A stretch of 64,000 bases of DNA from a virus (taxonomy: Duplodnaviria; Caudoviricetes). The stretch is taken from the IMG/VR virus record IMGVR_UViG_3300024346_000006, one strand, 5' to 3'. Each line of letters begins with the position of its first letter. Within the stretch, counting starts at the first letter, position 1. Below, one piece after another: positions 1 to 64,000 of this stretch. Made by a program: the position numbers and the translations under genes. Under the pieces are notes generated by a model that saw only the letters and a list, made by a program, of their open reading frames with translations, was not told where the DNA came from and made no database searches.

Positions 1-1502
1 CGTATTGCATTGTTAAAATTATATGTGTATGATGCAATACCATTATATACTGGAGTCTTTTCATTAATCATCAAAATTTCTGTTATGTTGTTTGTAACAG
101 AATCATCGGTTTTATCAATAGTTGCTAGAAACTGCGAATATCTAAAATAATTATTAAATTCGTTTAAAAACTTGTTATTGTAAGAAATAATATTTTGTCT
201 TACAGATTCTTTTAAAGCAGACTCATCCAATAAAGTCGCTTCATCATTATACTTTACATTTGTAGTTATTTTCAATTTCAAATAATCGGGATCGACAATT
301 TGAGGCGAAAGAGTGAGAACCGAATAATTACTTTTTAACTGATTTAAAATATATTGTTTTTCTTTGGTCGAAAGAATTAGTCCAGTATTGGGTTTAATAG
401 ACATATATACAGAACCATATGCAGGAGGATCGTTGTCTTCCCCACCCCAAACATTCATTGTGTCTACCTCTGGATAAATTTGTGGAACAATAGCCTTATA
501 GTCTCTAGCGGTAACTGCTCTGTTTTGACTTTCAAATGTCCTTGGCGCAAAGAATTTAATAGACTCAATATCTTCTCTGTCAGCACCACCATAACTTTCA
601 CCAATAATCTGAACATTTTCAGTATCAACGATTACACCTTTAGGTAATGCAATCGCAGTAAGTCTTCCAGTAATACCATTTCCATTGGCACCCTTTGTTG
701 TAATATAACGAACAGTAATTATATTTCCATTTTCAACTTCATCTCCAAGGACACCATCTCCAAAAAATATTTCATATTTCATATCTTTAGATTCTTGAAG
801 AAAATATGTTTTCGAAATATCAGAAAGTTGTGTAGTATCCGTTGCTAATTGAAATTCAGTAACAATATCATCATCAGCACTTGCCTGTACTAGAACTCGA
901 ATAGTATTGGTGTCTACAGCTTCGTTTGATAAAGTAAATTTTTGATTTGGATTATTAATATCAACAACAAACTTTTCTTCTACCTGTTGTCCTTGAAATA
1001 ATTCTAAATCGTTTATAGTATAGTAATGAGCTCTTGACCCATCTGGTTCAGCTGCCGAGCGTGATCTTGTAATTGATCTAGAAACTTTCGGAACAAAAAC
1101 AAAAGATTCGTTGTCAATAGAAGTAGAAAATGCAAGTTGTCTATCGATTCTTAATGTATTATATTGATAATCTCTTTCTTGTCTATTCTTTCTAATAATC
1201 TTGAATGTTACTGCAACTAATGCACTTGCAGACTTATTAGAACGTGGAGTATAACCCAATAACTTTGCCTTGGATACAACATTCTCACGAATTCTTGCAG
1301 TGTCTAAAAAACTTTCATTTGCAATCATGTTCATATAATACGAATTGTAATAAGTATTATATGATAGTATGTCGAGTATACTAGACAATGCAGAGCCTTC
1401 AAAGTTATAATCTTTGAAAACTTTATCATTCTCCATGTATTTTTTGATATTGTTTTTTATTCCATCAAAACTTAAGTCTGATATGTTTATATTTTTGGCC
1501 AT
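1..1502 (-). CDS. gp6: baseplate wedge protein gp6 (partial, runs off window start; absent from ORF track)
   Basis: Manual translation from ATG 1502: MAKNINISDLSFDGIKNNIK...FEGSALSSILDILSYNTYYNSYYMNMIANESFLDTARIRENVVSKAKLLGYTPRS, the gp6 N-terminal motif; directly follows gp25. Confidence 0.93.
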   Translation of the reverse strand, partial: MAKNINISDLSFDGIKNNIKKYMENDKVFKDYNFEGSALSSILDILSYNTYYNSYYMNMIANESFLDTARIRENVVSKAKLLGYTPRSNKSASALVAVTFKIIRKNRQERDYQYNTLRIDRQLAFSTSIDNESFVFVPKVSRSITRSRSAAEPDGSRAHYYTINDLELFQGQQVEEKFVVDINNPNQKFTLSNEAVDTNTIRVLVQASADDDIVTEFQLATDTTQLSDISKTYFLQESKDMKYEIFFGDGVLGDEVENGNIITVRYITTKGANGNGITGRLTAIALPKGVIVDTENVQIIGESYGGADREDIESIKFFAPRTFESQNRAVTARDYKAIVPQIYPEVDTMNVWGGEDNDPPAYGSVYMSIKPNTGLILSTKEKQYILNQLKSNYSVLTLSPQIVDPDYLKLKITTNVKYNDEATLLDESALKESVRQNIISYNNKFLNEFNNYFRYSQFLATIDKTDDSVTNNITEILMINEKTPVYNGIASYTYNFNNAI

Positions 1503-2012
1503 TTATCGTACTCTTTTTATACTAAATTGAAATGTTATATCTTCTTCGGATGCAGGGACATTGTATACTATACTAATTTCTAACGAATTATTGTCTACTA
1601 ACTGTGCCTGTCTAGTTCTTTCGTCTTCTCTCTTTATTCCTTTCAACGATGACATAACTCTTTCTCTAGAGAAAAAATTAACATCGGAAACTACTATCCT
1701 TGGTTCATGAATTTTTAATGCAAGTTTTATCTCTTCCTGCATATTTATGTCATGTGGAGAACCCCTATAATCCCAATTTGTCATTAAATCAAATAAAGTG
1801 TTATAAATATTTCCACCAAACCTTGGTTTAAAAGGTTTTTCTAGTTTATTAGTCAATAAAATATTTTTAATACTTTGATTTATTGAGCTGATATCTTTTT
1901 TGATTAAAACATCTCCACTGACTGGATTTCGTCTAAACGTTAGATCAAAATCAACATATTGATCTCTTTTAGATGGTAGTATCCCAAGTCTTTCTTCTGC
2001 AGTATTTGCCAT
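1503..2012 (-). CDS. gp25: baseplate wedge subunit gp25
   Basis: DFDLTFRRNPVSGDV, SIKNILLT...EKPFKPRFG and HEPRI motifs; lies between gp5 and gp6. Confidence 0.9.
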   Translation of the reverse strand: MANTAEERLGILPSKRDQYVDFDLTFRRNPVSGDVLIKKDISSINQSIKNILLTNKLEKPFKPRFGGNIYNTLFDLMTNWDYRGSPHDINMQEEIKLALKIHEPRIVVSDVNFFSRERVMSSLKGIKREDERTRQAQLVDNNSLEISIVYNVPASEEDITFQFSIKRVR

Positions 2013-2021
2013 GACTTCCTC

Positions 2022-4322
2022 TTATGGGTTTAAATGAATGTTTGGTGCTTTTAGTGTGGTATTCCCACCAGATTCGGTATCAATTGTTCCGCCGACTTTT
2101 GCATCGACATTACCACCCACTCTAATGTTTACGTCTGCATCTACAACAACATTAATCGTTCCCTTGACGTAAATATTATTATTACCAAAGATAATTTCAT
2201 AATTATCCTTAACAACCTTTGTAACCACAGAACCATCTGGATGTATTTCTTCAAATGTTCCAGATCTATGATATGTATGTATTCTTTCTGCCCCCGGCGT
2301 GTCATCAAATTCTTGATGATGGCCAGACTCAGTAGATATTACCTTATTGTGTGGATACTCTGCAGCGTATGGAGTTGGTGGCTCATCAAATAGTTCCGTA
2401 CTTTCAGTACTTTCTTTTTTCATCTCTACAATAGAACGTGGATTATATGTAGCTTGTCCATATGAACTGTTGCCAGAGTTTGCATTAAATGTTGATGGAG
2501 ACTGATCCACATCTGCCACACTACCTTCTTCCACTGGATCATCAATCTCTGGTAATGGATCTTCGTATACTTCCCAAAGAATATCGCCGTCCTTTAAATT
2601 TGATGAAGTTGGTCCACTACCTTCCGCATCAGAAGTTCCAGAATTTTTCGCAATAAATGTTTTTTGTTGAACAAATGTACTGTCGCCAGAACCCGCCAGA
2701 AGACGTTTGGCGTTTCTTTCATGTCCTTCCATCTGATTGTTTACTTTGTCTCTTACAGTCCCTGCTGCACCGCCAGCTGCGGTATCTGAACGACTATAAT
2801 ACTTTTCTCCGATACCACCAGCATTAATTGCAGAATAAACTTCTAGTCTACCCATTCCAGGCCTGACGCCTTTATCTCGTAAATACTTGACTACCGCACC
2901 CCTTGGGCCAAGTTGAGTGTCTATTGCTGTTTGTGGAGTACTAAAGTCTACACCATATTGATTTGCCTGCGGTTCTCCAAATTGAATAAGTCCTCTATGT
3001 TGACCCCATTTAGTGGTAGGCCCTCTTTTCTGAGGATCGAGTGTACCACCAGTTTCATATGACATCACTGTTGCAAGATCAATCGCACTAATTCCAAGTG
3101 CCTCGGCAGCTGCCAAAGTTCCAGAACGCATTGTGTATGGAGGGCCACCAGACTCTTCTCCCTCTTCCAATGGTGGCGATTTTACCAAATCACCTTCGTT
3201 ATATGATCTTCCAGTAGACCATTGTGTTGCACTTGCAGATGGTGCCTGACTTTGTTGTTGTGCTGCAGTGTTTGCAGACCTACTAGAAGTCGCTCCAGAT
3301 TCACTAGTTGTTACAGTATCACACTCTTGTCCCTCTCCAGGCTTATCAGTACCACCACCAGAAGAACTTTCAGTTTGACTTCCAGATGATGGGTCAGGAA
3401 CAATACCATTTCGTTTTAAGGGAGTAGAACCCCTTTCTCCAGACGCAGCACTAAAGTGCATTGCATCCTTAACATTATTCCAGTCGCCACCCCAACCTAA
3501 ACCATATTTTTTAGCAATAGATGATACACCGTCCGGCATATCCGTTATCAATGTATTCCCATTAGGATTTGTTGATGGGTTGATATCAATTGCAGCACCA
3601 CTTGCATGATAACTAAATCTACTTGGATTATTTACATTTTTTCGATATGCGTATCCACCAATACTTTTGATAACATATCCTGTGGCCTCAAGTTCATTCA
3701 CAAACCTTTGAAATTGATCTTTAAATACTGTAGCAACCCAAGCACTTTTCCCAGATTTTGTAGTAATCTTACTAAGTCTTTTTCTATTTTCTTTATCACT
3801 CGGCACACCATCTTGGTCAACTTCTTTTCCACATTCGGTTGCATTTTCGGAAGAAGATGTATTTTCATCTCCACCATTTGCATTTGATGTACTATCCTTT
3901 ACGCCTCTTGCAAGTCTATTAACATCAGATTCATTTTTGGTAGAACCGCCGAATACTGACCCACTTTCTGAAGGATATGTTTGATCTGCGTTTGTTTCAG
4001 AACCCTCTGTTGGGCGTCCATAAATTGTTCCAAAAATTATAGGATCTTGACCATGCTCTCCATCTCTAAAAAATCCCATAACCCATGCGCCAGGCATTGC
4101 ACCTGTTGGCGATTGTCCGATACCACCAGTAGATGAACTCGTAATAGGCATGAGTGGAGTTGCCCATGGAAGTTTTTTTGTGGGAAGAAGTGCCTTGTCT
4201 GGAGTGTGCCACCCAATAATTCTAACCTTTACTCGGCCAAGAGCTTCTGGATCTTTTACGTCTTCGATGACACCTTGCCACCAAACCATTCCTTCTCTAC
4301 CCGAAAACATATTCATATCCAT
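2022..4322 (-). CDS. gp5: baseplate hub/tail spike gp5 with inserted M15 peptidase and lysozyme-like domains
   Basis: N-terminal WWQGVIEDVKDPEALGRVKVRIIGWH (gp5 OB fold); C-terminal YPHNKVISTESGHHQEFDDTPGAERIHTYHRSGTF plus beta-helix repeats. Confidence 0.92.
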   Translation of the reverse strand: MDMNMFSGREGMVWWQGVIEDVKDPEALGRVKVRIIGWHTPDKALLPTKKLPWATPLMPITSSSTGGIGQSPTGAMPGAWVMGFFRDGEHGQDPIIFGTIYGRPTEGSETNADQTYPSESGSVFGGSTKNESDVNRLARGVKDSTSNANGGDENTSSSENATECGKEVDQDGVPSDKENRKRLSKITTKSGKSAWVATVFKDQFQRFVNELEATGYVIKSIGGYAYRKNVNNPSRFSYHASGAAIDINPSTNPNGNTLITDMPDGVSSIAKKYGLGWGGDWNNVKDAMHFSAASGERGSTPLKRNGIVPDPSSGSQTESSSGGGTDKPGEGQECDTVTTSESGATSSRSANTAAQQQSQAPSASATQWSTGRSYNEGDLVKSPPLEEGEESGGPPYTMRSGTLAAAEALGISAIDLATVMSYETGGTLDPQKRGPTTKWGQHRGLIQFGEPQANQYGVDFSTPQTAIDTQLGPRGAVVKYLRDKGVRPGMGRLEVYSAINAGGIGEKYYSRSDTAAGGAAGTVRDKVNNQMEGHERNAKRLLAGSGDSTFVQQKTFIAKNSGTSDAEGSGPTSSNLKDGDILWEVYEDPLPEIDDPVEEGSVADVDQSPSTFNANSGNSSYGQATYNPRSIVEMKKESTESTELFDEPPTPYAAEYPHNKVISTESGHHQEFDDTPGAERIHTYHRSGTFEEIHPDGSVVTKVVKDNYEIIFGNNNIYVKGTINVVVDADVNIRVGGNVDAKVGGTIDTESGGNTTLKAPNIHLNP

Positions 4323-5602
4323 TATTGTATACTCCCACCAGATGGAGGCGTTGGCTGTTCCGCTGGTAACGGCAGTCCGATACTATCTCTAACCAACTCA
4401 ATGTCAGTTTGATACCTTCCACCCTCAATTCTATGTCTGATCGCAAACACTAAATATTTTCCACTATAATATTTGTTTGTTCCTGTGTTATCTCTTTGAT
4501 ATATTGGCATTTCAAGTTCTAAGACATCTCCAGCACAAACATCGGTATCTCCAAAAACAGTAATAGTTACTTTTATGTTTTTCATTAACTGATAATAGAA
4601 TACTTTTGGAAGAAAAAGTTTTTCCTGATTGAATGTGGGGTTTCCGCCCTGCAAGTCTCTCTCTGGAACAACATATAAATTTTTTGGTTTATATTGTATT
4701 CCTTGTCCAGTAGTATCTTGGAAAGTATTATTATCCAAGTACTTGTAGTCTCCATAATTTTCCCAATATGAATGTGTATAATTCTTAACCTGTCGGGTCA
4801 GTAAATCTACAGCATAAACTTCTGAATTATAAAACCCCTTTGTTATATTCCCAAGAACATCAAAGTTTGAATCAAAGTTAAAGCTAATTACTTTCTTGTT
4901 TTCAACATTTGTAGAGATATCTCCAATTTCTTCTGCGCCAGCACTTTTATATGCACCAACAATAAATTTATTTTTTGGTTCTGCCTGCGTTAACATTTCT
5001 AAGGGTTTCATAACATATTCTTTCGTTGTTTCAAAAAACATATAAGAAGAACTTTTATATGTTTCACTAAATGCCTTATTACACAAAAACGAAATGCTTT
5101 TCATTGGAGTATAGTTTGGAATTACTAATCCATTATCTCCACTATATTGATCGTTACTTGATTCTGTAGAAAGACTTTTCGAACTCCCAAGTCTTGAAAA
5201 AATAGTTTGTGCAATATCTGTAGAACTTCCTTCAAAATATTCTGATATCTTTTCTTCGAAATTTTTTGCAAAATCTTTTGAAATTAACTCTAAATTATAA
5301 GTCTGAGTTCCATCTTCGTCTGTCAACTCAGAGATTTTGTGAACACGGAAATCCAACTTAATGTTTTTCCATTCTGGAACTTCAAAATCCAAAGAAACAT
5401 CTTCTTGTCCCACAATCGGCAAAAAAGTTAGCATATCTTCAACATCACGAAAACCAACTGATGCAGTAATACTAGACGATAATATATCTTCGAAAATACG
5501 AATTGATGTAAAATATCTTTTAAGGTCTAATTCAAATCCGTTATGTGAACGGATAGTAAATTTACGAATATTATAATCGCCTAACTTAAATGTATCTGAC
5601 AT
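4322..5602 (-). CDS. baseplate hub protein (gp27-like)
   Basis: IFEDILSSSITAS...LPIVGQE N-terminus and GDVLEL...YSGKYLVFAIRHRI C-terminus typical of hub proteins; lies between gp53 and gp5. Confidence 0.65.
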   Translation of the reverse strand: MSDTFKLGDYNIRKFTIRSHNGFELDLKRYFTSIRIFEDILSSSITASVGFRDVEDMLTFLPIVGQEDVSLDFEVPEWKNIKLDFRVHKISELTDEDGTQTYNLELISKDFAKNFEEKISEYFEGSSTDIAQTIFSRLGSSKSLSTESSNDQYSGDNGLVIPNYTPMKSISFLCNKAFSETYKSSSYMFFETTKEYVMKPLEMLTQAEPKNKFIVGAYKSAGAEEIGDISTNVENKKVISFNFDSNFDVLGNITKGFYNSEVYAVDLLTRQVKNYTHSYWENYGDYKYLDNNTFQDTTGQGIQYKPKNLYVVPERDLQGGNPTFNQEKLFLPKVFYYQLMKNIKVTITVFGDTDVCAGDVLELEMPIYQRDNTGTNKYYSGKYLVFAIRHRIEGGRYQTDIELVRDSIGLPLPAEQPTPPSGGSIQ

Positions 5603-6270
5603 TAAATAACCTCTTCAAATCTCAAAATAAATTCATTTAATAAATTTGCTCTCAACAATTTAATTACTCTATTTTTTTCGTTCTTATCATGTTCATAATC
5701 ATATGCACTATAGATTGTATATTTTTTCTTATCCTGTGGAGTAAGGAGATTATATGTGTCTGAAGAGATTTTATGTCCCAATACATCATGATTATAATGA
5801 ATAGGAATATTTCTTGCAATAGATAGTCCATTTAAATTGCTTGCAGAATAATCATTCAGTACAACTTCCCATCTGTCGTTTCTTCTGACAAAAACTTTTT
5901 GTTCTAATGTGTCATAAATATAATCACCATTTTTAAATATTCTTGGATAAAAATTTGACCCTTCATATGCAGGGGCCCCATAAACAGTTTCAATATGAGT
6001 TTGTAGTGTTCTACTTGTCATTGGCCAATCATCATAAACATTTGCGATATCGTTCATCCACAAAATAACCCAACCATATGTATAACTTCCATAGTATAAA
6101 TGGGCAATTGTTTCTGGCGTGTCTTCATCTCTGACGGTATACTCATAATGTGAAAGAGGATTTTCTCTGTATTCTTCTATAATGTATGCATTTTGAAAAA
6201 TATTAGTTACCTTTTTTGGTTTTCCATCCAACATCAAATCATATTTCTTTTTTTCTAGATAATTAAACAT
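5602..6270 (-). CDS. gp53: baseplate wedge protein gp53 (LysM-like)
   Basis: YTVRDEDTPETIAHLYYGSYTYGWVILWMNDI...DWP; YDYEHDKNEKNRVIKLL. Confidence 0.88.
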   Translation of the reverse strand: MFNYLEKKKYDLMLDGKPKKVTNIFQNAYIIEEYRENPLSHYEYTVRDEDTPETIAHLYYGSYTYGWVILWMNDIANVYDDWPMTSRTLQTHIETVYGAPAYEGSNFYPRIFKNGDYIYDTLEQKVFVRRNDRWEVVLNDYSASNLNGLSIARNIPIHYNHDVLGHKISSDTYNLLTPQDKKKYTIYSAYDYEHDKNEKNRVIKLLRANLLNEFILRFEEVI

Positions 6271-7115
6271 TAGTAGCCCTCCGATGCATCTGAAGAAGTA
6301 ACCAACTGCACCTCTTGGAAAGTCAGAGCTAATTCAATAACTGCAGGAGCATCTGTTCCACTGAAAGTTGCAAACGCACCGTTACCCCCATACTTAACAG
6401 TACAGTCAGTCAATACACACGGTTTGATTTTGTGAAGAAATTCTGCAGGCCTACCACCCAAATAATATTCAACGGTAAATGTATTAGGAACTTGGAAAAA
6501 ATTAAATCCTGCCATTTCTGGAAGCATGTTCTTTCTTAAAAATTTTATCATATTATTAATTTCAGTAGATTCTTTTGCTGTCCTTGGAAGAATACTATAT
6601 TGATAATTGAATGATCTAAAATCAATTCCTCTGAATAACATATGTTTATTCGCACCAGAAACTCTACCACCAACAACTTGAGATTGCAAATTGCCATCAC
6701 CACCAAATGCAACGCCTCCCCCAAATTGAGCCGCTGATAATGAAAGTTCTCCCCCAAGGTTTAATACTTTACTTAAGAATCCATTATCTTCGCCTGCGAC
6801 TGCACCAGTGTTACCTAGCATACCCATTGCACCACTGTCTGCACCTTCAAATTGGGATTTTGTTGAATTTTCAATATTTTCTGGAAGATGAAGAGTAACA
6901 CTCCCTATTTTCTCAAGATCAACTGCAGTTCCTCTTGTCTGCATGGTTGTGTAGCCAGGCTGCTCGCCTTTATATGCAGTAAATCTAACAAAATCTTTCA
7001 TCTCCACAACTTCTTCATGTTCATGCAATGACATTGGATAGATATAAGTTTCTCCACCTGATGCAACTTGTTGTCTCTGTTGTGTCAAAGTGGATGGTGA
7101 GTCTGATGAGGCCAT
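6270..7115 (-). CDS. gp48: baseplate tail-tube cap gp48
   Basis: LFRGIDFRSFNYQYSILPRTAKES...IKFLRKNMLP; KIKPCVLTDCTVKY; LTFQE. Confidence 0.85.
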   Translation of the reverse strand: MASSDSPSTLTQQRQQVASGGETYIYPMSLHEHEEVVEMKDFVRFTAYKGEQPGYTTMQTRGTAVDLEKIGSVTLHLPENIENSTKSQFEGADSGAMGMLGNTGAVAGEDNGFLSKVLNLGGELSLSAAQFGGGVAFGGDGNLQSQVVGGRVSGANKHMLFRGIDFRSFNYQYSILPRTAKESTEINNMIKFLRKNMLPEMAGFNFFQVPNTFTVEYYLGGRPAEFLHKIKPCVLTDCTVKYGGNGAFATFSGTDAPAVIELALTFQEVQLVTSSDASEGY

Positions 7116-7144
7116 TAAATACTTGCTCCTAAATATGTTGATAC

Positions 7145-7152
7145 TATTTATA
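7145..7152 (-). promoter_or_regulatory. T4 late promoter TATAAATA for the gp48-gp6 operon
   Basis: Exact consensus 30 nt upstream of the gp48 start. Confidence 0.8.
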
Positions 7153-7166
7153 AAGGTTTTTATGAA

Positions 7167-7610
7167 GTGAGAAAAAGATTTACTTATAGAGGAAAATACA
7201 AACCAGCAAATCCAGAAAAATATGCAGGAAATGTGAATAACATTGTATATCGTTCCTCATGGGAAAGACGGTTTATGGTGTATTGCGACAACAACGAAGC
7301 AATCACTTTCTGGTCGAGCGAAGAATTAGTAATACCTTACATTTCACCAGTAGACAGAAGACAACACAAGTATTATCCAGATTTTGTAATAAAAATCCAA
7401 GAAGAAAATAAAACCCGAACTATTGTCATCGAAGTAAAACCAAAAAAAGAAACCAAACCACCAAGAAAACGATCCAAGATTACACCAAGATATTTGAGTG
7501 AAATGAAGACTTGGAGTATCAATGAAGCCAAGTGGAAATACGCAAAAGAATTCTGCGAAGATAGAAAGTGGGAATTTAAAATTTTAACAGAAGATCAACT
7601 CGCTCAATAA
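7167..7610 (+). CDS. gp4: head completion protein gp4 (TnsA-like nuclease fold)
   Basis: YRGKYKPANPEKYAGNVNNIVYRSSWE, YYPDF, IEVKPKKET, NEAKW. Confidence 0.9.
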   Translation: MRKRFTYRGKYKPANPEKYAGNVNNIVYRSSWERRFMVYCDNNEAITFWSSEELVIPYISPVDRRQHKYYPDFVIKIQEENKTRTIVIEVKPKKETKPPRKRSKITPRYLSEMKTWSINEAKWKYAKEFCEDRKWEFKILTEDQLAQ

Positions 7611-7615
7611 AACGA

Positions 7616-7623
7616 TATAAATA
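7616..7623 (+). promoter_or_regulatory. T4 late promoter TATAAATA
   Basis: Exact consensus 20 nt upstream of gp2. Confidence 0.8.
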
Positions 7624-7643
7624 GTAAAAAACGGCATAAATGA

Positions 7644-8219
7644 ATGACAGACTTTACACCACTATTAAATAGACTTGCTGCCAGAAATATTAGACCAAAT
7701 ACCGATAAAGCAAGGGAATGGTTTAGAAAAAAGGCAAGAGAAACAAGAATAACAAGAGCATCTTTAATGGGAGATGGGGGGAGATCTGCGGCAACCCCCA
7801 ATGTTGGAAGTATGTATTGTTACCAATATGACCCTAAGTATGCAAAAAAATTACCATACTATGATGAATTTCCACTTATCTTTATGGTGGAAAGAATTTC
7901 TGGGGGATTTGTTGGAATCAACTTGCACTATGTTTCGCCAAGAAATAGAATTGTTGTGATGAATGCTTTATCTAAAATTGCATCAGATAAAAGATATGAT
8001 TCGAATACAAGACTCAAACTATCTTATAATGTTCTAAAAGGTCTGTCTAAATATAATGTCATAAAACCTTGTCTCAAAAAATACTTGTTTACTCATGTTA
8101 GATCAAAGTTTGTAAAAATTGAGGCAAATGAATGGGACATCGCATTGTTTTTACCAGTACAAAAATTCAAAAAGGCCGCTGCTTCGAAAGTTTGGTCAGA
8201 TTCTGCTAGGAGATCATAA
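7644..8219 (+). CDS. gp2: DNA end protector protein gp2
   Basis: YQYDPKYAKKLPYYDEFPLI, GINLHY, PCLKKYL..HVRS. Confidence 0.9.
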   Translation: MTDFTPLLNRLAARNIRPNTDKAREWFRKKARETRITRASLMGDGGRSAATPNVGSMYCYQYDPKYAKKLPYYDEFPLIFMVERISGGFVGINLHYVSPRNRIVVMNALSKIASDKRYDSNTRLKLSYNVLKGLSKYNVIKPCLKKYLFTHVRSKFVKIEANEWDIALFLPVQKFKKAAASKVWSDSARRS

Positions 8220-8810
8220 ATGGCATCAATAGAAGATTTTATTGCAAACATTTCAAAATCTGGCCTTACTCAGGCAAATCGTTATGAACTTAGAATTAAA
8301 CCACCGCCGAAGTCGTTTCTAACAAATCCAGACAATTTATTAAAATTTCGTGTTCCATCAATTTCTTTGCCAGGGAAAACCATTTCAACAACGGAAACAA
8401 AAATTTATGGCCCTATAAGAATGGCACCATACACAACTACATACGATCAATTGACATTTAGTATATATTTGAGCGATAACTTAAAAGAAAGAGATTGGTT
8501 TGAAGATTGGTTTCACCAAGTTATAGATTTTACTACACATAAAATTTCATATTATAACGACTATGTGGCACCACAGGCAGAACTCATTACATATAATAAA
8601 AACGATGAGAAAACACACTCTGTAACATTTGAGAATCTATATCCATTATCTATAGGCCCAGTTGAATATGCATATGCAAACGAAGAACCGGCGCAATGTC
8701 AGATTACGATGTTCTACAGAAAATATCGCTCTGAATATAGTAAAGAGGAGGCGAATAAACGTGTACAGCTTACTGTAACCGGCCCAGAGATTACTGCAAC
8801 CGGCCCATAA
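8220..8810 (+). CDS. gp54: tail tube initiator gp54 (gp19-like fold)
   Basis: GLTQANRYEL, SLPGKTIST...YGPIRMAPY, LYPLSIGPVEY; lies before gp26. Confidence 0.7.
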   Translation: MASIEDFIANISKSGLTQANRYELRIKPPPKSFLTNPDNLLKFRVPSISLPGKTISTTETKIYGPIRMAPYTTTYDQLTFSIYLSDNLKERDWFEDWFHQVIDFTTHKISYYNDYVAPQAELITYNKNDEKTHSVTFENLYPLSIGPVEYAYANEEPAQCQITMFYRKYRSEYSKEEANKRVQLTVTGPEITATGP

Positions 8811-8840
8811 TAATTAAATTATACTTGAAGAGGATAAAAT

Positions 8841-9563
8841 ATGTTACCTACAATTAATGCACCAACATATGATTTGACTATACCATCAACAAATGAAAGT
8901 GTAAAGTTTCGTCCATTTTTAGTCAAAGAAGAAAAGATTCTTCTAATGGCACAAGAGGGAGAAGAACTACAAGAAAAAATTGATGCGATAAAACAAATTA
9001 TTGGAAACTGTTTAGTATCAGATGTAGATGTTGATAAACTTTCTACATTTGATATTGAACACATTTTCATCAAACTTAGAAGTAAGTCTATTGGAAACGT
9101 AATTGGTTTGAGTTACAATCGGGAAGATTGTAAAGAAGAAGGAGTAGGGCAGGGGGGCTGTCAAATTCCTTTCACATTAGACTTAGAAAAGGCGGAGATT
9201 GAAAATCAAGAAGGACACACCAATGAATTGAATCTAACATCAGATATTAAAATCATTATGAAATATCCAGATTTTAATATCTTAAATTCTGTATTAACTG
9301 CAGATAGTGTAGATGATGTAATTGATGTTGTAACTACTTGTATTGACATGATCGTTGATGGAAATGACGTATATAATGCATCTGATTATTCAGAAAGTGA
9401 ATTAAAAACTTTTGTTGAGAATTTGACACAACAACAGTTTGAATCTATTAATAACTTTTTCAACACAATGCCGGAAACTGCATGTGATGTGAATATTACT
9501 TGTAGAAAATGTGGATGGAAAAAATCGATGAAAGTAAAAGGAATTACTGATTTTTTTTCCTAA
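8841..9563 (+). CDS. gp26: baseplate hub assembly/tail chaperone gp26
   Basis: LPTINAPTYDLTIPS...FRPFLVKEEKILL, FDIEHIFIKLRSKSIG, MKYPD, C-terminal GITDFF. Confidence 0.9.
   Translation: MLPTINAPTYDLTIPSTNESVKFRPFLVKEEKILLMAQEGEELQEKIDAIKQIIGNCLVSDVDVDKLSTFDIEHIFIKLRSKSIGNVIGLSYNREDCKEEGVGQGGCQIPFTLDLEKAEIENQEGHTNELNLTSDIKIIMKYPDFNILNSVLTADSVDDVIDVVTTCIDMIVDGNDVYNASDYSESELKTFVENLTQQQFESINNFFNTMPETACDVNITCRKCGWKKSMKVKGITDFFS
9551..9557 (+). promoter_or_regulatory. putative -1 ribosomal frameshift heptamer U UUU UUU at the end of gp26
   Basis: U8 run 9551-9558; the -1 frame is open from 9551 straight into gp51. Confidence 0.6.
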
Positions 9564-9589
9564 GTTTAAATCATGAGTCCCTTGCATCG

Positions 9590-9745
9590 ATGTATCGAAA
9601 TAATTTTGCATTGATGCAGCACCATAAATATAGTTTAAGTGAATTAGAAGATATGATACCGTGGGAAAGAGAGATATATTTAAATCTTTTGATAAACTAT
9701 ATTAAAGAAGAAGAAAAGCGTAGAAAAGACGCAATGAGGAGTTAA
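9590..9745 (+). CDS. gp51: baseplate hub assembly catalyst gp51 (absent from ORF track)
   Basis: Manual translation MYRNNFALMQHHKYSLSELEDMIPWEREIYLNLLINYIKEEEKRRKDAMRS. Confidence 0.88.
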   Translation: MYRNNFALMQHHKYSLSELEDMIPWEREIYLNLLINYIKEEEKRRKDAMRS

Positions 9746-9746
9746 T

Positions 9747-10076
9747 ATGGAAGAAGAAATTAAAGCATCTGGACATCACCCAGCTGATACTAATGGAGAT
9801 GGAAAGGTTTCAAACGAAGAAGAAAAGATGTATCTTGAGTTTAAAAGAAAAGAACTAGAAGATGCTGACGCTCGCAGAGATGCAATGCGCCAGATGGCTT
9901 GGTTCTCTTTATTCGGTATGTTACTCTATCCCTTTGCAGTAGTGATTGCAGTACTTGCAGGACTAGACGGAGCATCAAAGATTTTGGGTGATATGGCGGC
10001 AACATATTTTGTTTCCGTTGCTGCAATTGTTATGGGTTTCTTTGGAGCGAATGCATACTCAGATAAGAAGAAGTAA
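9747..10076 (+). CDS. small membrane protein with N-terminal EF-hand-like loop
   Basis: DTNGDGKVSNEE followed by two hydrophobic helices. Confidence 0.7.
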   Translation: MEEEIKASGHHPADTNGDGKVSNEEEKMYLEFKRKELEDADARRDAMRQMAWFSLFGMLLYPFAVVIAVLAGLDGASKILGDMAATYFVSVAAIVMGFFGANAYSDKKK

Positions 10077-10079
10077 TAA

Positions 10080-12536
10080 ATGGCAAAACCTGATCTACAA
10101 GCGGTAACAGAAAAACTTATTAGACAAAACCAAGAGGAATTGTCTGCGTCATTTAGCGCTGCAACCGACCAGTTGCAGTCTGCCGCAGCTAGACAGGCCC
10201 TTACAGAAGTTGCTGATATTCTTGGACAACAAGAAGGTATATCAGTAAAAGAATTTAAAGAAACTAAAAAGAAGATAGACCTTCTTGATGCTGATTTACA
10301 ACAATTAGAAGGTGCTACTGACCAAGAAAAGAAGGCACTTCAAGAGATATTAAGAACATCTCAAGAAAGTATAAAACAAAACACCACATTTAAAAAATCT
10401 ATCGGAGAGCTTGCATCAAAGACAGTAGAAAATTCCATCGATGGAATTGGTGGAGTTATTACTGGTGCGTTGAGTGGTAGTCCATTACTGGCGTTTGGTG
10501 CATCATTTGTTGGTGACAGAATTAAACAATTCAGAGAAACAAGAAAAGCAAATCAGGCAGAAGAAGAAGAAAGACAAAGAAGAATTGTAGAACAGAGGAA
10601 AATTGAAGAAGAAGAATTTTCTGTTTTAAGAACACAAATATCAAATGAAGAAGCAATTTCAAGAGCGAATATAACATCAGAAGAAGTAGCGGCACAATCA
10701 CTTGCAAGAGGTATCACTGAACAAGAAGTTATTGATGAACAAAAAAATGCGATTATTCGTCAAGCAAAAACCGCAAAAGAAGCAGAAGATGCAAATAAAG
10801 CAAGACAAGATGAAGTCGAGTCTATTAAAAGAAGTTATGGACTTGACATGCCAGAGTCTCCAGTGTCTGTTCCAAAACCAGAAGCTTCAGTGTCGGATGA
10901 TAAAGAAAATATTACAGTACCATCTCCATCTGAAAATACTCAAAATTTATCTACTGATGAAACATCCACTCCAAGTGAAGTTGCCCAAATCACAACAACT
11001 AAGTTGGATGAAGTAAAAGAACAACTTGGTGAAAACAGTCCATATCTAGAAGAAGTAGTAAATCTTCTAAAATTCTTGCAAGATACTTCTGACAATCCAT
11101 CTCCATTGGATCTGGAAACTCAAAGAGAAAGTAATAGAGAAAGAAAAATTGAACAGGAGTTTGATAAAACACAAATCAAACTTCTCGAACAGATTGCAGA
11201 AAACACTGGAAACTTAGATGAAATCTCAGGTGGTGGTGGCGGTGGAATTTTAGGTGACTTGCTGGCCGGCGCCGGTGGAGGCGGACTTGGCGGGGCGGTA
11301 AAAGGTAAAGGCGGAATTAGAGGTGCCATCTCAAGAGTTGGCGGGGCGGTAAAAGGTGGTATTGGAAGAGTTGGTTCCGTAGTAAATAGATCAAGTGGTG
11401 GTAGATTTGGTAGACTTGGTAATCTAGTAAGAAATGCAGGATCTGGAATTACGGGAAGAGCAAGAAGTTTAGTTGGTGGTGGACTGAATGCTGCAAGAGG
11501 TGCGTTGGGGGGAATTAAAAACTTTGGATTGAATGCACTGAAACTTGGTGGGGGAGCAGTAGCGGGACTTGCTGCAACTGGAGCAGCAAAAACAGCGAGT
11601 GTCGCAAGTAGTGTCGCAAGTAATGTAAAAAATGCAATACCTTCGATGCCTGATAAAATAAAAGGTGTTGGTAGTGCAATAGCAGATAAACTTCCAAAAA
11701 TGTCAAATATTTCAGCACCAGTAAAAGGAGTTGGTGCGAAGATAAGTGGACTTACATCTAAAGTAACTGGAAAGGCCGCCACCAAAACTGTTGGTAAGGG
11801 ACTTGGGAAATCTTTATTGAAAAAAATCCCTGGCGTTGGTTTACTTGCAGGATTGGGATTTGGTGCTCAAAGAGCATTTAGTGGAGACTTCTCTGGCGCA
11901 GGCCTAGAGGTACTTTCTGGACTTGCTGGTACAATACCAGGCCTTGGTACTGCTGCGTCAACAGCGATTGATGCTGGACTCATGGCGAAGGATATGGGTG
12001 TGATTGATGGAAAAGAGGGCGCAACAACCCCTGAGATTTCTACAGAAGATAAGAAAGCAGACCTACAGACAAAAATTGCAGATGCAAAAGATAGAATCGC
12101 AAGAAGTGAAGGTGGCGAAAACGTCTACTTTGGTAGAGATAAAAAAGGTATAGAAAAAGATGCTACAGAAATAGAAAAACTACAAGCCGAGTTAGATAAA
12201 TTAAATATCTCGGCCGCTGGCGATCTAAATGATATCAACAATCCGATGGGGTTAGAATCAAAGACACTGCAAGGACAGCAGAAATTGCAAACAGAATCCA
12301 CCTCAAGTGACATTCCTAATAGAAAATTAGAAGCGTCTAATATGATGGATAGTGTTGCTATGGACAAATCTACATCAGAAGCGAAACAGGCTGCGAATAT
12401 TATAAATGCACCACAACAAAACACCGTGAATAATGTAACAAACAATTCAACGATTATGCCTAAACAAAAACCAGAAGTAAGACATACTGATGGTGCTGTA
12501 AGGGATGCTAAGTTATCTTTAGTGGGTGCATGGTAG
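10080..12536 (+). CDS. tape measure protein (gp29-like)
   Basis: 818 aa; helical E/K/Q/A-rich N-half, Gly/Ala-rich region, LLKKIPGVG and NAPQQNTVNNV motifs; follows gp26/gp51. Confidence 0.7.
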   Translation: MAKPDLQAVTEKLIRQNQEELSASFSAATDQLQSAAARQALTEVADILGQQEGISVKEFKETKKKIDLLDADLQQLEGATDQEKKALQEILRTSQESIKQNTTFKKSIGELASKTVENSIDGIGGVITGALSGSPLLAFGASFVGDRIKQFRETRKANQAEEEERQRRIVEQRKIEEEEFSVLRTQISNEEAISRANITSEEVAAQSLARGITEQEVIDEQKNAIIRQAKTAKEAEDANKARQDEVESIKRSYGLDMPESPVSVPKPEASVSDDKENITVPSPSENTQNLSTDETSTPSEVAQITTTKLDEVKEQLGENSPYLEEVVNLLKFLQDTSDNPSPLDLETQRESNRERKIEQEFDKTQIKLLEQIAENTGNLDEISGGGGGGILGDLLAGAGGGGLGGAVKGKGGIRGAISRVGGAVKGGIGRVGSVVNRSSGGRFGRLGNLVRNAGSGITGRARSLVGGGLNAARGALGGIKNFGLNALKLGGGAVAGLAATGAAKTASVASSVASNVKNAIPSMPDKIKGVGSAIADKLPKMSNISAPVKGVGAKISGLTSKVTGKAATKTVGKGLGKSLLKKIPGVGLLAGLGFGAQRAFSGDFSGAGLEVLSGLAGTIPGLGTAASTAIDAGLMAKDMGVIDGKEGATTPEISTEDKKADLQTKIADAKDRIARSEGGENVYFGRDKKGIEKDATEIEKLQAELDKLNISAAGDLNDINNPMGLESKTLQGQQKLQTESTSSDIPNRKLEASNMMDSVAMDKSTSEAKQAANIINAPQQNTVNNVTNNSTIMPKQKPEVRHTDGAVRDAKLSLVGAW

Positions 12537-12543
12537 GAACCTT

Positions 12544-12657
12544 TTAGTCCCTACACATAATTCTTTTTGCTTCTTCGTATAAACCTTGTTGTACAAGAAC
12601 ATGTGCAGCTCTTGCTCTTCCAATGTTCTCAAAAGTTTCTAAAATTTTCTTAAACAT
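12544..12657 (-). CDS. 37-aa small protein coupled to the DUF1127 gene
   Basis: MFKKILETFENIGRARAAHVLVQQGLYEEAKRIMCRD; start overlaps the DUF1127 stop. Confidence 0.6.
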   Translation of the reverse strand: MFKKILETFENIGRARAAHVLVQQGLYEEAKRIMCRD

Positions 12658-12865
12658 CTTTTAAATCCAATTCCATTGCAATAGATTTTATCTGCGATCT
12701 TGCAATCCCAATATCATTCAAATCTCTATCGGACAGTGAACTTAATTCTTTTATAGTTTCTTTTTGAAGTTTTTTCAATTTCATTCTTTTTTGTAAATCA
12801 TGAATAAAATCTACAAATGGGGTAATATTTAACCAGTCTGATGCTGTTAATACTAATTGTGTCAT
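12650..12865 (-). CDS. DUF1127 (YjiS-like) small protein
   Basis: ETIKELSSLSDRDLNDIGIARSQI signature; AGGAGA RBS supports a start at 12865 rather than 12913. Confidence 0.85.
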   Translation of the reverse strand: MTQLVLTASDWLNITPFVDFIHDLQKRMKLKKLQKETIKELSSLSDRDLNDIGIARSQIKSIAMELDLKDV

Positions 12866-13143
12866 CCAATTCTCCTGTGTATGATATGTGTGAAATGTCA
12901 GTGATTCTGACACAAATATTTATTTCGCAAGTGCAGAAAATCCCCATGTCATTTTCGCAATTTCGTTATGCAATCCAAACATATCTAAGACAAAAAAAAG
13001 GGCAAGGATTTCTCCCTGCCCATTCCCCACACTCAGTTCTTTGTATGCGATAATAGATGGCGGTCGAGTATGTTGTATACCTTCTATTACCTGTATGGAC
13101 TCTGTGTTGTGTCTTACACTAACACTTCAGTGCCACCAACTGT

Positions 13144-14052
13144 TTAACTTTCATCTGCAAGACGTTCAAAGTAAGAGATTGAATCATCTTCCTCGTCTTC
13201 ATTATAAGGTACAGACTTTGGTTCTGGCGCAGGCGCAGATTTAGTCTGAGTAGGTTCAGCGTAGTATGAAGAATCATCAGAAGCAAAATCTGTTTCTACT
13301 GAAACTGCAGACTGTTGAACTCCAAGAACACGATCAAGACGTTCCTTGAGTTGTTCGTAAGACTTGAACTTCTCTTCACTTACAAACTCTTCCAATGAAT
13401 ATAGTTGATTATAGATTGTTTCCAATTCTGAATCATCATCTGCAAGTGGTGCTTGAGAATCGAATTCAGACTTATCATAATTACCATAACCATCAACAGT
13501 ACGATACTTCAGTTTGAAGTTTGCACCATCCCAAAAATCAAATGGGTTGTAACGAGCCTCATCTTCAAAATGAGGATTCATTGACTCGTTCAACTTGTCA
13601 AAGATTTTCTTACCATATGAGTAAAGAAAAACTTTTCCTTCATTATCTGGGTTTGCAGGATCTTTTACAACATAAATGTTCGAAAGGAACTTGAGTTTAC
13701 GTTTACGGTCACGAGCAAGGTTTTGATTGTCTTGTGAACCAGTATTCCATAGTTCAGTATTAGACTCACAAACAGGACACTGTTTGTTGATTGTAGTAAG
13801 ACAGTTATCAATCAACCAACCGCCTGGGCCTTTAAATCCATGATTAAATACACGAACCCAAGGAATATCTTCACCATCTGTAGGGGGAAGGAAACGAATT
13901 ACAGCATAACTGTTACCATCCTTACCAATAGTTGGTTTCCAAAATCGATCATCGATATTCGATGTGGTTTGTTGTGGGGATTGGGTTTTTTCCAACTCTT
14001 CCGCAAGACGGGCAAAGTTAGATCGACCTTTTTTAAGGTTTGCAAAAGACAT
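13144..14052 (-). CDS. gp32: single-stranded DNA-binding protein gp32
   Basis: DDRFWKPT, AVIRFLP, HGFKGPGGWLIDNCLTT, GKKIFDK, NFKLK, acidic tail. Confidence 0.96.
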   Translation of the reverse strand: MSFANLKKGRSNFARLAEELEKTQSPQQTTSNIDDRFWKPTIGKDGNSYAVIRFLPPTDGEDIPWVRVFNHGFKGPGGWLIDNCLTTINKQCPVCESNTELWNTGSQDNQNLARDRKRKLKFLSNIYVVKDPANPDNEGKVFLYSYGKKIFDKLNESMNPHFEDEARYNPFDFWDGANFKLKYRTVDGYGNYDKSEFDSQAPLADDDSELETIYNQLYSLEEFVSEEKFKSYEQLKERLDRVLGVQQSAVSVETDFASDDSSYYAEPTQTKSAPAPEPKSVPYNEDEEDDSISYFERLADES

Positions 14053-14127
14053 AAATTTTCTCCTTTATACGTTATATCGTTATATGCGTTTTGTATTTTA
14101 CTAATATACTATATTATCCAAACATTG

Positions 14128-14823
14128 TCAACTAGTTTTTTTAATTAATTGACCATAATCTTCATAATAATCATCAATCAATATGTCCCTAAGAACATTA
14201 ACATAATAATCAACATCTATGTCTAAGAAAGACATATAGTCTTTTACTTTCTTAGTGTATATAGGCCAATAAGTTGTATCATTTATTTTGACCTTATCTA
14301 CGAAAGCAAAAATCTTTTCAAAGATAATTAACGTTTCTAATGAAAGTTCTCCACGTTTTTCTAAGAATACAATAAATGGGTAGTCATTGTCAATAGATTT
14401 AAATATGGAATTGAACTCCAGATTTTCCTCAGACGCCCTTGTAAACAACACATGACAATCATTAGTAAAAGTATACTTTATACTTTGAATTCTTTTTTTC
14501 CAATTTTTATATGTATCATAGGATTCTTTATCTAAAAGATTTCCTGTCCACATAAACTCATTACGAGAAATTGCAAGATTACCATTTTCTGTTACATTCA
14601 AGAACAAGGCAAGTAAAAACTCTTCCAAACTCTTTTTATCAAACCTTCTCGAAAGTTCTTCAAAAGTTCTTCTGTCTCTCCTATTATGGTAGGTTTCTTT
14701 CTTCGGCGAAACCTTCCCTTTGTACTTTATAAAATCATACTCACTATTAAAATGACTTTTCATTGCAAGATAAATTTTAAACGCCTCAAAGTCATCTATC
14801 TTCTTCCCAGACATGGTAATCAT
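14128..14823 (-). CDS. gp59: helicase loader gp59
   Basis: FEAFKIYLAMKSHFNSEYDFIKYKGK, LSLETLII; adjacent to gp32 and gp33. Confidence 0.85.
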   Translation of the reverse strand: MITMSGKKIDDFEAFKIYLAMKSHFNSEYDFIKYKGKVSPKKETYHNRRDRRTFEELSRRFDKKSLEEFLLALFLNVTENGNLAISRNEFMWTGNLLDKESYDTYKNWKKRIQSIKYTFTNDCHVLFTRASEENLEFNSIFKSIDNDYPFIVFLEKRGELSLETLIIFEKIFAFVDKVKINDTTYWPIYTKKVKDYMSFLDIDVDYYVNVLRDILIDDYYEDYGQLIKKTS

Positions 14824-15044
14824 AGAGGCAATTGTTCGGTAGACTTCCGAACCATGTTCAGTCCTTCTGCCTCGTATTTAATTTTTTCTTTTATGAAAGG
14901 ACTCAACAAAGAAACTACATTTTCTATTTCCAAATTATTTTTTTCACAGTAGTATGTGATTGTATCGATGTACGAACTGTTTAATTTAGAAACTTGTTTT
15001 TCTATTTCATCACTAAATTCTTTCGAACTCTTAAGTTTCAACAT
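14820..15044 (-). CDS. gp33: late transcription coactivator gp33
   Basis: FSDEIEKQV...SYIDTITYYCEKNNLEIE...LKEKIK-like...EAEGLN. Confidence 0.88.
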   Translation of the reverse strand: MLKLKSSKEFSDEIEKQVSKLNSSYIDTITYYCEKNNLEIENVVSLLSPFIKEKIKYEAEGLNMVRKSTEQLPL

Positions 15045-15113
15045 TCTATATAAATACTCCTTAAATATACGTTACAGCATATAATACACTGTAACGTATG
15101 ACTTGTCAATAGA

Positions 15114-15275
15114 TTATTCTGATTTCCAGATAGTCCAAAGACCATAAACAATTGCTGCATATGCAGCCCATGTAATCAAACCATCAAAGAGTAGTGCAAC
15201 AACACCCATCGCAATAAGTGCGCCACCATCCCATGATGTTCTTTCTGTCAATCTAGCTTTAATCCAATTTATCAT
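15114..15275 (-). CDS. 53-aa membrane protein (absent from ORF track)
   Basis: MINWIKARLTERTSWDGGALIAMGVVALLFDGLITWAAYAAIVYGLWTIWKSE. Confidence 0.65.
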   Translation of the reverse strand: MINWIKARLTERTSWDGGALIAMGVVALLFDGLITWAAYAAIVYGLWTIWKSE

Positions 15276-15276
15276 A

Positions 15277-16068
15277 TCACATTCTCCCTATAATACTTGT
15301 GATTTCAACCTGTGCCACTGGGTCTAAATTCATGGCCCGTACATCTTCCGTTTCGAAAGTAATATCCGCCCTGCAGTCTACCTTAGACCCCTGCTTTGAA
15401 AAATAATTGGGCAGAATTTTAAAATAACTATTTTGTGAATTTATAAAGTCTCTAAAAATAAACTCATTCTCTCCAAGTTCCTTACCCACTGACAAAGAGA
15501 ATCCTACAGTTGGAATCTTATCAATATCCCATCTTAAAAGTCTTTGCCATCCAAGTGGAGCGCCTGGACATAAATTACCTTTAGTGTAAAGTTCTGTACT
15601 ACGAACAGGAGTAATATCAGAGATTACTTCAGTGATTTTAAATCTCAACTTAGAATCTACTGCTGTTTTATAATTACAATATATTTTTATAGATTGTTCT
15701 TGTGCTGTATTGTTTTGATATATGTGAGTAGAATTATTTGCAGTACTAATACTTTCGCCAATCTCTGGTTCATCCAATGGAACTATACCACATTTAACTT
15801 GATCTGAAGAATTCGTTTTTTGATATTCAAATTTAATAGTAGTGGCAGGATTTACTGAAAAGACTTTTTCTCTATAGTTGTTGGTGGCGGGCATAAGTAT
15901 GTTTCCATCAAATAGTACAACATCACTAGGACGAATGCCCGGCTTTCTTTTAAATCCACCGACAAACAAGTGTCCGGCCCTTGTTCGTGTGTTATAGTCA
16001 TACATCACTCCCAAATAATCAGGGACACCTACATATCTTTTTGCACTACTTTTTAGATATTGAACCAT
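15277..16068 (-). CDS. hypothetical protein
   Basis: 263-aa ORF, codirectional and tightly packed. Confidence 0.6.
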   Translation of the reverse strand: MVQYLKSSAKRYVGVPDYLGVMYDYNTRTRAGHLFVGGFKRKPGIRPSDVVLFDGNILMPATNNYREKVFSVNPATTIKFEYQKTNSSDQVKCGIVPLDEPEIGESISTANNSTHIYQNNTAQEQSIKIYCNYKTAVDSKLRFKITEVISDITPVRSTELYTKGNLCPGAPLGWQRLLRWDIDKIPTVGFSLSVGKELGENEFIFRDFINSQNSYFKILPNYFSKQGSKVDCRADITFETEDVRAMNLDPVAQVEITSIIGRM

Positions 16069-16080
16069 GTTTTTTATTTC

Positions 16081-16761
16081 CTACAATTGTGCTTTATATT
16101 CTGTTATCATTTCTATCAACCCATCGATATGACTATCACGCTTAGAAGTATAAACTCCAGCATCTTTCTGGTCATCAATAGCCGCAATGATTACTAGATT
16201 ATTTATAGGAATTTTTGTCCTCTCTTCAAACATAACAGCATAACCAGATGCTTGTCTGAAGTAGTTCTCCAATTTATTTGGATGCATTGACTTTCTTGAT
16301 GTTTTAAAATCAATAATAGAAAGTTTACCATCAAAATATGCAATACAATCACATTTTCCTGCAATTCCTAGATGTTCAGAATACATTGGCCACTCTTGAA
16401 CATATACATCATTCAATCTAGTATCAAGAGTTTCTTTCAATGTAAGAAACATCTCTGTATCATTCGGCATGAGTTTATTATAATCTATTTCTATGTTATT
16501 TATATAATCTTCACACAACTGATGTACAGAAGTTCCTCTTCTTGCAGCCTGGGTAGTGATTTTATTCGCTTCTTTTTCGCCTACACGCCTTCTCCACTCC
16601 ATAATGGACTTTTTAGAAAAATGTGATATGACGGTTGTTATCGAAGGATATTTGTTGCCATTTTCATCGTGGTAATATCTAGTACCAGACTTAAGGGTTT
16701 CACTTCTAAGTGAAAATTCAGGCAAATCCAATTCAACATGATTAAACATAAAGTACTCCAA
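16081..16761 (-). CDS. PD-(D/E)XK exonuclease
   Basis: YPSITTV, RGTSVH, IAGKCDCIA, IIDFKTS, YFRQASGYA. Confidence 0.88.
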   Translation of the reverse strand: MEYFMFNHVELDLPEFSLRSETLKSGTRYYHDENGNKYPSITTVISHFSKKSIMEWRRRVGEKEANKITTQAARRGTSVHQLCEDYINNIEIDYNKLMPNDTEMFLTLKETLDTRLNDVYVQEWPMYSEHLGIAGKCDCIAYFDGKLSIIDFKTSRKSMHPNKLENYFRQASGYAVMFEERTKIPINNLVIIAAIDDQKDAGVYTSKRDSHIDGLIEMITEYKAQL

Positions 16762-16805
16762 ATTTGTTAAAGTATATCAAATATCCTTCGACATGTCAAG
16801 CAGTT

Positions 16806-17153
16806 TTATAAAATTTCTTCAACTTCTGGTCTTGACTTAATTTCTTCTATTGCCTCATCGATATTCTGTATAAATGCATTTTCAATACCATAATGTCTGT
16901 CCATGACGGCTTGCAATACAACTCCCAAGAAACTTAAATCATCAACAAGAACTTTATTGCTTAGGTCAAAACCATACTCATCTGCCATAATGTAAACAAA
17001 TTCGTCAAGGAGTTCATTTGTCATTCCAATAGAAACATCATAATCTTCGTCCATACCACCTAAGTTAATAAACGACTTTATATCCTCTAAGTTGTTACTT
17101 TTAGATTTTACTTTTGCTGAAAAAATATCTTTTGCTTCGATTATGTTTTTCAT
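16806..17153 (-). CDS. hypothetical protein
   Basis: 115-aa ORF with GGAGG RBS. Confidence 0.6.
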   Translation of the reverse strand: MKNIIEAKDIFSAKVKSKSNNLEDIKSFINLGGMDEDYDVSIGMTNELLDEFVYIMADEYGFDLSNKVLVDDLSFLGVVLQAVMDRHYGIENAFIQNIDEAIEEIKSRPEVEEIL

Positions 17154-17164
17154 TTGAGGCCTCC

Positions 17165-17881
17165 TTAGGCAAAACCCAATTCTAGTTTATTGATTATGTA
17201 GGATTTCACTAAAGGACTTCTAACGATATCTTGTTGCATAAACTCAATAAAAGAAAAACGATCCATACTTTTTATGATTTTTATAAAATCCAGTATTCCA
17301 TCTTTTTCAGATTTCCATCTAAAGTCGGACTGTCTAAAGTCTCCACAAAAAATTATTTTACAATTATCTCCTATTCTAGTTATGACAGAATCCAGTTCAT
17401 GAAAATTCATGTTCTGACATTCATCGACAATAATTATGCTATCATAAAAGGTCGTACCTCTTATGTAAGATGTCGAGTTGAAATTTATAAGGGAAGTTTT
17501 TCGTAAACTTTCGTATGCATTTCCACATTCAAATAATTCGTTTACTATAGTTTTGTATGGGGTTTCGTATGATTGCATTTTTTGTTTTTCCGAGCCGGGC
17601 AAGAAACCCATATCCCTTGTCGGAACAACACTTCTGATAATTTGTATCTCTCTATAACCAGAAGATTTATCCATTAATTCATCTAGTGCAAGGTATAAAG
17701 AAATGTATGTTTTTCCTGTCCCTGCAACTCCATGAAGAAATAAATGATCTTCATAAAAGGCATCAAATACTTCTTCTTGTGCCGGTGTTATTGGTGTAAT
17801 TTTTTTAAGTTGTGTTCGTGCGTCAATCCCTATTAATCTACTATTACTGTTTGATTTTGTCTTCCTAGCTTTTCTACTCAC
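17165..17881 (-). CDS. phoH: PhoH family ATPase
   Basis: GVAGTGKT Walker A, MGFLPG, YIRGTT, IVDECQN, GDFRQSD, DIVRS. Confidence 0.95.
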   Translation of the reverse strand: MSRKARKTKSNSNSRLIGIDARTQLKKITPITPAQEEVFDAFYEDHLFLHGVAGTGKTYISLYLALDELMDKSSGYREIQIIRSVVPTRDMGFLPGSEKQKMQSYETPYKTIVNELFECGNAYESLRKTSLINFNSTSYIRGTTFYDSIIIVDECQNMNFHELDSVITRIGDNCKIIFCGDFRQSDFRWKSEKDGILDFIKIIKSMDRFSFIEFMQQDIVRSPLVKSYIINKLELGFA

Positions 17882-17921
17882 GAATGAGACTCCTTTGAAA
17901 GTTGGAATCTACAGTGAAAAA

Positions 17922-18191
17922 TTACATATTAAATTTAGACTCTGTTTTTACTGCACCAGGCATTTTGGCCACTTTATCTAAAACATTCTCCTTAAATGAT
18001 TGTGGAACTTTTTGTCTGCCCAAGCGAATAGAATCCCCAATACTTGGAGCGCCAGTAAGAAATTGTTGGATTTTTCCTTCGATTTGACAGTTTGGACAAG
18101 AGCCATTTAAATGTTCTTCTCTTTCAGCAATACGACACCAAATTTCAAATTCATGATCACAATCTGTACATTTAAAATCATATCTCGGCAT
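17922..18191 (-). CDS. FmdB-family zinc-ribbon protein
   Basis: MPRYDFKCTDCDHEFE...CPNC. Confidence 0.85.
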   Translation of the reverse strand: MPRYDFKCTDCDHEFEIWCRIAEREEHLNGSCPNCQIEGKIQQFLTGAPSIGDSIRLGRQKVPQSFKENVLDKVAKMPGAVKTESKFNM

Positions 18192-18198
18192 AATATTA

Positions 18199-18414
18199 TT
18201 AATTCTCCATAATGTGTTCTTGCGTGAATTTATTTTTCACAATAGTATTCCATTGGTTAAGTTTAATTTTACATTTTCTAAACGATGAAGGATCGGTTGT
18301 ATTGTTTCTAACGTAAACCCATTTACGACCTACTTTAACCACAATAGTCCTTCTCCCAGAACCAATGCGAGGCATTTCATCTTGCAAGTGAACTGAATAA
18401 ATCTGCTCTCTCAT
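18199..18414 (-). CDS. hypothetical protein
   Basis: ORF with MPRIGSGRR..VVKVGRKWV; codirectional. Confidence 0.6.
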   Translation of the reverse strand: MREQIYSVHLQDEMPRIGSGRRTIVVKVGRKWVYVRNNTTDPSSFRKCKIKLNQWNTIVKNKFTQEHIMEN

Positions 18415-18486
18415 TATAATTGCCTCTTATCATTATATATCTCTAACCATCTCTACAATATTGCGTTTCACGCATTTTTAAAAAAT

Positions 18487-18506
18487 GGGGGGGCATTGCA
18501 CCCCCC
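18487..18506 (-). terminator. G/C hairpin, likely intrinsic terminator (same hairpin at 39093-39111)
   Basis: GGGGGG-CATTGCA-CCCCCC with an adjacent A-run (U-run on minus strand). Confidence 0.7.
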
Positions 18507-18513
18507 ACCAAAT

Positions 18514-18762
18514 TTACTCTTTAGTTGAAATAAAAGTATACAACTCTTGAGCCTTTTTCATAATGTCTTTGGGAACTGGCATTTCTGGTTTCATGTGTTG
18601 TGTATGTTGAACTAATTCCTCAACACTTTTATTCCATGTCTCTGCAGTCGCATTCAAAGTTTGCCAATAGGTATCCATTGCCACATGGTAACTTTGTTCA
18701 GACATTTCTTTTGCCATTTTTAAAACTTCTAGTCTAATTTCAAATGGATTTTTATTACTCAT
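18514..18762 (-). CDS. hypothetical protein
   Basis: MSNKNPFEIRLEVLKMAKEM...; GAGGA RBS supports a start at 18762. Confidence 0.7.
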   Translation of the reverse strand: MSNKNPFEIRLEVLKMAKEMSEQSYHVAMDTYWQTLNATAETWNKSVEELVQHTQHMKPEMPVPKDIMKKAQELYTFISTKE

Positions 18763-18870
18763 CTTATTTATCCTCTTCTGTGTGATGTGTGTAAATAGCA
18801 ACTTTATAACGTTGCTATTTTAAATAGCAACTTTATAGGAAGTTGCCACCTTTATTATATAGTACAAAAA

Positions 18871-19218
18871 TTAGAATGAAAAACTAAGTCCCACTTTTGC
18901 ATCTTCATATTCAAGCTTTTCGCTCGCTTCAATATTACTGAAAAGTGAAAGTTGTGGAGACATTGCATATGAAACACCCAAGTTAACACCATCAAAATTA
19001 ATTATATCTGATGCTACATTAGAATCATATGAGAAGTCTGCCCATGGACGCAAAACAAATCCTTGTGGAAGTGCCATTGTATATCCTAATTCAGATGTGA
19101 AATTTTCATTTTCTACACTGTACTCAATTTGTCCTTCTACATAACCTCTATTGCCTTCTGCCATTGCAGACGAACATAAAAAAACCGCCGAAGCGGCTCC
19201 GAAAAAAAACTTTGTCAT
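18871..19218 (-). CDS. small outer-membrane beta-barrel-like protein
   Basis: Signal peptide (SSAMA-E), alternating amphipathic strands, C-terminal VGLSFSF. Confidence 0.65.
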   Translation of the reverse strand: MTKFFFGAASAVFLCSSAMAEGNRGYVEGQIEYSVENENFTSELGYTMALPQGFVLRPWADFSYDSNVASDIINFDGVNLGVSYAMSPQLSLFSNIEASEKLEYEDAKVGLSFSF

Positions 19219-19239
19219 TTATTAAATCCTTTTACTATG

Positions 19240-19578
19240 ACTGTGGGCCCGTTTAGTAACAAGGTGGAACCCATACCCCGCTGATCATGCTGCTAGAGCA
19301 AACTCAGGTGCAAAGTTATCGTTTGCGTTTAGTTTTGTTTGACCGAATATCGTAGGTCAACACGGTAATCTACTCTCATCTCTACACACCTGTCGATCCT
19401 ATTTCGCCCCCATCATAAACACACTACTTGCAGTATCTTCCTCTGCGTAACCTCGTTGGAGGTAACTTAGTTTATTCGTAGCCTTGCCACTTCTAGTTCA
19501 AAGCAGTGTGTTTATGGTGGAGGCGTTGGGTACTGCCCCCAAGTCCAGTATGCATGTTGAATCGTATCAACAATTACA
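19240..19578 (-). ncRNA. ssrA: circularly permuted two-piece tmRNA
   Basis: Acceptor piece ending ...TTGGGGGCAGTACCCAACGCCTCCACCA (3' end 19515) precedes the coding piece starting GGGGGCGAAATAGGATCGAC (19411); tag ANDNFAPEFALAA-stop at 19326-19285; outer ends approximate. Confidence 0.93.
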
Positions 19579-19660
19579 AGTTTATTTATACACTATTCTT
19601 TTCTTTTTGTCAAGCAAAAAAATGTATAAAAAAATATAGTGCAATAATACAACACCAATT

Positions 19661-20116
19661 TTATACCATGAGCTCAAAGTGTGGTGCATCAATAAATGGG
19701 CGCCTTCCCTGAGAACGTCTTAAATCGACATAGGCGTTCATGGCATCTTCCATGGAACCATCCCACTCCCTAATGTCATCAATGTGCCAGGCTGCACCCC
19801 AGCGGATTGCTACGTCCTCTTCTATTGCAGCTGCCTTCATTGCATCAGCAACTTCATCATACACATTGAGTTCCCAGACTCCACGGCCGCCAACATAGGC
19901 CATCAAGTCTACTGCGAGTCCATCAAGATGTTTACTCTTCATTGTTTGACTTGCGCCCTTTGCAACTAAAGCCTCTTGTTCTTCGAGCGTTCTTAAACCT
20001 TGAATCACTCCAAAATCGACCTCAGTCAATTCGATAGCACGGCTGACAACTCTAACCATGTCATCATGAACACCTTCCATTTTAGAAAGTGATCTATTTG
20101 ATAATTTAAAAGCCAT
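19661..20116 (-). CDS. endolysin, M15 family peptidase
   Basis: QGLRTLEEQ, SKHLDGLAVDL, IRWGAAW, DAPHFEL. Confidence 0.88.
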   Translation of the reverse strand: MAFKLSNRSLSKMEGVHDDMVRVVSRAIELTEVDFGVIQGLRTLEEQEALVAKGASQTMKSKHLDGLAVDLMAYVGGRGVWELNVYDEVADAMKAAAIEEDVAIRWGAAWHIDDIREWDGSMEDAMNAYVDLRRSQGRRPFIDAPHFELMV

Positions 20117-20118
20117 TT

Positions 20119-20655
20119 TTAATCCTTTTCTTTTTTGTTTTCGGGGGTAGTAAATTTAAATGTAACGTCATCTGGAGTTAAAGATACGTTATACTGTTGA
20201 CTAAAAGAAACATCGGAAGTATCTAAGGTAAAATTCATACCATCAGTAATATTCATACCATCAAATGTGATAGAACCTATATCATACTCCCCAGAACCAG
20301 TAGTCAGTGTTATAGTGTCTTCTGATTTTACTTTTTGAGGAAATTCAACAATTTTTGCAGTGTTATCTAAACCGTTAAGTCTATTATACATTTCTTCTGC
20401 ATTCATAGAATATTCATCAAACAATTCTGCTCCCATAGTAGAATCATAGTCTTTATCAGTCACACTTTCTACATGTTGAATTTCACCTCTCTTAATCCAA
20501 TCAAATCCTACTGCAATCAAAAAGGTTTCGATTTTCTCCAACACCTCACCAAGTGTTGCATCTGTCGCATCGAATGAATGAGTAATAATCTCATCATTAC
20601 CAGAATCGGTATGTACACTACTGAGAGTGTAATTTGTACTGTAGTCTTTCATCAT
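20119..20655 (-). CDS. hypothetical protein
   Basis: 178-aa acidic ORF. Confidence 0.6.
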   Translation of the reverse strand: MMKDYSTNYTLSSVHTDSGNDEIITHSFDATDATLGEVLEKIETFLIAVGFDWIKRGEIQHVESVTDKDYDSTMGAELFDEYSMNAEEMYNRLNGLDNTAKIVEFPQKVKSEDTITLTTGSGEYDIGSITFDGMNITDGMNFTLDTSDVSFSQQYNVSLTPDDVTFKFTTPENKKEKD

Positions 20656-20802
20656 TAGTCTCCTGAGAATTTCTCCTCTGTCTGTTTATATACGCCTGTC
20701 GATGGAAATGATGCCGCATTCTTGACCTTGCGGCACGTAATCCAATTCTTAATTGATTTATTTTTGCCTTCCCCATAATACACTCCAGAATTATATAGGT
20801 TA

Positions 20803-21603
20803 TTAAAAAAAATTATCAATAGTAATATCTGCTTTGTATCTTGCAATATTACTCTTGTTATGTTTTATGTCATTACTATGAACAAACGGCATATCATCGC
20901 ACCACTCATATTCTGTTTCGCCTGGACGTTTAATTTTCCACTGCAAATCTTCATCTTTTGGATATCGATTTGTCCAACAACAAGTAGAATGTCTATTCAT
21001 ATACTTTCTATCTGTCTTAGTCAATGGGTAGATATATCTGAACTGTTTACCCCATACTCTTGAAAACCCCATATCACCCATTTTGGCGTCATTTGGTCGA
21101 GGGCCATACTTTGTATCATGTCTCCCCATCTCTTTCTTCATCTTTCTTTGTATAGTCCTAAAATGCACCTTCTCGCCTGTCTCAGAGACATATACATCAG
21201 ACCATATAAAACCACCGTAAAGAAAGTTTGCAGATTGGTAAACATATCCTGGCTTTCCAACTATTCCATCTGCCCAAGTATACAGATATTTTACATCTGT
21301 ATTTTCACGCATCCATTTTACTGTTTGAGATAACATTTGAGATTCGGAGTTTCTGGGCATAGAATCATCCATACACATCTTTCCAATCTCAAAGTAATCA
21401 GAAGTTGTCAAATCTGGAAACATTTTTTTAATTGTTCCCATAGGATTAGTTCCCCATCCTAAAGTTAAAACACCAACCAGCTTATCATCTAAGTGAAAAC
21501 CTAGATAATGTTTAGTTAGTCGAGGCATAACTGCAGAATAATGGCGTTCTGCAACAAATACAGAAGCATTATTCTTGTGAAGGGGTCTTATATCATACAT
21601 CAA
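20803..21603 (-). CDS. Mom-like DNA adenine modification enzyme (GNAT fold)
   Basis: VAERHYS, LVGVLTLG, EIGKMC, RNSESQMLS, LYTWADG..G..GYVYQSANF.Y.G. Confidence 0.72.
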   Translation of the reverse strand: MMYDIRPLHKNNASVFVAERHYSAVMPRLTKHYLGFHLDDKLVGVLTLGWGTNPMGTIKKMFPDLTTSDYFEIGKMCMDDSMPRNSESQMLSQTVKWMRENTDVKYLYTWADGIVGKPGYVYQSANFLYGGFIWSDVYVSETGEKVHFRTIQRKMKKEMGRHDTKYGPRPNDAKMGDMGFSRVWGKQFRYIYPLTKTDRKYMNRHSTCCWTNRYPKDEDLQWKIKRPGETEYEWCDDMPFVHSNDIKHNKSNIARYKADITIDNFF

Positions 21604-22187
21604 ACAACCTTATAATCGCTCATAGTAGCTCGTTGTTCAACTTCATCCCACATACTTTTCTGATCTAGATAACTAAGCATATTTTCTGGAGTTGTTAGGA
21701 TATATGGATCATCATCACTTCCATCGTTATTGATGCCCGGCTCTTGCCACCACTGCTCAACAACACCATTATTAATGACACACATATATCTCCAACTACG
21801 CAAACCAAAACCTAAGTGGTTTTTACCAATCAACATTCCCATGAAACGAGTAAAGTTTCCAGAACCGTCTGGAATTACTTTCACATTCTGAATATCTTGC
21901 GACTTTGCCCAAGCATTCATAACAAATGCATCGTTAACTGAAATGCAATATACTTCATCAATACCATAATCTTTAATCTTTGAATAATTACTTTCAAAGC
22001 CTGGCAATTGATATGTAGAACAAGTGGGTGTAAATGCGCCGGGCAAGCTGAATAAAACTACTCTCTTACCTTTAAACAATTCATCACTTGTTACATCTTC
22101 CCATCGATATGGGTTTGGGCCTTCGATTGATTCATCTCTGACCCTAGTTCTGAATACCACGCAGGGTGGACTAAATCCTTCTATCAT
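21600..22187 (-). CDS. peroxiredoxin (Prx5-like)
   Basis: VVLFSLPGAFTPTCS, VYCISVNDAFVMNAW, IPDGSGNFT, GLRSWRY. Confidence 0.95.
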   Translation of the reverse strand: MIEGFSPPCVVFRTRVRDESIEGPNPYRWEDVTSDELFKGKRVVLFSLPGAFTPTCSTYQLPGFESNYSKIKDYGIDEVYCISVNDAFVMNAWAKSQDIQNVKVIPDGSGNFTRFMGMLIGKNHLGFGLRSWRYMCVINNGVVEQWWQEPGINNDGSDDDPYILTTPENMLSYLDQKSMWDEVEQRATMSDYKVV

Positions 22188-22453
22188 ACAGCGGGTTCTC
22201 CTCTCATCATAAATTTTCTTTGTTTCCTAAAATCACCCCAAAGTTCACTTGCCCTAACCTTTATAAAAGGTTTATTGGTTTCTGTAGTATTTGGGTTTGG
22301 AATTGTAAGAACTACATTCTTGCCTTGTTGCCATGCCTCTCTTTGACGAATTGCATGTACAAGAGTACCCTTCGGACTTTTGGTTCTATTCTTTCGTGAT
22401 ACACTACGGCGCTCGCCTTTAGATGTATAATTATTTCCCATTTGCTTTACCAC
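22184..22453 (-). CDS. hypothetical basic protein
   Basis: VVLTIPNPNTTETNKPFIKV; overlaps neighbours by a few nt. Confidence 0.6.
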   Translation of the reverse strand: MVKQMGNNYTSKGERRSVSRKNRTKSPKGTLVHAIRQREAWQQGKNVVLTIPNPNTTETNKPFIKVRASELWGDFRKQRKFMMRGEPAV

Positions 22454-22456
22454 CCA

Positions 22457-22753
22457 TTAATCTAAATCTCCATGTTCTCTAAGTCTTTCAAATCGAAATG
22501 ATCTCCAACCCTCTTTTTCCAAATCCCAAACAACAATAAGGTTTGGATCTTTTTCTTTTTGGACTGAACCTGTCGCTTCTACTGGATTATCAGGCCACGG
22601 CACGATCTTCGGATTTGTCGTGCAGTGCATTACTCTTAGAGTTCCGTCTGCCTTTTCGAACACTACTCGTTGTGTCTTTTCTTGTAGAATTGCCTTTAGT
22701 GTTGCTGCGTCCAGAGTTACTATTGGACTTTGTTGTTGCATTTCTTCTGCCAT
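22457..22753 (-). CDS. WYL_2/DUF2693-like SH3-fold protein
   Basis: VVFEKADGTLRVMHCT and VWDLEKEGWRSFR. Confidence 0.8.
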   Translation of the reverse strand: MAEEMQQQSPIVTLDAATLKAILQEKTQRVVFEKADGTLRVMHCTTNPKIVPWPDNPVEATGSVQKEKDPNLIVVWDLEKEGWRSFRFERLREHGDLD

Positions 22754-23267
22754 TATTTTTCACCTTTTTTGATTTTACAATTTTATCATTATCGCATGAT
22801 TCTTTGTATAAGTCAAGATAAAATTTCCAATGTTTTTCAGTATTATTATATCTCGCATTATATAATATACTCCAATCATCTATTCCGAAAGACAATAGAT
22901 GTCTACCATGTTTCGTTTCCTTAGTAATTGCATACTGAGCGCCATGGGGGCCAGGAAATTTTATCTGTTCATCAATTAAACTAGTATCAAACTTTTGTAT
23001 AGGGGGTGGTGGGGGATATGAACGAGATTTCTTTTTTGGTTTTGCAGGAGGCGGTTTAGGGCCTTTATATCCAATCTCGTAACATTTGGGTTCTGGGGGC
23101 AATGATGCTACCCGAGCGGCCTCCATCTCTGCTTTAGTTCTACGCTTCCTCTTTTGTTTTGGTTTTGAGGATTTAGTTTCAGCCACTCGAGCGGCTTCCA
23201 TTTCTGCCTTTGTTCTTCTTTTGCGACTAGGTTTCGCTTTCGTCTTTTCCACCATTGTAATTACCAC
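22590..23267 (-). CDS. basic hypothetical protein with duplicated KRRTKAEMEAARVA motif
   Basis: Repeat visible in both DNA and protein; 3' end overlaps the next gene by 164 nt. Confidence 0.55.
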   Translation of the reverse strand: MVITMVEKTKAKPSRKRRTKAEMEAARVAETKSSKPKQKRKRRTKAEMEAARVASLPPEPKCYEIGYKGPKPPPAKPKKKSRSYPPPPPIQKFDTSLIDEQIKFPGPHGAQYAITKETKHGRHLLSFGIDDWSILYNARYNNTEKHWKFYLDLYKESCDNDKIVKSKKVKNNGRRNATTKSNSNSGRSNTKGNSTRKDTTSSVRKGRRNSKSNALHDKSEDRAVA

Positions 23268-23466
23268 GCATATCCATGATTTTTTCTCGCCCTATTAAAT
23301 CTATTATAAAATTTGTTAAGTCGATTTCTTTACGAATGAAAAACATTTTATTATTTAATTTTTCTAACTCTCGTTGATAATACTCCAGTTGATCCTGGCC
23401 TATTTTTCGAACTTTTTTTTCTATTATATCTGTTAGAAGAATTATTTTTCTTTCTTTGTTTCCCAT
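23227..23466 (-). CDS. hypothetical coiled-coil protein
   Basis: LTDIIEKKVRK...KMFFIRKEIDLTNFII. Confidence 0.6.
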   Translation of the reverse strand: MGNKERKIILLTDIIEKKVRKIGQDQLEYYQRELEKLNNKMFFIRKEIDLTNFIIDLIGREKIMDMRGNYNGGKDESET

Positions 23467-23478
23467 CCAACACCTATA

Positions 23479-23554
23479 TGGTGCCGCCAGGGAGTCTCGA
23501 ACTCCCGACCTGATGCTTACAAGGCAACTGCTCTTCCAGCTGAGCTACAGCGGC
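23479..23554 (-). tRNA. tRNA-Thr(UGU)
   Basis: GCCGCTGTAGCTCAGCTGG...CTTGTAA...GTTCGAGACTCCCTGGCGGCACCA. Confidence 0.93.
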
Positions 23555-23748
23555 GAATTTTCTATTTCATTTTCTCGTTTTTTAATCCAGTCCTTTAATT
23601 CACAAACCCTTCCAACATACATCATATATGCAGCCTGCCATTCTGGTTCTCCAGTAAGAGCCCACTGTTGACTGCACTGATCGGCATTTTGGACTAAATT
23701 TTTAATTATATTCTGGTACTTGTCTCTAAATCCAAGTGACATAAACAT
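23545..23748 (-). CDS. hypothetical protein
   Basis: Small codirectional ORF within the tRNA cluster. Confidence 0.5.
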   Translation of the reverse strand: MFMSLGFRDKYQNIIKNLVQNADQCSQQWALTGEPEWQAAYMMYVGRVCELKDWIKKRENEIENSPL

Positions 23749-23940
23749 TCCTACTATTTTAAAGTCAACTCCAACTTGATTAGAATGGGTTTGTCATCAA
23801 TTATCATTGCAGCGTATGTATCACCACTTTGGATTTGTAAATCTTTTGGAGACTTACTACTATCTAAAAGTATGTTTCCTGCAACATCTATATCAAAATT
23901 TTTCTTTATATTTTCCATCCTCATAATATATATACTTCCT

Positions 23941-24222
23941 TTAAATCCGATAAAAAGTATATTGACATGTAAGCTCTTCGCCAGGCCAAATATCTCTAAT
24001 TGCAACAAGAAAATACCTACTGTCTCTTTGAACCTTTATGATATTTGGTTCATCAGAGTGATTATAAAAAGCACCCAATGGGGTTCTTTGCAAAGTTTCT
24101 CCCCAATAAAAATGTGACAGGCCGATTTCAGTTCCTTCTTTAATCTGATTGACGCACCAAAGTCCTAGTCCATGTATTCCTGATTTTTTTATTGTTACTT
24201 CTTCTGGTAGAGGTTTATACAT
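23941..24222 (-). CDS. SET-domain protein (putative lysine methyltransferase)
   Basis: KKSGIHGLGL, FYNHSDEPN, IRDIWPGEELTCQY. Confidence 0.88.
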   Translation of the reverse strand: MYKPLPEEVTIKKSGIHGLGLWCVNQIKEGTEIGLSHFYWGETLQRTPLGAFYNHSDEPNIIKVQRDSRYFLVAIRDIWPGEELTCQYTFYRI

Positions 24223-24234
24223 TTCGTATCCTTA

Positions 24235-24777
24235 CTATGGGTTGCCGTCTGATTTTGGTACATCAAACACGAAAGTTATTCTTTCGACACCACCTACATT
24301 ATGTGCCTGATGGTATTTTTTATTATCAAACCAGAAGAAGGTGCCAGGCTTAATAGTATGCCACTCACCATCAACTTCATAATCATATTCACCCTGCAAG
24401 GAAAGATGATACCTATCTCTAGTTAAGTAATAAGTTCCTTCGTCTATATGTTTACCTACCCACTCATCAACCCCCAACTTAAAAAAGGCGGCTCTTGATA
24501 ATTGTGTTATTCCTTGACTTCTCAACCATTTAGAAACTTCATCATATTTATCATAGAGTTCAGTCTTTTGAGTCTTTTCTGTATTCTTTGGACTTTCTCC
24601 TGGCTTTACAACTGCCATGACTAGAGGCAAAAATCCATATGGGTCTAAATCGCCTCCAACATCTTTTCCATCTGCATTTAAATTATTAACATATTTCCAG
24701 TCATCTTGGTTATCAAGAACCTGTTGTAATATCTTACTCACATCTAAGTTCTTTGCAATAAATCTAAAATTACTCAA
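24235..24777 (-). CDS. aspartyl/asparaginyl beta-hydroxylase-like 2OG-Fe(II) oxygenase
   Basis: HID.GTYY..RDRYHLSL, FWFDNKKYH.A.N....RITFVFD. Confidence 0.82.
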   Translation of the reverse strand: MSNFRFIAKNLDVSKILQQVLDNQDDWKYVNNLNADGKDVGGDLDPYGFLPLVMAVVKPGESPKNTEKTQKTELYDKYDEVSKWLRSQGITQLSRAAFFKLGVDEWVGKHIDEGTYYLTRDRYHLSLQGEYDYEVDGEWHTIKPGTFFWFDNKKYHQAHNVGGVERITFVFDVPKSDGNP

Positions 24778-24797
24778 ATAATATCCTACTCATTGTT

Positions 24798-24873
24798 TGG
24801 CTCCCAGAGAGGGGTTCGAACCCCCGACCCAATGATTAACAGTCATTTGCTCTACCAACTGAGCTATCTGGGA
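24798..24873 (-). tRNA. tRNA-Asn(GUU)
   Basis: TCCCAGATAGCTCAGTTGG...CTGTTAA...GTTCGAACCCCTCTCTGGGAGCCA. Confidence 0.95.
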
Positions 24874-24887
24874 ATAATCCTCTAAAT

Positions 24888-24964
24888 TGGTCGGAGTTAG
24901 AGGATTCGAACCTCTGACCCTCTGCTCCCAAAGCAGATGCGCTACCAGACTGCGCCAAACTCCG
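24888..24964 (-). tRNA. tRNA-Pro(UGG)
   Basis: CGGAGTTTGGCGCAGTCTGG...TTTGGGA...GTTCGAATCCTCTAACTCCGACCA. Confidence 0.95.
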
Positions 24965-24993
24965 TTTATAATCCGCCGCCATGGATTTTTATT

Positions 24994-25068
24994 TGGAGCG
25001 GGTAGTCAGAATCGAACTGACATCAAAAGGTTGGAAACCTCTTATAATAACCATTATACGATACCCGC
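24994..25068 (-). tRNA. tRNA-Gly(UCC)
   Basis: GCGGGTATCGTATAATGG...TTTCCAA...GTTCGATTCTGACTACCCGCTCCA. Confidence 0.93.
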
Positions 25069-25272
25069 CTAAACTTCAACATCAATGTTACCAACTGGTT
25101 CGACTATTCTCATCTTTCCAGTTCTATCATATGTTCTATAAACTTCTTCAACTCTAATAGAGCCTCCAAAATCTTTGTGTGTTACTACAATGTTATGAAT
25201 TTTATCACCGACATTAAGTTGTCTAACATACTCACTCACAATTCTTACTGGTGGTACTGGTGATACTTGCAT
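25069..25272 (-). CDS. hypothetical protein
   Basis: Small ORF between tRNA genes. Confidence 0.5.
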   Translation of the reverse strand: MQVSPVPPVRIVSEYVRQLNVGDKIHNIVVTHKDFGGSIRVEEVYRTYDRTGKMRIVEPVGNIDVEV

Positions 25273-25442
25273 TACAGTAACTCTAAATAAAAAGGACAGT
25301 AGGTGTTGATGTTCACCGCAGTTTGAGGGGTTGCAGGCCGCTTTATTTTCTTGTACATTAGTCGCCTCTTCCTACTGTCCGCCCCTGTTTAATCTTGTGT
25401 CTTATATTTAGTGTCGTTTTCAGGCACTCACTCGACATTAAT

Positions 25443-25519
25443 TGGCCTGCCCTGTAGGATTCGAACCTACGACCCACAGCTTAGAAGGCTGTTGCTCTAT
25501 CCAGCTGAGCTAAGGGCAG
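25443..25519 (-). tRNA. tRNA-Arg(UCU)
   Basis: CTGCCCTTAGCTCAGCTGG...CTTCTAA...GTTCGAATCCTACAGGGCAGGCCA. Confidence 0.95.
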
Positions 25520-25579
25520 ATTTCTATGTTTCGTTAACAAGTATAATATATCATAAACGAAACACATTGTCAATATGTT

Positions 25580-25768
25580 TTAATGTTTTTCCCTTAACCT
25601 TATCCACTCTTCATGGACTTTAATTTGATGTTCAAGTTCATAAACTGTTTCTTCTAATACAACAACTTTTTTAAAAAGATGTTTAATAAGTTCTCTGTCA
25701 GAGATACCGAACATTTTTGCTTCATCATCGTCAATATGAATATCGGAAAAACTTTCTAAAAGTCTCAT
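25580..25768 (-). CDS. hypothetical protein
   Basis: Codirectional small ORF. Confidence 0.5.
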   Translation of the reverse strand: MRLLESFSDIHIDDDEAKMFGISDRELIKHLFKKVVVLEETVYELEHQIKVHEEWIRLREKH

Positions 25769-25773
25769 TTAAA

Positions 25774-25983
25774 TTACTCTCTTGAAAAACTCTTGAAAAA
25801 ATTTAGATTGGATAAATACAGGTGTTCGTATTTGTCCCACTCTTCATCAAAAATCTTTTCTAATTTTTCCCTAGAAAACTTTTCATATGCCTGTTCAAAG
25901 AATTGTTTCTTTGCATCGTCATATTCAAGGCCAACAGAATACAGTTTACCTACATTATTTTTTACTTCAGTAATTTGTGACAT
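25774..25983 (-). CDS. hypothetical protein
   Basis: Codirectional small ORF with RBS. Confidence 0.5.
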   Translation of the reverse strand: MSQITEVKNNVGKLYSVGLEYDDAKKQFFEQAYEKFSREKLEKIFDEEWDKYEHLYLSNLNFFKSFSRE

Positions 25984-25995
25984 TTTAACTCTCCA

Positions 25996-26352
25996 TCAAA
26001 CTTGAACAGGGATTGCTTTTGTAATAGTATGAAGTTTTTTTATGACCGTGTTAACCTCATTTTCTGTTAAGTGTCCCTTAACGTCATCTTCAATAATGCC
26101 AGGCAAATTTGCAAATTCACCATTAACAAAGACAGCGATTTCATAAGGAGCGGTTTCAGAACCATATGCACCTTCACCACTGATAATACTCAATTGATGA
26201 CATTCACCAAAGGATAATAATGACTGGAAACCGCCAGGCATGTAATCCTTTTCAATAATTTCAAAATCTGCAAGTTTCATTTTAAATAGTCCACTTCCTT
26301 TGTTCTTCAAAAACGATTTGTGCCGCTTGATAGTAATCACGATCTTCGTCAT
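25996..26352 (-). CDS. hypothetical protein (true start probably MKLADF near 26280)
   Basis: LSIISGEGAYG...PYEIAV; upstream part overlaps the next ORF. Confidence 0.55.
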   Translation of the reverse strand: MTKIVITIKRHKSFLKNKGSGLFKMKLADFEIIEKDYMPGGFQSLLSFGECHQLSIISGEGAYGSETAPYEIAVFVNGEFANLPGIIEDDVKGHLTENEVNTVIKKLHTITKAIPVQV

Positions 26353-26488
26353 TCATATGACTGAAGTAAAGTCCAACTTTCTCCAGTTCAACCATAAACT
26401 CTTCTGGCGACTCAATATGTCGCTGACTTTCTAAACTCTCCTGTACAGTATCCATAAGAATTTTTATTTTTTCTTGTATTTTCGACAT
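26282..26488 (-). CDS. hypothetical protein
   Basis: Codirectional small ORF with AGGAG RBS. Confidence 0.55.
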   Translation of the reverse strand: MSKIQEKIKILMDTVQESLESQRHIESPEEFMVELEKVGLYFSHMNDEDRDYYQAAQIVFEEQRKWTI

Positions 26489-26671
26489 TTGTAACTCCTT
26501 AAATATATTACTTAGTCGAAAAACTAAAAATGTAATATACCACTTTACATTTCTCCCATCTCAAAAGACCAATATTTTCCATCAGACCTAAGTTTTGCAA
26601 GAACATCTATTGCCTGTTCTTTCGTCAGTGCTTCCCAACGGAATTTTTCTTCACTAAATCTTTCTTTCACT

Positions 26672-26920
26672 TCAACAAAAAACATCTAAGTACTCCCGAT
26701 TACTAGTTTCCAAAACTACGATGTGTCCAAAATTCTCTTCAAACACTTTAAGAAGATTAAGATAATCTCCAGATTTCATATCTTGTATAATAGACTCCGA
26801 ATCTACACCACATATAGATGAGAGTTTTTCGGCCATCCCAAAAAGAACAAATGCATTGCCTTGGGGCCCATCTAAATCGATATGAATTTTTTCATTGTAT
26901 TTTTTCGAACGAACTGCCAC
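26672..26920 (-). CDS. hypothetical phage protein
   Basis: IDLDGPQGNAFVL...MKSGDYLNLL.VFE..FG. Confidence 0.65.
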   Translation of the reverse strand: MAVRSKKYNEKIHIDLDGPQGNAFVLFGMAEKLSSICGVDSESIIQDMKSGDYLNLLKVFEENFGHIVVLETSNREYLDVFC

Positions 26921-26923
26921 GAA

Positions 26924-27295
26924 TTACGCTCCTGTATATTCGTAAGGTTTGTTCCACTTACCGACATTAATGTTGGTGTAGTGTGAACGACTAAAGTAAT
27001 CAGTCATCGCATCATCGTTGTTGAAGTAGTTAGGGCCGTGCATGGCCGCTAACAACTTGTTAAGGAACTTCCTAGCAACGCCTTCATAATGCTCATCGAT
27101 CCAGTACTCATTGACTTGGATGTAACGATCGCCGTGAGTGTAGTTGTCAGAGAAGTCAATCTTGCCTGATTTGATGTTTACGCAAAGCGTTGAGTGATTG
27201 TTGACAGAAATACTGCCCTTCATGCCGAACTCTGTAAGGACTGCTTTGATAGCAGGAGCGAGTTCTTTCTTCATTTTTTGTGATACATATGCCAT
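26924..27295 (-). CDS. hypothetical phage protein
   Basis: MAYVSQKMKKELAPAIKAVL...DDAMTDYF..HY..INVGKWNKPY; lies behind a sigma70-like promoter. Confidence 0.7.
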   Translation of the reverse strand: MAYVSQKMKKELAPAIKAVLTEFGMKGSISVNNHSTLCVNIKSGKIDFSDNYTHGDRYIQVNEYWIDEHYEGVARKFLNKLLAAMHGPNYFNNDDAMTDYFSRSHYTNINVGKWNKPYEYTGA

Positions 27296-27361
27296 AATTT
27301 AGATCCTCATCACTGTTTTCATCAACTTACATATATAATATAATACTTTTTGGGGTGTTTG

Positions 27362-27709
27362 TCAAGCCCTAAAGAAGAATTTTTTACATATTTCATCAAT
27401 TTTTTTACTTTCCAAGTTCCATTCGCAGAGATAATGCTCTAGTTTTCTATAACAATACGCATCCGATTGAAGATCAAACGGTTCTGCATCGTTTTTTCCG
27501 ACTTGATACATGGTTTTGAGGGCGGGAATCCAACTACAATCGTAAATCATCATAGCTTGTCTTAGGGCAGACTTGAAAGCACTAAGTCTTTCTTTATAAT
27601 ATTCTTCGTGATATGCTTCGAAGTCGGGTTCTGGATAATCTGGCTCATCCCAAAGTCCATCTTCCATCAAACCAACAACATAATTACCCATCTTCGACAT
27701 TTCTTTCAC
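27362..27709 (-). CDS. hypothetical protein
   Basis: Codirectional ORF behind a promoter. Confidence 0.55.
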   Translation of the reverse strand: MKEMSKMGNYVVGLMEDGLWDEPDYPEPDFEAYHEEYYKERLSAFKSALRQAMMIYDCSWIPALKTMYQVGKNDAEPFDLQSDAYCYRKLEHYLCEWNLESKKIDEICKKFFFRA

Positions 27710-27818
27710 CTCTTTTGTTCACTATATTTACATAATACAGTAAAATTACGATAAAGTCAAGGAATATTTTACACTTTCTTGCACATAATTCAAGGAATAT
27801 TTTACACTTTCTTGCACA

Positions 27819-28028
27819 TTAGTAGTCTGTCAGGTATTTTGACCAGTATTCGCTCCAAAGGTCTGCGATAAATTCATCAATTTCTTCTTGACTCCAGTGC
27901 TCAACGAGTTCTTTTGATTTCATACACTCGTTTTTGGACTGTTCTAAACTTTCAGACTCCTGTACGGCCTGAATTACTATCTCTTCAAATGCTTCTTCTT
28001 GTTGGCACTGACGTTCAGCCAAATTCAT
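27819..28028 (-). CDS. hypothetical protein
   Basis: Codirectional acidic ORF. Confidence 0.5.
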   Translation of the reverse strand: MNLAERQCQQEEAFEEIVIQAVQESESLEQSKNECMKSKELVEHWSQEEIDEFIADLWSEYWSKYLTDY

Positions 28029-28032
28029 TCAG

Positions 28033-28485
28033 TTAAACTCCTATGAATTTCCATCCATGAGTGGTAATAAATAATTCAGATAAGTCTTTTTCTAACGAAA
28101 ACGCTTCGATTTCCCATGGACGTTCTTCATATTTAGTTTCTGAGGGTATTTGGCCACCCTTCCACAACTGATGTTTGACTGAGTGTTGTACCAATTCTTT
28201 ACGAACATACTGTTTTACATGAACCATCTCATGCAAAATTGTCTCAACAAAGTCTTTTGCTGATAATTTGGAATCAACACGGACATTGTACCAACGATCA
28301 TCATCGTCAATACAATCGCCCCAGATGCCTTCTTTACCATTTAAGTCTGGAATGAGTTCAACTTCGACAACAACATTTCTGTGTCGAGGAAATAAAATAC
28401 TTTTAGCAAAAGTTACCGCTAACTCTGCCAGTTTTCTTTTATTTTTAGTGGAACCTTTTACATAGAGTTCTTCAAAATCTACCAT
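28033..28485 (-). CDS. putative zinc metallopeptidase (HExxH)
   Basis: TILHEMVHVKQY...YEERPWEIEA. Confidence 0.75.
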   Translation of the reverse strand: MVDFEELYVKGSTKNKRKLAELAVTFAKSILFPRHRNVVVEVELIPDLNGKEGIWGDCIDDDDRWYNVRVDSKLSAKDFVETILHEMVHVKQYVRKELVQHSVKHQLWKGGQIPSETKYEERPWEIEAFSLEKDLSELFITTHGWKFIGV

Positions 28486-28551
28486 AACAACCTCTATCTG
28501 TTCCCTATACTATTAATATAAGTACTCCACACACAAATGTCAAGCTATAAT

Positions 28552-28767
28552 TTAAAGATTTTTTATTTTTTTATCAGGTTTTTTTGTTAATTCTTTAACT
28601 ATTTTATGAAACTCTACTGAATCTTCTGGAATTACTTTTTCCATTGTGTTTAATAAAACAGACGCACCCATACAGAAACCTTCGAAGTGTGCTTTTTTCC
28701 AAGTTCTGGTAAGTGCGATTATAAAGAATAACCCGATGGTGATTATCATCCACCATTCTAGGTACAT
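28552..28767 (-). CDS. hypothetical membrane-anchored protein
   Basis: N-terminal hydrophobic helix. Confidence 0.5.
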   Translation of the reverse strand: MYLEWWMIITIGLFFIIALTRTWKKAHFEGFCMGASVLLNTMEKVIPEDSVEFHKIVKELTKKPDKKIKNL

Positions 28768-28781
28768 GTGTTATCCTTTTT

Positions 28782-29012
28782 TTAATTATATTTACTAAAG
28801 TAAATGTCTATGAGAGAAGGAATTTCTTCTAAAACAAGCATAGCTATGTCAGCCGAATCTTCTTTAGTTTCTTGATATGATCTTACCTTTAAACCAATCT
28901 GTGTTAGTATCCACTCAAGATACTCTACACGTTCTTTATTTTCATTCTGTATATAAGGTAGGGGCGGGGTACTAAACAATTCTAGTTGTGTTTGGTGCAT
29001 AATATTCTCCAT
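28782..29012 (-). CDS. hypothetical protein
   Basis: Codirectional ORF. Confidence 0.5.
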   Translation of the reverse strand: MENIMHQTQLELFSTPPLPYIQNENKERVEYLEWILTQIGLKVRSYQETKEDSADIAMLVLEEIPSLIDIYFSKYN

Positions 29013-29029
29013 TTTTTATTTTTTATTAT

Positions 29030-29239
29030 TTAAGAATATGCCGTTTCTAGAACCCAAGCCATTGAAGCTTCCCAACCATCTCTCCACGCCTGTTTCAGAA
29101 AATCATCATCCGTCCATGGACAATGATCGAAACTAAGACCTTCACGGCACGCCAATGCGCCTTGTTGGAATGCTTCTCTGTATTTCACAATAGTTCTTTT
29201 ATTATGAAATAAACTTTTTTCTAACTCATCATTGTGCAT
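29030..29239 (-). CDS. Rmf/CrpP-fold protein (ribosome modulation factor-like)
   Basis: AFQQGALACREGLSFDHCPW...AWRDGWEAS follows the Rmf pattern G..A...G.....CP[YW]......W..GW. Confidence 0.65.
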   Translation of the reverse strand: MHNDELEKSLFHNKRTIVKYREAFQQGALACREGLSFDHCPWTDDDFLKQAWRDGWEASMAWVLETAYS

Positions 29240-29459
29240 TTTTTGATAAATTTACAACGACTCCAGTGTTCCACTTTTTAGCTTCAATAAGAGCATCTTC
29301 TTTATTGTCAAATGTTAGGACAGAATCGGTAGTTGCCCAACTATTTCCGGTTTTTTCTCTAACATATTCATATTCGCCCTCATCGATTTCGATTTGGACT
29401 CCATATACTATATTCATATTTAGTTCCTTTCGAAAAACTAATCTCCGATATGATTCCAC
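29229..29459 (-). CDS. hypothetical protein
   Basis: Codirectional ORF; start uncertain. Confidence 0.5.
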   Translation of the reverse strand: MESYRRLVFRKELNMNIVYGVQIEIDEGEYEYVREKTGNSWATTDSVLTFDNKEDALIEAKKWNTGVVVNLSKNAQ

Positions 29460-29641
29460 TTTAAGAGTTCAACATCACCTTCAGTGTCCCTACGAAAACG
29501 TAAGTATCCGTTTTCAATAAGTTGATCTACAGTCGCTTCGATTGCTGCATAATTATTTTCTTCTTTGTCTCCACGACCCCATATAAAACCAAACACAGTG
29601 AAAACGACTGCAGTAATTAACATCCAGATTTCTATTTCCAT
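29438..29641 (-). CDS. hypothetical membrane-anchored protein
   Basis: N-terminal transmembrane helix; LIENGYLR. Confidence 0.55.
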   Translation of the reverse strand: MEIEIWMLITAVVFTVFGFIWGRGDKEENNYAAIEATVDQLIENGYLRFRRDTEGDVELLKWNHIGD

Positions 29642-29859
29642 TTTTTGTCTCCTTTAAGATTTTGATATAATCTAGTATTCTTCATCCGCAAGAGCGTTAA
29701 GAGCAGGAATTGCCCAAAACATTAAAGTTAATCCAAGAAGTGAACCAAGGATTGCTTCCGTAAAGGTAGCAGTATCCTGTTCAAGTCCACCAACAGAACC
29801 CATCACTAACAACATTCCAATCATAAAACGAATCATAATATAATCCTTTCGTTATTTCA

Positions 29860-30138
29860 CTATATTGCATACTCTGTATTCTTTTTGAGTTGCCATTTCT
29901 CCAGTACAGGAAGTCCAAACTCGTCTTCGTCTACCGCAATGTAGGCCACAGTCTTCTTGACTATAGCATAACGATATCCAGTCATACCAGCAACACCTTG
30001 TCCACCTACCCAAACCTTGTGCGGAAAGTCTTCGCAGAAGTTGAACGGATCATCGTTGAGTGAATATTCAAAGTAATTACCCACTTCCTTCTCTACGAAA
30101 CAACCTATTGGGTCTTTGGTGTAGGTGTAATATGCCAT
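29860..30138 (-). CDS. hypothetical phage protein
   Basis: Behind a sigma70-like promoter with AGGA RBS. Confidence 0.6.
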   Translation of the reverse strand: MAYYTYTKDPIGCFVEKEVGNYFEYSLNDDPFNFCEDFPHKVWVGGQGVAGMTGYRYAIVKKTVAYIAVDEDEFGLPVLEKWQLKKNTEYAI

Positions 30139-30196
30139 GTACTGTGTCCTTTGCCCCTAACTGTTACATACATTATACGATCTAATTAGAAGTTTG

Positions 30197-30592
30197 TCAA
30201 GCACTTTTTTCGAATATCCAATCCACACTTAACCAATCAGTATCTTCTGGCATCAATTGTACTTGTCCATCAAACTGTTCTTTTTCTTTGAGAGCATTAT
30301 AAACACCCGCATTGTTCATGCGTAGTCCATAACTGTCTTTGTGACATACATAACAACTACCACTTTCTCCCCAAAACTCAAAGTATTCATCTTCTTTGGT
30401 TAGTTTGGAAATACCTGAGTTCATACGCCAACTATCACCATCGAGATAACCACCAGACCATCCTGCTAACACTTTGTAGAAAGGAAATGCGCCTTTACCT
30501 GGCTTGATCTTTAACACTACCCAATTGTCTGGAAAATAATTATTCACATTAACCCCAATCTTTAAAGTTTCCACTCTCTTCGTTATCCTCAT
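30197..30592 (-). CDS. hypothetical phage protein
   Basis: PDNWVVLKI...YKVLAGWSGGYLDGDSWRMNSGI. Confidence 0.7.
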   Translation of the reverse strand: MRITKRVETLKIGVNVNNYFPDNWVVLKIKPGKGAFPFYKVLAGWSGGYLDGDSWRMNSGISKLTKEDEYFEFWGESGSCYVCHKDSYGLRMNNAGVYNALKEKEQFDGQVQLMPEDTDWLSVDWIFEKSA

Positions 30593-30791
30593 AACCAGCT
30601 TTATATGCCATGATTTCGTCGGGGGTCATACCATCTATCATTATCGCTTCGGATTGATAGGTAGCTCCTACAAAATAGTGAGGACAAAACCCTCTTCGAT
30701 AGTAACTATCAGCACCCCCTCTATCGTAAGGGCCTCCATGGCGTTCATCATATTCAATTTTCGTTTTCAATTTTTCTTCGATTCTTTTCAT
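30549..30791 (-). CDS. hypothetical phage protein
   Basis: HGGPYDRGGADSYYRRGF.PHY...Y.AGY..NE. Confidence 0.65.
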   Translation of the reverse strand: MKRIEEKLKTKIEYDERHGGPYDRGGADSYYRRGFCPHYFVGATYQSEAIMIDGMTPDEIMAYKAGYEDNEESGNFKDWG

Positions 30792-30906
30792 AATATATTA
30801 AAGACTTTGACCAGACCGATTTGACCGATTGACCGAAGTTTTGTTTCTATTCTATTTATAAGTACTCTAATAATATATCATAAATATAGAGAGGAGTCAA
30901 GAGAAA

Positions 30907-31095
30907 ATGTCTGAAGGAATGTCAAATAGAACCATGGAAAGAATGCGTGTCTTAGAAGAGTCTCTCAACACTGCACACGATAAAATCAACTCACTGGAGA
31001 TGGCACTCTATTTCGCAAAGAAACAAGAGAAAGAACTTCAAGAAAAGATTTCGAAATACGAGAGTCTTCTTTCCTCACCTTTGAATTCCCTTTAA
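30907..31095 (+). CDS. hypothetical coiled-coil protein, opposite strand to neighbours
   Basis: Heptad-like E/K/L pattern; occupies an otherwise empty gap. Confidence 0.45.
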   Translation: MSEGMSNRTMERMRVLEESLNTAHDKINSLEMALYFAKKQEKELQEKISKYESLLSSPLNSL

Positions 31096-31674
31096 GCAGT
31101 CCGAAATCAAACTGACAGTTCTTTTAGATTGAACAATCTCATAGTGATTACGGTCAATTGCATAGTAGTCAACATCATCTCGACACATCATTGATTCCAT
31201 TGTGACGATGCCATCATTCTTTCCTGCTATTAAAGGAACATCTCCAGTCGTTGTAATCACCTGTTTCCAAGGAATAGAGATTTTAATCTTTCGAGAATTT
31301 GAAATAAAACGACTTGTGGGAACAATATCTGCGAACAATTGATATTGAGGTGCAAACCATCTTCCCCATTGTGCTACTTCAGAACCACCAAAAGGAGTTG
31401 CAAGTGAAACTGCCTGGGAAGAGTTATATGGAAATTCTTCCTGTAAATAGATTCCGTAGATGCCTCCCAGAGAATGCATGATATAAAACAACTTATCATT
31501 CGGACGCATTTGTTCTCTCAAAGTTTCCTTTAGAAATTCTAAATTCTCTTGTGCAGTTGCATCTTTGGAACTGTAGTTAAGATATATTGGATTTTTTACA
31601 TTGATGTTCTTTTGAATATACGCAAACGTTCTCTCAGTTGCAGTCGCACCATGTATGTAGACAACTCTCATCAT
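31075..31674 (-). CDS. alpha/beta hydrolase
   Basis: YIHGA, MHSLGG nucleophile elbow, LATPFGGS, NDGIV, terminal NH. Confidence 0.85.
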   Translation of the reverse strand: MMRVVYIHGATATERTFAYIQKNINVKNPIYLNYSSKDATAQENLEFLKETLREQMRPNDKLFYIMHSLGGIYGIYLQEEFPYNSSQAVSLATPFGGSEVAQWGRWFAPQYQLFADIVPTSRFISNSRKIKISIPWKQVITTTGDVPLIAGKNDGIVTMESMMCRDDVDYYAIDRNHYEIVQSKRTVSLISDCLKGIQR

Positions 31675-31973
31675 TTCTTAAACGCCTCCCAGAACATACC
31701 CATACATACCAGTATGCCACCAAACAGTAACCATACAACTGCTGAACCAAAACCCTCCGAATACCAAACAAATGGAATTGCGCCTAACCATACAGTTTTT
31801 GCAAGATAACTTTTCCAATTCCAGAGTATGTAAAAGGCTCCATCCCAACTAATCATTTTATCAGGTTTTTCTGGGCCAAAATCCAGTTTAACTTTGGGTT
31901 TATCTTTATTCATCCACCAAACCCACCAAACTATGGGAACAAAAAGTATTAGGAATGCTGTGAGATCAGACAT
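31671..31973 (-). CDS. hypothetical membrane protein
   Basis: Trp-rich with multiple transmembrane segments. Confidence 0.55.
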   Translation of the reverse strand: MSDLTAFLILFVPIVWWVWWMNKDKPKVKLDFGPEKPDKMISWDGAFYILWNWKSYLAKTVWLGAIPFVWYSEGFGSAVVWLLFGGILVCMGMFWEAFKK

Positions 31974-31977
31974 CGAA

Positions 31978-32220
31978 TTATTCTTTTCCTTCTCTTTGAA
32001 TACAGATACCCTGCATATCTAGAGGAAAGTATCCATACCCTTCTCCACCAGCAGTCACTGCAAGTTGTTCTCGTTCTGCAAAACATTCATACATTGTATT
32101 GTATGTACCTACGTTTGTTGCGACTACTTCGGTTTCCATTAAGACTATAAAAATTAATGTCCACATTGCTCTTCTACCTTTCTCCATTTCAACATTCCAT
32201 GATAGTTGAATGAGGGGCAC
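31978..32220 (-). CDS. hypothetical protein (start probably MWTLIF)
   Basis: Hydrophobic N-terminus, two Cys. Confidence 0.5.
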   Translation of the reverse strand: MPLIQLSWNVEMEKGRRAMWTLIFIVLMETEVVATNVGTYNTMYECFAEREQLAVTAGGEGYGYFPLDMQGICIQREGKE

Positions 32221-32442
32221 TAAGATGCCCTTTGACTAACTCAGAAAAAGACGATATGCTTCCCTTTTTCTCCATAAAGGTATTTAGAGATTTTACTCCC
32301 CAAAAAAAAATTTTAAAAAACACCTTTTGCAAAACTTGAAGACTTTTTAGAGGCATGTCGGGTGACTATATCATCTCCGCAATATTTTGTAGGAGTCCCA
32401 TAAATTTAAACTTACACTCTAAGTATTTTCCGAAGTGACAAA

Positions 32443-32489
32443 TAAAAAAACCCTTAGAGACTTCCAGAGTTTCCAGAGTCTCTAAGGGT
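32443..32489 (-). terminator. intrinsic terminator
   Basis: ACCCTTAGAGAC...GTCTCTAAGGGT stem next to an A-run (U-run on minus strand). Confidence 0.7.
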
Positions 32490-32548
32490 CAGGCACCATC
32501 ATCTAAGGAGATATTTCAGTCAGTTCATACTACTACTTAGGTAAAATA

Positions 32549-32788
32549 TCATGCACCGATGGTCATATAATAGCCATCAGCACTCACAGTCACACACTCA
32601 TCTTCACTACTCATAATTCTCAATTCACTACCTGTAAAATGAATACAGGCTTCATTCATGATGTCGAAATCCTTTGAGAATATTCTAACATTCTCTATAG
32701 GATCTTTCCAATTCTCCATACCATTTGTCAATTCATCAAAGGCTTCTGACAGAATGGCTTGTCTTTGCATATCATATGCTCTATTCAT
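32549..32788 (-). CDS. hypothetical phage protein
   Basis: NWKDPI...EACIHFTGS...VSADGYY..IGA. Confidence 0.65.
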   Translation of the reverse strand: MNRAYDMQRQAILSEAFDELTNGMENWKDPIENVRIFSKDFDIMNEACIHFTGSELRIMSSEDECVTVSADGYYMTIGA

Positions 32789-32800
32789 ATCTCTCTCCTA

Positions 32801-33049
32801 TTAACTCATAGCACGAACATGTTTTCCTACTTGTCCGTCTAAGAAGTCTCCCTTACTAGTCCAGTTACGAAAGGCTGAACATTCAGTTGCTAAACTTGCA
32901 CATGAAGCATTCAAAGGACATGTATCACAAGGACATGGTCTCTTATTGAGGGGTCCTAAGATTTCTTCAATCTTCTCTGAGAAAAGATCAATTACAGTAT
33001 CAGGAATACCATGCATAGCTTCAGTATCAATCCAAATTTCATGAGTCAT
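32801..33049 (-). CDS. hypothetical Cys-rich protein
   Basis: CPCDTCPLNASCASLATECSAF. Confidence 0.55.
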   Translation of the reverse strand: MTHEIWIDTEAMHGIPDTVIDLFSEKIEEILGPLNKRPCPCDTCPLNASCASLATECSAFRNWTSKGDFLDGQVGKHVRAMS

Positions 33050-33326
33050 TTCGTATCTCCATAGTGTATTTAATATTAGTCTTAATCATCATCAGCATAG
33101 TTATATTAACAGCTTGTCAAGAGGAAGTCAAGCACTTTTTTAAGTTTTTTTTAATTATTTTCAGTTTTTTTTGAAACGTTCTGGGGAGCGTACAGACCTT
33201 CCAACCCACGAACCTCATTGAAGACACGGATTCGTTTGGGAGTCATTCCAGTAACAACACCAGAAACCCAACAGTCAGTACCGACACACTTAACCAAAAC
33301 TTTCTCACCTTCTTTATACTTACTCA

Positions 33327-33536
33327 TTATACAACCCTCACAATGTAAGCGGGTTTACTAGGGTCAAGTTTAATCTCAGGATTAGTCACTTCTGTCACTA
33401 CATCCCATATTTCTGCATTCTTCAGTGCGTCAAACAAAAACTCAGAAACAACTCCCTCTCTTTTGGCCGCACGATCAGCAACATACTCAGAGTAGGTTTC
33501 AAAGTCAGTAATATGGTCAGTCATTTTTTCTCTCAT
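33327..33536 (-). CDS. hypothetical protein
   Basis: Directly behind a promoter repeat. Confidence 0.5.
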   Translation of the reverse strand: MREKMTDHITDFETYSEYVADRAAKREGVVSEFLFDALKNAEIWDVVTEVTNPEIKLDPSKPAYIVRVV

Positions 33537-33626
33537 TTCTCATTGAATACAGGTGTATTATGACAGGTTTCCAAGGATAAGTCAAAGATTATTTTGGAAC
33601 AAGAAAGGGTTTTTTAAGAACTTTTT
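33537..33626 (-). repeat. promoter-containing direct repeat, copy 1 (copy 2 about 34194-34283)
   Basis: Shared TTCTCATTGAATACA.GTGTATTATG...ATAAGTCAAAGATTATTTTGGAA.AAGAAAGGG; minus strand reads TTGACT-N17-CATAAT. Confidence 0.8.
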
Positions 33627-33632
33627 GATATA

Positions 33633-34181
33633 TCAGGCAGCACGAGCGAAGACAAACATCTCCTTCATTCCATCGTATATTTCTTTAGTAGGATGCCATA
33701 TTTCACGTTCCTCTTCGTCAATACCAACGACAAAAGGCATACCACGTTTTGACTTAGTATATACTTCAAGGTCATTAGATTGAGCAAGATCAAACCAAAT
33801 CTTTCGGCCACCTTTCGACTGAGCCGTGCCAGCTTGTAAAGTAATTCCCAGTTTCTTAATGATATAACGGTAAGCTTTAGCAGCAATACCACGACCACCA
33901 TAACGATGATCCAGTCGAGCCATGTTGATATGGAAAGCATCTTTGAAGTATTCTGTTGATAGGTTGATCTCAAGGACGATTTTAACTCGCTGAGGACTTC
34001 TTCCATGAACCACACTGGTATCTACTACCATTACCTCAAGGTAACCTTCAGGCGATTGCATCGAGTTATCAACCCAAACTTGTAGCTTGGAGAAAGAACC
34101 TAAACGAACCCAAGTATCATCATTTGCTTTAGTATCAAAGTATCCTAATGCAAATTTCTTCTTCATCTCAATACGATCCAT
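33633..34181 (-). CDS. hypothetical protein, possible GNAT acetyltransferase
   Basis: ARLDHRYGGRGIAAKAY resembles the acetyl-CoA-binding R..G.A motif. Confidence 0.5.
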   Translation of the reverse strand: MDRIEMKKKFALGYFDTKANDDTWVRLGSFSKLQVWVDNSMQSPEGYLEVMVVDTSVVHGRSPQRVKIVLEINLSTEYFKDAFHINMARLDHRYGGRGIAAKAYRYIIKKLGITLQAGTAQSKGGRKIWFDLAQSNDLEVYTKSKRGMPFVVGIDEEEREIWHPTKEIYDGMKEMFVFARAA

Positions 34182-34193
34182 TCTTGTTTCCTT

Positions 34194-34283
34194 TTCTCAT
34201 TGAATACAAGTGTATTATGTCAGATTGGCGGGAATAAGTCAAAGATTATTTTGGAATAAGAAAGGGAGTTTTAAGAACTTTTT
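34194..34283 (-). repeat. promoter-containing direct repeat, copy 2
   Basis: Near-identical to 33537-33626. Confidence 0.8.
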
Positions 34284-34666
34284 TTCCAGTTCTTTCGAAA
34301 TAACTTTTCTTCTTGAGCGTAAGCAGAGATTTCCCAAGGCTGTGTCTCGTAGTCACAGGCAGAATAATTGCGGCCTTTGTACATATATCCGTCAACTAAT
34401 TCCTTTTTGATAAATTGTTTCGCATGTACCATTTCATGGGCGAGTGTCTGCATCATCTGAGGCATATCCCCAGACTTCCAGATGTCAATATAGACGAATT
34501 TCTCAGAACCCCAACAGAGTCCAAGACAATCATCTAAATCTTTTCGAAAGCGAATTTGAATTAAACGGGAATAATATCGGGAAATACCTAGATCTTTTTC
34601 TAGATCTTTTACATATTGGTATACTTTTTCAGAGTCTTTAATACGTCCTAATGCAACAACCGCCAT
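34271..34666 (-). CDS. putative zinc metallopeptidase (paralog of 28033-28485)
   Basis: TLAHEMVHAKQF...YETQPWEISA. Confidence 0.75.
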   Translation of the reverse strand: MAVVALGRIKDSEKVYQYVKDLEKDLGISRYYSRLIQIRFRKDLDDCLGLCWGSEKFVYIDIWKSGDMPQMMQTLAHEMVHAKQFIKKELVDGYMYKGRNYSACDYETQPWEISAYAQEEKLFRKNWKKSS

Positions 34667-35220
34667 ACAGAGAATTCTCTAACCAAACAATATGCATATT
34701 TTCGCATAGCTAGAGGCCTATGTCAAGCGTATTCTGAAGTTTTTTTCATGAATTTTTTCGATGATTCTCTGAGTATTCATCGATTTTCCCTATGATTTGT
34801 TTGAAACCCCTCAGCGGCGCTCAGAAAAATGCTCTGCAGATTTAGACCAAGGGGGTAAATCTTTGTAGCCTCCATATTTCTATGGTTTCTGCAACAGATT
34901 CAATGGTTTTTTGTGGGTCTCAGTGGGAAATCGTGGGATATTTGAAAGAATTTCTAAAAACCTTCGACTATTCTTGGAAGGCAATTCAGTATTAGACAGT
35001 GCATTTCCAATCCTAATAGTACTCCAAATGCAAAGCATTCTTCTTTACTGCAATACTCTATAAATGTATAGAATTTTTCCATTGGTTTTCATCCTCTGAG
35101 GACTATTTATACTAATTCCATATATGTCCATGTAAGACTAAAAACCACTATCAGAATACTCAAGCATTCTGTCTTTGTAATAACTCTAAACATTATTGAA
35201 CTTTTCATTTACCTTTCTTA

Positions 35221-35457
35221 TTATCCTATTGTATTTACATATCCAGTGCGATTAAATAAATCTGCAGGGTTGCACTGTGGCTGACTCCTACAGTTCCTTA
35301 TATTTTGTTCCCATTGTGATGGTTCCGGCATCCAATCAAAATCAGGCCTCTCCTTGCGTTCTGTAGTCGATGAACTACACGCAAAGAGGACTAACGATAG
35401 TATTGGAATTATAAGTGTTTTTTTCATAGCATTTCTCCAGTGTGTTGAATAGAGCAT
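35221..35457 (-). CDS. putative lipoprotein (start probably MKKTLII)
   Basis: Basic-hydrophobic signal ending in the LFAC lipobox. Confidence 0.6.
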   Translation of the reverse strand: MLYSTHWRNAMKKTLIIPILSLVLFACSSSTTERKERPDFDWMPEPSQWEQNIRNCRSQPQCNPADLFNRTGYVNTIG

Positions 35458-35970
35458 ACTACGAAATTACTCTTATATAGGTTTTCTTACTTTTGTGTTA
35501 AATTGTAACTTCTACGAACTTTCTTCGTGACTTACTGAACTGCTTAGAGGGTGAAGAAAAGTACTTTAATTCCTTTGTACCTTTTTGTATGTATCCTACA
35601 CATTGTCCATTCTTAAAAGCATAGGTATGATTAGGATATTCCCACTCTGTAACTTCTTTTAGAAATTTCACTCAGTCTCTTCCTGTATGATAAAATTAAC
35701 TTTTACGATATTATCTTTTTCTTTCTTTATAAAGAATTCTAATTCATTCTCTATAAAAATCTTTCTTAATTCATTCAGCGTAACTTGTCTTAATTCCATT
35801 TTCATTCAGTCTTTTCCTTAGAATCTACTGGTTTCTCAGTCACTGTACTCAATCGGGCATTGTTAAATTCTTCCTCATGAGCTTTCTTTGCTTTTTTCTT
35901 TCCAAAGATACGATCCCAACCATCATCAAATGTTTTTTGATCTACTGTGCGTGGACGTTGTTTACTTCCT

Positions 35971-36387
35971 TTACTCATTCGATACCTCTATAAATTTACC
36001 ATCTACAATTTTAAATACACCGTCAAGTCCAGTAGAGCGAATGTATTGTCTACCACCATCAATCATTTTACCATCATTGAAAATACAATCGTGATGAGAA
36101 GACGAATAGTACCAATTGTTGTCTGAGTCTTTGATCATACCAAACTCAAAGTCTTCTACAATATCAGCATTAGTAATCATCATAGAATCTCTAATGTTGT
36201 CGTGGTACAAACCAAAGTAACGATTACCAAACTCTGGATGTGGTGTATCTCTATAGTAAACATCAACTGGCACATCACTTGCGGTTAAATCAGTAGTACA
36301 CACATACTTAACAGGAACACCGTCTTTTTCTGTGTAATGTGATTCTACTTTGTCAATGTTAAATACATTTGCATGTTTAATGTCCAT
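35971..36387 (-). CDS. hypothetical phage protein
   Basis: YRDTPHPEFGNRYFGL...MIDGGRQYIR. Confidence 0.65.
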   Translation of the reverse strand: MDIKHANVFNIDKVESHYTEKDGVPVKYVCTTDLTASDVPVDVYYRDTPHPEFGNRYFGLYHDNIRDSMMITNADIVEDFEFGMIKDSDNNWYYSSSHHDCIFNDGKMIDGGRQYIRSTGLDGVFKIVDGKFIEVSNE

Positions 36388-36809
36388 TAGAACTCCTTTA
36401 GTTCTCTCTTTGTCGAATATAATGCAGCAGCATTTCTCATGATATTAGGGTCATCTCTGAAATTACTTGCACCAGTATTGCATATATGACAAACCCAAGC
36501 AATAAACTTTCCTGTCTTATGACAATGATGCAAGACGAAATCTTGTCTCCACTTCACATAACCCTTTTCTCTCATATCGTCTACACTATCATGACAGGCA
36601 GGACAACGATATGTTCTTATATCTGGTTTTGGATGAAACTTCTTCAAGATCTTTAATTGATCTTCTGATTTCTTTCTACACTCTTTGCACTTGCTACGAA
36701 CATATGTCGTATCCATAGCAAATTCATTGAGAGGTTTACTTTCTCGACATTCACTACATTTCCTACATGCAATCTCTATCGATTCACCAAAAACATCTAC
36801 GACTTGCAT
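36387..36809 (-). CDS. endonuclease VII-like (His-Me finger) nuclease
   Basis: CxxC pairs, LHHCHKTGKFIAWVCHICN...FRDDP.IMRNA. Confidence 0.75.
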   Translation of the reverse strand: MQVVDVFGESIEIACRKCSECRESKPLNEFAMDTTYVRSKCKECRKKSEDQLKILKKFHPKPDIRTYRCPACHDSVDDMREKGYVKWRQDFVLHHCHKTGKFIAWVCHICNTGASNFRDDPNIMRNAAALYSTKRELKEF

Positions 36810-36816
36810 CTACTTC

Positions 36817-37191
36817 TTACTTTATTTGTTCATCTTCTGGAAAGTCTGCAGCATCAACTTGAAAAGAAGGATATCCATACGGCAAACTTCCATCAGAAAC
36901 TGAATTGAGTTTACTAGGGGCACGATCCCAATCAATCTCAGAAGTCTCTGCACGTTTCCGCATCTCATGATACTCTGTGCAGACTGCTTCGAAGGTGTCC
37001 CATAATTTCGAAAACTTCACATCATACAGTTCTTTGATACCAAAGTAACGATTCATCAATGCGTCACATACTTTGGGATCCAGTCCTTCCCAAGTAGGAC
37101 TATCTACGAAGTTGGATGTAACGACATCGATATCATCACATACATTCCAACAATTCATTATCTCTTGTTCTAAATCAAAAATTTTACTCAT
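36817..37191 (-). CDS. hypothetical protein
   Basis: FDLEQEIMNCWNVCDDI...LYDVKFSKLW.TFE. Confidence 0.6.
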   Translation of the reverse strand: MSKIFDLEQEIMNCWNVCDDIDVVTSNFVDSPTWEGLDPKVCDALMNRYFGIKELYDVKFSKLWDTFEAVCTEYHEMRKRAETSEIDWDRAPSKLNSVSDGSLPYGYPSFQVDAADFPEDEQIK

Positions 37192-37414
37192 GTGTCATTG
37201 CACTCTTTAGTTGTTGAAGGTAAATTTCGAACTTCTCAATCATTCCTTGTGCAGCGTCTACCGCACGATCATCACCCATTTCTTTGTATGTCTGAATGTT
37301 ACTTTCACACGCAGCGATATAACCTTGGAGTTCAGAAATCATTCCTTGCATTTTTCTACCCTTCTTGCATATTACTCTATCATTATAGAGAAAGTACTTC
37401 ACAATGTCAAGCAC
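37184..37414 (-). CDS. hypothetical protein (start probably MQGMIS)
   Basis: Helical ORF; 5' extension overlaps a promoter. Confidence 0.5.
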   Translation of the reverse strand: MLDIVKYFLYNDRVICKKGRKMQGMISELQGYIAACESNIQTYKEMGDDRAVDAAQGMIEKFEIYLQQLKSAMTHE

Positions 37415-37472
37415 TTTCTCAGAGAAATGTGAAAAAATTTACGGGCGTAATCAGCAGGGCGGTCACAGGCGG

Positions 37473-38993
37473 TCAGGTCAGATTGACAGAACCCATTGAT
37501 CTATTCTCCCCAGAGTCTTGAAGAACAAGATTCTCAGTAGAGTTAGATCCCCCATTATGTTTAGAGACTATGTGTCCTCTATCGAATCGATTCAAATCAC
37601 GAATAGATACCCGATTTCCTTTTGAGTCTTTTCGGTCGTTTGCTTCCCATACGACTTCTTTCTGTGACATTGGTACTGAAAGAGCTGCATCGATAACGAT
37701 GTTGTCATTTTTCAAATGTTCCTCATTTTCGATGAATTTTTTGCAGAGCAATTCTACTCGACAACGAATAAACTCATCTTTGGATTCGGAACATGCCCAG
37801 AAGAAACCATTCGGTACTTTTGTAGGTGTTGGTAATTTTACTCCATTAGTGCCATGAGTGATACGTCCAGCCGGGTCATCTCTCATTGATTTTTGTGCTG
37901 CATCATACTCTTTTACAAAAGCTTCTACATCTTTTATTTTCCATGAAGGAGTCGCAATATCCGTATACACTCGATTGTCCAGTTGATATCGGAAATAGAT
38001 ATAGTTTCGTACCATTACATTGTTATACGTTTTTGCAGAAGACATGGTTTTCATTCCTTTTGCAAATTCACGAAGATAACCCCTTACTTGTTCTACTTGA
38101 GTTTTTGTAACAGTCTCTGTACCAGCAAACATGAGTTCATGAGCACCGATTTTTGAAGAAGATGGTTGTGTGCCTTTCGCAATCCAGTAAAATACTTCTG
38201 ACAAAAACAATTCGTTTCCTGCAAGGTCTTCACTATATGTTTTCCCAGAAACACTTTGCAGTGCAGTAATTGCAATTTTGTCATGAATAATTGATGACAA
38301 TTGGCGGCGATAAGTTGAGAACCAGAAACGTGTAATCATTTTCTGCCATTCTGTCCATGGATATCCTTCATTTTTCGCAATCAATGCGTTTACGAGTTCT
38401 TGAATATCTCCCTCTTCTGCAACCATGTACAACAATTCGATGTTCAAAAATGCGTGTTGAAGAGATTCGTGCAACTCTTTGAAATGTTTTCCTTGTGCAT
38501 ACTCTACAACTTTTCCATTCTCATCTACAACTGGAATATCTGTAGCCCCAAGAGGAAATTCGTTGTTGATAAACGGAGCAATAGCATTTAAAATTCGGTT
38601 TTGTCCGTCAATGATATAGTTTTCAACACCAGCGGCAACATCTTTTCGAATTTCTTCAATCTCCTGTGCAAGTGCTGTTTTTCGTTCTTTTTCAATAGTG
38701 CGGTCGTGTTCATTAAGTAAACCTTGCAATAGAAGGTTCGCAGGCACAACGATAATTTTATCCAAGAATTCCAATCCTTGAATTACAGTATTGAGATAGG
38801 ACTGCCTACGGTGGTTGTCCCATGCATCTTTTTGTAGTTTTCGTTGAAGTAATCCTGCCGCAGTTGATAATACTGCATATGGGGTGTTGTTCCCATTTTC
38901 ATCTTTTATTGGTGTTGCAAGTTTGAATAAATCACCAACAGTAATAGTTTCCAGAAAAAATCTAGTTTTTTTTGCGAATTGTAGCTTTGACAT
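37473..38993 (-). CDS. DUF262 plus C-terminal HNH protein (GmrSD/SspE-like)
   Basis: LQRK...W, YIIDGQNR (DUF262); DRGHIVSKHNGGSNSTENLVLQDSGENRS (HNH). Confidence 0.75.
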   Translation of the reverse strand: MSKLQFAKKTRFFLETITVGDLFKLATPIKDENGNNTPYAVLSTAAGLLQRKLQKDAWDNHRRQSYLNTVIQGLEFLDKIIVVPANLLLQGLLNEHDRTIEKERKTALAQEIEEIRKDVAAGVENYIIDGQNRILNAIAPFINNEFPLGATDIPVVDENGKVVEYAQGKHFKELHESLQHAFLNIELLYMVAEEGDIQELVNALIAKNEGYPWTEWQKMITRFWFSTYRRQLSSIIHDKIAITALQSVSGKTYSEDLAGNELFLSEVFYWIAKGTQPSSSKIGAHELMFAGTETVTKTQVEQVRGYLREFAKGMKTMSSAKTYNNVMVRNYIYFRYQLDNRVYTDIATPSWKIKDVEAFVKEYDAAQKSMRDDPAGRITHGTNGVKLPTPTKVPNGFFWACSESKDEFIRCRVELLCKKFIENEEHLKNDNIVIDAALSVPMSQKEVVWEANDRKDSKGNRVSIRDLNRFDRGHIVSKHNGGSNSTENLVLQDSGENRSMGSVNLT

Positions 38994-39092
38994 CGCATTC
39001 TCCTTTTTAATAAGCGTCTTCGATCTTCGATAGACTGTCCAAATACTTGGATGTTTTTTTAGGTCGTTACCAAGTTTATCGACTCAAAGTGT

Positions 39093-39111
39093 GGGGGGCA
39101 TTGCACCCCCC
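39093..39111 (-). terminator. G/C hairpin identical to 18487-18506
   Basis: GGGGGG-CATTGCA-CCCCCC downstream of 39124-39396. Confidence 0.6.
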
Positions 39112-39123
39112 TAGTTTTTATTG

Positions 39124-39396
39124 TTATACCGCTTGTGCAGCCAATGCCCTATAACCAGCAGCAACAACTGAACGAGGTGGAGTACCAAGACGGTAGAAAG
39201 TCTTAGAGCGTCCCTTAGTATCAGTGTGCTGGTTTGCAAAAATTGCAAAACCCTTCATACGAAGACTAGATACTGTTGCTCGAGCGTTTCCAACCTTGAA
39301 TTGGTTTTCAATCTGAGCAGCAGTCAAGCCCTTATCATTATTACGAAGAGCCTCAAGGACTCGATCTTGTTTTGTCACAACATTTGCATTAGCCAT
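39124..39396 (-). CDS. winged-helix-like DNA-binding protein
   Basis: KQDRVLEAL...GLTAAQI...NARATVSSLRMKGFAI...YRLGTP. Confidence 0.65.
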   Translation of the reverse strand: MANANVVTKQDRVLEALRNNDKGLTAAQIENQFKVGNARATVSSLRMKGFAIFANQHTDTKGRSKTFYRLGTPPRSVVAAGYRALAAQAV

Positions 39397-39490
39397 GTTT
39401 TACATTCTCCATGTTTTAGTTTAAGAAATACAGTTAGTGATTAACTGTTATAGACAGTATAACACAAAAAAACACTCTTTGTCAAGAAGT

Positions 39491-39700
39491 TTATTCATTA
39501 ATATACTGAATTATTTTAGACTTTACTGTTCCACCAGCAAGTCCAAGATTGACAACATATGATTCAGCATCATCATACGAGTCAAATACTACAGGCACCA
39601 TGTTAAAGTCACATCTGCCAGTATCTTCGGTTATATACATCCAAGTATCCTCTCTATCAGAAGGATTAATCATAACAACATATCTATTTTCATTTGACAT
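39491..39700 (-). CDS. hypothetical protein
   Basis: Codirectional ORF. Confidence 0.5.
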   Translation of the reverse strand: MSNENRYVVMINPSDREDTWMYITEDTGRCDFNMVPVVFDSYDDAESYVVNLGLAGGTVKSKIIQYINE

Positions 39701-39832
39701 TTTGATTGCCTTTTAGAAATTTGTATAGTTTTACATAATATGCAAAACTTTTTGGATAGTGTATAGGACTTGGATGATGAGGAAACATCAATAGAAATTT
39801 TTTATATTCTAATTCTGCCTCCTCATAAGACA

Positions 39833-40108
39833 CTATACAATTAATCCACTAGTCTGTTCTGTCCATGCCTTTTGGACATCATCATTCGCCTCTGTAATGA
39901 ATACCGCATGTCGGATCTTCATTTCTTTAGGGTCTGGATTACCAGTTGCAGCAATACCATGTGCGAACCCCATATTTTGATTTTCACCAAACACAATCAT
40001 TCTGGGGTTACTAATAGTAATACCAGTGGAATCATCTTCGACTAATCGTCCAATAAACTCACCAACAGGCGTCACTACAGTGATAATTTGATTTTTTTCA
40101 TAACTCAT
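39833..40108 (-). CDS. hypothetical protein (Sm-like beta fold possible)
   Basis: VVTPVGEFIGRL...ISNPRMI...WTEQTSGLIV. Confidence 0.55.
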   Translation of the reverse strand: MSYEKNQIITVVTPVGEFIGRLVEDDSTGITISNPRMIVFGENQNMGFAHGIAATGNPDPKEMKIRHAVFITEANDDVQKAWTEQTSGLIV

Positions 40109-40119
40109 TTTAGTTTCCT

Positions 40120-40560
40120 TTAAGTATTTAATCTAGATTGGGTTTGCATTCTCTCTTTTAGGTAAGTTTGATAGTGAACCCATTCACCATCTTTGATAAA
40201 TCCCCATTCTTTTTTCTTACCAAATCGAAAGAACAGTGTCCATACTGAACCACCTTGAGGAACTTCCAAATAGTGCAGACTTTCTGCCTTTGAAAATCTC
40301 ATGTGTCCAGGCCCTCTCCAAAACTTACCTTCTGGAGTGTGTTCCCAATAACCACCTTTTAGAATAATAGTAAAATAATCCCATGGATGGTCATGAAAAA
40401 CTGGTTCATCGGATAAAACTATTTTGTGTAGGTAGGCGTTAAAGGGAACTGCCCGTCCCTTTGAAAAATTATCTACCTTATCTCTAAACAATAAATGCCA
40501 GCGATGCATATATGGTGTACTACCATCTCTGTCATAGATAATTCTTTTCCTACCGAACAC
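40120..40560 (-). CDS. cupin-fold protein
   Basis: FHDHPWDY.TIILKGGYWEH...H.LE...WTLF. Confidence 0.75.
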   Translation of the reverse strand: MFGRKRIIYDRDGSTPYMHRWHLLFRDKVDNFSKGRAVPFNAYLHKIVLSDEPVFHDHPWDYFTIILKGGYWEHTPEGKFWRGPGHMRFSKAESLHYLEVPQGGSVWTLFFRFGKKKEWGFIKDGEWVHYQTYLKERMQTQSRLNT

Positions 40561-40624
40561 TCAATTCTCCAATTCAAGTACTACGTCTATAATACACTAA
40601 ATATTATGTAATGTCAATATGTTT

Positions 40625-41137
40625 TTATAAAATTCTTTCGTATGCCCATTCTGGTGTGTCTGTTCTACTCTTACCATTTACTACACCATCTGCACCAAAA
40701 GATGCGGCCCAACTATTTGGTTTTAATTTTGGTTCAATACCAGTCATACCAAGAACATAACCAGCTGCCTCTGATGCTGCACAATTAGAACCGTGTTGCG
40801 GATTTGTGTTAATGTCCAAATGTATTTCAACATCAAACTCATCAATAAAAGGTATCACTTGTGTATATAATTCACATACCTTTCTTACTTCATTTAACAT
40901 TCTCATTTTAGGTCTGTTTTTCTTTAAATCATAATCATCTTCATATGATATATTAGAAAATATCCGACAACCACTGTTTCCATTCATATGGACAATACAC
41001 ACTGCAGCGTATCTGGCCTTTTTCTTTCCTTTTTTAGTGAGAAAACGAACACTGTCGCACCCTAGATATATCTTTGTTCGATTATCTAGGGTGGATAACA
41101 GTTCTACCATATTCTCTATTTGAGTTGCTGTTAACAT
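40625..41137 (-). CDS. RNase H-like YkuK family protein
   Basis: IYLGCDS, RMLNEV, EIHLDIN...GSN, PNSWAASFGAD. Confidence 0.8.
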   Translation of the reverse strand: MLTATQIENMVELLSTLDNRTKIYLGCDSVRFLTKKGKKKARYAAVCIVHMNGNSGCRIFSNISYEDDYDLKKNRPKMRMLNEVRKVCELYTQVIPFIDEFDVEIHLDINTNPQHGSNCAASEAAGYVLGMTGIEPKLKPNSWAASFGADGVVNGKSRTDTPEWAYERIL

Positions 41138-41766
41138 TATTGTAACATGGCCCTTAAATTAAATGACATTGTTATTCTTTCATCACCAATATGTTCTGCA
41201 ACCCCATGTTCATAATCGGCGGGGAAGATTGCAACATAACCTTCTTTACCAGTATACTGAACCTCATTATTGAAATTTGTCGGCGAAGATTCAGTATTTT
41301 TTACATATAGAACACCAGATAGTTGGCCAACATGAGTATGCATTGGATTTACATCACCAGTATTTGCATAATTAATCCAAACACCCCAATCATAGTGATC
41401 TTGATTTCCATATAAAGAAACTCTATGACGTAAAATTTCTAACCTTTCTTCCATACTCTTTTTTCGCAATGGTGGATATGTTTTTGCAATATACAACTTT
41501 CCAAGTGCAATCAAATACGCCTGTGTGAAAGAAGACTCCTGTAAATGTTTAGGAACACTAATTTGATAACTGTTTAGTCCAGCATTAATATGTTCTAGTA
41601 ATATACTTAACTCATGATCTTTAAACTTTCTACAATGTTCAGTCCACTCCAGTAATTCTTGGTGTATCGCAGTTGGAAGTTTACCAACAAAAACTGGAGT
41701 ATTTTCTAAGAACTGAAACCCTTCGTATATGTTTAACAGATCCTTTACAGATTGTTGTTTCATCAC
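41137..41766 (-). CDS. putative 2OG-Fe(II) oxygenase
   Basis: VWINY...VNPMHTH...SGVLYV...IFPA.Y.HGV...RITMSFN. Confidence 0.75.
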   Translation of the reverse strand: MMKQQSVKDLLNIYEGFQFLENTPVFVGKLPTAIHQELLEWTEHCRKFKDHELSILLEHINAGLNSYQISVPKHLQESSFTQAYLIALGKLYIAKTYPPLRKKSMEERLEILRHRVSLYGNQDHYDWGVWINYANTGDVNPMHTHVGQLSGVLYVKNTESSPTNFNNEVQYTGKEGYVAIFPADYEHGVAEHIGDERITMSFNLRAMLQ

Positions 41767-42146
41767 ATACTGTTTTCTGGATACTTTTCTGGTTCTTGTG
41801 TATCTTCATCGACTACAGTTGTATCCTCATCAACTACAACTTCTGCATCTTCCACTACAGTTTCGTCAAGGTTTTCTGGATTGACAAATACTTCCTTTTC
41901 AATTTGTGTTTCAGTACCCTCTGCATCAACCATATTAATTTTAGCGGATGATTGTGGGGCAACTTGCCCCGACAACCCCTGAGTTCTCATTGCATGAGCA
42001 ATCATTCTTCTAATACGTTTTTCTTGCAATTTTTGATTATTTTCTGCAACTTTCAACGCAAGCCGATGTTTTCTACGTTTAGTATTATGCAGGCCATGTT
42101 TTTTAGCCCTTTGTGCAACACCAGCTCTATCTTTTAGTTTATACAT
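41763..42146 (-). CDS. hypothetical protein (basic N-terminus, acidic C-terminus)
   Basis: Overlaps neighbours by a few nt. Confidence 0.55.
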   Translation of the reverse strand: MYKLKDRAGVAQRAKKHGLHNTKRRKHRLALKVAENNQKLQEKRIRRMIAHAMRTQGLSGQVAPQSSAKINMVDAEGTETQIEKEVFVNPENLDETVVEDAEVVVDEDTTVVDEDTQEPEKYPENSM

Positions 42147-42390
42147 TCAATTCTTCTCCAAGTTTTTTAATTCCAAGTGCCCAATTTTCTGCAGCATCCT
42201 CTACATAGTTTATAGAGTTTTGCGGAAAATCTTCTGTGAAAAATAACAATCCTTCATTGTCAAAATATTTGATAAGATTGATATTTTGTACAAAATCGAC
42301 ATGCACCTCTGCATATCCTTTTTGATTATCAGCGTAATAGGTAGATATTTTTCGTGTTTTCATTTTATTCTCCCTGTATAAACTGCACAC
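42139..42390 (-). CDS. hypothetical protein
   Basis: STYY...SINYVEDAAENWALG. Confidence 0.6.
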   Translation of the reverse strand: MCSLYRENKMKTRKISTYYADNQKGYAEVHVDFVQNINLIKYFDNEGLLFFTEDFPQNSINYVEDAAENWALGIKKLGEELNV

Positions 42391-42433
42391 TGTGCATAAA
42401 AAAGGGGATGTAGAAATTTACATCCCTTTGTCT

Positions 42434-42781
42434 TTAATTCGTATTCTTAGTCGCAATCCGATTCATCATATCATTAAATTCATTGGGATCTAGTAATCGA
42501 TCTCTATTTTTTTCAAAGTGGTTATCTAATATTTCTATCCTAACTAACTCCATCAGAGTTTCTGCAATTTGTCTTTTTTTCGGCGAACATGAAGTCAAAT
42601 ATATTGACAATTCGGCATTCGATGTACAACTCCACAATTCGTCCATAATACCATGATATTTTTTTGGTATGTTATCGACTCTAAGTTCCATATTGGTCTC
42701 CTCATTCATATTTATTACCATTTTGCACGATAAAATATGTGCGAACCAATTCGGCCTATACGATCCTTTTTTGTTGTCCAA
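42434..42781 (-). CDS. hypothetical protein (start probably MNEETN)
   Basis: 5' part overlaps the sleB-like gene. Confidence 0.5.
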   Translation of the reverse strand: MDNKKGSYRPNWFAHILSCKMVINMNEETNMELRVDNIPKKYHGIMDELWSCTSNAELSIYLTSCSPKKRQIAETLMELVRIEILDNHFEKNRDRLLDPNEFNDMMNRIATKNTN

Positions 42782-43281
42782 TATGGTTTAACGTATGTTG
42801 CATGATAGTGTGTGGCACCCTCTGTCAATCCACGGTACGAACCAAGATAATAATCTCTTGCAAATTTTCTAGAACGATCCCATGAAGTAATATCTTTTGG
42901 AACATCCGATTTTCCATCACAATACCAAGAAAACTGACATTTGTGACGAGCCATTACTAATTTATTTGGATCTTTCCAAGATGGTTTCTTGTGCCCTTGA
43001 TATATCACATCACAAATTGTATCTGGAAAATGTTTATGGTTTACCCTATTCATTACAACATCACTAACAGCCATAGCATCAGCGAGTGAAACTGCCCTAG
43101 TTTCCCAATATACATTCAGTGCAAGACATTCTATAGAAGCAATATCATCAACAGTCATGGGGTTTTTATCTTCCATGTGTGTTGCAGCAGAAGCTACTGA
43201 GAGCATACTAACAACTATAAGTCCATTTAATGCAATTGTTGCAGTGTTTTTAAGTTTTCTTCCGAATTGTGTAAGTGTCAT
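42715..43281 (-). CDS. cell wall hydrolase, SleB/Hydrolase_2 family
   Basis: CLALNVYWETR, VVMNRV...FPDTIC.VIYQ, CQFSWYCDGK, GATHYHATYV.PYW, IGSHIFY. Confidence 0.92.
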   Translation of the reverse strand: MTLTQFGRKLKNTATIALNGLIVVSMLSVASAATHMEDKNPMTVDDIASIECLALNVYWETRAVSLADAMAVSDVVMNRVNHKHFPDTICDVIYQGHKKPSWKDPNKLVMARHKCQFSWYCDGKSDVPKDITSWDRSRKFARDYYLGSYRGLTEGATHYHATYVKPYWTTKKDRIGRIGSHIFYRAKW

Positions 43282-43483
43282 TATGTGCCTCTTCCCATAT
43301 TAAATCATCACCAATATCCCAACCCATCTGATTTAGTAATTCAATAGGTAGGGGTAGTACAAGGTTTCCATCTGTGTCTTCCTCTAATTGTACTGACATC
43401 AGTTCATTTTCTTTCGCCTGTTCTTCTCTAAGGCGTCTGCCCATATAGTCCCAATAAGATTCACGACCAATATTATCAACCAT
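43250..43483 (-). CDS. AbrB/MazE-like DNA-binding protein
   Basis: LVLPLPIELLNQMGWDIGDDLIW. Confidence 0.7.
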   Translation of the reverse strand: MVDNIGRESYWDYMGRRLREEQAKENELMSVQLEEDTDGNLVLPLPIELLNQMGWDIGDDLIWEEAHNDTYTIRKKT

Positions 43484-43854
43484 TAACTAGGTTCTCCGTC
43501 ATTTTTGTTTTTATATGGTATAAAATTATCACCATTTAATATAAGACAACCATATCCATTTGGAAATACTGCTATAATACTGTATGAACCTTTCTCTGGA
43601 TTCATTAACCAAAAAGTCTCAACTTTGATCCACTGTCCATTTAACAATCTTAAAGTTGATATTGAACTACCTAATGGAAGTTCTCCGTATTGGTTTTGAA
43701 CCAACTCAAATAGGTAAGATGATTCGGTATCACAACTATGCATGGTTGCTAGTGGTGTTGGTGCTGGTCTTGGTTTTGGTTGGACTTCTTGTCCGTTTGC
43801 AAAACCCACTGTCATAAAGAGCAGGGGTAATGCTAGTACTGCTCTTTTGAACAT
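43483..43854 (-). CDS. secreted hypothetical protein
   Basis: Signal peptide; NPEKGSYSII...GCLI..G. Confidence 0.6.
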   Translation of the reverse strand: MFKRAVLALPLLFMTVGFANGQEVQPKPRPAPTPLATMHSCDTESSYLFELVQNQYGELPLGSSISTLRLLNGQWIKVETFWLMNPEKGSYSIIAVFPNGYGCLILNGDNFIPYKNKNDGEPS

Positions 43855-43891
43855 CTTGATACCTCTCTGTTGGGGGATTCCCAGCTACTAT

Positions 43892-44428
43892 TTATGCAGC
43901 TTCATACTCTTTATAGGAAACCACATCAAGAAGACGTTTTACCAGTTCACGACCATAATCCGTAAACATAATACCTTTGTCCCAAACCCATGACTCCACA
44001 CACTGAAAGTTATAAAACTCTTCGTCTTGAGTCAACCAACGCAAGGCAGTTTCTTCATCGGCCGCACCCAAATCGATAGTCTTTTGAACTAACGACTTGA
44101 AATTCTCAACAGCCTCTTCTTCCATACGCTCTTCATAACGAATTTGGTCGGCGGCTGCATTACCATAACTGTCAGCCATTTCTTCCAACTCTTTCATAGA
44201 CATATTTTCATAGTCTACCCAATATTTACGACCATATGCAGTTTTTGCACACTCCGCAATATCAACTGCGAATTGATACTTCTGATACTGCTCTATAGTA
44301 TAGATACCATACTCCGCCCAATGATCTGGATCAGAAACAGTTGTGGTATAAAAAGTCGAACCATTAGCTTCGCACTCTGCGACCCACTTGGCGTTTTGAG
44401 TTTCGATGTATTGTTGAAGTTCTGTCAT
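43892..44428 (-). CDS. hypothetical phage protein
   Basis: 178-aa acidic ORF with RBS. Confidence 0.65.
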   Translation of the reverse strand: MTELQQYIETQNAKWVAECEANGSTFYTTTVSDPDHWAEYGIYTIEQYQKYQFAVDIAECAKTAYGRKYWVDYENMSMKELEEMADSYGNAAADQIRYEERMEEEAVENFKSLVQKTIDLGAADEETALRWLTQDEEFYNFQCVESWVWDKGIMFTDYGRELVKRLLDVVSYKEYEAA

Positions 44429-44437
44429 AGATATCTC

Positions 44438-44683
44438 CTAGTAATCAATCGGGTCTTCATTATCATCATATCGAATTGGAGCGAAGTTGTCAAGCTCTTT
44501 TTCATCATATTGTGCAAAATATTCGTCCCAATATTCTTCAATATACCCCAACCAGACCCTCTCAGGGATTGCAGAAGGGCTCAGGCACATATTCTGGGGA
44601 AACAAGTGAGCATATTTTTTCAATGCCCATTCAAGGATATCGTCTGATACCATCTCGACCATGGACTTATGATTCCAACTCAT
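44438..44683 (-). CDS. hypothetical protein
   Basis: Codirectional, overlaps neighbour. Confidence 0.5.
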   Translation of the reverse strand: MSWNHKSMVEMVSDDILEWALKKYAHLFPQNMCLSPSAIPERVWLGYIEEYWDEYFAQYDEKELDNFAPIRYDDNEDPIDY

Positions 44684-44907
44684 CGAGCCATTCCTTCTCC
44701 AATACCATCTAGATAGATAAGGGATTGTTCTTCAACCCAAGCATCATATGCTTCTACCTCTACCAACTTTTGGCTGAAAAGGTTTTCCAAAGAAGTAAGT
44801 GCCATCCGCTTTTCGTCACTTGCACCTTCTTTGAATGCAATTATTGCATTCTCTAATACATCCAATTCTTCAAACATTCCAACAGTCATAATTAGCTCCC
44901 ACACCAA
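44680..44907 (-). CDS. hypothetical protein
   Basis: Codirectional, overlaps neighbour. Confidence 0.5.
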   Translation of the reverse strand: MVWELIMTVGMFEELDVLENAIIAFKEGASDEKRMALTSLENLFSQKLVEVEAYDAWVEEQSLIYLDGIGEGMAR

Positions 44908-45203
44908 AGTTCTAAGTTTCCATCCTCAGTCACATCAAAGTTTTCGATAAAGATATGATTATTATCACCAGAGTTTTCGACTACCTCATTAGCAGCACGA
45001 TATAAATCCAACCAAGTATTTCCTTCAATTTTCGCACTCATTCCGTCATAAAGAACATAACGAACCTTTTTTGCTCGGAGAGGCATTTTTTCATTACAAC
45101 TGTTAATATGGTCGTAGATACTCCACCGAGCGGTGAATTGATTTGCCTCCTTGACACCATCCCAATACTGCATTTGACGTTCAAAAGGTAATTGACGTAA
45201 CAT
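44892..45203 (-). CDS. hypothetical phage protein
   Basis: TWLDLYRAAN.VV..SGD.NHIFIE.F. Confidence 0.6.
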   Translation of the reverse strand: MLRQLPFERQMQYWDGVKEANQFTARWSIYDHINSCNEKMPLRAKKVRYVLYDGMSAKIEGNTWLDLYRAANEVVENSGDNNHIFIENFDVTEDGNLELWCGS

Positions 45204-45400
45204 TATACAAACTCCACATTATTTTCGAACATGTCGAAAGCAGATACGAAATCGACCTCCCCATTAGGGAGTTCAACAGTAAATTGAATATCGGGTAGTG
45301 AACCATATTCGACACGGCGGTCAACAACCGTGTTACCTGAGATTGAAGTAGCAGTCCAAACTGCATCCATGAAAGCTTTGAGTTCTGGAGTGACTGTCAT
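45203..45400 (-). CDS. hypothetical protein (start corrected to MTVTPEL)
   Basis: The upstream extension in the ORF track is promoter-repeat DNA. Confidence 0.55.
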   Translation of the reverse strand: MTVTPELKAFMDAVWTATSISGNTVVDRRVEYGSLPDIQFTVELPNGEVDFVSAFDMFENNVEFV

Positions 45401-45422
45401 AACGAATCCTTTTTTATTAACC

Positions 45423-45468
45423 TTACATGTATAATATAAGGGTTTTCGAACCAAATGTCAAGCCTTTT
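45423..45468 (-). repeat. 46-bp perfect direct repeat containing a sigma70 promoter, copy 1
   Basis: TTACATGTATAATATAAGGGTTTTCGAACCAAATGTCAAGCCTTTT; minus strand TTGACA-N17-TATATT. Confidence 0.9.
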
Positions 45469-45660
45469 CTTCAAAAAAGAATCGTTTAAAATCAATGACT
45501 TATGATTTTTTTTGATCTTTTTTTCGAAAATCTTTTTCCCATGGAAGAGGGATTGTTTTCCCTCTTTTTTTCTCTTCAACAAGATGATCACTCATGTATG
45601 CAAAGAACCCCATGACAATCAGTACGAAAATGGAAAAAATTGTTTCTACAATTTCCACAG

Positions 45661-45984
45661 TTAATTTTCCTCAAATCCAATACCAGCGACACGATACTTC
45701 GTAGTACCCATTAACATTTGGTCACCAACACTGGTTGAACGCAAACCCCACTGTTTTCCATACTCGTCTGTATGTAGAGGAGCCATGACAGTAACATCAT
45801 CATTGTAATCGCCATTTACTTCATCTCCAAGATATTGTTCTTTGACACTCCAAGAACCCATTACATTATTAGTCCAACGATACGCATACTCTAGAGCTTC
45901 TGTACCGATTCGTTCACCAACTTCCACAAACGCAACAGTGCGTGGTGAATCTTCAAACGCTGTGTGAATAACTGCAACTTGCAT
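45661..45984 (-). CDS. hypothetical phage protein
   Basis: LEYAYRWTNN..GSWS...LRSTSVGD. Confidence 0.65.
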   Translation of the reverse strand: MQVAVIHTAFEDSPRTVAFVEVGERIGTEALEYAYRWTNNVMGSWSVKEQYLGDEVNGDYNDDVTVMAPLHTDEYGKQWGLRSTSVGDQMLMGTTKYRVAGIGFEEN

Positions 45985-46159
45985 TATTGTATTTCCTCTT
46001 TACGATAAACTTTAACTGCACCATCTTCATACATGACGGTAACTAATTCGTCACCACTCTCATCAGTATGAAGAGATGTCACTTCACCATTCACTGTCCA
46101 GTACCCATAATCAGTAATGATAGGGGCACCAATTTCCAACTCTTGGAACATCACATTCA

Positions 46160-46303
46160 TTATGCTACATCCAATTCTGCGTATGTTACTTTGGGGGATT
46201 TGCGAATCTCGTGAAAGAACTTTTTTGCCTGTTCATATGATTCGAATGAATAGACATGGGAATACTTTCCGTAGATTTTGTATATCACTTTGTACATCAT
46301 CAT
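46160..46303 (-). CDS. hypothetical protein (start corrected to MMMYKV)
   Basis: AAGGA RBS downstream of the promoter repeat. Confidence 0.5.
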   Translation of the reverse strand: MMMYKVIYKIYGKYSHVYSFESYEQAKKFFHEIRKSPKVTYAELDVA

Positions 46304-46316
46304 TCCTTTATTAACT

Positions 46317-46362
46317 TTACATGTATAATATAAGGGTTTTCGAACCAAATGTCAAGCCTTTT
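46317..46362 (-). repeat. 46-bp perfect direct repeat, copy 2
   Basis: Identical to 45423-45468. Confidence 0.9.
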
Positions 46363-46376
46363 GTAAAAAAAAGATC

Positions 46377-46405
46377 AAAAAAAAGTCCTTGAAAAACAAG
46401 GACTT
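46377..46405 (-). terminator. intrinsic terminator after iscA
   Basis: AAGTCCTTG-N5-CAAGGACTT stem followed by a U-run on the minus strand. Confidence 0.7.
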
Positions 46406-46425
46406 ATAATTTTTTTAAAAAAATG

Positions 46426-46761
46426 TTAAATATTTACACTAACACCACACCCACAAGAACTCTTTGCTTGTGGATTGTCTACTATTAACATACTACCAGC
46501 GAGACTTTCTTGATAGTCAATGGTACTACCTAATACATAGATTAAACTATGACTATCTACTACAAATACTTTACCATCTGATAATTCTATAATTTCATCG
46601 GAGTCTTTTATAGGTTCTTCACTTCCAAGTTTCCAAAAGTACTCAAAACCAGCACACCCACCACCTTGCAATCCAAACATTATGTAAGTTTCGTTGTTTT
46701 TATTTAAAATATTCAGTAGGTGTGTTTTGGCGTTATTGGTTATCGATAAGACTGTAGGCAT
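46426..46761 (-). CDS. iscA: A-type Fe-S carrier (IscA/HesB family)
   Basis: GGGCAGFEY, GSTIDY, NPQAKSSCGCGVS. Confidence 0.93.
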   Translation of the reverse strand: MPTVLSITNNAKTHLLNILNKNNETYIMFGLQGGGCAGFEYFWKLGSEEPIKDSDEIIELSDGKVFVVDSHSLIYVLGSTIDYQESLAGSMLIVDNPQAKSSCGCGVSVNI

Positions 46762-46805
46762 TTAATTATCATTTTTTTGTTTCCCCAATTTTTCAGTATA
46801 TAAAT

Positions 46806-47132
46806 TTATTTATGTTTATTTTTATGTGAATTCGATTTTAACTTGGCCTTTAATTTGTCCATTTCACTACTGGTGTTCTCTTTTTTGTCCCTCTTTTCCA
46901 CTTCGACAACTTGTTCCCGCCGTAAGGAATGAATATAGTCTGTCTCAGCGAGTCCTTTTCTAAGTTCCGCAGCTCTACGTTTAATATCTCCCGTTCTTTC
47001 TTGGAGTCTATATGCTGGTTCATTTTGTTGTTGCTCTAAATATTCCATCCCAATTTTCTGGGAGATCTTGCGTTGACATGTAATCACAACGTTCCATCCA
47101 CATATCGTAATATCCATCCATTTTACCATCAA
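46806..47132 (-). CDS. hypothetical basic coiled-coil protein (start probably MEYLEQ)
   Basis: 5' extension overlaps the cyclase 3' end. Confidence 0.5.
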   Translation of the reverse strand: MMVKWMDITICGWNVVITCQRKISQKIGMEYLEQQQNEPAYRLQERTGDIKRRAAELRKGLAETDYIHSLRREQVVEVEKRDKKENTSSEMDKLKAKLKSNSHKNKHK

Positions 47133-49062
47133 AGTGTCCTTTCAGTAACTCACACAGTTCTATGGCCTTGTCGAACTGTTTCTTTCTATAAAACTTTAAC
47201 ATATTTCTATGTACTAATTTATACTTTGACCAATCGGCCTTTTCCTCATCTAATACCGTGTATATTGGCAACCCGATACTTTTTCCCTTTACCGCAAGGT
47301 CGTCTAGTTTTAAATAAAAGAAATCACCTTTAGTTCTTCTATATGTTTCTGGGCCGATAATCAATAATACACCATATGCCTTACATTGTCCTTCTAAACG
47401 TGCCGTAGTAGACACCGAATCTCCAAGGACATCATAACTATATCTTTTAGACGAACCCATCTCTCCAATATAACCAACACCAGTATTAATACCAGCACCC
47501 ATACCAACTGGTGGTCTTCCATCGGCAACAAGTCTATCGTTAAACTTCTCAACCGCCTTTAACATCTCCAATCCTGTTCTTACAGATGTATGTGCATGTG
47601 ATTCGTCATCAATTGGTGCGTTGTGAATATGCATAGATGCATCACCAATATACTTAATTATCATTCCGTTATTTTTTAGTACTGGTTCTGTAATAGCATC
47701 CATATATCCGTTCATTATCTCAGTCAGTCCCTGCACATCATCACCAAAAGATTCTCCTAACGGAGTGAATCCTCTCAAATCAGAAAAACAGATACTGATA
47801 TCTCTTTTAGTACCTTTCTTTACAAGGTCTGGATTTTCTTGTAATATTTTAACCACTGCTGGCGAAGCATATCCCTCAAACTGTTTCTTAATAGCCTGTT
47901 TCTGTAAGAACTCATCTAAAAATTTTACAACATATCTACTAAGTCCAACCAATAGTAATATTGCAGAAATGGTTGCACCATCAATGAGTAGATTCTCTGT
48001 TCTAAATGCATATATTGATCCACCAACAAATCCTACTATTGATACAACATAAAATCCCAATCCTAGATATGTCCACTTTGATAATAATATAATAAGAAGT
48101 CCTGCAACCACTAATGCAGTAATTTCTCCCCACACCTTTGCGTCTGGATGTCTTATTATATTAGATTCGTTGAATACGGTTCCTAACATCGCCGCCTGTA
48201 TTTCGTGTGGCCATACTCCACCTTTTGCGGTAGAAATTGGTTGTGTGACTCCAGATGCACTAACTCCAACAAATACAACTGCACCGTCAAAACTATCTGG
48301 TAAATCCATAATACTTGCACTTCTATATTTCTGCGACCAATCAATCCAAACTTCTCCCAATTCATTTGTCTGAATGGGCCCATATTGTGGTATTCTAAGT
48401 TTATCTACCCCCAATGGTGATAACTTAATTTGGAATGATTTGTCACCAGCAAGTACTCTCAATACTTCCATTGTCAAACTAGGGTATAAGTCACCACCAG
48501 ATTCAAAAACTAATGGGGCCCTTCTTGTAACACCATCAATTTCTGGATAAGTATCGGTTATCCCTGAACCAAGTGCATAAGTTTCAAGTAATTTAATATT
48601 AGATGTGATGCCAGATACACTTGGAATGAGATGCATAAACTCAGGATTAATAATTCCAGCGCCAGGGTTAATCGGTTCATTTTTATTCTCCTCTGATCCT
48701 ATAATACTCAGAATGACTGGATATTCCATCATTACTCTTGATAGAACTTCATCCTTTTCAAATCTATCACTTTCACTCATAAGTACATTAAATACAACTA
48801 ATCCTGCACCTCTATCGTACAAATCTTTAATTATATCTGCGTATATGTTTCGTGGAAACGGCCATTGTCCATATTGATTGATAGTTGCATCATCAATATT
48901 AACCGCATAGATATTGTTTTCTTGGGTTGGTTGATTTACTATAAGACTATCGAAATATCTAAGTCTTAAACTTTCTAATAAATTTGGATTGGTATAGTAC
49001 CCATAAGTACACAAAAGAAGTATGATAATACTCCATATTGGGGATAACAAAAACTTTCTCAT
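47020..49062 (-). CDS. CHASE2-domain membrane adenylate/guanylate cyclase (class III)
   Basis: N-terminal TM; CHASE2 (VNIDDATI..YGQWPFPR, DGVTRR); three TMs; FSDLRGFT, IIKYIGDA, GINTG, YDVLGDSVSTTARLEG, VKGK. Confidence 0.93.
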   Translation of the reverse strand: MRKFLLSPIWSIIILLLCTYGYYTNPNLLESLRLRYFDSLIVNQPTQENNIYAVNIDDATINQYGQWPFPRNIYADIIKDLYDRGAGLVVFNVLMSESDRFEKDEVLSRVMMEYPVILSIIGSEENKNEPINPGAGIINPEFMHLIPSVSGITSNIKLLETYALGSGITDTYPEIDGVTRRAPLVFESGGDLYPSLTMEVLRVLAGDKSFQIKLSPLGVDKLRIPQYGPIQTNELGEVWIDWSQKYRSASIMDLPDSFDGAVVFVGVSASGVTQPISTAKGGVWPHEIQAAMLGTVFNESNIIRHPDAKVWGEITALVVAGLLIILLSKWTYLGLGFYVVSIVGFVGGSIYAFRTENLLIDGATISAILLLVGLSRYVVKFLDEFLQKQAIKKQFEGYASPAVVKILQENPDLVKKGTKRDISICFSDLRGFTPLGESFGDDVQGLTEIMNGYMDAITEPVLKNNGMIIKYIGDASMHIHNAPIDDESHAHTSVRTGLEMLKAVEKFNDRLVADGRPPVGMGAGINTGVGYIGEMGSSKRYSYDVLGDSVSTTARLEGQCKAYGVLLIIGPETYRRTKGDFFYLKLDDLAVKGKSIGLPIYTVLDEEKADWSKYKLVHRNMLKFYRKKQFDKAIELCELLKGHFDGKMDGYYDMWMERCDYMSTQDLPENWDGIFRATTK

Positions 49063-49069
49063 TTTTACC

Positions 49070-49753
49070 TCAATTGTTTCCGTCTACAGTTACCGAGCAT
49101 CCTGCCGAATTTGTACAATATCCTGTAATACTATAAGATCCAGTAGATGAATTTACATTTTGACTCAAGTTTAATGTATATGCACCACCAGAATTAGTTA
49201 AATCTATTGCAGCTGTTGCACTATGACTACCTCTTTGGTTTACATCGACTGTATGTCCATCACCTGTAAGTACAATATCTGCCCATTTCTGTCCGTCATT
49301 CCCTCTTTGATACAGGTCTACTGTGTTACTGTCGCCCTGTATCTCTACAAAACCATCATGTCCAGCCTTACCCATTTGTATATGTTCTACTGTATTACTA
49401 TCGCCATTTACTATATTTGCTAAGTGGTGTGCTGCGCCGCCTCCACCACCTCTATTGGTATCTGTTTGATAACTTCCAACTGTATTTCCATCACCTGTTA
49501 CAGTCCAATATGCCTCATGGCCGCCCGTTTCATCACCATCATATGTATTATCATCATGAATACCTTGACGTATAGTAATATCGTTATTTGGGCCTGTAGA
49601 ATTTAGATTGATATAATTGTTTTCACTGCGTTGTTGAATCTCCAAAGTAAGATTGTCACCACTTTGAGTAATGTAGATTTCATTACTACTGACTTTGGAC
49701 GATATCAATAGTGTTGCTACCAACACCAAGGCGGTAATCGTATATTGCCTCAT
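49070..49753 (-). CDS. secreted curlin-repeat-like protein 2
   Basis: Signal peptide; NEIYITQSGDNL; repeats GDGNTVGSYQ, GDSNTVEHIQ, GDSNTVDLYQ, GDGHTVDVNQ. Confidence 0.75.
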   Translation of the reverse strand: MRQYTITALVLVATLLISSKVSSNEIYITQSGDNLTLEIQQRSENNYINLNSTGPNNDITIRQGIHDDNTYDGDETGGHEAYWTVTGDGNTVGSYQTDTNRGGGGGAAHHLANIVNGDSNTVEHIQMGKAGHDGFVEIQGDSNTVDLYQRGNDGQKWADIVLTGDGHTVDVNQRGSHSATAAIDLTNSGGAYTLNLSQNVNSSTGSYSITGYCTNSAGCSVTVDGNN

Positions 49754-50810
49754 CTCCCTGCTCCATGTTTATTGTATAACCATTTTCTTGGTGCAATTTT
49801 AAATCTAATCTTTGAGTAACACCAGCATCTTCTCTTAGAATTCTCCACATAGGATTGATATCTTCAATAGTAATTCTTGTTGCTTCGTCATATCCATACA
49901 CCCTTTGTGCAAAAAATTCTTCATTCTGTGTATCTAACTCATCTCTAAACATCTCTGCAAGAGACAAGTTTAACTGATCCAACATATCATGTAATAGTTC
50001 TTGTAAATAATAATCTGAATCATGCAATTCTGTTACCCATATATTTTTTACATCTTCAGTTAATGCATCCTGATCCAAATCATCAAATTCTAGAAAGTCT
50101 ATGTCCAGAAAATCAAACATTTTTCTGGCCTTTCTCATAATTTCTTTTTCTTCTTCTTCGTATGGCGTCTTTTTTCTTAACATCAATAAATTATTAATAT
50201 CGCCTTCAGATATATCTAATAGAAGTGGTGGTAATGGTTTCGACCACATACTCTTTACAATAGTAGATTGAAACGCTTGAGTCATTATAACAAACCCTGT
50301 ATCAGTTTCAACTAAGATTTCACCTGTAACACACATACCACTTATATCACAACTTGGTAGTAGTGTAATCATACTACCACCAATTTCATCAACAACCATA
50401 ATAAAATCTGTACCCCTCACACTAATTTTTGCGCTAGGGGTTCTGATATTCACTCTCTGTCTACTATTTGTGGCAATTTTACCACTCGCATAACGAATAG
50501 TACCTAAAGTCGCCCTCAATCCAAGAGAACCAGTTCCACTATTAGGGTCATAAACAAAGTCATCTATTAATAATCTGGTGTGTTCTGTCAAGTCTACTCT
50601 AGTATCATCAATGAAATCTATTCGCATCTTACCACGTTCAGTGACTGCGACATCCATAGACTCAACACTAACACCATAATTACCAGTAATAACATTAGTA
50701 TCTCTTTCTAACACTCCACTTCCACTCAGGTCGGTTATAGTCCCAGCTGCACCATAGAGGTTGTGTGGAAAACATAACACTAAGAGTACTAAGAAGATGT
50801 ACTTAAGCAT
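49686..50810 (-). CDS. secreted FecR-domain protein
   Basis: Signal peptide; IDFIDDTRVDLTEHTRLLIDDFVYDP, IRTPSAKISVRGTDF. Confidence 0.85.
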   Translation of the reverse strand: MLKYIFLVLLVLCFPHNLYGAAGTITDLSGSGVLERDTNVITGNYGVSVESMDVAVTERGKMRIDFIDDTRVDLTEHTRLLIDDFVYDPNSGTGSLGLRATLGTIRYASGKIATNSRQRVNIRTPSAKISVRGTDFIMVVDEIGGSMITLLPSCDISGMCVTGEILVETDTGFVIMTQAFQSTIVKSMWSKPLPPLLLDISEGDINNLLMLRKKTPYEEEEKEIMRKARKMFDFLDIDFLEFDDLDQDALTEDVKNIWVTELHDSDYYLQELLHDMLDQLNLSLAEMFRDELDTQNEEFFAQRVYGYDEATRITIEDINPMWRILREDAGVTQRLDLKLHQENGYTINMEQGDEAIYDYRLGVGSNTIDIVQSQ

Positions 50811-51544
50811 CAGTCTTGTTGTGTTATATTAACGTCTGCACCATCACCAGAAAAAGTTGCGTCAATTAAATTATCATAGATTCCTGACTGTGATATTTTA
50901 TACATACCACCGCCACCAGTAATGTTTAGTGTGATACTGTGTCCGTTAATATCTCCGTTTCCAGTTTGATCTATATCAATGTAGTTTCCTGGCGCACTTG
51001 TAGAAAGTCCTGTAGTTCCATGCGTAAGTGTACCAGATGCAAGACTTGAAGAAGAATCAACTGTAACAGTGATATCTGCATTTGTTCCGTCTTGTATCAA
51101 ATCGATAACATTACCATCTCCAGTAACTGTGAAATCAGCGACTAAATTTTCTGCGTCATTATTCTCACCAATATACATTTGGAATTGATTATTATCACCA
51201 GTAGTAGTAATATCTAATGTAACTGTTTCGCAGTTAACACCCGAAGTAGTATCACAAGTTAAATCTACTGTATTTGTATCTCCAGTAAACACCCAAGTTC
51301 CTGTATAAGTATTACCCTTAATGATAGCATCAATTTCATTGAAGTTACCAGTTTGGGTGATACTAAAAGTCATAGTATCTCCTGTCAAGGTCATATCAGT
51401 AGTAGAATCGCCAATTTTATTATCTTGTCCATCTTGTACAATATCTAAGTCCAGATTATCGCCAGATTGTGTAATATAGATCTCATTAGCGTATGCTGGA
51501 ATACCGTACAAAAGTGCAAAAATTATTAGTATTTTTTTAAACAT
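50810..51544 (-). CDS. secreted curlin-repeat-like protein 1
   Basis: Signal peptide; NEIYITQSGDNL; repeats QTGNFNEI, TGDTNTVDL, TGDNNQFQM, TGDGNVIDLIQDG. Confidence 0.75.
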   Translation of the reverse strand: MFKKILIIFALLYGIPAYANEIYITQSGDNLDLDIVQDGQDNKIGDSTTDMTLTGDTMTFSITQTGNFNEIDAIIKGNTYTGTWVFTGDTNTVDLTCDTTSGVNCETVTLDITTTGDNNQFQMYIGENNDAENLVADFTVTGDGNVIDLIQDGTNADITVTVDSSSSLASGTLTHGTTGLSTSAPGNYIDIDQTGNGDINGHSITLNITGGGGMYKISQSGIYDNLIDATFSGDGADVNITQQD

Positions 51545-51545
51545 A

Positions 51546-52364
51546 TTATTCCTCTTGTTTTAGTTCCATTTTCCAGAGTTGTTTTTTTACTCCACCATAA
51601 ACTAACTCGATCACACCCTGTTCAATTGCCGCTCTGACAGCATAATTAACGGGTTCATTTGATGAAAAGCCGGTTTCAGTTTCTACGAGTTTTGTACCGA
51701 GGTCTAAAAATTTAAATACATCTGCACCACTTCTATAACTTGCAATTGTTTTATCCGTAGCAATACTCATTAACACCTTACCTGTACCAACACTTACTAG
51801 TCGCATAACAACAGTAACAGTATCTATTCTGTATTCTGTTTGTATGCCAACACCCAAGTATCTAGCACCGGCGCCGCCTGTCGCCGTATTTGAATCATAA
51901 CCAACCACTCCCCCTTCAAGGATAAGTCCTGCAAAAATCATAGGACTTAATGGTTCTGGGCCTCCTGGCTTGCTTTTATCATAAACATCCCTTGTCTGTC
52001 TAATCAATTGTCTTTCTTTTATTAAATTATCCATACCAACACGTTCTACAACATCAAACCATGTTCCATTACCCACATCTTGAAGTGCCTTTATAACCCA
52101 AACTTCTGATCCTTGAGTTACTGCAGAACTTAAACTTGCAATATTCGTTGCCGACTTTCTTTGTCCAGTCTTATCCAAAAACTGATAAACAGCGATTGTA
52201 ATTTTTGGGCCATCAATTGGTGGCACGGCCGCAAGACGTTCCTTAATTGGACTCTCTTGCAATTCTGGTGAAATATTAACATCCCGTAAAGTTTGAAGAC
52301 TCTTGTTGGTTGCACACCCAGATAACACTAAAAGAGAGAGTATTACAGGTATTAACTTTCTCAA
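51546..52364 (-). CDS. csgG: curli secretion pore CsgG (lipoprotein)
   Basis: Lipobox LSGC; IAVYQFLDKTGQRK, SSAVTQG, WFDVVER.GMDNLIKERQLIR, GGVVGYD.N..TGGAGARYLG, E.ETGFS.NEPV. Confidence 0.93.
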   Translation of the reverse strand: MRKLIPVILSLLVLSGCATNKSLQTLRDVNISPELQESPIKERLAAVPPIDGPKITIAVYQFLDKTGQRKSATNIASLSSAVTQGSEVWVIKALQDVGNGTWFDVVERVGMDNLIKERQLIRQTRDVYDKSKPGGPEPLSPMIFAGLILEGGVVGYDSNTATGGAGARYLGVGIQTEYRIDTVTVVMRLVSVGTGKVLMSIATDKTIASYRSGADVFKFLDLGTKLVETETGFSSNEPVNYAVRAAIEQGVIELVYGGVKKQLWKMELKQEE

Positions 52365-52822
52365 AAACCAAACTCCCCTGTTGGAATTGTTATTTCAGTA
52401 ATACTTCCATCTTCTTCAGTAACGCTTAATGTTATAGTGCCAGCAATCGGGTCTTTTATCCAAGTTATAGTAGAACCCTCAATAGTAGCAGTTCCAGTAT
52501 TAGAACATATATCTCCACAATCTGCAAACATTGCATCAACCATTTGTTTAGATAGTGTTGCATAAATTCTAGATTCGATGTTTCTTAAAAATTTGGCGAG
52601 AGTTGTATTTTCAAGTTCTCTTTCAATTCTTGCGGCCTCTGCTTCTGCTGATTTTCTCAAGTCTTCTTTTCTGTTATGTTGTAACTGTTCAACACTCAAA
52701 ACATGAGTGGAGTAACCATTTCCATAATGAAAGGCCGGATTCTTAAATCCCCATGTCAGTTCAGAAGCATATAGATTACTGCTCATCAATATTAAACTTA
52801 CAACTATCAGTATTCTGTTCAT
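52361..52822 (-). CDS. csgF: curli assembly protein CsgF
   Basis: Signal peptide then ASELTWGFKNPAF..GNG; FLRNIESRIYATLSKQM; overlaps csgG start. Confidence 0.8.
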   Translation of the reverse strand: MNRILIVVSLILMSSNLYASELTWGFKNPAFHYGNGYSTHVLSVEQLQHNRKEDLRKSAEAEAARIERELENTTLAKFLRNIESRIYATLSKQMVDAMFADCGDICSNTGTATIEGSTITWIKDPIAGTITLSVTEEDGSITEITIPTGEFGF

Positions 52823-52832
52823 GAGTTTTCCT

Positions 52833-53129
52833 CTAAGAATTTTCTTTTCGTTTTTTTATAATTTTTTCTACTTCTTCGTCAGTTGGGATAACAACTCCCT
52901 TCTGTTGTAAGATCATATTTAACTTTGTATTTAATCGAATTAAATCATTGTCTAGCATTCTAACCCTGTCGATCAATGCAATGAGAGTCATATGCGACTC
53001 CTCAATGACAGGATCTACCTCTTCTGTCACCCAATACCATATATAGTATATAAAATATCCTAACCCAAATGCGGCTATGATAGGAAATCCATATTGTCCT
53101 ATTAATGTTCCTAATTCAATACTGTCCAT
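52833..53129 (-). CDS. small membrane protein (TM plus coiled coil), paralog of 53513-53800
   Basis: YGFPIIAAFGLGYFIY...LIDRVRMLDNDLIRL. Confidence 0.7.
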   Translation of the reverse strand: MDSIELGTLIGQYGFPIIAAFGLGYFIYYIWYWVTEEVDPVIEESHMTLIALIDRVRMLDNDLIRLNTKLNMILQQKGVVIPTDEEVEKIIKKRKENS

Positions 53130-53130
53130 T

Positions 53131-53331
53131 TTAGTCTCTATTTACACCTTCATCACCAGAGATGTGACATAACCAACCATTTTCATTTACACGAAAAACA
53201 TCACCAGGCTTATAAAGGTAATTCTTTTTTTTATTTCCATCTGCTTCAAGCCCCATAACTTCACCTTCGTATTCACCACGAATTTTAAAGTTCTTTCCAG
53301 CCTGATCGATGATATAATCTAACCACATCAT
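53131..53331 (-). CDS. small hypothetical protein, similar to 53328-53513
   Basis: YKPGDVFRVNENGWL. Confidence 0.55.
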   Translation of the reverse strand: MMWLDYIIDQAGKNFKIRGEYEGEVMGLEADGNKKKNYLYKPGDVFRVNENGWLCHISGDEGVNRD

Positions 53332-53513
53332 GACGCAATATCCTCCGATACACTTCCAATTTTTTCAAAATAACCATTAGGGCCAACTTGATATAAATCG
53401 CCTATCTGTATCTTTACATCATCAATGACAAAAAATTTATCATCTGGGTTTTTTGCAGACGTAATTCTAAATCCATTTGCAAATTTCGTTAATAGTAAGT
53501 TTTTCCAAAGCAT
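53328..53513 (-). CDS. small hypothetical protein, similar to 53131-53331
   Basis: IQIGDLYQVGPNGYF. Confidence 0.55.
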   Translation of the reverse strand: MLWKNLLLTKFANGFRITSAKNPDDKFFVIDDVKIQIGDLYQVGPNGYFEKIGSVSEDIAS

Positions 53514-53800
53514 TAATCTTTCCTCGCATCTGTTTGTCCATCCGCTCTTGCAATTCTATTGAGGTCTGCAGGCAGTAATGGAATGTTAAATGATCTACAC
53601 ATTAGTATATCAATTCGCAAGAGTTCATTATTCATGGTCTTAACTCTATTATCTAAAGATTGCACAAATCCTCTCTGTGTTTTGATATTATCTAAAACAC
53701 CAGCCAGAATGAATTTTAATGTTAGGAAAACAAAAAAGCCGCCTGCAAGTGCAGAAGCGATGGGAAATCCAACGTCTGCTACTAACGATAAAAAGTCCAT
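53513..53800 (-). CDS. small membrane protein (TM plus coiled coil)
   Basis: VGFPIASALAGGFFVF...LDNRVKTMNNELLRI. Confidence 0.7.
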   Translation of the reverse strand: MDFLSLVADVGFPIASALAGGFFVFLTLKFILAGVLDNIKTQRGFVQSLDNRVKTMNNELLRIDILMCRSFNIPLLPADLNRIARADGQTDARKD

Positions 53801-53819
53801 ATAAAAATCCTCTCAACCC

Positions 53820-53827
53820 TATTTATG
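53820..53827 (-). promoter_or_regulatory. late-promoter variant CATAAATA upstream of the curli/cyclase operon
   Basis: One mismatch to TATAAATA, 20 nt upstream of the ATG, just after a terminator. Confidence 0.6.
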
Positions 53828-53847
53828 ATTTTGAGTCATTCTAGGCC

Positions 53848-53874
53848 AAAAAAAAGACAGTATAATACTGTCTT
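53848..53874 (-). terminator. intrinsic terminator
   Basis: AAGACAGTA-N3-TACTGTCTT followed by a U-run on the minus strand. Confidence 0.7.
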
Positions 53875-54071
53875 ATGTAACATTTGTCAGATTTACATCA
53901 GGATATATACCATACTACCAAAGATGCAAGAACAATCCACAAAGAATACTGCAGTCCAAACTTGATGAACCCAAACATAATACTAAGAAATATTCCTATA
54001 GAAACACCAACTACTGCAAGTATTGTTATTATGTCCATCGCTAGTTGTAAATTGCTTCCCATCATAAAAAT

Positions 54072-54464
54072 TCATGTCCTAGTAATTAATTCAACAAGAT
54101 TTAAAGCAACAGAAGTGCCAGATATAGAACTTCCTATCATGATCGCTCTGTCACCCCATTGCATTCCTACTACAACCCATCCTATACTTGCAATCACATA
54201 TAGAATTTGTCCTATCATTTCAAAACCAGAGCTCAATGAAAAAATACCCAAAACTGCAAAGATAGTAGACATCCATTTAATATACCAGTCAAATGTACCG
54301 ACTGGTGTTGTTGGAGTAAGGTCGTCTACTTCACTTTGTAGTTGGGCAAGTTCTTCTTTAAGTCGTTTGCGCTCTTGAGAAAGTTCCATGGCGATTTTTC
54401 CTGCCTTGGACATTTGACTATTTTCAAACTTTTGCTTAATTTTTGGGTCTAAATCATCATCCAT
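54072..54464 (-). CDS. membrane protein with N-terminal coiled coil
   Basis: DWYIKWMSTIFAVLGI...ASIGWVVVG..WGDRAIMI. Confidence 0.65.
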   Translation of the reverse strand: MDDDLDPKIKQKFENSQMSKAGKIAMELSQERKRLKEELAQLQSEVDDLTPTTPVGTFDWYIKWMSTIFAVLGIFSLSSGFEMIGQILYVIASIGWVVVGMQWGDRAIMIGSSISGTSVALNLVELITRT

Positions 54465-54474
54465 AAAAAATATT

Positions 54475-54750
54475 TCACTTTTCTAGTTTATCGATTCTTT
54501 TTTCTAACTCATCAATCTTACCAGTCATTTTAGGATATCTTTTTCGCCATGCATCTGGTGGTTCTTGCAACCAAACAATACCCCATCTCTCTGCAAGATA
54601 TGCCATAAAAGTATCAAACTTGGCGTATCCCCATAGTCCCATGCGAGTATCTTTAAACCACATTAAAAATGCGGCACCAAAAAGACTTCCTGCAATACCT
54701 GTATAAATCCACAACCTATCGGTTGCCATCCTCTCTATCATTTCCCACAT
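54475..54750 (-). CDS. hypothetical membrane protein
   Basis: WIYTGIAGSLFGAAFL...WRKRYPK. Confidence 0.6.
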   Translation of the reverse strand: MWEMIERMATDRLWIYTGIAGSLFGAAFLMWFKDTRMGLWGYAKFDTFMAYLAERWGIVWLQEPPDAWRKRYPKMTGKIDELEKRIDKLEK

Positions 54751-54769
54751 TGTTATTTTCCAGTATCCT

Positions 54770-55537
54770 TCAATTTTTATCTCCTATGGGTTCATTGAAT
54801 CCTTCCGTATATCTCATATAATATTTCATACTATGGTCATAAGCACCATCAAAGAGTTGTCTTTTCTTTAGTGCGATCCATCGCCCTCTCATCTGATCTT
54901 TAAATCTCTGCCATGGTGTCAATTTACGAACATTGCCATAAAAATTAATGTAACGCAACTCACCATGATGTTTATAAGTAAAGATTGAAGGCGGCACACT
55001 TGGTACTATGTCATTGTTGTTTACAAATCTAACATGATTTGCAATATTAGATTTACAGTATTCACGATTTCCAACTCTTGGAGAACCAAAAGTACATAAA
55101 CATGTTACTGACGGCAACCTTCCGGCAACGATTGTCGCCATAGCACCACCCAATGAATGTCCAGTCACAAACAATTTTCTATTTTTTTGAAGTGTCTGAT
55201 TAAACCTCACATCTAAAACTTGTTTTTTTACTAATTCCCATAATTTGGAAACTTCTGTTTCAAATCCTAAATGAACTCTTCCTGCAAGAAGAGATTTTTT
55301 CGGCCATGCCTTAAGGTCTGCCTTGACATCATTAAACTGTTCTGGTTGGGTTCCTCTAAATGCAACAATGACATTATCTTCGTTCCAAACTACATATGCT
55401 TGGGCGCCTGAATTATCATAGTATCTTACATGCGGATATCCCATTTTATAGAACTTTGGGTCTGCTTCGTTTTTTGTTAAATATGCATAACTTGACGCTT
55501 TTGCCAAGTCATGCACAGTTACTGCGTACTCATACAT
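54770..55537 (-). CDS. class 3 lipase (start corrected to 55537)
   Basis: IVAFRGTQP, VHLGF, VTGHSLGGAMAT, TFGSPRVGN, RFVNNNDIVP.VP, DH. Confidence 0.92.
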   Translation of the reverse strand: MYEYAVTVHDLAKASSYAYLTKNEADPKFYKMGYPHVRYYDNSGAQAYVVWNEDNVIVAFRGTQPEQFNDVKADLKAWPKKSLLAGRVHLGFETEVSKLWELVKKQVLDVRFNQTLQKNRKLFVTGHSLGGAMATIVAGRLPSVTCLCTFGSPRVGNREYCKSNIANHVRFVNNNDIVPSVPPSIFTYKHHGELRYINFYGNVRKLTPWQRFKDQMRGRWIALKKRQLFDGAYDHSMKYYMRYTEGFNEPIGDKN

Positions 55538-56690
55538 TTTTTGCCTCGTATACTCTGTTATGTGTATCATTGCACAAAATAAAAGTTGTACATTTACTTA
55601 GTCTTTTTAATTTGTCTGCACCAACATAAGTACATGTTGAACGCAATCCACCAAGGATATCTTGAACAGTAGATGCAACAGTACCTCTATATGGAACGAG
55701 TACTTCTCTACCTTCACTACTTCTATATTCTTTTAGTCCACCAAAATGTTTATCATTTGCAGCGACTGAACTCATACCATAGAACCGCACAAACTGTTTT
55801 TCTTCAATCTTATGTGTAAGATTATCTAAATGATGACCAAGTTCATACGTTAGTTCATTTGTTTTATAGAACTTTGTAATCACTTCACCACCACCTTCAT
55901 CGTGTCCGGCAAGCATCCCTCCCAACATAACAAAATCGGCTCCTCCAGCGAATGCCTTAGCAACATCGCCAGGAGTAGAGCAACCGCCGTCAGCAATAAT
56001 GTGTCCACCAAGGCCATGAGCTGCGTCAGCACACTCGATGACCGCAGAGAGTTGAGGATAACCCACCCCAGTCTGAAGGCGAGTGGTGCAAACACTGCCA
56101 GGACCAATGCCCACTTTGACAATATCAGCTCCATTTAGAATTAACTCCTGTGTTTGATCTGCAGTTACAACATTCCCTGCAATAATTACAATATTTGGAT
56201 AGTTTTGTCTGAAAGATTTTACAAACTCTACAAATCTTTCTGTGTATCCATTTGCGACATCAATACAAACATATTTCAGAAGAGAATCAACCTGTTCATA
56301 AACCATTCGAAATTTATTTTCATCTGCCTGTGCAATTCCAATAGACATCGCAACATGTTCAGTTCTTTCTGGAATATCACTATCAAAGTAAGTAACAAGT
56401 TCACCGACAGTATATGTCTTAACGAGGCATGTAAAAAGTCCACCTTCTGCAAGTTTATCTGCCATTTGAAAGGTGGCAACACTATCCATATTAGCAGCCA
56501 TAATAGGGATTCCTTTATAATGGGGATTACTATCTGGGCGCAAAACTTCCATACTCATTTCTTCTGGACGATAATTACGGAACCGATAACTACGTTCTAG
56601 ACAAACTTCTTTTCTAGAAGTTAATGTACTTCTCTTAGGACGAATTAGAACATCATTGTAATCTAGTTTTACTTCACTATCGATTCTCAT
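55530..56690 (-). CDS. guaC: GMP reductase
   Basis: LDYNDVLIRPKRSTLTSR, IPIMAANMD, CIDVANGY, KVGIGPGSVCTTR, FYGMSS, YRSSEG, GGLRSTCTYVGA. Confidence 0.96.
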   Translation of the reverse strand: MRIDSEVKLDYNDVLIRPKRSTLTSRKEVCLERSYRFRNYRPEEMSMEVLRPDSNPHYKGIPIMAANMDSVATFQMADKLAEGGLFTCLVKTYTVGELVTYFDSDIPERTEHVAMSIGIAQADENKFRMVYEQVDSLLKYVCIDVANGYTERFVEFVKSFRQNYPNIVIIAGNVVTADQTQELILNGADIVKVGIGPGSVCTTRLQTGVGYPQLSAVIECADAAHGLGGHIIADGGCSTPGDVAKAFAGGADFVMLGGMLAGHDEGGGEVITKFYKTNELTYELGHHLDNLTHKIEEKQFVRFYGMSSVAANDKHFGGLKEYRSSEGREVLVPYRGTVASTVQDILGGLRSTCTYVGADKLKRLSKCTTFILCNDTHNRVYEAKNV

Positions 56691-57322
56691 GCAATTTCAC
56701 CAATCGCATGTTCATTGCGCCACAACTTTAGACTTGTAACAAAATTGGCCGCATCTTCCCATTGACGTTCACTCAATGATTCCCACATAACATCTTGAAA
56801 AAAATCTGATGATTCATGATCTTCCCATTGCAAATCATCAAAATTATATTTTCCATGCAACTCTTTAGGGTATTCTGCAATTACAGCATCAACGATCTCT
56901 TCATACTCATCTTCCCATCCATCATACATTTCATCTCCGTCATATACATAAGTGCCTGCAAAATTAGGGCCCTCATCTTCGTATGTAAAGATAGTAATAA
57001 TTTCTGGGTCGAATTCACTCAATTCTTCCAATAGATAAGTTAATGCACCCTCTGGAGGACTCCATGCAGACTGTCCATTTAAATATCCAGCATCTGCATC
57101 CATGTCTTCGATATAACTCCATTTGGGCCCGACATGTTCAGTAGTCCAACTATACTGTTCTGTTTCTTCATATGTTGTAGAACCTTTAGGGTCTACAAAA
57201 ATATCTCCCAACCATTGGTGAGGTGTATCTGTTCGAACACGTTCTAGAATTTCTTTTAATTTTTCTTTTGCTGCATCGTTGATCGAGTCAAAGTTGATGC
57301 TCCAGTTTACATGATTTGCCAT
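56687..57322 (-). CDS. hypothetical protein (DUF1281/YubB ferredoxin-like fold possible)
   Basis: MANHV.WS, W..EHVGPKW, SAWSPP, YEDEGPNFAG. Confidence 0.55.
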   Translation of the reverse strand: MANHVNWSINFDSINDAAKEKLKEILERVRTDTPHQWLGDIFVDPKGSTTYEETEQYSWTTEHVGPKWSYIEDMDADAGYLNGQSAWSPPEGALTYLLEELSEFDPEIITIFTYEDEGPNFAGTYVYDGDEMYDGWEDEYEEIVDAVIAEYPKELHGKYNFDDLQWEDHESSDFFQDVMWESLSERQWEDAANFVTSLKLWRNEHAIGEIA

Positions 57323-57324
57323 TA

Positions 57325-57522
57325 TTAATCTCCAAAAGGTCTATCAGTTTTAAAACATAGTACTTTATAGTTCAAAGGCTCCCCAAGATTGGAAACAATA
57401 AAAGATTTTGCTTCCTCACATCTCTGTTCGGTTTTGAATAATTCTTGGTCGAAGATTGTTACTTCGCCAGTGGGGCCAGACATTAAAAATACTAAAATCC
57501 AATATAAAGGTAATTCAACCAT
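57325..57522 (-). CDS. hypothetical protein
   Basis: Hydrophobic N-terminus, two Cys. Confidence 0.5.
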   Translation of the reverse strand: MVELPLYWILVFLMSGPTGEVTIFDQELFKTEQRCEEAKSFIVSNLGEPLNYKVLCFKTDRPFGD

Positions 57523-57571
57523 AAAGTAATCTCCAAATTTTCAATAACCATAATATACCATTCTTTTATAC

Positions 57572-57841
57572 TTATGTCAAGAATATATTTGAATATTCTC
57601 TAAGTTTTTCTTTCTTTCTCTGAACTCTTTCATCAATCTCACTGAAAGAAACTAAGTCAAATTCGTGCAAAAAATCGATCATACATTGAATATCACCTAT
57701 CTCTTCTGCTAACTGTTTTGTTTTTTCAGAGTCCCTTCCAAATCTGATTATTTTAGACGCAACTTTCTGCAACTCCGAACACTCTTCGATTAAAATTACC
57801 AACATTTCAATCTCTGGGTCTGTAAGTCTAGGTTTGTTCAT
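57572..57841 (-). CDS. MazG-like nucleotide pyrophosphohydrolase
   Basis: LIEECSELQKVASKIIRFG...LAEEIGDI. Confidence 0.8.
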   Translation of the reverse strand: MNKPRLTDPEIEMLVILIEECSELQKVASKIIRFGRDSEKTKQLAEEIGDIQCMIDFLHEFDLVSFSEIDERVQRKKEKLREYSNIFLT

Positions 57842-58049
57842 TTTTTTACCTCAATGAAGTGTCTTCGGGCGATTCCTTATTAAATACTCAAGTACTTGAG
57901 TCCAATATTGATATACCCAACTAGATTTATTATTTTCAAATTTTTCAACTATTCTAGCCACGTTTTCTATACGTCTGTCCATTAATTGTTCATATGTCAT
58001 TGGCAACTCCATTTTTGACTATACTAACACCATTCATCATTTTTGTCAA

Positions 58050-58057
58050 TATAAATA
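58050..58057 (+). promoter_or_regulatory. T4 late promoter TATAAATA
   Basis: Exact consensus 30 nt before ATG 58087. Confidence 0.8.
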
Positions 58058-58086
58058 GTAAAAAAACTTTTAACATTGGGCGAAAA

Positions 58087-60555
58087 ATGGCGACAAACTA
58101 TACGAATTATGTAAATCCAAGTAGCTTTCAAACAGTTTGGATTAATCACTTAGAAAGTTCAGATATTGATGGAGCAGTCAATGCACAAGTTCCGACATTA
58201 ACAGTCAATGCAAGTTCTTTAAAAGGAACATGGTCTTTGATAGTAGATGGTGTTGTAATATTAAGAAATTATGATTTTGGTTCTAGAGTACCAACACTAT
58301 CTCTATTAAATGGTAATAAGTATGAGGCGGGAGATGTGATCGACTCTTCATCATATAATGTATTTACAACGAGTACTATTACAGATAATGTTACTGTATA
58401 TGGAGAAGACTTTCAAAATCTATTAACCGGCAGTCCTGCAACTGGTTCTTTAATTTCTGGATGGGTAGAAGCAACCGCAAGTGCAGAACAAGGAACCACC
58501 ACAAATGGATTTACTGGAATACAAACCATTACATCTGGAATTACAACTCAATATAGTTCATTTGGTACTGGAAGTTACTCTACAGTCGATTCATCATGGA
58601 CATATGATACCAATGGAAATGTGAGTCTATGGTCTCCAGATTATGTTTTAATGATGTCAAACTCAGAATTTGATGATATGATAAATGATGGACTAGCAGT
58701 TGGTGATACTATTATTTCACCTTCAGTACTGGCTGGAAGAAAAGTAAAATCATTAATTAATTATGCAGGAACCGCCCAATTTACAGGAATTGTCGTAGAC
58801 GGAAGAGTTGGGGATACTTTATGGAATTATACAACAACTCCAACTGCAATTACAGGCACAACAGACCAAATACTCCACCAGTTTTGGATGCAAGGAATTG
58901 GTTCTCGCCCTGCAAATATGACATACAGTATTTTTGATGATTGGAACAATCAAACTATTATTACAACATCAAGGCCGTTTGGGGGGTTAACTGATGGTAC
59001 TGTAGGTAGTTGGGGAATAATTGAAAATAGTAATATTATAACTAGTCAAAACACACCAAGTGCAACTACTCATACAACCACTTCAAATTCTACATATACA
59101 AGAAAACAATTAGTTTCTCAGTATCAAGGTTATAATGTATATAGGATGGATGTTGATAATCCTGATACTACAATATCTAGAACAAGAGATGTCACCATTG
59201 CTGAAAGTTCTGACTATCGTTATTATGATGTTCTGGCAACCGCTGCGGAAGAAGTAGAAAACTTTGATGCAAATGTTGCAGTTGTCTTTCCAATTGATAT
59301 GATGATGCGAAGATTGGAGACTGCGTTTGGAGGCAATCAACTAGATTGGAGTTTTATCAAAGTCACAGAAAATATGAACGCAGCAAATGCTGAAGTTCTA
59401 CATTTAAAAGAAACATATGGAGTAACTGCAGTTGCGGTGCCACTAAAAATGACAGTAGGAGCAAATTTTGTGAAAATTACATCAAATCAATTAGAAGATT
59501 TTGACACATTCGGTGCTCAAACAGATGACATTCTTCAGTATTATGAAACAGAAAATCTACAAAAAGTTTGGAGAAATGTAACTCTAGACTATACACTATC
59601 AGAAACATATCCAAATAAAATTTTCATGGATTACGATACTCCATCTGATAGAACCAACAATCTTGCATTTAGTTCTGTCCAATCCATTTGTATGTTTTTA
59701 GATACTAACAATAACGAAGCAGATAATTATTTCGCAGTATTCAATAACTATAATACTGATGTATCTCTTAGCAAAGAGGATGCAATCTTTAGAGTAGATG
59801 AAAATGGTGACATTATAGGAACAAATGATTTAAGTATTGCAAATAATGCAACCATCTCTAATAATTTAACTGTACAAAACGAGTTAATTTTTAATGAGGG
59901 TGCATCAATTAGTGAATTTGGTGGCGAGTTATTAATCAATGCAAGTTCAGAGGGAAGTAAAGTTGAATTTTTTGTACCAGATGCAGATTCTGTAACTATC
60001 AACAATGATCCTATCGCAACCCATTCTCATGTATCTAGTGCAATTGCAGCACTAGTAGATGGCGCACCAGAAGCATTGGATACATTAAACGAACTTGCAG
60101 CTGCAATCAATGATGACGCATCAGTTTACGATACAATTATAGATGCACTTGCACTTAAACTAGACGCTACGGATGCGGTTAGGTCAACAGTCGGAACATC
60201 TGCACCAGCAAGTCCTTCTACTGGAGATTTCTGGATGGACACTGGTGGTGGCGAATTCTATGTAAGAAATAATTCAAACACATGGACGCAAGTAAATATT
60301 TCAGATATCAATCAACTAAGTGACGCATCTGGACTTTTGAGTAGTGGAGGAATAACAGGAATTGGTTCTACGACTACTCCATCAGATGGGAGTAATTCAA
60401 CAGTGACAGTTGCAGCTGCTGCAGGACGCACAGTTGTTGCATGGTCTCCCACTTTTTCTAACAGATCACAAACACTAACGGCAGATGCAAATGGTTTATT
60501 TACAATCATTGGATTCAGTGCGTCTGATCCTGTTGCATGGTATTATATCTATTAA
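58087..60555 (+). CDS. large virion structural/tail fibre-like protein (start corrected)
   Basis: Thr/Ser/Asn-rich beta composition; IAALVDGAPEALDTLNELAAAINDD fibre motif; late promoter inside the longer ORF-track call. Confidence 0.7.
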   Translation: MATNYTNYVNPSSFQTVWINHLESSDIDGAVNAQVPTLTVNASSLKGTWSLIVDGVVILRNYDFGSRVPTLSLLNGNKYEAGDVIDSSSYNVFTTSTITDNVTVYGEDFQNLLTGSPATGSLISGWVEATASAEQGTTTNGFTGIQTITSGITTQYSSFGTGSYSTVDSSWTYDTNGNVSLWSPDYVLMMSNSEFDDMINDGLAVGDTIISPSVLAGRKVKSLINYAGTAQFTGIVVDGRVGDTLWNYTTTPTAITGTTDQILHQFWMQGIGSRPANMTYSIFDDWNNQTIITTSRPFGGLTDGTVGSWGIIENSNIITSQNTPSATTHTTTSNSTYTRKQLVSQYQGYNVYRMDVDNPDTTISRTRDVTIAESSDYRYYDVLATAAEEVENFDANVAVVFPIDMMMRRLETAFGGNQLDWSFIKVTENMNAANAEVLHLKETYGVTAVAVPLKMTVGANFVKITSNQLEDFDTFGAQTDDILQYYETENLQKVWRNVTLDYTLSETYPNKIFMDYDTPSDRTNNLAFSSVQSICMFLDTNNNEADNYFAVFNNYNTDVSLSKEDAIFRVDENGDIIGTNDLSIANNATISNNLTVQNELIFNEGASISEFGGELLINASSEGSKVEFFVPDADSVTINNDPIATHSHVSSAIAALVDGAPEALDTLNELAAAINDDASVYDTIIDALALKLDATDAVRSTVGTSAPASPSTGDFWMDTGGGEFYVRNNSNTWTQVNISDINQLSDASGLLSSGGITGIGSTTTPSDGSNSTVTVAAAAGRTVVAWSPTFSNRSQTLTADANGLFTIIGFSASDPVAWYYIY

Positions 60556-60565
60556 GGATAAATAA

Positions 60566-62332
60566 ATGACGAACTTTCCTTCTGCACCTTCTAATGATGA
60601 TGAACATACTATAGGAAGTAGAACTTGGGTCTATAACTCAAGTAAAGTTGCGTGGCTAAGGAAGGCAATAATAGAACTTCCTGCGCCAGCGGAACCACCA
60701 CCCCCGCCGGCAGATCCTGCACCAGAACCAAGTATAGATAGTTTTTCTCCAAACTCAACAAGTATATCAGAGGGACAGACTGTAACATTTACATTAAAAA
60801 CATCCAATGTACCAGACGGCACAGTATTTAATCTTTCGCTTGTGGGAACCTCTTCCAGTGCAGATTATCCAGCAGCAATACAAATAGATGAGCCAGTTCC
60901 AAGTACTATTACTATCAATTCCGACACCGTTTATGTCAGTATTACATTCGAAGATGATGGATTGAGCGAAGGAATCGAAACATTAATTGCAACTATAAGT
61001 GGGAATGTCACCTTTACTGATGGAACCAACACTATAACTAGAGCATTATCAGAGACAGCGGATACGGTTTCAATTTCTGATGTAGATGTTCCTACCTACA
61101 CAATTTCGAGTCCAGCATCTATCAATGAAGGAGACACTAGAACATTTGTAGTTAATACGACACTTGTTCCAAACAATACAACTTTGTGGTTTACTGTGAG
61201 TCCTTCAGAAGACCTTTCTCCAGAAAACGGTTCATTTACAATTAATAATAACACAGCAAGTTTTGATATTTCCGCAACCGAAGATGCAACTACTGAAGGT
61301 ACTGAACAAGGAACAGTTGAAATTAGAACTGGAAGTGTAACAGGTACAATTGTGGCGACTGATGCATTTGCTATCAATGATACTTCGACTTCACTAGCAA
61401 ATTATACAGTAACAGCACCAGATTCTATAGATGAAGGTTCTTCTGGTACGATAACTGTTACCACAACTGATGTTCCAAACGGAACAACATTATATTGGGC
61501 TGTAAGTCCATCAACGCAATTCATGACAAACTCTGGTTCTTTTAGTATTACAAACAACTCAGGTTCATTTACGGTTGTGCCTACCGCCGACTCGTTGACA
61601 GAAGGTGATGAGAATGCGGTCATTCGAATTGGCACATCTGCTGGGCCCACAATACCCACCCAAGTTGCATCTGATACATTCATTATCAATGATACTTCAT
61701 TAACACCACCAGACCCAGTTAGTTTTGATCCAAGATTTGATATTTCTGATTGGAACACTGTTCATGCCTATGCCAACACAATTGGATTTGTTGAGGCATG
61801 GTGTTATCTAGGATTTACACACGATTCAACAAACGAAAGAATAATTGTCACAAAGGCATGGGGGGATAGTGGAGCAATGGCAATCCCTACCAAAACATAT
61901 ATCAACTATACAGGATTGACAGGTATCACCTCTGTACAGGCAAGATATCGTGTACAAAATCAGGCGGCAAGTGGTGATGTAAATACGGGGCATATGTATG
62001 CATTTGGTCCAACTCCAGTTTTAGACGTACAGGGGCCATATCAATCCAACCATTTCTATCAAGTGCCCAATACTGGATCAGGACGATTGACATTTGGATG
62101 GATGGCGCAGGCAGACCCAAATGATTCTGCATCAGGTAATACTTCAGTTGTGGCCCAAATGGACACTTTTGGTAGACTTCCCAGAATGCCAGAGGATTGG
62201 GGCGAATTGGGTTATTTTGATTTCCAAGTACAGGTTACTTGCGACCAAGGAAACTTCAATTCATGGGCATTTTCCGAGAATGGATTGATCCGTCTAAACG
62301 CCCAAGTTCAAGGTGGCCGTCAAATCCAATGA
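60566..62332 (+). CDS. virion structural/adhesin-like protein with tandem Ig/Calx-beta-like repeats
   Basis: FPSAPS..DEHT.GSRTW.Y N-terminus; repeated S(I)[SND]EG units with F.V.T..VP.GT.L.W and D.[LT][ST]EG.E. Confidence 0.7.
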   Translation: MTNFPSAPSNDDEHTIGSRTWVYNSSKVAWLRKAIIELPAPAEPPPPPADPAPEPSIDSFSPNSTSISEGQTVTFTLKTSNVPDGTVFNLSLVGTSSSADYPAAIQIDEPVPSTITINSDTVYVSITFEDDGLSEGIETLIATISGNVTFTDGTNTITRALSETADTVSISDVDVPTYTISSPASINEGDTRTFVVNTTLVPNNTTLWFTVSPSEDLSPENGSFTINNNTASFDISATEDATTEGTEQGTVEIRTGSVTGTIVATDAFAINDTSTSLANYTVTAPDSIDEGSSGTITVTTTDVPNGTTLYWAVSPSTQFMTNSGSFSITNNSGSFTVVPTADSLTEGDENAVIRIGTSAGPTIPTQVASDTFIINDTSLTPPDPVSFDPRFDISDWNTVHAYANTIGFVEAWCYLGFTHDSTNERIIVTKAWGDSGAMAIPTKTYINYTGLTGITSVQARYRVQNQAASGDVNTGHMYAFGPTPVLDVQGPYQSNHFYQVPNTGSGRLTFGWMAQADPNDSASGNTSVVAQMDTFGRLPRMPEDWGELGYFDFQVQVTCDQGNFNSWAFSENGLIRLNAQVQGGRQIQ

Positions 62333-62406
62333 CAATAAAAAAATCATAAATATAAGAAACATAAATGGTTATATAGACACTTATGTTCCAGTTATAGGAG
62401 GACTAA

Positions 62407-63258
62407 ATGGCTATATGGAATAAACTATCACAAGCATATTTATCACGCAATAACACATTATTTGAAGCGTTTAACCTTGCGGATAAAGACGGTAACATTA
62501 TTAACTCATTTGGAGTTGCGTCTAATATTCCTATCGCAAACGGCGATGTTGATGGATACGCAGCAATTCATAAATTTGGTAGAAATCCAAATGTAGGGAA
62601 CGCTCCAGAAACTGTTTGGATGCATGGTGGCAAATATCAATACCTTGATGTTGGGTCAGCAAGTACCTTATATGCATATAGTGCTGACTCAGAAGATTCA
62701 GCAAGTGGAGACGGTGCGAGAACCATAACAATTCTGGGATTAGATAACAACTTTAATGAAATAGAAGAAACAGTTACGGTAGGTGGAGCGGCAACAACTT
62801 TAGAGTTTTTAAGAGTTTATCGTGCCTTCGTTGCCACTGCTGGGGTTACCACTACAAACGAAGGGAATGTTTTAATTTCTACTGGTGCAGGCGGCACAGG
62901 TACAGTTCTAGCAGATATTGGAACTATTGGATCTGGAACAACATTTGGTTTAGGCCAAACACAACTTTCTCTTTATACAATTCCTGCTGGAAAAACTGGT
63001 TATCTTACAACTTGGAATGTTGGTTGTGCTCCAATGAACAATAAAGCTACTGTGCTTTTGAATTCAAGAGAACTTGACGGTGATACTCCATTTAGAACAA
63101 AAGATATTGTAGATTTAGTGGGTGGATATCATACTCAAAATTATTCAACCCCGCTTAGATTTCCAGAAAAAACTGATATTGAAGTAGTGGCAGCTGCAGA
63201 TACAAGTACGATTATATCATCTTCATTCGACATAATATTGGTTGACAACCCTGCCTAA
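62407..63258 (+). CDS. hypothetical (probably structural) protein
   Basis: IHKFGRN..V, GARTITI.GLD, YTIPAGKTGY, PEKTDIE; late-oriented. Confidence 0.6.
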   Translation: MAIWNKLSQAYLSRNNTLFEAFNLADKDGNIINSFGVASNIPIANGDVDGYAAIHKFGRNPNVGNAPETVWMHGGKYQYLDVGSASTLYAYSADSEDSASGDGARTITILGLDNNFNEIEETVTVGGAATTLEFLRVYRAFVATAGVTTTNEGNVLISTGAGGTGTVLADIGTIGSGTTFGLGQTQLSLYTIPAGKTGYLTTWNVGCAPMNNKATVLLNSRELDGDTPFRTKDIVDLVGGYHTQNYSTPLRFPEKTDIEVVAAADTSTIISSSFDIILVDNPA

Positions 63259-63420
63259 TGTCACAGTTGCATTGTAAGTAAACCGGCTATATCAAATTGG
63301 TAGCCATTGTTTACCTATTTCCCCAATAAATATATTTGTAAAAGGATTAAACCTAAGCATACGGCCTAGGATCGGATCACATACATTTATTAATGGAAAC
63401 GGAAATGACAATAAAAAACA

Positions 63421-63428
63421 TATAAATA
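63421..63428 (+). promoter_or_regulatory. T4 late promoter TATAAATA
   Basis: Exact consensus 30 nt before ATG 63459. Confidence 0.8.
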
Positions 63429-63458
63429 GAAGAAACATAATCACAAAGGTTAATTAGG

Positions 63459-64000
63459 ATGGCAGATACAAATCTATCGACATCAATAAGTGCAATTCGT
63501 ACAAAAATACTGAATGACGCCCCGACTGCAACTGTTGATGGATTAGTTTCTCTTGCAAGAGCGGCAAAATCTATTGGACTTACCGAAGATACATCAATAG
63601 AAACTGCAATCAACTCTAGAGCAAACACTTTATCATCAAATGCGTCTACAAATGATATGGTGAAGTTATCAAATGCCATAAAACAACTTAGAAATACGAC
63701 TGCAGGGGCAATATCCCCATCAACAACATCTGATGATATTGTAGAGGGAACATCAAATCTTTATTATACGGATGCAAAAGTTCAAACAAAACTTGGCGAT
63801 GTTTCTGGACACATCATTCCAGACACAAATGAAGTATATGACTTAGGATCTGCGACAAATAAATTTAGAGATTTATATCTTAGTGGCAATAGTATCACAC
63901 TTGGTTCTGTCGAAATTTCAGATAATAACGGTTCATTACAGGTTACACCAGTTAGTGGTGGGGGCAGTGCAGAGGCATTTGCAACTGAAGCATATGTTAC
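63459..64000 (+). CDS. tail fibre-like protein (partial, runs off window end)
   Basis: MADTNLSTSIS...TSDDIVEGTSNLYYTDA...HIIPDTNEVYDLGSATNKFRDLYLSGNSITLG. Confidence 0.75.
   Translation, partial: MADTNLSTSISAIRTKILNDAPTATVDGLVSLARAAKSIGLTEDTSIETAINSRANTLSSNASTNDMVKLSNAIKQLRNTTAGAISPSTTSDDIVEGTSNLYYTDAKVQTKLGDVSGHIIPDTNEVYDLGSATNKFRDLYLSGNSITLGSVEISDNNGSLQVTPVSGGGSAEAFATEAYV

Follow-up and report, generated by a model that had tools for sequence, protein, structure and literature searches.

The locus raises the question whether a compact gene cluster of a marine phage, in which a curli-type secretion channel stands next to curlin-like proteins, a FecR-fold protein and a CHASE2 cyclase, serves as a single device across the host envelope or as separate units. 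It lies in a viral stretch of 64,000 nucleotides (IMG/VR record IMGVR_UViG_3300024346_000006), called the window below. The answer favoured here, with a probability of roughly 0.6, is that the cluster belongs to the pelagiphage-type 'viral T8SS/curli' modules, is carried by an uncultured marine myophage of the T4-like type, a relative of HTVC008M and Melnitz, and would act as a FecR-linked relay from the pore or fibre to the cyclase.

Layout of the locus and its phage setting

The cluster occupies a minus-strand block (53874-46383) bounded by two terminators, in which the late-type motif CATAAATA, four small ORFs, csgF, csgG, a curlin-like gene, the FecR-fold gene, a second curlin-like gene, the gene of a CHASE2 class III cyclase and iscA follow each other (Table 1). 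The genes named in an earlier, sequence-only reading were found on this strand at the places given there, with domain matches that agree. Its description of an operon-like unit also held: the cluster genes are separated by gaps or overlaps of -68 to +10 nt, both the hairpin and the late-type motif were found upstream, and the terminator scan returned just two weak 5-bp hairpin candidates before the terminator that follows iscA.

Table 1. Features of the minus-strand block and the evidence for each
Feature	Position	Strand	Evidence
Intrinsic-terminator-like hairpin, closes the upstream unit	53848..53874	-	9-bp stem 53874-53854, then TTTTTT
T4-late-promoter-like CATAAATA	53820..53827	-	20 nt upstream of first ATG
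TM1, 95 aa, N-terminal transmembrane helix and coiled-coil tail	53513-53800	-	phrog_18771 7e-24; hydropathy
Acidic soluble protein, 61 aa	53328-53513	-	ORF
Acidic soluble protein, 66 aa	53131-53331	-	ORF
TM2, 98 aa, paralogue of TM1	52833-53129	-	phrog_18771 1.6e-28
csgF, secreted adaptor of CsgG channel	52361-52822	-	Pfam CsgF 2.2e-12, profile positions 4-132 of 132; signal peptide
csgG	51546-52364	-	Pfam CsgG 1.8e-48; lipobox LSGC; TTG start
Curlin-like 1, signal peptide and repeats G-D-x-N-x-h-x-h-x-Q	50810-51544	-	Pfam Curlin_rpt 20.0 bits, just below the cut-off of 20.7 bits
Secreted FecR-fold protein	49686-50810	-	Pfam FecR 1.3e-7; AF2 model
Curlin-like 2, signal peptide	49070-49753	-	Pfam Curlin_rpt 2.2e-9, 37.6 bits
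CHASE2 and Guanylate_cyc protein	47020-49062	-	Pfam CHASE2 3.7e-35, Guanylate_cyc 4.6e-16
Basic ORF, 57 aa, overlaps cyclase stop	46850..47023	-	Doubtful gene
IscA-like Fe-S assembly gene	46426-46761	-	Pfam Fe-S_biosyn 1.3e-13
Terminator-like hairpin after iscA	46383..46405	-	9-bp stem, then T-run

Across the whole window ATAAATA is not enriched (28 seen, 28.6 expected). Of 77 related viral loci, 49 have it in the 120 nt that precede the first cluster gene, as compared with 123 of 4000 random windows of 120 nt (3%), and this enrichment points to a late-promoter-like element and suggests late expression of the cluster. The iscA gene has an ATAAATA of its own (46813-46807), adjoins the module in only two related loci (L018 and L023) and is a neighbour outside the module. 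The 57-aa ORF gave no match in the family search, nor with tblastn in any related locus. A gene for a SleB-type cell-wall hydrolase lies at 42715-43281, 3.5 kb from the module.

The occurrence of the same gene set in alphaproteobacterial MAG chromosomes could suggest that host or other bacterial DNA was mis-joined to the phage contig. However, genes for the baseplate hub, tail and tail fibres border the module on both sides within the window, its GC content is 0.362 vs 0.363 for the rest of the window and 0.51-0.53 for the bacterial copies, and cultured phages as well as dozens of IMG/VR contigs hold the module in the same place. A mis-join is for practical purposes refuted; the segment is phage DNA, in keeping with the phage origin assumed earlier.

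Conservation of the gene set and of a membrane protein pair

All 27 IMG/VR loci with enough flanking sequence contained csgF, the FecR gene, the CHASE2 cyclase gene and at least one curlin-like gene (two in 25 of them), and the gene order was constant. The synteny search proposed in the sequence-only reading thus gave co-occurrence of the six genes in a single order, in alphaproteobacterial MAGs as well. Distant FecR homologues (40-45% identity) sit in the same gene context, and the FecR gene is invariably placed between two curlin-like genes. Since 1-5 inserted genes set the cyclase apart from the other module genes in several relatives, its linkage appears looser than that of the core.

The six-gene cassette is already known from pelagiphages: a csgF-csgG-CsgA/B-FecR-CsgA/B-AC module was described in podo- and myo-pelagiphages (Wittmers et al. 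2022, PMC9599517). The precedent of HTVC008M and Melnitz had been named correctly in the earlier reading, but its restriction to csgF and csgG did not stand, as the whole set had been published. What is added here is the linkage of a TM protein pair, the bacterial chromosomal copies, the FecR-CHASE2 neighbourhood, the curlin-like C-terminus of the FecR protein, a Ser in the cyclase active site, and the finding of no cNMP-binding receptor in phage relatives or a SAR11 genome.

The four small ORFs noted earlier are present; two of them encode paralogous, module-linked membrane proteins, which had been missed. A phrog_18771 pair of this kind (~95 aa, single-TM) accompanies the module in 26 of the 27 IMG/VR loci, on the opposite strand and downstream of the cyclase in 15 of these 26. 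TM2 was found among GenBank phages only in Melnitz and HTVC008M, both of which also hold the FecR gene. Its nearest ESM Atlas clusters are viral, one bearing the automatic name 'Holin family protein' (0.96), and the values for YvrJ and BhlA clusters (0.84-0.87) are to be taken as leads only. TM2 is possibly holin-like; the cluster received its label automatically, and Pfam, PHROG and further family searches returned no family-level match. A kinase domain was not matched in the ~95-aa TM proteins either, at a place corresponding to that where a 'histidine kinase' is reported in PMC9599517. The two acidic proteins had no match in Pfam and PHROG searches. Homologues of the 61-aa protein adjoin the module in Melnitz (after the cyclase), L003, L015 and L018, and those of the 66-aa protein in Melnitz, L003, L006, L012, L015, L017 and L018.

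These membrane proteins bear on a reading of the module as a device for lysis or its timing, in which the CsgG(F) pore would permeabilise the outer membrane or depolarise the envelope, the TM proteins would be holin-like partners, and FecR and the cyclase a timer comparable to T4 lysis inhibition. Such a role was proposed for Melnitz (PMC9004378), and it would suit the late-type promoter motif, the resemblance of the two single-TM proteins to viral clusters with one auto-named holin, and the nearby hydrolase gene. We regard it as improbable, since the set occurs without the TM pair in bacterial chromosomes, where phage lysis cannot be its use, the holin label lacks a family-level match, the pair is so often on the opposite strand, and the presence of two conserved cargo proteins of fibre type would remain unexplained.

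The bacterial copies, contiguous and in chromosomal context, were found in a Henriciella MAG (L024) and in Caulobacteraceae MAGs (L016, L019). The set is rare there, being present in one of 81 genomes sampled from the family of the Henriciella MAG. Bacterial loci of FecR homologues had a CHASE2 gene within 5 kb in 25 of 67 cases, with fusion to a cyclase in 13 of the 25.

From the channel to the cyclase

Phage CsgG matched E. coli CsgG over the full length (E 8e-49), and the constriction residues Y51/N55/F56 of the latter align to A/S/L. No CsgE homologue was detected among the module proteins by domain searches and csgD was likewise absent, as the earlier reading had it. The lack of CsgE, together with a replacement that could widen the pore, would be compatible with an ungated import or export pore passing small solutes (cofactors, iron chelates) across the outer membrane, with the FecR-type protein in an iron-related uptake signal, as suggested in PMC7029224 and PMC9599517. 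This we consider very improbable: CsgF and two curlin-like proteins would have no explanation, the FecR protein is devoid of the transmembrane and anti-sigma parts of the iron-citrate FecR, and the module contains neither a TonB-dependent transducer nor a gene for an ECF sigma factor.

The families of the two curlin-like proteins are homologous (hhalign probability 99.5%, E 4e-23). The last 68 nt of the FecR gene are shared with the start of curlin-like 2, an overlap also present in Melnitz, HTVC008M and L003. The FecR-fold protein consists of a signal peptide, a FecR/PupR-like beta domain (23-200), an acidic linker (~205-300) and a curlin-like C-terminal beta domain (305-372). In the AF2 model the N-terminal beta domain (~50-212) could be superposed on the PupR CCSSD 6ovk (VIA Z 15.4, rmsd 2.5, 136 residues). 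The best PDB match of the family profile was 5ix9 (E 0.004), and residues 19-113 matched the whole 76-residue domain of that structure (Z 7.4, rmsd 2.2, 22% identity). An anti-sigma factor of the FecR type was ruled out, as the protein has a signal peptide only, with neither a transmembrane segment nor an anti-sigma domain.

The C-terminal profile of the FecR protein aligned to the C-terminus of curlin-like 1 with an hhalign score of 28.0 (P 1.5e-4), vs 8.6 +/- 1.7 for column shuffles (maximum 13.8), none of 150 of which reached this score. The C-terminal motif h-x-h-x-Q-x(0-4) was present in 61 of 63 FecR proteins, 58 of 63 curlin-like 1 and 40 of 49 curlin-like 2 proteins, vs 27 of 1302 other ORFs. 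Since the AF2 model of the isolated C-terminal domain had no match above Z 4.4 among solved structures, the curlin likeness rests on the profiles and this short motif.

The cyclase comprises an N-terminal TM segment, a periplasmic CHASE2 domain, a hydrophobic block (~316-400), a cytoplasmic cyclase domain which matches solved adenylate cyclases, and a helical tail of ~75 aa. The cyclase domain retains both metal-binding Asp residues, the Lys/Asp pair and the Arg; at the position of the transition-state Asn it has Ser, a feature of this cyclase clade. In mammalian cyclase mutants a change at this Asn lowers kcat. The product would most likely be cAMP. Searches of Melnitz, HTVC008M and one SAR11 single-cell genome gave no cNMP_binding domain, nor did a rough profile detect one in the window.

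A trans-envelope circuit as proposed in the sequence-only reading is plausible. Late in infection, Sec would export the CsgG lipoprotein and CsgF, which would form a channel in the outer membrane that is absent from the host, with the two paralogous curlin-like beta-repeat proteins as its putative cargo. The secreted FecR-fold protein would connect this branch with the inner membrane: its curlin-like domain may dock on, or co-assemble with, the curlins or the pore, and its N-terminal domain may act on the periplasmic CHASE2 domain, so that the state of the pore or fibre would set cyclic-nucleotide synthesis in the cytoplasm. The two small membrane proteins would be a phage-specific addition. 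The circuit gains comparative support from the FecR-CHASE2 neighbours, from the curlin-like FecR C-terminus and from S. meliloti, where CHASE2 cyclases answer a protein signal via the outer-membrane barrel NsrA (PMC13001267) and the cAMP pathway which they feed has among its targets smc02177, a gene with a FecR domain (PMC5498481). A Burkholderia LysM-FecR protein is likewise paired with a CHASE2 kinase (PMC5192318). Against the circuit stand the Ser at the catalytic Asn position, the looser linkage of the cyclase, the low structural matches of the FecR C-terminal domain and the negative searches for a cNMP_binding domain.

The same neighbourhoods could be read as two units travelling together, CsgF, CsgG and the curlins forming fibres on the cell surface that would serve aggregation, 'sibling capture' or superinfection shielding, and FecR-CHASE2 an independent envelope sensor of another periplasmic or external cue. 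Bacterial pairs of FecR homologue and CHASE2 are common without a nearby csgG, some phages have unrelated genes inserted ahead of the cyclase, and fibre-based roles were proposed in PMC7029224 and PMC9599517. Nevertheless, we find this unlikely, if worth serious attention: the FecR gene always stands between the two curlin-like genes, with an overlap into the second, the encoded protein matches the curlin profile and ends in the curlin motif, the full set is kept together in bacteria and two phage families (PMC9599517), and clumping of Melnitz-infected cells was not seen by Buchholz et al.

Comparison with known systems

With the curli system of E. coli and Salmonella (csgBAC-csgDEFG) the phage module shares the CsgG lipoprotein channel, the CsgF adaptor and Sec-dependent curlin-repeat subunits. 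It differs in lacking the gate CsgE, the chaperone CsgC and the regulator CsgD, in the replaced constriction residues, in longer subunits with divergent repeats, and in the added FecR-fold protein and cyclase. The likeness to FecR/PupR cell-surface signalling regulators lies in the N-terminal beta domain, which superposes on the C-terminal signalling domain of PupR; a cleavable signal peptide replaces their anti-sigma domain and transmembrane helix, and the acidic linker and curlin-like domain are extra. The retention module of LapA/MpIBP-type adhesins (5ix9) is weakly similar. The layout is alike, in that a long flexible linker joins a folded domain at the N-terminus to a C-terminus of fibre type, but these adhesins use type I secretion via a TolC-like pore, and the NCBIfam retention_LapA model gave no match to the phage protein at E 0.1.

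The NsrA-CyaD1/CyaD2/CyaK system of S. meliloti (PMC13001267, PMC5498481) likewise employs CHASE2 class III cyclases; they make more cAMP when a signal is sensed via an outer-membrane beta-barrel, and the regulon includes the periplasmic FecR-domain protein SMc02177. In that system NsrA takes the place of CsgG/CsgF in the outer membrane, and the readout is the CRP-type Clr, of which no counterpart was found in phage relatives or one SAR11 genome. The alphaproteobacterial loci agree with the phage module in order and domain content, their cyclase and FecR proteins being 35-46% identical to those of the phage, but they are without the phrog_18771 pair, have the higher GC content given above and housekeeping flanks, and keep the catalytic Asn of the cyclase. 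The closest likeness in genes, order, absence of csgC/D/E and marine T4-like background is to the viral T8SS/curli of pelagiphages (PMC9599517; HTVC008M, KC465899; Melnitz, MZ577097), whose proteins share 43-55% identity with the module's. The phage of the window is distinct from these published ones, being uncultured and at most 68.5% identical to them in nucleotides over a third of the region.

Conservation of the cassette and its phage setting

IMG/VR was scanned with a CsgG alignment, and of the 80 loci obtained those 27 in which csgG has no less than 2.5 kb of upstream and 8 kb of downstream sequence were counted. csgF, the FecR-type gene, the gene for a CHASE2 protein with a cyclase domain and at least one curlin-like gene were present in all 27, and two curlin-like genes in 25. 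The order csgF-csgG-curlin-FecR-curlin-cyclase was invariant. FecR homologues of only 40-45% identity occurred in the same gene context, while in some lineages one to five unrelated genes were inserted before the cyclase. Thus the co-conservation of the six-gene set, for which the sequence-only reading had suggested a synteny search, was found in one order in every IMG/VR locus with enough flank. In blastn the region matched only Melnitz (four isolates) and HTVC008M, related cultured phages in which the same genes are annotated in the same order.

The cassette is a known, widespread phage module, and it had been correctly described from the sequence alone. A CsgF/CsgG cluster has been reported in pelagimyophages, with 'sibling capture' proposed (Zaragoza-Solas et al. 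2020, PMC7029224). The arrangement HK-CsgF-CsgG-CsgA/B-FecR-CsgA/B-AC was explicitly described in podo- and myophages by Wittmers et al. 2022 (PMC9599517), who placed one or two 'histidine kinase' genes before csgF in the pelagiphage module, assigned an alphaproteobacterial affinity to four module proteins, and found the viral module at all 65 GOV2 stations and expressed in metatranscriptomes. No later experimental paper on the module was found in the literature searched.

All module genes are on the minus strand, with spacing between -68 and +10 nt. The gene calls, the Pfam matches and the terminator scan bore out the claim of a tightly packed, operon-like set with flanking terminators: CATAAATA is followed by four small ORFs, csgF, csgG, curlin-like 1, the FecR-domain gene, curlin-like 2 and the gene of the CHASE2 and class III cyclase protein, and 3' of the latter come a doubtful 57-aa ORF and an IscA-like gene. 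Of 77 loci, 49 had an ATAAATA no more than 120 nt 5' of the first cluster gene, as compared with 123 of 4000 random windows, and in the related loci it often came directly after a terminator hairpin. This position and the preceding terminator fit T4-type late transcription. Two marine metatranscriptome runs contained 6-7% of the sampled words and gave short contigs only, from 92-95% relatives and mostly of the CHASE2 part, which have no bearing on co-transcription in the phage of the window.

The possibility that the segment is host DNA was not borne out. Baseplate-hub, tail and tail-fibre genes are found on both flanks of the module, the GC content of the module (0.362) matches that of the rest of the window (0.363), and the window holds a tmRNA and tRNA genes; the region is therefore phage DNA. 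A tmRNA and tRNAs of such kind have been reported for Melnitz-type phages and pelagimyophages (PMC9004378). No glutamine riboswitch was found in the window at the Rfam gathering score.

Several neighbouring genes were also observed. Since the IscA-like gene has its own ATAAATA and adjoins the module in only two other loci (L018 and L023), it is a neighbour and not a part of the module. The 57-aa ORF and a 108-aa ORF with TTG start have no relatives in any locus, so both were discounted as improbable genes. A small DUF6356 protein, absent in the window, is encoded directly 3' of the cyclase in several relatives (for example L003:18735-18932 and L010:12538-12681). The SleB-type cell-wall hydrolase downstream is a candidate endolysin.

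Coordinates of the module, its signals and neighbouring features in the window
Feature	Position	Strand	Remark
DUF6552 protein gene	54072-54464	-	2e-10; just upstream of the terminator
55-aa hydrophobic ORF	53898-54065		between the DUF6552 gene and the terminator
Terminator-like hairpin and T-run	53874-53854	-	terminator scan
CATAAATA	53827-53820	-	20 nt upstream of the first ATG
csgG	51546-52364	-	TTG start
FecR/curlin-like 2 gene overlap	49686-49753	-	68 nt, other frame
Curlin-like 2 gene	49070-49753	-	
CHASE2 class III cyclase gene	47020-49062	-	
108-aa TTG ORF	46806-47132		set aside
57-aa ORF	46850-47023		set aside
IscA-like gene region	46426-46813	-	ATAAATA 46 nt upstream
Next good terminator, after the IscA-like gene	46405-46383	-	terminator scan
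SleB-type cell-wall hydrolase	42715-43281	-	Pfam Hydrolase_2, 2e-23; 3.5 kb downstream of the module
Five tRNA genes	23482-25519	-	
Permuted two-piece alphaproteobacterial-type tmRNA	19242-19632	-	Rfam RF04321, 125 bits; RF01849, 119 bits

Membrane proteins, channel and secreted proteins

All of the four small ORFs noticed earlier are present; what had been missed is that two of them (95 and 98 aa, TM1 and TM2) are paralogous membrane proteins linked to the module. They belong to phrog_18771 and consist of an N-terminal transmembrane helix and a coiled-coil tail. A phrog_18771 protein accompanied 26 of the 27 loci, and a pair of them 25; the position was upstream of csgF on the same strand in 11 loci and downstream of the cyclase on the other strand in 15. 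Among 50,697 GenBank phage records such proteins occurred in six only, all of which also have the FecR gene. If these are the 'HK' of Wittmers et al., the kinase label is not supported by their sequences, as no HisKA or HATPase match was obtained in TM1 or TM2 even at E 10. A weak match to Pfam YvrJ (E 0.1 over 10 residues) and the ESM Atlas, in which they fall among viral clusters (0.96 to one automatically named 'holin'; 0.84-0.87 to YvrJ/BhlA clusters), offer a YvrJ/BhlA holin likeness as a lead only. The 61- and 66-aa proteins encoded between TM1 and TM2 accompany the module in several relatives, and in Melnitz they come after the cyclase.

The csgG product matched Pfam CsgG with 165 bits (2e-48) and, over its full length, E. 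coli CsgG (E 8e-49). Its lipobox, LSGC, agrees with the outer-membrane lipoprotein channel of type VIII secretion. The neighbouring csgF overlaps the csgG start by 4 nt, and its product matched Pfam CsgF with 47.7 bits (cut-off 25.8; 2e-12) over profile positions 4-132 of 132, as expected for the CsgF adaptor, though phmmer against PDB chains gave no CsgF match. In the phmmer alignment the constriction residues Y51/N55/F56 of E. coli CsgG are Ala/Ser/Leu in the phage protein, the constriction of which may be wider or differently lined.

Both curlin-like proteins have signal peptides, as secreted curlin-repeat subunits do, and they are paralogues (hhalign probability 99.5%, E 4e-23). Curlin-like 2 reached 37.6 bits with Curlin_rpt (2e-9) and curlin-like 1 20.0 bits, below the cut-off of 20.7. 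A Cys pair, C-x5-6-C, is conserved just before the C-terminal strand of curlin-like 2 and its relatives, and this suggests a disulphide-locked last turn that would have no counterpart in curlin-like 1.

The FecR protein was recognised by Pfam FecR (32.4 bits, 1e-7). FecR-type anti-sigma regulators combine an anti-sigma domain in the cytoplasm with a single transmembrane helix, and are partnered by an ECF sigma factor and a TonB-dependent transducer. In contrast, the N-terminal signal peptide is the sole hydrophobic segment of the phage protein, and neither a sigma factor nor a TonB-dependent transducer gene is found in the module. Since there is no hydrophobic segment besides the signal peptide, the protein is secreted, and it is no anti-sigma factor. 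Its AF2 model (pLDDT 80) has three parts: a confident beta domain (residues 23-200), a low-confidence, acidic and partly helical linker (about 205-300) and a confident seven-strand C-terminal domain (305-372). The modelled N-domain superposes on the cell-surface signalling domain of PupR with Z 15.4 (6ovk chain R), by which the FecR/PupR periplasmic domain fold is predicted to be present. The first half of this domain also superposes on the MpIBP adhesin retention module (5ix9; Z 7.4, 73 of 76 residues), which was the best PDB match of the FecR family profile (E 0.004).

By sequence comparison the FecR protein carries a curlin-like tail. Its last 41 residues match the C-terminal repeats of curlin-like 1 from end to end (hhalign score 28.0, P 1.5e-4), and the score with curlin-like 2 was 22.8. 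Column shuffles gave 8.6 +/- 1.7 with a maximum of 13.8 (0 of 150 at the observed score), and the reversed control 12.8. All three secreted proteins end with a strand motif, h-x-h-x-Q-x(0-4)-COOH, which was present in 61/63 FecR proteins, 58/63 curlin-like 1 and 40/49 curlin-like 2 proteins, and in 27/1302 other ORFs of the same loci. Modelled alone, the C-domain showed no curlin or other clear fold (best Z 4.4 among 48,161 chains), which is neutral on a curlin-type solenoid; the curlin likeness is thus a result at the sequence level. The curlin-like last strands are encoded at the 3' end of the FecR gene, in the overlap with the signal-peptide region at the start of curlin-like 2, and overlaps of 29-113 nt between these genes were seen in Melnitz, HTVC008M and the related locus L003.

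The cyclase and its bacterial counterparts

The cyclase protein contains CHASE2 (Pfam 122 bits, 4e-35; residues 16-324) and Guanylate_cyc (59 bits, 5e-16; 416-594), with hydrophobic segments at the N-terminus and at about 310-400. From this layout the CHASE2 domain is predicted to lie in the periplasm, with transmembrane segments on either side, and the cyclase domain in the cytoplasm. When aligned to CyaB (3r5g) and to the phytochrome-cyclase (6fht), the protein shows both metal-binding Asp residues, the Lys/Asp pair that selects ATP and the Arg of the transition state; these columns are conserved in 12 homologues, and the product is presumed to be cAMP. The transition-state Asn of the GDxVN motif is replaced by Ser in the window, Melnitz and six related loci (L003, L006, L011, L013, L015, L017) and kept in HTVC008M, L009, L010, L022, the Caulobacteraceae locus L016 and the Henriciella copy. 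Such conservation across 47-69% identity argues against decay. By catalytic motif the phage cyclases form two clades, K/D with Ser and K/T with Asn. After the catalytic domain (about residues 605-680) there is a conserved helical tail of approx. 75 residues, shared by most relatives and the Henriciella copy but missing in HTVC008M. The cNMP-binding domain PF00027 was not found in Melnitz, HTVC008M or one SAR11 single-cell genome, and a rough four-sequence profile detected none in the window; absence from an incomplete genome, or by so weak a profile, is not proof.

Bacterial contigs were scanned with a nine-sequence FecR alignment and then by tblastn. A contiguous csgF-csgG-curlin(-curlin)-FecR-CHASE2 cyclase set was found three times, once in a Henriciella MAG, on a contig of 397 kb, and on two contigs of Caulobacteraceae MAGs. 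It is surrounded by genes of an ordinary chromosome (TonB-dependent receptors, FAA hydrolase, methylmalonyl-CoA mutase, acyl-CoA dehydrogenase), its GC content of 0.51-0.53 is near that of the flanks, the cyclase copies keep the transition-state Asn, and the phrog_18771 pair is absent. Thus, contrary to the wording of PMC9599517, FecR and the cyclase belong to some bacterial curli operons. The arrangement is rare: among 81 genomes sampled from the family of the Henriciella MAG, that MAG itself was the only one with a FecR homologue at E 1e-20.

The pairing of FecR with CHASE2 is general in bacteria. In 25 of 67 further bacterial loci with FecR homologues a CHASE2 gene is found no more than 5 kb away, on the same strand in 19 and fused to a class III cyclase in 13; no csgG was found in these 25. 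A LysM-FecR protein is paired with a CHASE2 kinase in the Burkholderia 'BiofilmReg' operon (PMC5192318). CHASE2 cyclases of S. meliloti make more cAMP when a protein signal is perceived via the outer-membrane barrel NsrA, and the FecR-domain gene smc02177 is a member of the NsrA/CHASE2 cyclase regulon (PMC5498481, PMC13001267). A SAR11 single-cell genome has its own envelope-sensor cluster (L036:6542-12811, also in L039, L041, L061 and L069) coding for CHASE2-SpoIIE (PP2C phosphatase), a DUF2860 protein, a 190-aa FecR-domain protein and a 344-aa protein, and adjoining a divergent GAF-SpoIIE (GAF-PP2C) gene. The phage FecR-CHASE2 pair may parallel or interfere with this Pelagibacteraceae host cluster, and it is conceivable that the host GAF domain reads a cyclic nucleotide.

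Proposed coupling across the envelope

The most likely reading is a CsgG/CsgF outer-membrane channel with curlin-like cargo, coupled via the FecR-fold protein to the CHASE2 cyclase. The gene order, the pairing of FecR with CHASE2 that is general in bacteria and the FecR protein's curlin-like tail argue for it; we infer the mechanistic steps beyond domain identity. The predicted complex of the CHASE2 periplasmic domain (24-312) with the FecR N-domain (22-205) scored 0.18 (mark 0.32), which is not evidence either way. The less probable rivals are independent units that travel together, an open pore, and a lysis-timing device, the last proposed as a pore by Buchholz et al. 2022 (PMC9004378), who discussed CsgGF only; for the most part these rivals differ on what the cassette is for rather than on how it is built.

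A bolder version of the coupled channel, which we consider improbable yet worth stating, is that the FecR-fold protein is a 'tethered curlin' that makes the secretion pore a sensor, having arisen in Alphaproteobacteria and then passed to marine phages. Its C-terminal curlin-like repeats would exit via CsgG/CsgF and nucleate or join the fibre, the acidic linker of approx. 95 residues would stay threaded in the channel, and the folded N-domain, resembling FecR and the retention module, would be held at the periplasmic mouth, touching the CHASE2 domain. Surface fibre load or pore occupancy would then control cytoplasmic cyclic-nucleotide synthesis directly. If true, the type VIII secretion system would itself be mechanosensory or occupancy-sensing.

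Phages of the SAR11 and OM43 types rank with the most abundant marine viruses. The cassette takes up approx. 5% of such a genome and endows the infected cell with an outer-membrane secretion system and a membrane cyclase absent from the host, so its role, whether in aggregation, exclusion of other phages, lysis timing or uptake, bears on the behaviour of infected cells in the open ocean. The curlin-like tail of FecR, the bacterial FecR-CHASE2 pairing, the chromosomal counterparts, the conserved pair of small membrane proteins and the clade-wide Asn-to-Ser exchange make a module published in purely descriptive form testable as a trans-envelope sensor, and open routes for studying it in culturable bacteria.

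The enterobacterial type VIII secretion system has the CsgE gate, the CsgC chaperone and the CsgD regulator, whereas none of these Pfam families occurs in any module ORF of the window; the earlier statement that no csgE or csgD homologue was recognised holds, and all three are also reported missing from the alphaproteobacterial and viral versions (PMC9599517). The closest known system is the pelagiphage viral T8SS module of Wittmers et al., the order of which, csgF-csgG-curlin-FecR-(curlin)-adenylate cyclase, is that of the window.
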